From Chloroflexota bacterium (lineage in GTDB: Bacteria; Chloroflexota; Dehalococcoidia; Lucifugimonadales; JADFKI01), in NCBI GenBank assembly GCA_027623195.1, contig JAQBUT010000037.1, positions 1 to 19,610 of the forward strand: a stretch of DNA of 19,610 nucleotides, in the 5' to 3' direction. Every line of letters starts with the position of its first letter. The first letter of the stretch is position 1. The notes under the pieces were generated by a model. That model had not been told where the DNA came from. It did not search any database and saw only the letters and a program-made list of their open reading frames with translations. Of this stretch, positions 1-19,610 are shown one piece after another. The translations under genes and the position numbers were made by a program.

Positions 1-1
1 G

Positions 2-103
2 AGCCTTGAGAATCTTGCTGGTTTGTATCGAAACACAAAGCGGGACAAGGAGGCAGAACCATTAGAGCAGCGTGCGGCGAAAATCCGCGCCATCAAGCGA
101 TGA
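2..103 (+). CDS. 3' end of a tetratricopeptide-repeat (TPR, kinesin-light-chain-like) protein; 5'-truncated by the window; probable integron gene cassette ORF
   Basis: Frame 2 reads SLENLAGLYRNTKRDKEAEPLEQRAAKIRAIKR* (TGA 101-103). This matches the 'sLnNLA.LY...gr..eAepL..RAl.I' TPR pattern. Not in the ORF track. An attC-like site follows immediately. Confidence 0.8.
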   Translation, partial: SLENLAGLYRNTKRDKEAEPLEQRAAKIRAIKR

Positions 104-106
104 TCC

Positions 107-170
107 GGCTAACAACCGGTTGCAGCGGACGGCCCGTTGCGCGGCCCGCCGCTGAACCGGAGCGATATCT
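107..170 (+). mobile_element. attC: Integron attC-like recombination site with non-canonical R' end
   Basis: R'' box GGCTAAC (107-113) begins 3 nt after the TGA stop. CCGGTT(G)CAGCGG(A)CGG pairs with CCGCCGCTGAACCGG, leaving two unpaired bases, and the element is 64 bp long. Where GTTRRRY is expected the sequence reads GATATCT (164-170). Confidence 0.8.
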
Positions 171-335
171 GTCCTTTCAGTCATCCTTCTTCCCCTCAAG
201 CTGGCTGCGTTCTTTTTACGCCTCGCCTTATCAGTAACCCGGGCGGTCTTTGGCGGCATCATTCTGGGATGCTTGGCCCCTTTGGGTCTGGTGGCGCTAC
301 TGTTGACAGCCGGACTGGCAATCCTCGTATTCTAA
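165..335 (+). pseudogene. Start-less 3' remnant (56 codons) of a small hydrophobic membrane-protein gene
   Basis: Reads ISVLSVILLPLKLAAFFLRLALSVTRAVFGGIILGCLAPLGLVALLLTAGLAILVF* (TAA 333-335). There is no ATG, and an in-frame TGA lies at 153-155 inside the attC. The protein-like sequence starts at the attC crossover G164. Confidence 0.6.
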
Positions 336-499
336 CTGCCCGATAAGGCTCCCTACAGTCGCCACACCCAACATTGCCCGCATTCCCTTGTTTGCGTGAT
401 GCCATTTGCTATTGCAATATAACTTCCACCTTAAGTACGGCCTTAAATCATGAAACATAATTTATTAAACTTGTGCAGCAAAGAGAAGGGGTGGAGCTC

Positions 500-1648
500 A
501 TGGCAACAACCATAGTTCTTGGCGGCGGCGTGGGAGGCCTGGTCACAGCGCGGGAACTCCGCAAGAAGCTGGGCCGGGAACACCGGGTAATTCTTATCGA
601 CAAGGAAGCCAGACACATCTTCTGGCCGTCTTTGCTTTGGCTGCAGGTAGGCCTACGCAAGCCTGCGGCAATACAAAAAGACCTGGCCCCGTTGGAGAAA
701 AAGGGCATAGAGGTCATCAAGGGCGAGGTCGAGGCGATAGACCCGCAGCAGAAGACTGTGCGGGTCGACGGGCAGGAATTTCAGGCAAGCTATATAGTCG
801 TATCCCTAGGCGCGCAACTGGCCCCGGAGGAGTTGCCTGGTCTGCAAGAAGTTGGCCACAACCTGTATAGCCTGGAAGGGGCCACGGCCATTCGTGACGC
901 CCGCATCGGCCTTACCAGTGGACGTCTTGTCGTCCTGGTGGCGCGCATGCCTTTCAAGTGCCCTGCTGCGCCATATGAGGCGGCGATGTTGCTGGAGCAC
1001 GACCTTAAAAAGCGCAACGTGCGCCAGAACGTTTCTGTTGCGCTCTACACACCAGAGGCCGGTCCCATGGGAGTGGCAGGCCCGACGGTATCCGCTGGTG
1101 TACGCAACATCGTCGAAGGACGAGGCATCGAATATTACCCTCAGCATCAGGTAACCAGCGTCGACGGCACGACCGGTACCCTACGCTTCGCCAACGATAC
1201 GGAGGCCCACTTCGATTTTCTGGCGTACATACCGCCCCATATCGCGCCGCCTGTGGTGCGTGACGCTGGCTTGACGGGCGAAAGCGGCTGGGTGCCGGTG
1301 GACCGTCACACCATGGAGACATCTTTCCAGGATGTGTATGCCATTGGCGATGTCACAGGCATACCACTGTCCATGGGGTTACCGCTGCCCAAGGCGGGCG
1401 TCTTCGCCCACGGTGAGGGCATTGCCGTTGCGCAGACCATCGCATCCAAGATTACGGGACGCGGCGAGGCCAAAACCTTCGAGGGCAACGGCGAGTGCTT
1501 CATCGAGATCGGCGGCGGCAAGGCGGGCTTCGGCAAGGGAAACTTCTATGCCGAGCCTGCGCCGGTGATCAAGCTGCATCAGCCCTCGTGGTACCGGCAC
1601 TGGGGCAAGGTGCTCTTCGAAAAGTACTGGATGTGGCGCTGGGTCTGA
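500..1648 (+). CDS. sqr: Sulfide:quinone oxidoreductase-like FAD-dependent oxidoreductase (SQR/FCSD family, type III-like)
   Basis: N-terminal IVLGGGVGG FAD-binding motif, KCPAAPYE, VYAIGD, LPKAGVFA, a second Cys in GECFIEIG, and an amphipathic Trp-rich C-terminus. ATG at 500 is preceded by GGAG. Confidence 0.8.
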   Translation: MATTIVLGGGVGGLVTARELRKKLGREHRVILIDKEARHIFWPSLLWLQVGLRKPAAIQKDLAPLEKKGIEVIKGEVEAIDPQQKTVRVDGQEFQASYIVVSLGAQLAPEELPGLQEVGHNLYSLEGATAIRDARIGLTSGRLVVLVARMPFKCPAAPYEAAMLLEHDLKKRNVRQNVSVALYTPEAGPMGVAGPTVSAGVRNIVEGRGIEYYPQHQVTSVDGTTGTLRFANDTEAHFDFLAYIPPHIAPPVVRDAGLTGESGWVPVDRHTMETSFQDVYAIGDVTGIPLSMGLPLPKAGVFAHGEGIAVAQTIASKITGRGEAKTFEGNGECFIEIGGGKAGFGKGNFYAEPAPVIKLHQPSWYRHWGKVLFEKYWMWRWV

Positions 1649-1722
1649 CTAGTAGCAGTGGGTTGGCTCGAAATGACTAATTGCTATAGCCCAAGCTATG
1701 TCCCCAATCGAGCGGCATCGAA

Positions 1723-1749
1723 CCCAAGCAACTAGAGCAGTTGCTTGGG
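1723..1749. terminator. Perfect 11-bp inverted repeat; possible terminator/hairpin between convergent genes
   Basis: CCCAAGCAACT-AGAGC-AGTTGCTTGGG. There is no U-tract, so its function is uncertain. Confidence 0.35.
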
Positions 1750-1842
1750 GGAAGGCCTGACTTCTCGAATGCGGTCCAGCGCATCCGCCGTCGTCATACC
1801 TTGATGGATGAAATAAGCAACAAACATAGTCGGCGGTCGATT
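1732..1842 (-). pseudogene. Decayed fragment of a dual-specificity/tyrosine protein phosphatase gene
   Basis: The minus strand reads NRPPTMFVAYFIHQGMTTADALDRIREVRPSPKQLL*, resembling the post-P-loop 'GRS.T...AYL...GM...eAl..ir..RP' segment of DSP/PTP proteins. No intact HCxxGxxR motif is in frame. Confidence 0.5.
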
Positions 1843-1981
1843 GCTTGAGCCTCCTGGTTCAAAGTGGGAAGGTGGCAGTGATGCGCTAAACCTAACCCGT
1901 TCTCAGCGCCGTCGAATTCAGCCTACAAACTAACACTGTGCTCCAGAGTAGCCTGAACGAATCAAGCTGATCACAGGCCTA

Positions 1982-3139
1982 TTAAACCAGAGCGTTTTCT
2001 CCGGTTATATCCCTGCCCAGAACCAGTGAATGAACGTCGTAGGTTCCCTCGTAAGTATCCACCGTCTCCAGGTTCAGCATATGGCGGATGATGCTGTAAT
2101 CCAGCGTTATACCGCTGGCGCCCAGGATTTCTCGCGCCACCCTGGCAGCCTTTAACGCCGCGCGGACGTTCTCCCGCTTGGCCATGGAGACGTGGGTGTG
2201 GCTCATTTTGCCCTCATCCTTGAGAACGGCCAAACGCCACGCAAGCAAAAGGCCCCGGGTGTGGTCGGACAGCATGTCCACCAGCTTGGCCTGCACCAGT
2301 TGACGGGCAGCTATGGGTTTGCCGAAGGTGCTGCGATTCTTGGAGAAGGCCAGCGCGTCCTCGTAAACACCCTCCAGCGCTCCCAACGCGCCCCACGCGA
2401 TGCCGTAACGCGCCTGGGTCAGACAAGATAGAGGCGCGGACAGTCCCTTTACCTCCGGTAGCAACTGGGACGCGGGAACCCGGACGTTATCAAAGACCAG
2501 TTCGCTGGTGACTGAGGCACGCATGCTCATCTTGTGCTTGATGTCGTTGGCCTGAAAGCCTGGCGTGTCCGTGGGAACGATGAATCCGCGCACCGTGTCC
2601 TCTTCGTCCTTCGCCCACACCACGGCGATATCCGCGATGCCGCCGTTGGTGATCCACATCTTGGTGCCATTAAGAACGTAGGACTCCCCTTCCTTGCGGG
2701 CACGGGTCTCCATGCCGCCTGGATCGGAGCCGCCGTTGTGCTCAGTCAGGCCGAAACAGCCCACCATCTCGCCAGAGGCCAGCTTGGGCAGGTACTGACG
2801 CTTCTGCTCCTCGGAGCCGTATCGGTATATCGGATACATGACCAGTGCGCCCTGGACGCTGGCGAAGCTGCGGAAGCCGGAGTCTATCCGCTCCAATTCG
2901 TACATAATAAGACCGTACGAAACGTTATTGATGCCGCTGGCGCCATACTCCTTGGGAAGGTTCGCTCCGAGGAAGCCCATCTCTCCCAGCTTGGACACCA
3001 TGTCCCTGGGGAAGACACCGTCCTCCCACCATTCGGTGATCTTCGGTCGGACCTCGGCCTCCATGAAGTCGCGGGCAGCCGACTGCACCTGCCGGTCTTC
3101 GGTTGATAGCGCGTCCAGTACCTGGAAGTAGTCCAGCAT
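1982..3139 (-). CDS. Acyl-CoA dehydrogenase (glutaryl-CoA dehydrogenase-like)
   Basis: Motifs GCFGLTEHNGGSDP, LNGTKMWITNG, AREILGASGI and catalytic TYEGT. ATG at 3139 (MLDYFQ) follows a GAGAGG RBS. Confidence 0.92.
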   Translation of the reverse strand: MLDYFQVLDALSTEDRQVQSAARDFMEAEVRPKITEWWEDGVFPRDMVSKLGEMGFLGANLPKEYGASGINNVSYGLIMYELERIDSGFRSFASVQGALVMYPIYRYGSEEQKRQYLPKLASGEMVGCFGLTEHNGGSDPGGMETRARKEGESYVLNGTKMWITNGGIADIAVVWAKDEEDTVRGFIVPTDTPGFQANDIKHKMSMRASVTSELVFDNVRVPASQLLPEVKGLSAPLSCLTQARYGIAWGALGALEGVYEDALAFSKNRSTFGKPIAARQLVQAKLVDMLSDHTRGLLLAWRLAVLKDEGKMSHTHVSMAKRENVRAALKAARVAREILGASGITLDYSIIRHMLNLETVDTYEGTYDVHSLVLGRDITGENALV

Positions 3140-3293
3140 ATTTTGGATGGATCCTCTCAAATGGTTTTCGGAGCCTTGCGAAGGTCCGTCAAGGATTGTA
3201 CACCACGGGATTAAACACTACCGGCAATGGAAATCTACGAAAATCAAAAGCTAGCACCTTAAAAACATACATTCTAATTTCTAATATGAACCT

Positions 3294-3725
3294 ATGGAAG
3301 ACACCAACAATAATAGATTAGCCTACCTAAACATCAACCAGGAAGCCATAAAGCGGATGGCAGGAAATTCTTTTTTGGTTAAGGGTTGGTCGGTCACGTT
3401 AGTTTCTGCAATGCTCGCAATTTCCGTTACCAGCAAACGTCCCGAAATTGCTTTCTTGTCGGTAGGGCCAGGAATCTTGTTCGCGGGCTGGGATGCATAC
3501 TGGCTAAGGCAAGAACGGTTATTTCGAGCAATCCACGAACAAATCCGCTTGTCCCCTGAAGGGACTATGGGGGAACAGATGTTTTCTATGAACACTAAAT
3601 TATATTCAGACAAGGTACCTGGTTTGTTGAAGACGTTGGTGAGTCTGCCCCTTATCGGCCTATACGGTGGGCTCATCGCCGTCTCACTGGCATTCGCGTT
3701 GATAGGAAATTGGCCATGGGTTTGA
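3294..3725 (+). CDS. Small ~3-TM membrane protein (RMAxNSFxxKGW family); candidate defence effector
   Basis: 143 aa with hydrophobic segments GWSVTLVSAMLAISV, IAFLSVGPGILFAGW and LPLIGLYGGLIAVSLAFALIG. Motifs IKRMAGNSFLVKGW and DAYWLRQERLFR. Ends 25 bp upstream of the TIR gene. Confidence 0.8.
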   Translation: MEDTNNNRLAYLNINQEAIKRMAGNSFLVKGWSVTLVSAMLAISVTSKRPEIAFLSVGPGILFAGWDAYWLRQERLFRAIHEQIRLSPEGTMGEQMFSMNTKLYSDKVPGLLKTLVSLPLIGLYGGLIAVSLAFALIGNWPWV

Positions 3726-3750
3726 ACCACGAGCGATGGAGTAAAAAGAT

Positions 3751-4206
3751 ATGCAATTGAGGAAACGAAGATTATTTATTAGTTTCGATTATGATAACGA
3801 TCTCGTCTTAAAAGACTTCATGATTGGGCAGTCAAAAAACGTTGATTCCCCTTTTGAAATCGAAGATTGGTCGATGAAGGAGGCTGCCCCACAACGCAAC
3901 TGGGAAGCAGAAGCCGCAAAAAGGATTAGTCGTTCGGACACCATCCTAGTAATGTTGGGTCCTCACACACACCGCGCACGGGGAGTATCGAAGGAGGTAT
4001 CTGTTGCAAATAAGCTTGGGAAAGAAATTTTTCAGATAATCGGTTATCAAAACAGCAATCCGCAACGTGTTGCAAATGCAGGTCCTGTATATAACTGGAG
4101 TTGGCCGAACCTCAAGGCGTTGATATCGCCCATTAAAACGCTCGATCTGCCTTCCTTCAACAGGCAATTCGGCAATCGCAGCCCATTTCGCAATCGATTC
4201 AGGTAG
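3751..4206 (+). CDS. TIR-domain protein, Thoeris ThsB/MTH538 (DUF1863)-like
   Basis: N-terminal RRLFISFDYDND, DWSMKE, RISRSDTILVMLGPHT, GVSKEV (position of the catalytic Glu) and WSWPNL. Confidence 0.85.
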   Translation: MQLRKRRLFISFDYDNDLVLKDFMIGQSKNVDSPFEIEDWSMKEAAPQRNWEAEAAKRISRSDTILVMLGPHTHRARGVSKEVSVANKLGKEIFQIIGYQNSNPQRVANAGPVYNWSWPNLKALISPIKTLDLPSFNRQFGNRSPFRNRFR

Positions 4207-4208
4207 GT

Positions 4209-5150
4209 CTACCCGCCTATTGGCCCCAACCCGGCTTCGGCGCGGGCGTCGTTTGCGTGCTCCAGGATGCGCACGCTTAACGGCGCTAGCTCGTAGCCAA
4301 TGTCCGCCAGCATACGGCTGTTGTCCAGCAGGTAAGCGTGGGGCACCTTCCTATCACCCATGGTTATTCGCGCGTCGGGAATGAGCTTTCGCACTTCGTC
4401 GGCCATGTCGCCGACGGTGGCAAGATGCCCTCCACTGATGTACACCCGATGGTTCAGCTTTTCGGCCAGCGCCACGCCCACGAAAATCTGCGCGGCGTCC
4501 TCAGCGTGAATCATGGGCGAAGGCTCGTCCGGATGAAAGGGCAGGTCGATGGGCTTACCCACCGCCGGCAGCGACACCATCAGGCCGCCAATCATTCCCG
4601 TCATTCCCGTGACGCGCCCGTGGCCGAACACGGTGCAGATACGAACGCCTCTCAGGTCCATGCCGAACTGGTCGATGTACTTGGCGGCCGCGAAGTCGTT
4701 GGCCGCCTTGGTCATGCCATAAACGTTGACTGGACTTGGCAGGTCGTCCTCGTTGATTAGCCTCTCGCCAAAGGTCTCCTGAACGCCGTACACTGCGATG
4801 GAGCTGGCGTATACTACCCGCTCGACACCCGTCCAGCGGGCCACCTCGAAAACGTTGTTGGTTCCCTGTATGTTCACCAGCATGCCAAAGTGGGGCCGGT
4901 CCTCTGTGTCGGGCGGCAGCAGCGCTGCCATGTGCACGATTTTCGTTACGCCATAGGTATTCACGGCCTCCAGCAGGTGCGGTATCTGCGTCACGTCGCC
5001 TCGGTACACGGATATCTTGTCCAGGTAAGGCTGCAAATTGGCCTTCGGCGGGGCCAGGTCGAAGCACACCACGTTCTCGCCGCGCCGGACTAGCTCCCGC
5101 ACTATACGGGCGCCAATAAATCCCGTTCCACCTGTCACCATTACTGACAT
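4209..5150 (-). CDS. NAD-dependent epimerase/dehydratase (extended SDR)
   Basis: TGGTGFIG Rossmann motif, HMAA, ASSIAVYG and catalytic YGMTK. Confidence 0.92.
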   Translation of the reverse strand: MSVMVTGGTGFIGARIVRELVRRGENVVCFDLAPPKANLQPYLDKISVYRGDVTQIPHLLEAVNTYGVTKIVHMAALLPPDTEDRPHFGMLVNIQGTNNVFEVARWTGVERVVYASSIAVYGVQETFGERLINEDDLPSPVNVYGMTKAANDFAAAKYIDQFGMDLRGVRICTVFGHGRVTGMTGMIGGLMVSLPAVGKPIDLPFHPDEPSPMIHAEDAAQIFVGVALAEKLNHRVYISGGHLATVGDMADEVRKLIPDARITMGDRKVPHAYLLDNSRMLADIGYELAPLSVRILEHANDARAEAGLGPIGG

Positions 5151-5191
5151 TTATGGATACTCCTGAACATTGCTTCATTTAATCGAATTTA

Positions 5192-5431
5192 TTATGCCCC
5201 GGCTCGACTCGCAAGAAGTTCAGCCCTGGACCTGATCATGAAACGCCGCAACGCGACAAGCGCCCACAGAGCCTCGATGACTGTTATCGGATAAGCCTCC
5301 ACCAGCCCGCTATAGGCCGATGTAGCCGCCGACGCCCCGGCGAAGGCCAGGACGTACCAGCGCGAACGCGGCTCCAACCAGTAGGCCAGAAACATGATTG
5401 CCACCGCCACAGACCCAAACATCGTCAACAT
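5192..5431 (-). CDS. Small 3-TM membrane protein of unknown function
   Basis: 79 aa with three hydrophobic helices and a GGGGAG RBS upstream of the ATG. Co-oriented between the MBL hydrolase and the epimerase. Confidence 0.75.
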   Translation of the reverse strand: MLTMFGSVAVAIMFLAYWLEPRSRWYVLAFAGASAATSAYSGLVEAYPITVIEALWALVALRRFMIRSRAELLASRAGA

Positions 5432-5482
5432 ATTCTCCCCCGCAATCTCAATGGTCCGTGTTGGCCCGACACTCGGTTAGTG

Positions 5483-6325
5483 CTATAACACCTGCCAGTA
5501 TCGCTTGCCCTCCGAGGTTATCACCTTGCCAATGTGGTCATCGGGGTGGAAGTGGCCTGCCGCAATAACGTAGTCCTCGGCCTCAGCCTTTTCCAGCAGA
5601 GCGTGCCTACTGCGGCGGCTGTCTGGTTTGCTGGTGTCCACACCGGCGCACCAGTCCGGCTCCTGTACCTGAACCCTGCTGTGAATGGCGTCTCCCACCA
5701 CCATAGCCTTCTGACCCTGAGAGCTTATGAGTATGACCTGGTGTCCTGGCGTATGACCGGGGGTGGCCAGTGTCGTTATCTCGTCTGTGATGCTGTGGCC
5801 TTCGTCGAATAGGTCCATGAGACCCATCGCCTCCAGCGGGACGACGCTGTCCTGAACTTGCGGTGAATCCTTCAGGACGTCTGGCTGGATGAAATACTCC
5901 CAGTCCACCCTTGGCACCAGATACCTGGCATTGGGAAAGTAAGGCTTAGGGGTGTCGCCTGTGGTGTCGATGTTCCAGCCCACATGGTCGGCGTGCAGAT
6001 GAGTATGGACAACGATGTCCACATCTTCGGGGCCGACGCCCTGAACTCGAAGCTGGTTCAGCAGGTCGCCTGTCAGGTTATTTCTGGAAGCGTGCGGTCC
6101 CGGCCCCATACCTGTGTCTACCATTATGGTCTTGCCCTGAGAGCGCACGAAGAAATGGCCATAGTAGAGTTGGATCTGACCATTTTCCAGCACATCCTGG
6201 TAAGGCTCCCAATCGGCTGCGGTAACCCCTTCGAAGAACTGGCCCGGCCCCCGCGAGGGCGGAACCATGTCCAGTGCGAATACGATTTCAGCGTTGCCTA
6301 CGTTTATCTTGTCTGCCATTGCCAT
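5483..6325 (-). CDS. Metallo-beta-lactamase-fold hydrolase (AHL-lactonase/YtnP-like)
   Basis: VDTGMG, THLHADHVGWN, FPNARY, TPGHTPGH, GDAIH and GHF motifs. Likely start is ATG 6325 or 6319 after AAGGACAGG. Confidence 0.9.
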   Translation of the reverse strand: MAMADKINVGNAEIVFALDMVPPSRGPGQFFEGVTAADWEPYQDVLENGQIQLYYGHFFVRSQGKTIMVDTGMGPGPHASRNNLTGDLLNQLRVQGVGPEDVDIVVHTHLHADHVGWNIDTTGDTPKPYFPNARYLVPRVDWEYFIQPDVLKDSPQVQDSVVPLEAMGLMDLFDEGHSITDEITTLATPGHTPGHQVILISSQGQKAMVVGDAIHSRVQVQEPDWCAGVDTSKPDSRRSRHALLEKAEAEDYVIAAGHFHPDDHIGKVITSEGKRYWQVL

Positions 6326-6435
6326 CCTGTCCTTGTTCAGCGTTGCCTGTCGGCGCCCGATGTCCGGGCCGCGAGACAAGGGCATGATACAGAGGATTGG
6401 AACGGGCACGCAACGGGCAGGCGTAAATAGCTCCA

Positions 6436-6454
6436 ACTCACCCTTAGGATGAGT
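6436..6454. promoter_or_regulatory. Imperfect palindrome, possible operator upstream of the MBL-hydrolase operon
   Basis: ACTCA-C-CCT-T-AGG-A-TGAGT (8 of 9 arm positions complementary) in intergenic DNA. Confidence 0.3.
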
Positions 6455-6505
6455 AATCGGGAATGCAACTCCGAGAAGAATTAGTCTAGATCGGCTGGCG
6501 GGGGA

Positions 6506-8542
6506 TCAGCCGTTGTTAGAGAGGAACTGGCGCAGAAACTCCACTACGCGGTCGTCAAGAACGTTGGCCAACGCCGAGGAGTCGGACACCTGGACTAGTT
6601 CGATGAACTTATCTAACTGCTCCCGCGTTGGCCTGTCCAAGATCTGCATGGCGCTGTGAGTGCTCAATCGGCGATTGTACTCGCGCAACGCCCTGGCGAC
6701 CTCGCCGGAAAGCTGCTCCACGCTCCGATGCGGAATGGCCACATTCATCGGCAAAATACACGAACGGCAATATGGAACGTCGCCCAGGTCCAATTCGCCT
6801 TCCGCAACGCCACACAGGCGGTACCCCTCAGACACATCCTTGAACATCTGGTGGACCTCTGTCCCCACAGGCTCGCCCAACTCCGGAATTTCGTTGAAAC
6901 GTGCGAGGGCGTTCACTTGCGGTGTTAGGGTTTCCAGCTGGTGCCGGAGCTCAAGCGCCTCCTGGTGATAAGTGGCGTGAAACGAACTATAGGTCGTGGA
7001 GAAGTTTCCTCGAAGCCTTTCAAGCCCCTCATTGATGCTGTGCCACAGGGACGGGTTGCTTATCAGGCTGGCGGCATCCAGCCTGGCCATGAGCGAGTCC
7101 CGGACAAGCCGTAGGTCCTGATGCTCCAACCCGAAGGTCATCCTATCCAGGTAATTGCGGGCCTCGATGATCGCGGGAACGTAATCCGACAAACTGGCGA
7201 CTCTTTGTAAAGTACCCAAAGCCTCGGACAGATCAGATGGGCCATCGAACTCCCGCTCCACCACAGCATAAAAACCCTGCAGGTCTTCGGCGAAGGACAT
7301 GCGCTTCAGACGTTCCAGGGTCTCGGCCACTGCCCCGACTGCGGACCCCAATCCTGCCGAAATCTCAGCGATTCTGGACTTGGCCGCAGTTAGTTCCGGC
7401 CGCAGCGCCATCAGCACACTTACCAGTTGGCGCTCCTGGTCAGGCGTATCAATGCCTTCATCAGAGGGAGTTAGGCCTTCAACGAGCAGCGTCGCATAAG
7501 GGAGAACCAGGTTCCAATCGACGGTGTGGTCCAGCCGCAATCCCGCCAGTTGTCCCAGTTTCAACACGGCAAAATCAACTTCCGGTACCAGGTCCCTGGT
7601 GATGCGGTCGCTGAGGAAGGCACCGCCTCTGTGGCTCGTAAGTCCGTGTCCGAGCTTCAACTGGAGCTCCCCGCGAGTCTGGCGAACGAATACCAGCAGA
7701 TGAAACAGCGCCAGCTCCAGCGTCAGGCCGTACGTATACATGAGCGTATGGGCCAACGCTGCCGGATCGGCCTCGCCAGCGGACCCTTCTAACTCCCGCT
7801 GAAGAATGGCCAAGACCGGGCTGTGGGAGGCGTCAAAAATCCCAGGACTCTCGGGAGAAGTCACACTCAGACCTGTGGCAAAGGACCTCATAGACTCCTG
7901 CGCGACGATATCTCCCTGGAAGAGCCCTCGGAACACGCGGTCAATGCCTTGGGCCGTTAGTGACTCTGGAAAAGCTCTATAGTCCAACGGCAGTATTGGA
8001 TGCGCCAGAAGCAATGTAGCCGATGCCAACGCGTTAGCCCAAGACTCCAATCCCGTATCCAGGAAAACATCTTGCGCCCGCAGCCCTATCTCTGGGTGGG
8101 TATATATCCTTCCCTGAGAATACGCCATGCCGTAACGCCGTTCCAATTCCCTCCGTAGGGATTCCTCCCGTTCAATCATGGCCCTGCGCAGGGCTTCTGA
8201 GTCGGGGTCCCTGTGAAGAACGTAGCGCTCCCTGGTTTCTTGGATCGACCTTAGCTCTCGCCGCAGAGACTGGCGGACCTGCGTGGGGGAACGGCCCGGT
8301 ACCACCATGGCGATACGGGTATCCAGGATGCGACTCGGGGGTATTCTGCGGGGGACGGTGAAGAAGACCAGACGAAAGTTCAGATTAGGCGGCAGAGGCT
8401 CGCCCCACCGGTGATTTACGCCCTCGGCAATAATCACCTCGCCGGTGTACTCCAAACCTCGATGCCGGACCACCCACGGCTGCGGCTGGCCCAGAGATTC
8501 CAGGTCAAAGCTTAGTGATTGAGGGAGATTTTGCTCGTCCAT
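6506..8542 (-). CDS. Large helical hypothetical protein with C-terminal C-x14-C-x2-C motif; resembles the C-terminal part of DUF6079/BrxC-type proteins
   Basis: 678-aa open frame, Leu/Glu-rich and helical. Contains YSSFHATYH ... LCGVAEGELDLGDVPYCRSC. No Walker A motif seen. The ORF is solid; the family call is from memory. Confidence 0.7.
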   Translation of the reverse strand: MDEQNLPQSLSFDLESLGQPQPWVVRHRGLEYTGEVIIAEGVNHRWGEPLPPNLNFRLVFFTVPRRIPPSRILDTRIAMVVPGRSPTQVRQSLRRELRSIQETRERYVLHRDPDSEALRRAMIEREESLRRELERRYGMAYSQGRIYTHPEIGLRAQDVFLDTGLESWANALASATLLLAHPILPLDYRAFPESLTAQGIDRVFRGLFQGDIVAQESMRSFATGLSVTSPESPGIFDASHSPVLAILQRELEGSAGEADPAALAHTLMYTYGLTLELALFHLLVFVRQTRGELQLKLGHGLTSHRGGAFLSDRITRDLVPEVDFAVLKLGQLAGLRLDHTVDWNLVLPYATLLVEGLTPSDEGIDTPDQERQLVSVLMALRPELTAAKSRIAEISAGLGSAVGAVAETLERLKRMSFAEDLQGFYAVVEREFDGPSDLSEALGTLQRVASLSDYVPAIIEARNYLDRMTFGLEHQDLRLVRDSLMARLDAASLISNPSLWHSINEGLERLRGNFSTTYSSFHATYHQEALELRHQLETLTPQVNALARFNEIPELGEPVGTEVHQMFKDVSEGYRLCGVAEGELDLGDVPYCRSCILPMNVAIPHRSVEQLSGEVARALREYNRRLSTHSAMQILDRPTREQLDKFIELVQVSDSSALANVLDDRVVEFLRQFLSNNG

Positions 8543-8735
8543 ATCAGTTGCCGATCATGGCTGCAGCGAATAGACGGTACATCCCGTGGCGTCCCGCTGC
8601 TAAATACTAAAGGTCCCAGATGGAAAACGCGCAAAGGCGTTGGCTAACCGAGGGTTACATATCACTGGTGACAGCCACCAGCGCAAGACGCAAAGTGGTC
8701 GGATACGCAGTCTTCAACCCTATCGTAAGCTCAGG

Positions 8736-9233
8736 CTATTCCAGGAAAACATCACCGCTCTTGCCACCGGTCTTCTTGACCAGTCGCACGCCATCTATTC
8801 GCATGGCTCTGTCCACGGCCTTGCACATGTCGTAGATCGTCAGCGCCGCGATGCTTACTGCAGTCAGCGCCTCCATCTCCACGCCAGTTTTGCCGGTAGT
8901 CTTGGCCGTCCCCGTTATGTTGATGGCACTGGCTTCATCGTCATACTCAAAGTCAACAGCCACCTGGGTTAAGGGCAGCGGATGACAAAGCGGAATGAGA
9001 TCAGACGTGTTCTTGGCTCCCATAATGCCGGCGATCCGCGCCACGCTAAGAACGTCCCCCTTCTTCAAACTGTTGGCCTTAATCAACGCCAGCGTTTCAG
9101 GCTTCATGGTAATAGTGCCTCTAGCCACAGCCTCTCGGTCGGTGGAGTCCTTCCACCCGACGTCCACCATGCTGGCCGCGCCGGATTCGTCTATGTGCGT
9201 GAGCTTGTTGCCGGAGGTATCAGCGTTTGGCAT
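8736..9233 (-). CDS. moaC: Cyclic pyranopterin monophosphate synthase MoaC
   Basis: [42 protein letters not shown] and KTGGKSG. ATG 9233 follows GGAGG and overlaps the end of rnhA. Confidence 0.97.
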
Positions 9234-9615
9234 ATCTCTCGGCCTCCTCCACAGCAAGACGGTCGGCCTCATCGTTTAACGGGTGACCATTGTGACCGCG
9301 AACCCACTGCCACTTGACCCTTCGGCTACCCACCTCTGCATCCATCTTGGCCCAAAGGTCCTGGTTCTTATTGCGCTTCCAGTTCTTAGTCATCGTGTTT
9401 ATGACGTACTGGCTATCGCTATAAATCGTGACCTCCTCCTGTTCTGGAAGGTACCTAAGGCCCTCGATAACGGCCGTCATCTCCATGCGGTTGTTGGTGG
9501 TCTCGCGTTCGCCGCCCTGAAGCATTTTCTTGCCGCCGTCTTCCAGAATCACAGCGCCCCATCCACCGGGACCGGGGTTACCCTTGCAAGCCCCATCAGT
9601 ATAAATATCAACCAT
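9220..9615 (-). CDS. rnhA: Ribonuclease HI
   Basis: [54 protein letters not shown]. Confidence 0.97.
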
Positions 9616-9714
9616 ATCTAATATTCCATCAATGCCTTTTCTTAAATTACTACCATTTTAAACGACGGTGCTACCCCATAGAAGAGCGGTGGCGTCCATG
9701 AAATTTGTGATAAC

Positions 9715-9742
9715 TGGACATAATCAGGGGACATGGTATTAT
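9715..9742 (+). promoter_or_regulatory. Putative sigma70-type promoter for the serine protease gene
   Basis: TGGACA (9715-9720), 16-nt spacer ending in TGG, then TATTAT (9737-9742); extended -10 TGn present. Confidence 0.4.
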
Positions 9743-9812
9743 GCTGATAATTAGATATCCTCTAATTATGGTTCTTTATTATGGATTAGCCTAATCACCA
9801 AGGTGATAAATC

Positions 9813-11402
9813 ATGTCTATACGCATCCTTATTGCTTTAATTTCGTCACTCCTACTGGCAGCCGTCGCTTGTGTCGGAACGACGCGCCCGGAATCGGCAA
9901 CCGATGGTCAGCCAACGGCTACTCAAACGCTCGCGCCAATCGCTGCATCTCCAAGCCCAACTTTGATAGCAACCCAAACTGTCGAACCAACTGCAACGCA
10001 GACCGTTGTGCCACCGACAGCCACAGTACCGCCAACGCCCTCGCCCACGTCTTCACCAACTGCAACGCCTAGCCCATTGCCTACCAACACCCCGGAGCCT
10101 ACGTTTACTCCTACGTCCGAGCCAACGTCCACACCAGAACCTACGCCCACGCCTGGACCACTTTCGGCGGCTCAGGTATTTGAGCAAGTATCACCATCCG
10201 TGGCATTTATACAAACGTCCTCGGCTAGTGGCAGCGGGGTTTTGCTCAGCGACGGGTACGTGATTACGAATGCCCACGTTGTCTGGCCATATAACTCGGC
10301 AAGAATCGTGTTCTCTGACGGCAGCGAATTTCTCAATATCCCTGTCCTAAACCAAGACTTGATAGCGGATATCGCGGTGCTGGGGCCAATTGACACAGAC
10401 TTGAACCATATCGACCTTTCCAATGGTGAGAACCTTATTATTGGGAGTGACACATATCTCATCGGTTATCCGGGTGAAGTTGAGGAGTTTCCCAAACCCA
10501 CAGTGACACGAGGACTGATTTCTAGACTCCGAGAATGGGATACGGGCCAGATTACCTACTTCCAGACTGATGCAACTATCGCTGGCGGCCAAAGCGGAGG
10601 TGTGCTTGTTTCGGACAAGGCAGAGGTGATTGGGATTTCAGGATTCTCGTTCACGGAAGCAGGGTTCGGATTAGTGGCCTCTTCTGCCGATCTTTTGCCC
10701 CGTGTGAACGCCTTAATTAATGAGGAAAACGTAGATAACTTGGGGGAAAGAACCATTCTAATGAGTGGAGGCGCGCGTCGAACTGATCTAACTCTTGAAA
10801 ATTTTTGGGATACCAAGGCTTTCGTTATTATGGAACCAGTCGGCACAGAAATTGAGTTGAGTGTAAGCAGTGACAACGATGCGGCATTGACCCTATATGA
10901 CTCTTTCGGAACTGAGATTCTCAAAGTTGACGATGGATTTGATGGCATGGAATCTGGGGCAGCCATTATTGATTACGCTGAACCTTATTTCCTTGTTATC
11001 AAGCAATTCAACGAGGCCGTCGGCCAATTCCGAGTGCACAGCAATCGCAATATTGTCCAGCTTGAAGATTTGGACGATTCTCAGAGATTAAATATAGGCC
11101 AAATAACCTACGGGAATATCGATTACCCTGGGGATATCGATTACTTTATCCTCAAACTGGAAGGGCGCGACACAGTTGACATTAAAGTCGAGTCCGCAAT
11201 GGTGGACTCATATATAACGGTGGACTTCGAAGGAGCCGTCGAGCACGAATATACATCCGATGACGACAGCGGAGGTGGACTTTTTGGCCTGAACGCATTA
11301 ATAACTTTCACCGCGCCAAGAACTAAGGACTATTTCGTGGTGGTCCAGGACGCCAACTCAAGGGCCCCTGGCGGCTATATCGTTAGTGTGACCCCGCGCT
11401 AA
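9813..11402 (+). CDS. Lipoprotein trypsin-like (S1C/HtrA-type, no PDZ) serine protease with Pro/Thr linker and C-terminal PPC-like domains
   Basis: Signal peptide with lipobox AVAC and a long PT-rich linker. Catalytic triad in ITNAHVV / DIAVL / GGQSGG. C-terminal GDIDYF...DDDSGGG...NALI pre-peptidase-C-like repeats. Confidence 0.88.
   Translation: MSIRILIALISSLLLAAVACVGTTRPESATDGQPTATQTLAPIAASPSPTLIATQTVEPTATQTVVPPTATVPPTPSPTSSPTATPSPLPTNTPEPTFTPTSEPTSTPEPTPTPGPLSAAQVFEQVSPSVAFIQTSSASGSGVLLSDGYVITNAHVVWPYNSARIVFSDGSEFLNIPVLNQDLIADIAVLGPIDTDLNHIDLSNGENLIIGSDTYLIGYPGEVEEFPKPTVTRGLISRLREWDTGQITYFQTDATIAGGQSGGVLVSDKAEVIGISGFSFTEAGFGLVASSADLLPRVNALINEENVDNLGERTILMSGGARRTDLTLENFWDTKAFVIMEPVGTEIELSVSSDNDAALTLYDSFGTEILKVDDGFDGMESGAAIIDYAEPYFLVIKQFNEAVGQFRVHSNRNIVQLEDLDDSQRLNIGQITYGNIDYPGDIDYFILKLEGRDTVDIKVESAMVDSYITVDFEGAVEHEYTSDDDSGGGLFGLNALITFTAPRTKDYFVVVQDANSRAPGGYIVSVTPR
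9890..10160 (+). repeat. Low-complexity Pro/Thr-rich coding repeats (PTATP/EPT)
   Basis: Translation PTATQT...PTPSPTSSPTATPSPLPTNTPEPTFTPTSEPTSTPEPTPTP. Confidence 0.7.
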
Positions 11403-11436
11403 AGGAAATACCCACAGATATGCAAAATAGAAAGGC

Positions 11437-12477
11437 CTACCCGCCGATGTGGTACATCTCGACTTTTTTGCGGCCCTGACGTAGCTCCTCTGTCAGCGAG
11501 GAGCGTTCTTCGGAGTAGCGATCGACGCGCCGGCTCCAGATGCCGCGCACAAGCTCGCCGAGCTCAGCGTCCGTGGCGCCATCTCGCATGGGTGCACGCA
11601 GATCCGTGCCGTCGACACCGAACAGGCAAGTGAAAAGCTCTCCCTCGGGCGAAAGACGCAGCCTGGTGCAGTCGCCACAGAAGGGCTTGGTTACGGACGA
11701 TATTACGCCAATCTCGCCGCCACCGTCCTTGTAACGGTAGCGAGAGGCCACCTCTCCGGTATAGTTGGCGTCGGCAGGCTCCAAAGGCATCTCCGCATCG
11801 ATACGTGAGACGATCTCTTCAGCCTTCACCACCTCGTCCAGCTTCCAGGCGTTGATATTGCCCACGTCCATGTACTCGATGAAGCGCACGATGTGACCCC
11901 GTTCCTTGAAGTAGCGGGCCAGGTCAACAATGGTGTGGTCGTTAACGCCCCGCTGCACCACCGAGTTGACCTTGATAGGGCGGAAGCCCGCTTCGGCGGC
12001 GGCCTCAATCCCCTCCAAAACACGCTGGGTGCCGAACCCTCGTCCGTTCATCTTCTTAAAGACATCGTCGTCAAGACTATCCAGGCTAACTGTAATCCGC
12101 CGCAGGCCAGCCGCCCATAGAGGCGTTGCCATCTTGGCCAGCAGATAAGCGTTGGTGGTCATCGTCAGGTCTTCCACGCCGTCGATTCCGGAAAGCATGC
12201 CCACCAGCTTGTCGATCTCGTTGCGCACCAGGGGCTCACCGCCGGTAAGGCGCACCTTGGTTACGCCCAGGCCTACAAGAATCCGGGTCAGTCGCGCAAT
12301 CTCTTCGAAAGACAGAAGGTCTTTTCTAGACAGAAACTCGTAGCTCTCGCCGAATATCTCGGCTGGCATGCAGTAGGTGCAACGAAAATTACACCGGTCG
12401 GTAACTGAGATTCTCAGATCCCGCAGTGGTCTGTTGAACTGATCCAGTATGGTGGGTTTTGGAGAGGTTTCTGGCAT
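11437..12477 (-). CDS. moaA: GTP 3',8-cyclase MoaA (radical SAM)
   Basis: [44 protein letters not shown]...TCLF and C-terminal MYHIGG. Confidence 0.98.
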
Positions 12478-12565
12478 ATTTACGCTTCGGGTACGAGTAC
12501 TTGGGTTCGTATTAGATATTATAGCGGAATAGCGTTACCACGGTGCGGATTAAGTGGACCGCCCC

Positions 12566-13159
12566 TTACACAGTCCTTCGCATCAGGGCGTCCCGCGCCT
12601 TCAAGACGGCTGCGCTGCGGTGACTCACGCGGTTCTTTTCGGCTGCGGTAAGCTCTGCCATGGTCTTGTCCTCTTGAGGAATCATAAACACCGGGTCGTA
12701 GCCGAAGCCATTGCTGCCACGAGGCTCTATGATGATCTCGCCAAGGCATTCTCCCGGGTAGAGCTCTGCCGGTCGGCCTGGCCAGACGATGGCAACTACA
12801 CACCGAAAACCGGCGCTCCATGGCTGTGGTTTGTCCGCCAAGTTACTCAGAAGCAGGGCGATTCGGTCGTTGTCTGTAGCGCCCTCACCGGCGTACCTGG
12901 CAGAGTGCACGCCCGGCTCTCCGCCCAGCGAATCCACCTCCAGACCAGAGTCGTCTGCCAGCGTAGGCAATCCGCTGAGACGGCTGTAGGTCTCGGCCTT
13001 CAGGGCCGCGTTCACTTCCAAAGTTGCGCCCGTCTCGTCCACGTCATGCTCAATGCCAACGTCGGCTAACGAAACAAGCTCAAAGGGCACGCCCTCCAGA
13101 AGAGAGGACAGCTCCTTGAGCTTGCCTTGGTTGTGCGTGGCTATCAGAAGTTTTTCCAA
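12566..13159 (-). CDS. rdgB: Non-canonical purine NTP pyrophosphatase (RdgB/HAM1)
   Basis: ATHNQGK, NAALKA, LADDSGLEV, PGVHSARY, GFGYDPVF, KNRVSHR. TTG start. Confidence 0.96.
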   Translation of the reverse strand: MEKLLIATHNQGKLKELSSLLEGVPFELVSLADVGIEHDVDETGATLEVNAALKAETYSRLSGLPTLADDSGLEVDSLGGEPGVHSARYAGEGATDNDRIALLLSNLADKPQPWSAGFRCVVAIVWPGRPAELYPGECLGEIIIEPRGSNGFGYDPVFMIPQEDKTMAELTAAEKNRVSHRSAAVLKARDALMRRTV

Positions 13160-13268
13160 TTTGGAATTTTCTATAGTTGGCGCCTGATAAACCTGCGGAG
13201 TGACAACGCTCCCATTATTGAGCTTAACGACGCCAGGCCACTCGGCGACAACTTACCTTATCCTCGGA

Positions 13269-14270
13269 TTACCGGCCCGTACGGGCTACGCTGGTATCTT
13301 TGGCCCGTTGGAGGTATGCCTGCTTGGCTTTGTCGATATTGGCGCTGTCGCCGCCCCATACCTTCAGAGGCGCTGCCTGAAGCGCACGCCCGAAGGAGAA
13401 ACTTAGCTCCCATGGCGCTCCGACCTTGGCAGCCAACCGATTGATGGCATCCAGGTTAGCGGTGGCCTCGCCGTCGCCCTGACCGCCGGACAGGAAGGCT
13501 ATTCCAGGCACGGCAGCAGGCACGGTGTTCAGGAAGCAGGCGATGGTCTTTTCAGCCACCTCCTTTGCAGACGCCCTGTTGGAGGCGTCCGTGCCAGACA
13601 AGACCATGTTGGGCTTCAGGATGGTACCGGTTAGGTCGACTCGCTGTTTGCCTAACTCGTAGTAGACCTGACGCAGGGTCGCCTCGGTGACCTCGTAGCA
13701 CTTGTCGATGGTATGCGAACCATCCATGAGTACCTCGGGCTCCACTATGGGCACCAGGTTGGCCTCTTGGCACAGGGCCGCATATCGCGCAAGAAGATGA
13801 GCATTGGCGTCGATGCAGTACTGGCTGGGAAGACCGTGGCCTACGGTGATCACCGCCCGCCACTTGGCAAAGCGAGCGCCCAACTCATAGTACTCCTTAA
13901 GCCTGTCCCTCAAGCCGTCCAAACCGTCGGTTATAACCTCTCCGGAAGCGTTGGCCAGTGGGTTTGTGCCCCTGTCCACCTTGATTCCAGGAATCACGCC
14001 CTGGTCCTGCAATACCTTGACCAGAGACGTTCCGTCGGCGCTTTTTTGCCGAATTGTCTCGTCGTACAGGATGACGCCGCTGATAAACTCGTTTGCGCCC
14101 TCGGTGCGGAATAGCATTTCGCGGTAGTCCCGGCGGCTATCCTCAGTTGATTCTGTGTTGATGGAATCGAATCGCCGCTTGATTGTACCGGTGCTCTCGT
14201 CCGCTGCCAGAATGCCTTTGCCTGGCGCCACCATGGCGTTGGCCGTATCCCGAAGTTGCTGAATGTCCAT
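13269..14270 (-). CDS. fba: Fructose-bisphosphate aldolase, class I (eukaryote-like Glycolytic family)
   Basis: GKGILAADES, GIKVD, ARFAKWR, VPIVEPEV, Schiff-base Lys in ILKPNMV, FLSGGQ, SFSFGRALQ. Confidence 0.96.
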   Translation of the reverse strand: MDIQQLRDTANAMVAPGKGILAADESTGTIKRRFDSINTESTEDSRRDYREMLFRTEGANEFISGVILYDETIRQKSADGTSLVKVLQDQGVIPGIKVDRGTNPLANASGEVITDGLDGLRDRLKEYYELGARFAKWRAVITVGHGLPSQYCIDANAHLLARYAALCQEANLVPIVEPEVLMDGSHTIDKCYEVTEATLRQVYYELGKQRVDLTGTILKPNMVLSGTDASNRASAKEVAEKTIACFLNTVPAAVPGIAFLSGGQGDGEATANLDAINRLAAKVGAPWELSFSFGRALQAAPLKVWGGDSANIDKAKQAYLQRAKDTSVARTGR

Positions 14271-14292
14271 ATATGCCCCCTAAATTATCCTG

Positions 14293-15255
14293 TCAGTCGC
14301 CACTGGCGTCGTGCGCGTCAATCATAATAGCTATTGTAGATTCAACAACGTCCCGATTACCAATAATGAGCGGAATTCGCTGGCTTCCGGATGAGGCCGC
14401 GCCTCCGGCCTGCTCAGCTACGTACGCCAAAGGATTGGCCTCGTACATTAGTCGTAGCTTGCCATGGGTATTGCTTCTGTCACAAGGGTAGAGGAATATG
14501 CCGCCTTTGAGGAGATTCCGGTGAAAGTCCGCTACCAGCGAGCCAACGTATCGCAGAGAGTATGCCTCCCGCAGAGTTGCGACGGCCTCCTGAGTGGCAT
14601 AATCCAACTTGGAATGGTTACCCTCGTTGGTACTGTACGTCGTAACTTCAGTCGGGATGCGAATGTCCGGGTGCGTTAGCCTAAAGTCGCGGTCTTCGGG
14701 GTCCATGGTAAAGCCCTGCACCCCATCCTCATTGGCTAAAACAAGGATAGTGCTGGAGCCGTACACAACGTAAACTGCCGCCACCTGTTCGTTGCCCGGC
14801 TTCAACAGGCTAGCATCCGTTATAGGTTGGCCCTCTTCCCTCTTCCAGATTCCGAAGATGGAGCCAATGCTCACCGCTACGTCGATATTTGAGGAGCCGT
14901 CGAGGGGGTCCATCTGTATGATGAATCGCTGGTCGGGGTGGTTTCCAACAATGACGGTGTGGTCGATCTCTTCACAGCTCATGGCCGCCACATGGCCACT
15001 GTCCCTCAGGACCTCTACGAAGGTGTCGGAGGCATAGGTATCCAGGAACTGGACAATCTCACCTTGAACGTTGGTATGACCGTCGCTGCCCAGGGCATCA
15101 GCCAGTGATGCTGCCTGAACTTTGGCCTGAACCTGCTGCGCGCCATCCGCTATGGCCGCCAGCACATACTCCAGACCGTCGTATTTGGGGTCCGACTTTA
15201 GCACCCCACTGGTATATTCGTTAAGTGTCCTTCGAATAGTTGCAACCACGTCCAT
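14293..15255 (-). CDS. fbp: Fructose-1,6-bisphosphatase class 1 (apparent in-frame deletion near the C-terminus)
   Basis: DPLDGSSNIDV, GSIFGI, RYVGSLVADFHRNLLKGGIFLYP, GKLRLMYEANP, EQAGG. GGGGAGG RBS before GTG/ATG at 15258/15255. Confidence 0.93.
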   Translation of the reverse strand: MDVVATIRRTLNEYTSGVLKSDPKYDGLEYVLAAIADGAQQVQAKVQAASLADALGSDGHTNVQGEIVQFLDTYASDTFVEVLRDSGHVAAMSCEEIDHTVIVGNHPDQRFIIQMDPLDGSSNIDVAVSIGSIFGIWKREEGQPITDASLLKPGNEQVAAVYVVYGSSTILVLANEDGVQGFTMDPEDRDFRLTHPDIRIPTEVTTYSTNEGNHSKLDYATQEAVATLREAYSLRYVGSLVADFHRNLLKGGIFLYPCDRSNTHGKLRLMYEANPLAYVAEQAGGAASSGSQRIPLIIGNRDVVESTIAIMIDAHDASGD

Positions 15256-15303
15256 CACTGCCTCCCCATTTACACCGGACCACACGTAGGTAATTGACTT
15301 ATT

Positions 15304-15331
15304 ATTGTATCACCGAAATGTGTTATGTAAA
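15304..15331 (-). promoter_or_regulatory. Putative sigma70 promoter of the fbp-fba operon
   Basis: Minus strand TTTACA, 16-nt spacer ending TGA, then TACAAT (extended -10), about 50 nt before the fbp start. Confidence 0.5.
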
Positions 15332-15399
15332 GTATAAACGTGGCCGAAACCCTGGAGGATCAAATTACGGTAGGGTAATCGACGGAGAGGAATGGCGTA

Positions 15400-17214
15400 C
15401 TACGCCGACTTGTTGCCGAGAACAGCCCTAACGATTCGGGAATTCGATGCCCTGACGTGTAGACCAGACGAATATGCCATATATGAAGCCAGAATTATGC
15501 AGACCGCCGCGAATATCAGCAAAAATGGCCCTCGTGAAGGACCAACGTCGTTGACGGCAATCGCTGGAGAAACGGTCGCCTGTTGCGTTACAGTGCTCCC
15601 CTGAAATCCCGCGTAGCTAACGCTGGCTCGAATGCTCAGGTCGGAGTCATCCTCATTTGGGCGAATCACAAAGGTCGCCAGGCCCCTCTCATCCGTGCTC
15701 ATTACCAGAGGCTCGTTCAGCAGGCCAGCCGACTCCCAAACTACTTCTGCGTTGGCCACCGGCTCGCCCTCGGCAGTGACAATGGCTGTGATATCGGCGT
15801 CGGCCCCGGCGGTTAGCACAGGCACGTCCAGCGCTACCTCCAGTTCCTGGCGTTCAATCTCAAAGGCCAGCGACGTGCCCTCAACGCCTGGCGCCGCTGC
15901 TGCAAGGGTCACCTGCCGCTCGGTGGAGTCCTTGCCAAGATTAAGTGTCACGAAGCTATGTCCGGCCGGTATCTCGAGCCTGGTGGGTAGATCCGCACCC
16001 TGGCTCAGCAGGTTGACTGTGTGGCCGTCATGAAATACCACCGGCCTACCCGACTGGTCGATCAGCTGAATAGTGATCGTCGAAGGCACGGGGTCAGTTC
16101 CCAAAGGGGTGGACGGCGCCTGCTGCAAAGACAAGCGCGTTTCCAGGACGCCATAGGTAGGCATCTCCACCGTAGCGGACACCATACCCACGGCGCCAGC
16201 CGAAACTGTGGCGCTGCCGGGCCTGTCGGTGCTGCGAACGCCATACGTCACGTATGAACGGGAGGCCTCGCAGTTTGACGGTGACGCGGGACTTGTAACA
16301 GTAAGAATCCGCGGGTCGGACGAGACAACGGAGACATCAGTGCATGGGAAATCCACAGGTACTCGATTGGCGTCCAGGGCCCGGAGGACTATTGCCTGAC
16401 GTTCCACCCCTCTGGCTGGCAAAGACGGCAGAAGCGAGTAGGCTTCCAAGATGGATGGCTCTCCCTGTTCCACCAGTTCGGAGATCGACACCCAGGCGGT
16501 GCCGGACTGCATGGCTTCAGCTTGGGCCAGTATGCTTACATCGTCGGTCTTTTGGGGTATCCACTGGGTCATGGCCACGTAACCGCCCGCCGGAATTACT
16601 ACCGTCCTGGGCAGGTCGATGGACTCTGACGCAGAACTGGTAAGCACTACCTGGATGTCTCGTGGGGCAAGAAACGGAATTCCAGAGGCGTCTACCAGGG
16701 CCACTGAGAGCAGGCCCGGCTGGCCCGGGTATACCACTGGTGGAAGGGCAGAGACGGCCAGCCTGTACGGAGGCTGTGAGCCCAGGCTACTGGCTGTGCC
16801 AAGGCCGACCTCCGCGTCTGCAAAGCCCACGGCCACAGCTTTTAGGCGCACCGTTCCGGGCATATGAGATACGGTCACAGGAACGATGGCGTAGCTGGTG
16901 CCAGGCTCTACGACAGCCTCATCGGGCAATGCTGCGATATCCGGATCGGAGCTGGTCAAAAATACTCGCACCGGTTCAAGGCTTTGAACTGGGGTGCTGT
17001 CCTGCTCCCAGAGCTGAACATAAAGGGCCCTGTAAGTGTTTCCGTCTGCCGGCAGGCTGGATGGGGCAATAGTTAAAGAGAGCTTCCCCCCTGGGGCGAG
17101 GCTCTGTGCCTCTAACGTGGATGGAGTGATAGCCAGCACACCAATCACGGCAGATAGACAAACCGCTATAACAGGGGAGAAACCTGCCCGGCGGGCAAAG
17201 AGCAACGCGTTCAT
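15400..17214 (-). CDS. Secreted, C-terminally membrane-anchored protein with ~5 tandem Ig-like (invasin/Big-type) domains
   Basis: Signal peptide ending LEA|QS. Repeated ~105-aa units (V.L.D..G.P.....V.L.SS....LP..V.IP.G.S). The last unit has the Big_1-like GEPVANAEV...TDERGLATF. C-terminal TM FLLIFAAVCIILASYMAY is followed by a basic tail. Confidence 0.75.
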   Translation of the reverse strand: MNALLFARRAGFSPVIAVCLSAVIGVLAITPSTLEAQSLAPGGKLSLTIAPSSLPADGNTYRALYVQLWEQDSTPVQSLEPVRVFLTSSDPDIAALPDEAVVEPGTSYAIVPVTVSHMPGTVRLKAVAVGFADAEVGLGTASSLGSQPPYRLAVSALPPVVYPGQPGLLSVALVDASGIPFLAPRDIQVVLTSSASESIDLPRTVVIPAGGYVAMTQWIPQKTDDVSILAQAEAMQSGTAWVSISELVEQGEPSILEAYSLLPSLPARGVERQAIVLRALDANRVPVDFPCTDVSVVSSDPRILTVTSPASPSNCEASRSYVTYGVRSTDRPGSATVSAGAVGMVSATVEMPTYGVLETRLSLQQAPSTPLGTDPVPSTITIQLIDQSGRPVVFHDGHTVNLLSQGADLPTRLEIPAGHSFVTLNLGKDSTERQVTLAAAAPGVEGTSLAFEIERQELEVALDVPVLTAGADADITAIVTAEGEPVANAEVVWESAGLLNEPLVMSTDERGLATFVIRPNEDDSDLSIRASVSYAGFQGSTVTQQATVSPAIAVNDVGPSRGPFLLIFAAVCIILASYMAYSSGLHVRASNSRIVRAVLGNKSA

Positions 17215-17297
17215 CCCTAAAGTCCAGTCTGATTAAATAATCGTCCCGTCTTTAGGTAAACACTTTTCGGTCGGTGGCCAAGCGACGGTTGTGCCAT

Positions 17298-18290
17298 CTA
17301 CCGTCCGGCTTCCCGTTCCATCAACTCGGTCTGGCGCTGGATATTGCTCTCTAACAGTTCGGCTACCCTGGCCAGACTTTGGACCGCACTGGTGTGCGAT
17401 TTCAGGTGAGTGGCATACTCTGAAATCGATTCACCAAGCTGGTCCAGAGAAATCTTTATCTGCCTTTGCTCATCAGTTAGCTCTTCGACGGCCTCGACAA
17501 TGGGCGACATGGACTCGGCGGCATTGCCAAGAGGCGCAATCAAATCTGCATTGACACGTGAGGCCCTGGGCATTCGATCCAGGTTTCCTTTGGCCATGTG
17601 CATATCGGGTCTGAAGGCGTCGTCATCCTGCATCACTACGTCGATGATTGTCAGGCCAGACGCCGGTTGCCCCAGCCCTTCTCCGTGCGGACCTTCCAGC
17701 ATGTTGTCCTTCGGTGATTGTGGCTTTCTCAGCACCGTAGTGTGAAACATGACCATTGCCGGTATGTAAAGCAGCGAGATTAGAATGGCTATGGACACGA
17801 ATAGGATGCCGCGCGGGCTGGTCAGCATCACCACCGGCTTGCCCACCGCTGGTATCCGTAGCGTCTGCTTACCCTCTACCTGTGCGGATGTCACTGGCCA
17901 CGGGTCGGTGCTGCTGTTGTCTCCCTTGGTAATTAACACCCGCTGGCCATTGCGGGCTCCCGTTTTTTGCACACGATGCAGGATGGTATTGGGCCCGGAT
18001 GCGGCCTCTGCGGCGTCTGGAATCTTGTAAGCAATAATGTCCCCAGCGTCGATTTCCGAGAATCGCATGCCCTTAAGCAGGATTATGTCGCCGGAGAAGA
18101 GCGTTGGTTCCATACTCTCGCCGTTAACCAGGCGCAGAGGGAGGAAGTTACCGGAGTATACGGAGAGCGCGCTGTAAGCAAAAAGCAACAGCAAGACAAA
18201 CAGACGTGTGCTGAATAGACGTCGCCTTTCACCGGTGTGTTCGGTGATGGGCATGGAAGCGCTTACGACGCCAGCGTTACGGGCAGGCAT
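17298..18290 (-). CDS. Signal peptidase I, Ser-His (SipW/Sec11-type, S26B) with C-terminal coiled-coil extension
   Basis: N-terminal TM, GESMEPTL (Ser), GDII, ILHRV (His in place of Lys), ITKGDN, IPAVG, a second TM and a helical tail. Alternative start ATG 18254. Confidence 0.88.
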   Translation of the reverse strand: MPARNAGVVSASMPITEHTGERRRLFSTRLFVLLLLFAYSALSVYSGNFLPLRLVNGESMEPTLFSGDIILLKGMRFSEIDAGDIIAYKIPDAAEAASGPNTILHRVQKTGARNGQRVLITKGDNSSTDPWPVTSAQVEGKQTLRIPAVGKPVVMLTSPRGILFVSIAILISLLYIPAMVMFHTTVLRKPQSPKDNMLEGPHGEGLGQPASGLTIIDVVMQDDDAFRPDMHMAKGNLDRMPRASRVNADLIAPLGNAAESMSPIVEAVEELTDEQRQIKISLDQLGESISEYATHLKSHTSAVQSLARVAELLESNIQRQTELMEREAGR

Positions 18291-18804
18291 TGAGTCTCGT
18301 CACAACGGTGCTGTAGTTGTCAATAGTGGGACTAGGCCCTCCCAGATCGACCCGAAAGCGCACGCCTTCAACCTGATTACCATCGGCGTTGGAGTTCTTA
18401 AAGTAAAGTGTGCGGAGGAGACTACCGTCGCCGAAGACCTCTACGCTGTATATGCGAGTTGCATCCCACGAGGTGGAGATGACTTCCGCAATCTGGCCGC
18501 CATAAACCAGGTTTCCGGCAATCAGATCACCTCTTGCGATGGGATTGTTTCCTGCTGCCTCAACACCAGGGCAAACCACAGCATTGGCTGCTCGATTACC
18601 ACCCTGGGTTATGTGCCCTTGCAATCTCACAAGCACATCGGCGTCTGGCGTGATCCGCTCCTGAAATACGGTGACGTAAGAAGTGGAGGAGGCGATGTTG
18701 ACTGCCCCAACAGACGTGGAGGCAAGAAGGGCTACGCCCCCAATAAGTATTAGTGCAGCGACAACGTAATGGCTACGCACGATTATTCGAATCCCACCAT
18801 TCAT
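18277..18804 (-). CDS. Secreted beta-rich subunit B (paralog of 18856..19356); candidate filament/pilin protein
   Basis: Signal peptide YVVAALILIGGVALLASTSVGA, two Cys, and a C-terminal half that aligns with the neighbouring gene. Confidence 0.75.
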   Translation of the reverse strand: MNGGIRIIVRSHYVVAALILIGGVALLASTSVGAVNIASSTSYVTVFQERITPDADVLVRLQGHITQGGNRAANAVVCPGVEAAGNNPIARGDLIAGNLVYGGQIAEVISTSWDATRIYSVEVFGDGSLLRTLYFKNSNADGNQVEGVRFRVDLGGPSPTIDNYSTVVTRLNACP

Positions 18805-18855
18805 GGATCCTGACGTTGGGAAGCAAGGCCCAAATCACCCGGAGGTCCTGTCTTC

Positions 18856-19356
18856 TTAGAACCTGTCGACCTTCACGGTCATGGAGTCCGGAACGCCAGT
18901 GCCAAGGCCTACTCTGACGGTGGCGCCTTCGATGGCAGCGGCATTGTCGGTGCTGTTGTTGATATAGAGGATGCCAAGGGACTGGCCATCAGCGAAGGTC
19001 TCTATCCGGTATTGCCGGGTGACGTCCCATGAGGCGATCCCGATCTCTTGCAGCGTGAACTGGTACACAAAATCACCAGGGTTGAGGGGCGTGTTGATTG
19101 TGACCAACGCGGTGTCCACGTCTACAGGCGACCCCTGGTTGTCACCGTTGGCCGCCACGGTCAGCCCCGACATGGAAATGGACGTATTGGACACGTTGGT
19201 GTCCGGGTCCACCACGAAGTTCTCTGCCGAGAGGTCTACTTGGGTGGTGGTTGTGTTTATGGTCAACGTGGCCACACCAGAGGCCGACACCACGATTACG
19301 AATCCGAAAATGATTAAAACGAAAAGGGGTAGGCTGCGAATTTTGTCCAGAATCAC
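18856..19356 (-). CDS. Secreted beta-rich subunit A with TasA-like motifs; candidate major filament protein
   Basis: GTG start after a GGAGGT RBS. Signal peptide LPLFVLIIFGFVIVVSASGVA. Thr/Val/Asn-rich mature chain with VDLSA and LNPGD motifs. Confidence 0.78.
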   Translation of the reverse strand: MILDKIRSLPLFVLIIFGFVIVVSASGVATLTINTTTTQVDLSAENFVVDPDTNVSNTSISMSGLTVAANGDNQGSPVDVDTALVTINTPLNPGDFVYQFTLQEIGIASWDVTRQYRIETFADGQSLGILYINNSTDNAAAIEGATVRVGLGTGVPDSMTVKVDRF

Positions 19357-19610
19357 TTTGCCGAGTACCTCCGAATTTCACACATAGATACGCACTAAGT
19401 GCCCTCAATCCGCTCCAGGGCATCTATAGCGACGCGCTATGAAACGTATCAGGGGAATCGTATGTTTCTGGTGTGTGCTAAGGACGGAGAATGTGTGAGT
19501 TTCGGCAGCCTACAGGCGGGCATGAGCTGAAGCAAAAATATACATGAGTCATCCCGAATTTAGGAAAGTGAATTGGGGCGATGGGGAGAAAGCGAGCCAT
19601 AGGCGGCTCA

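Follow-up and report, generated by a model that had tools for sequence, protein, structure and literature searches.

Chaperone-usher pilins such as FimA, CfaB, and CupE combine an Ig-like sandwich that lacks its last strand with an N-terminal extension. At present, the donor-strand fibers of monoderm microbes are grouped in a single superfamily, that of TasA, whose core is a jelly roll. Links between the branches of this superfamily rested on deep HHpred profiles, and a link to the chaperone-usher pilins has so far been no more than hinted at (10.1101/2024.12.30.630787). Within the Bacillus subtilis operon tapA–sipW–tasA, the arm of TasA that reaches the next subunit is 20 residues long, spanning residues 28–47 (PMC9674648). 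An extra signal peptidase gene beside the subunit genes is a pattern of filament operons (10.64898/2026.01.04.697558; PMC11580942), and fusions of such a peptidase (SPase) to DUF5305 have been reported at the loci of AbpX and of Tafi (10.64898/2026.01.04.697558; PMC12337348).

The present study concerns a four-gene locus in a Chloroflexota bacterium; the window analyzed is the whole contig, 19,610 bp. Like tapA–sipW–tasA, the locus is an operon with an extra Ser-His peptidase, and its subunits share with the TasA fiber a predicted N-terminal arm of ~20 residues after the signal peptide and a monoderm host (PMC9674648). However, they are about 140 aa in length, as against the 26 kDa of TasA (PMC9674648), lack PF12389 and TIGR04088, and have Ig-like matches instead of jelly-roll ones; no TapA-like strand-donating partner was seen. 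With the AbpX and Tafi loci the operon shares paralogous subunits, a type I signal peptidase, an anchor, an acidic subunit and, at one locus of the family, a DUF5305–peptidase fusion, but the peptidase studied here has two hydrophobic regions where theirs have ten helices (10.64898/2026.01.04.697558; PMC12337348), and its subunits lack the AbpX arm signature, with neither system among the fold matches listed. The sipW–bsaA–bsaB genes of Clostridium perfringens likewise encode two paralogous SipW-linked subunits, possibly forming a heteropolymer, and have a type IV pilus gene link at some loci, but BsaA, unlike the present subunits, is reachable by profile search from TasA/CalY (PMC11580942), and no sortase or LPXTG partner occurs here. 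As in the chaperone-usher pilins, an Ig-like sandwich apparently without its last strand may be combined with an N-terminal extension, as the alignment ranges suggest. In contrast to those pilins, the subunits come from a monoderm with a dedicated peptidase and have no significant sequence or fold score to a pilin; chaperone and usher genes are absent from the locus, which has four genes in the window and in three further genomes (G002, G004, and G238).

Results

The four genes form an operon. As the earlier note had described, they are tightly spaced and co-oriented, and the four minus-strand ORFs span positions 19356–15400 of the window.

18856..19356, minus strand: subunit A, 166 aa, with a signal region (residues 1–29), an N-terminal arm, and an Ig-like beta-sandwich core
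19210..19269, minus strand: arm of A predicted to act as donor, mature residues 1–20, from family columns and model
18277..18804, minus strand: subunit B, 175 aa, paralogous to A
18643..18702, minus strand: arm of B predicted to act as donor, mature residues 1–20, unpaired in the model
17298..18290, minus strand: S26B (SipW/archaeal-type) Ser-His signal peptidase, 330 aa
15400..17214, minus strand: tandem Ig-like protein, 604 aa, with a signal region and a C-terminal membrane anchor

Subunit A starts with GTG, with GGAGG 11 nt upstream, and for B, comparison with homologs points to the GTG at 18780 as the likely start. Gaps of 51 bp and 83 bp lie between A and B and between the peptidase and Ig genes, respectively, and the end of B, with its stop, shares 14 bp with the peptidase ORF. 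The GC content of the operon is in line with the remainder of the contig; a promoter and terminator scan stayed at chance level (2 vs. 2.2 and 4 vs. 3.7), and no RNA holder is listed for the operon.

The peptidase was correctly recognized in the earlier note as a Ser-His enzyme. It scores 83.9 bits on TIGR02228, above the cut-off of 51.85, and 37.1 bits on the Bacillus SipW model NF046067, below the cut-off of 190, and has membrane segments at residues 25–50 and 152–187. S59, H105, and D124 are invariant in all seven aligned neighbor peptidases, six of which keep the C-terminal tail motif EYAxHLxSHT. Two LepB-type genes lie elsewhere in the source genome, and the operon peptidase is therefore an extra enzyme. 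Peptidases at the family loci have three architectures (long tail, DUF5305 fusion, and short form); in a tree of 35 rows the six long-tail enzymes are joined weakly (86/61), a grouping unable to show co-evolution. A second TIGR02228 match in the genome, on contig C16, was rejected, being a coiled-coil protein of 448 aa that has no subunit gene beside it.

Subunits A and B are 29% identical over 160 aligned columns (E 4e-17), which bears out their proposed paralogy, and are the sole family members in the source genome; mature A has a pI of 4.05. Neither has a match above cut-off in Pfam or NCBIfam. Word-indexed searches returned 19 relatives for A and 8 for B; those at 83% and 55% come from Chloroflexota, and remoter ones are labeled SAR202 cluster bacterium, which points to a Dehalococcoidia/SAR202 placement for the window. 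The sources named for 30 family proteins are SAR202 and Chloroflexota only, and archaeal members among the distant relatives are unproven. A joint A/B profile collected 180 representatives at E 0.001, the best 150 of which are listed, and the family alignment, from which fragments, proteins above ~220 aa, and one repeat protein were omitted, holds 122 members, many of them only 18–30% identical to A. When these 122 were compared with Pfam at E 0.1, no family matched more than two of them; PDB sequence searches with two profiles gave a best E no better than 0.2, the Atlas held no usable match for A, and no plasmid match was found for any family member. The subunit family is undescribed in the literature searched, and it is in this family that the novelty lies; the family is nameless, so word searches may overlook it, and the sequence tables that accompany PMC9245690 and the preprints on AbpX and cannulae could include members. 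The earlier claim that no such system had been described in this lineage was too wide, since TasA-like and AbpX-like proteins are reported from Chloroflexota (PMC9245690; 10.64898/2026.01.04.697558) and 18 of 251 genomes of the phylum carry PF12389.

The N-terminal region has a recurrent pattern. A hydrophobic stretch lies before the cleavage site in 113 of 114 family rows, and a V-[AG]-[AT] motif precedes the first hydrophobic arm residue in the alignment. Cleavage is predicted at this motif, before that residue, and the arm numbering used here allows for a cut one residue to either side. The arm is Thr/Ser-rich, with a hydrophobic share over 122 rows of 0.89 at +2, 0.70 at +4, 0.70 at +11, 0.79 at +13, and 0.92 at +18, and of just 0.04–0.07 at +1, +3, +5, and +6. 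E16 is kept in 79 of 120 rows and D21 in 100 of 121, and in the core E75, E114, G115, and G123 are near-invariant. Two cysteines of B, conserved among B-type relatives, probably form a disulfide. Of the listed members, 22 exceed 240 aa in length; among these, 13 have a type-1 copper motif (Cys-His-Met) at their end, 13 have a cupredoxin-type Pfam match at E 0.001, some of these below cut-off, and one carries CBM96.

Monomer models of A and B (mean pLDDT 93.2 and 92.5) predict an Ig-like core of six strands, with the arm left unpaired: residues 1–13 of A and 1–22 of B have no strand partner, and in the B model the arm has a pLDDT of about 62 as against 93–98 for the core. The free N-terminal segment proposed earlier for both mature subunits was thus recovered in both models. 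Structural matches start at about residue 21 and are Ig/Fn3-like. Short targets were matched from their first residues (7cg5, 2–87 of 100; 2ox5_Z, 1–94 of 108; 7skp, −1–68 of 76), and because these matches end before the chain end, they suggest that the last strand is missing from the modeled subunits. Foldseek against the PDB and viral libraries returned nothing at E 0.001; the top row for B, CfaB, is nonsignificant (E 0.02, TM 0.20). The top covarying pairs (D66–G121, S27–Q74, T29–T72, and S34–V68) fit an A–B–E sheet. A homotrimer prediction for mature A scored 0.00 and carries no weight either way.

Strong family matches occur in 5 of 401 genomes of the order, with three more in a class sample (401 genomes) and one strong and one weak match in a phylum sample (401 genomes). 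These genomes are kin and not independent, the five subunit-bearing order genomes falling in three families. G002, G004, and G238 share the A–B–peptidase–Ig order; G238 belongs to a different family from the source, and its downstream neighbors differ. A subunit gene followed by a peptidase gene is found in G109, G430, G691 (where the peptidase is DUF5305-fused), and on contig C95 of G782; a directly neighboring peptidase is absent at G430 C134, G652 C35 (close to where its contig ends), and G782 C67. In all, an S26 gene lies directly downstream at 8 of 11 family loci and in 8 of the 9 genomes that have a strong match, contigs C7 and C81 of G430 being counted as one locus. Left out of these counts are weak matches in G047 (a 1136-aa protein), G802 (a 662-aa protein), G090, and G216, a tblastn match on C65 (E 0.002) that is absent in the profile search, and the repeat protein P0159. 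The neighborhood conservation that the earlier note had wanted checked across genomes supports its operon claim, including co-occurrence with S26B, and neither of the outcomes it had set beforehand as speaking against its proposal (a closed monomer without a donor strand, or no S26B co-occurrence) came true.

The 604-aa protein agrees with its earlier description as a tandem-Ig protein with a signal peptide and C-terminal anchor, in that it has Invasin_D3/Big_1 matches, below cut-off, and hydrophobic segments at residues 9–36 and 557–585. Within the order, this protein and the subunits were found in an identical set of 5 of 401 genomes; in G109 the Ig gene lies at the end of a separate contig, a position compatible with membership in the same operon. 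The Ig protein was not found in G001, G430, G691, or G782 (77–99% complete), the last three of which have subunits. An ordinary Ig repeat follows its signal region, with no family-type N-terminal arm, and a profile of the arm that recovered B at E 7e-5 gave nothing convincing in four Ig proteins or seven peptidases. Having no arm, the Ig protein does not qualify as a strand donor of the TapA kind. The Atlas cluster nearest to it is an archaeal (Nitrososphaerota) 799-aa surface-type protein (score 0.91, with recognition below the tool's mark), a lead only. The Ig protein is likely an accessory, cell-surface anchor or adhesin of the sub-lineage, itself no strand donor.

Discussion

Collectively, these analyses suggest a route from export to assembly. 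A and B would likely be exported by Sec and cut by the co-encoded S26B peptidase, which would free the N-terminal arm; the freed arm of each subunit would likely complete the Ig-like sandwich of the next, and polymerization without a chaperone would yield a thin surface filament. By analogy with TasA and the chaperone-usher pilins, the arm may substitute for the missing last strand, and the product may serve adhesion or aggregation; our guess is that A is the main subunit and B a co-subunit. Whatever the ancestry, a filament built by N-terminal strand donation appears quite probable, and we lean slightly toward the view that its subunits are a separate Ig-like family processed by S26B.

A reading that keeps the mechanism but makes the subunits a shortened and very distant offshoot of the TasA superfamily, with a variant jelly-roll, is rather unlikely. 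The earlier note had pointed to VDLSA and INTPLNPGDF as recalling TasA. A does contain both motifs, which are confined to A and its near relatives and are not features of the family: DL at positions 12–13 occurs in 10 of 122 family rows and PGD in 4 of 122, and the motif spacing in A is 52 residues as against 16–21 in 8 of 12 measurable TasA-like proteins. Homology to TasA is not supported by hhalign against 24 PF12389 proteins from 18 phylum genomes, which gave 6.8% over 8 signal-region columns and 0.2% for the mature part with a shallow template lacking secondary structure, a weak test because the published superfamily links needed deep profiles, and structural matches were only Ig-like. PF12389 matches neither A nor B, nor anything in the genome at E 0.1; Peptidase_M73 is absent among the best 25 of 30 weak families matched by the 122 members; and the SipW-cognate signal TIGR04088 was found in none of 23 scored candidates of the genome, with controls matched in B. 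subtilis and H. volcanii. The AbpX arm signature, an aromatic residue at +2 and an acidic one at +4 (10.64898/2026.01.04.697558), is likewise missing, with aromatic +2 in 13 of 122 rows and acidic +4 in 0 of 122. TasA, AbpA, AbpX, thread, and Tafi entries are absent from the best 50 rows of the structural searches, an outcome with which kinship is still compatible, the Hyper2 cannula protein reaches TM 0.22 and E 0.16 against the B model, and covariation couples core strands one and two, the pairing found in Ig folds. The system is TasA-like in gene logic and arm length; its superfamily membership is unproven, and sequence-level comparisons speak against it.

That no long filament forms, and that A and B are instead cleaved and secreted Ig-like proteins acting as monomers, as an A–B pair, or as a lattice at the surface, possibly with the 604-aa anchor as docking site and the arm as linker or docking peptide, we consider distinctly unlikely. 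Such products would fit the bulky C-terminal domains of longer members (cupredoxin and CBM96), the orphan subunit copies, the archaeal surface-type cluster nearest to the anchor, and the absence of an arm–core covariation ladder; neither mean-field nor pseudo-likelihood analysis could place the arm. However, a Ser/Thr linker is not expected to hold a fixed amphipathic pattern down to ~20% identity, the extra S26B gene beside the subunits follows the filament-operon pattern, and the anchor was not found in three subunit-bearing genomes. Very improbable is a hydrophobic N terminus retained as a membrane anchor, or a role as pilin- or archaellin-like accessories of a type IV filament: family genes adjoin type IV pilin and assembly genes in G109 and G430, but type IV genes are missing from both sides of the operon in the window, G002, G004, and G238, A and B have no N_methyl or archaellin Pfam match, no class III leader was seen, and the small residues before the conserved polar–hydrophobic arm suit SPase I cleavage. 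Archaellin or type IV pilin identity was rejected.

If A and B form a filament of their own by strand donation, an Ig-like, peptidase-linked family would either widen the TasA superfamily or bridge it to the chaperone-usher pilins. Possible, if doubtful, is the stronger proposal of an independent donor-strand class outside the TasA jelly-roll line, in which incomplete Ig subunits like those of chaperone-usher pili assemble in monoderm cells with the help of a private S26B peptidase alone and serve as a modular display scaffold, the latter because a C-terminal carbohydrate-binding domain is present in some subunits and a type-1 copper domain in many. Were this true, a copper-decorated, redox-active fiber would be possible in uncultured Chloroflexota, and possibly in archaea. 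The first SAR202-like isolates are reported to have shown no surface filaments (PMC12488501). Being small and expressible, with just four genes, the locus provides a candidate for how SAR202-like bacteria might attach to surfaces, and a natural scaffold bearing passenger domains.

Family subunits with fused domains, and gene neighbourhoods of the family

In 13 of the 22 listed family members of more than 240 aa, the subunit is fused at its C-terminus to a cupredoxin that has a Cys-His-Met motif, and one family member, P0102, bears a CBM96 domain; the domain-fused long members are possibly tip or decorated subunits of the proposed filament.

Cupredoxin-fused subunits:
P0087, P0100, P0110, P0112, P0131, P0132, P0138
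P0141, P0142, P0143, P0146, P0155, P0169

In two genomes, G109 and G430 (L038, L041, and L098), type IV pilin and assembly genes adjoin the subunit, peptidase, or Ig genes, an arrangement that recalls the Bsa proteins of Clostridium perfringens, whose secretion is pilus-linked (PMC11580942). In a further genome, G652, the family subunit lies on a 7-kb contig (L043) that may have been mis-binned from an archaeon; G652 has six matches to the S26B model TIGR02228.

Two further loci:
L044 15529–18186 (genome G782): SPase–DUF5305 fusion, then a secreted protein of a different family
L054 8092–9438 (the window's own genome): 448-aa coiled-coil protein that resembles a lipoprotein and has an S26B-like domain within it

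The secreted protein behind the fusion has a Pro/Thr-rich tail and no Pfam match; the gene pair is possibly a second filament system in G782. The 448-aa protein is also found in G001, a genome of the same genus as the window.

Other genes in the window

3294–4206, opposite strand: low-GC, two-gene insert
6506–8542: 678-aa helical protein with a CxxC...CxxC motif close to its end
9813–11402, plus strand: 529-aa lipoprotein-like trypsin protease

One gene of the insert codes for a membrane protein of 143 aa and the other for a ThsB-type TIR protein (PF08937, 34.9 bits); together they are possibly an anti-phage defence pair. The 678-aa protein matches neither Pfam nor NCBIfam. The protease has a PPC-like domain as well as a Pro/Thr linker, and is surrounded by minus-strand genes.

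Loss of the operon in relatives

No operon match was found in G001, whose genome is 86% complete. Eroded remnants persist on metagenome contigs L014 (1–1180), L015, and L016: L014 compresses a disrupted A gene, a peptidase tail, and an FBPase gene, in that order, into ~0.6 kb, and the same broken Ig fragments occur in L015 and L016, which represent two assemblies. Relatives are losing the operon.
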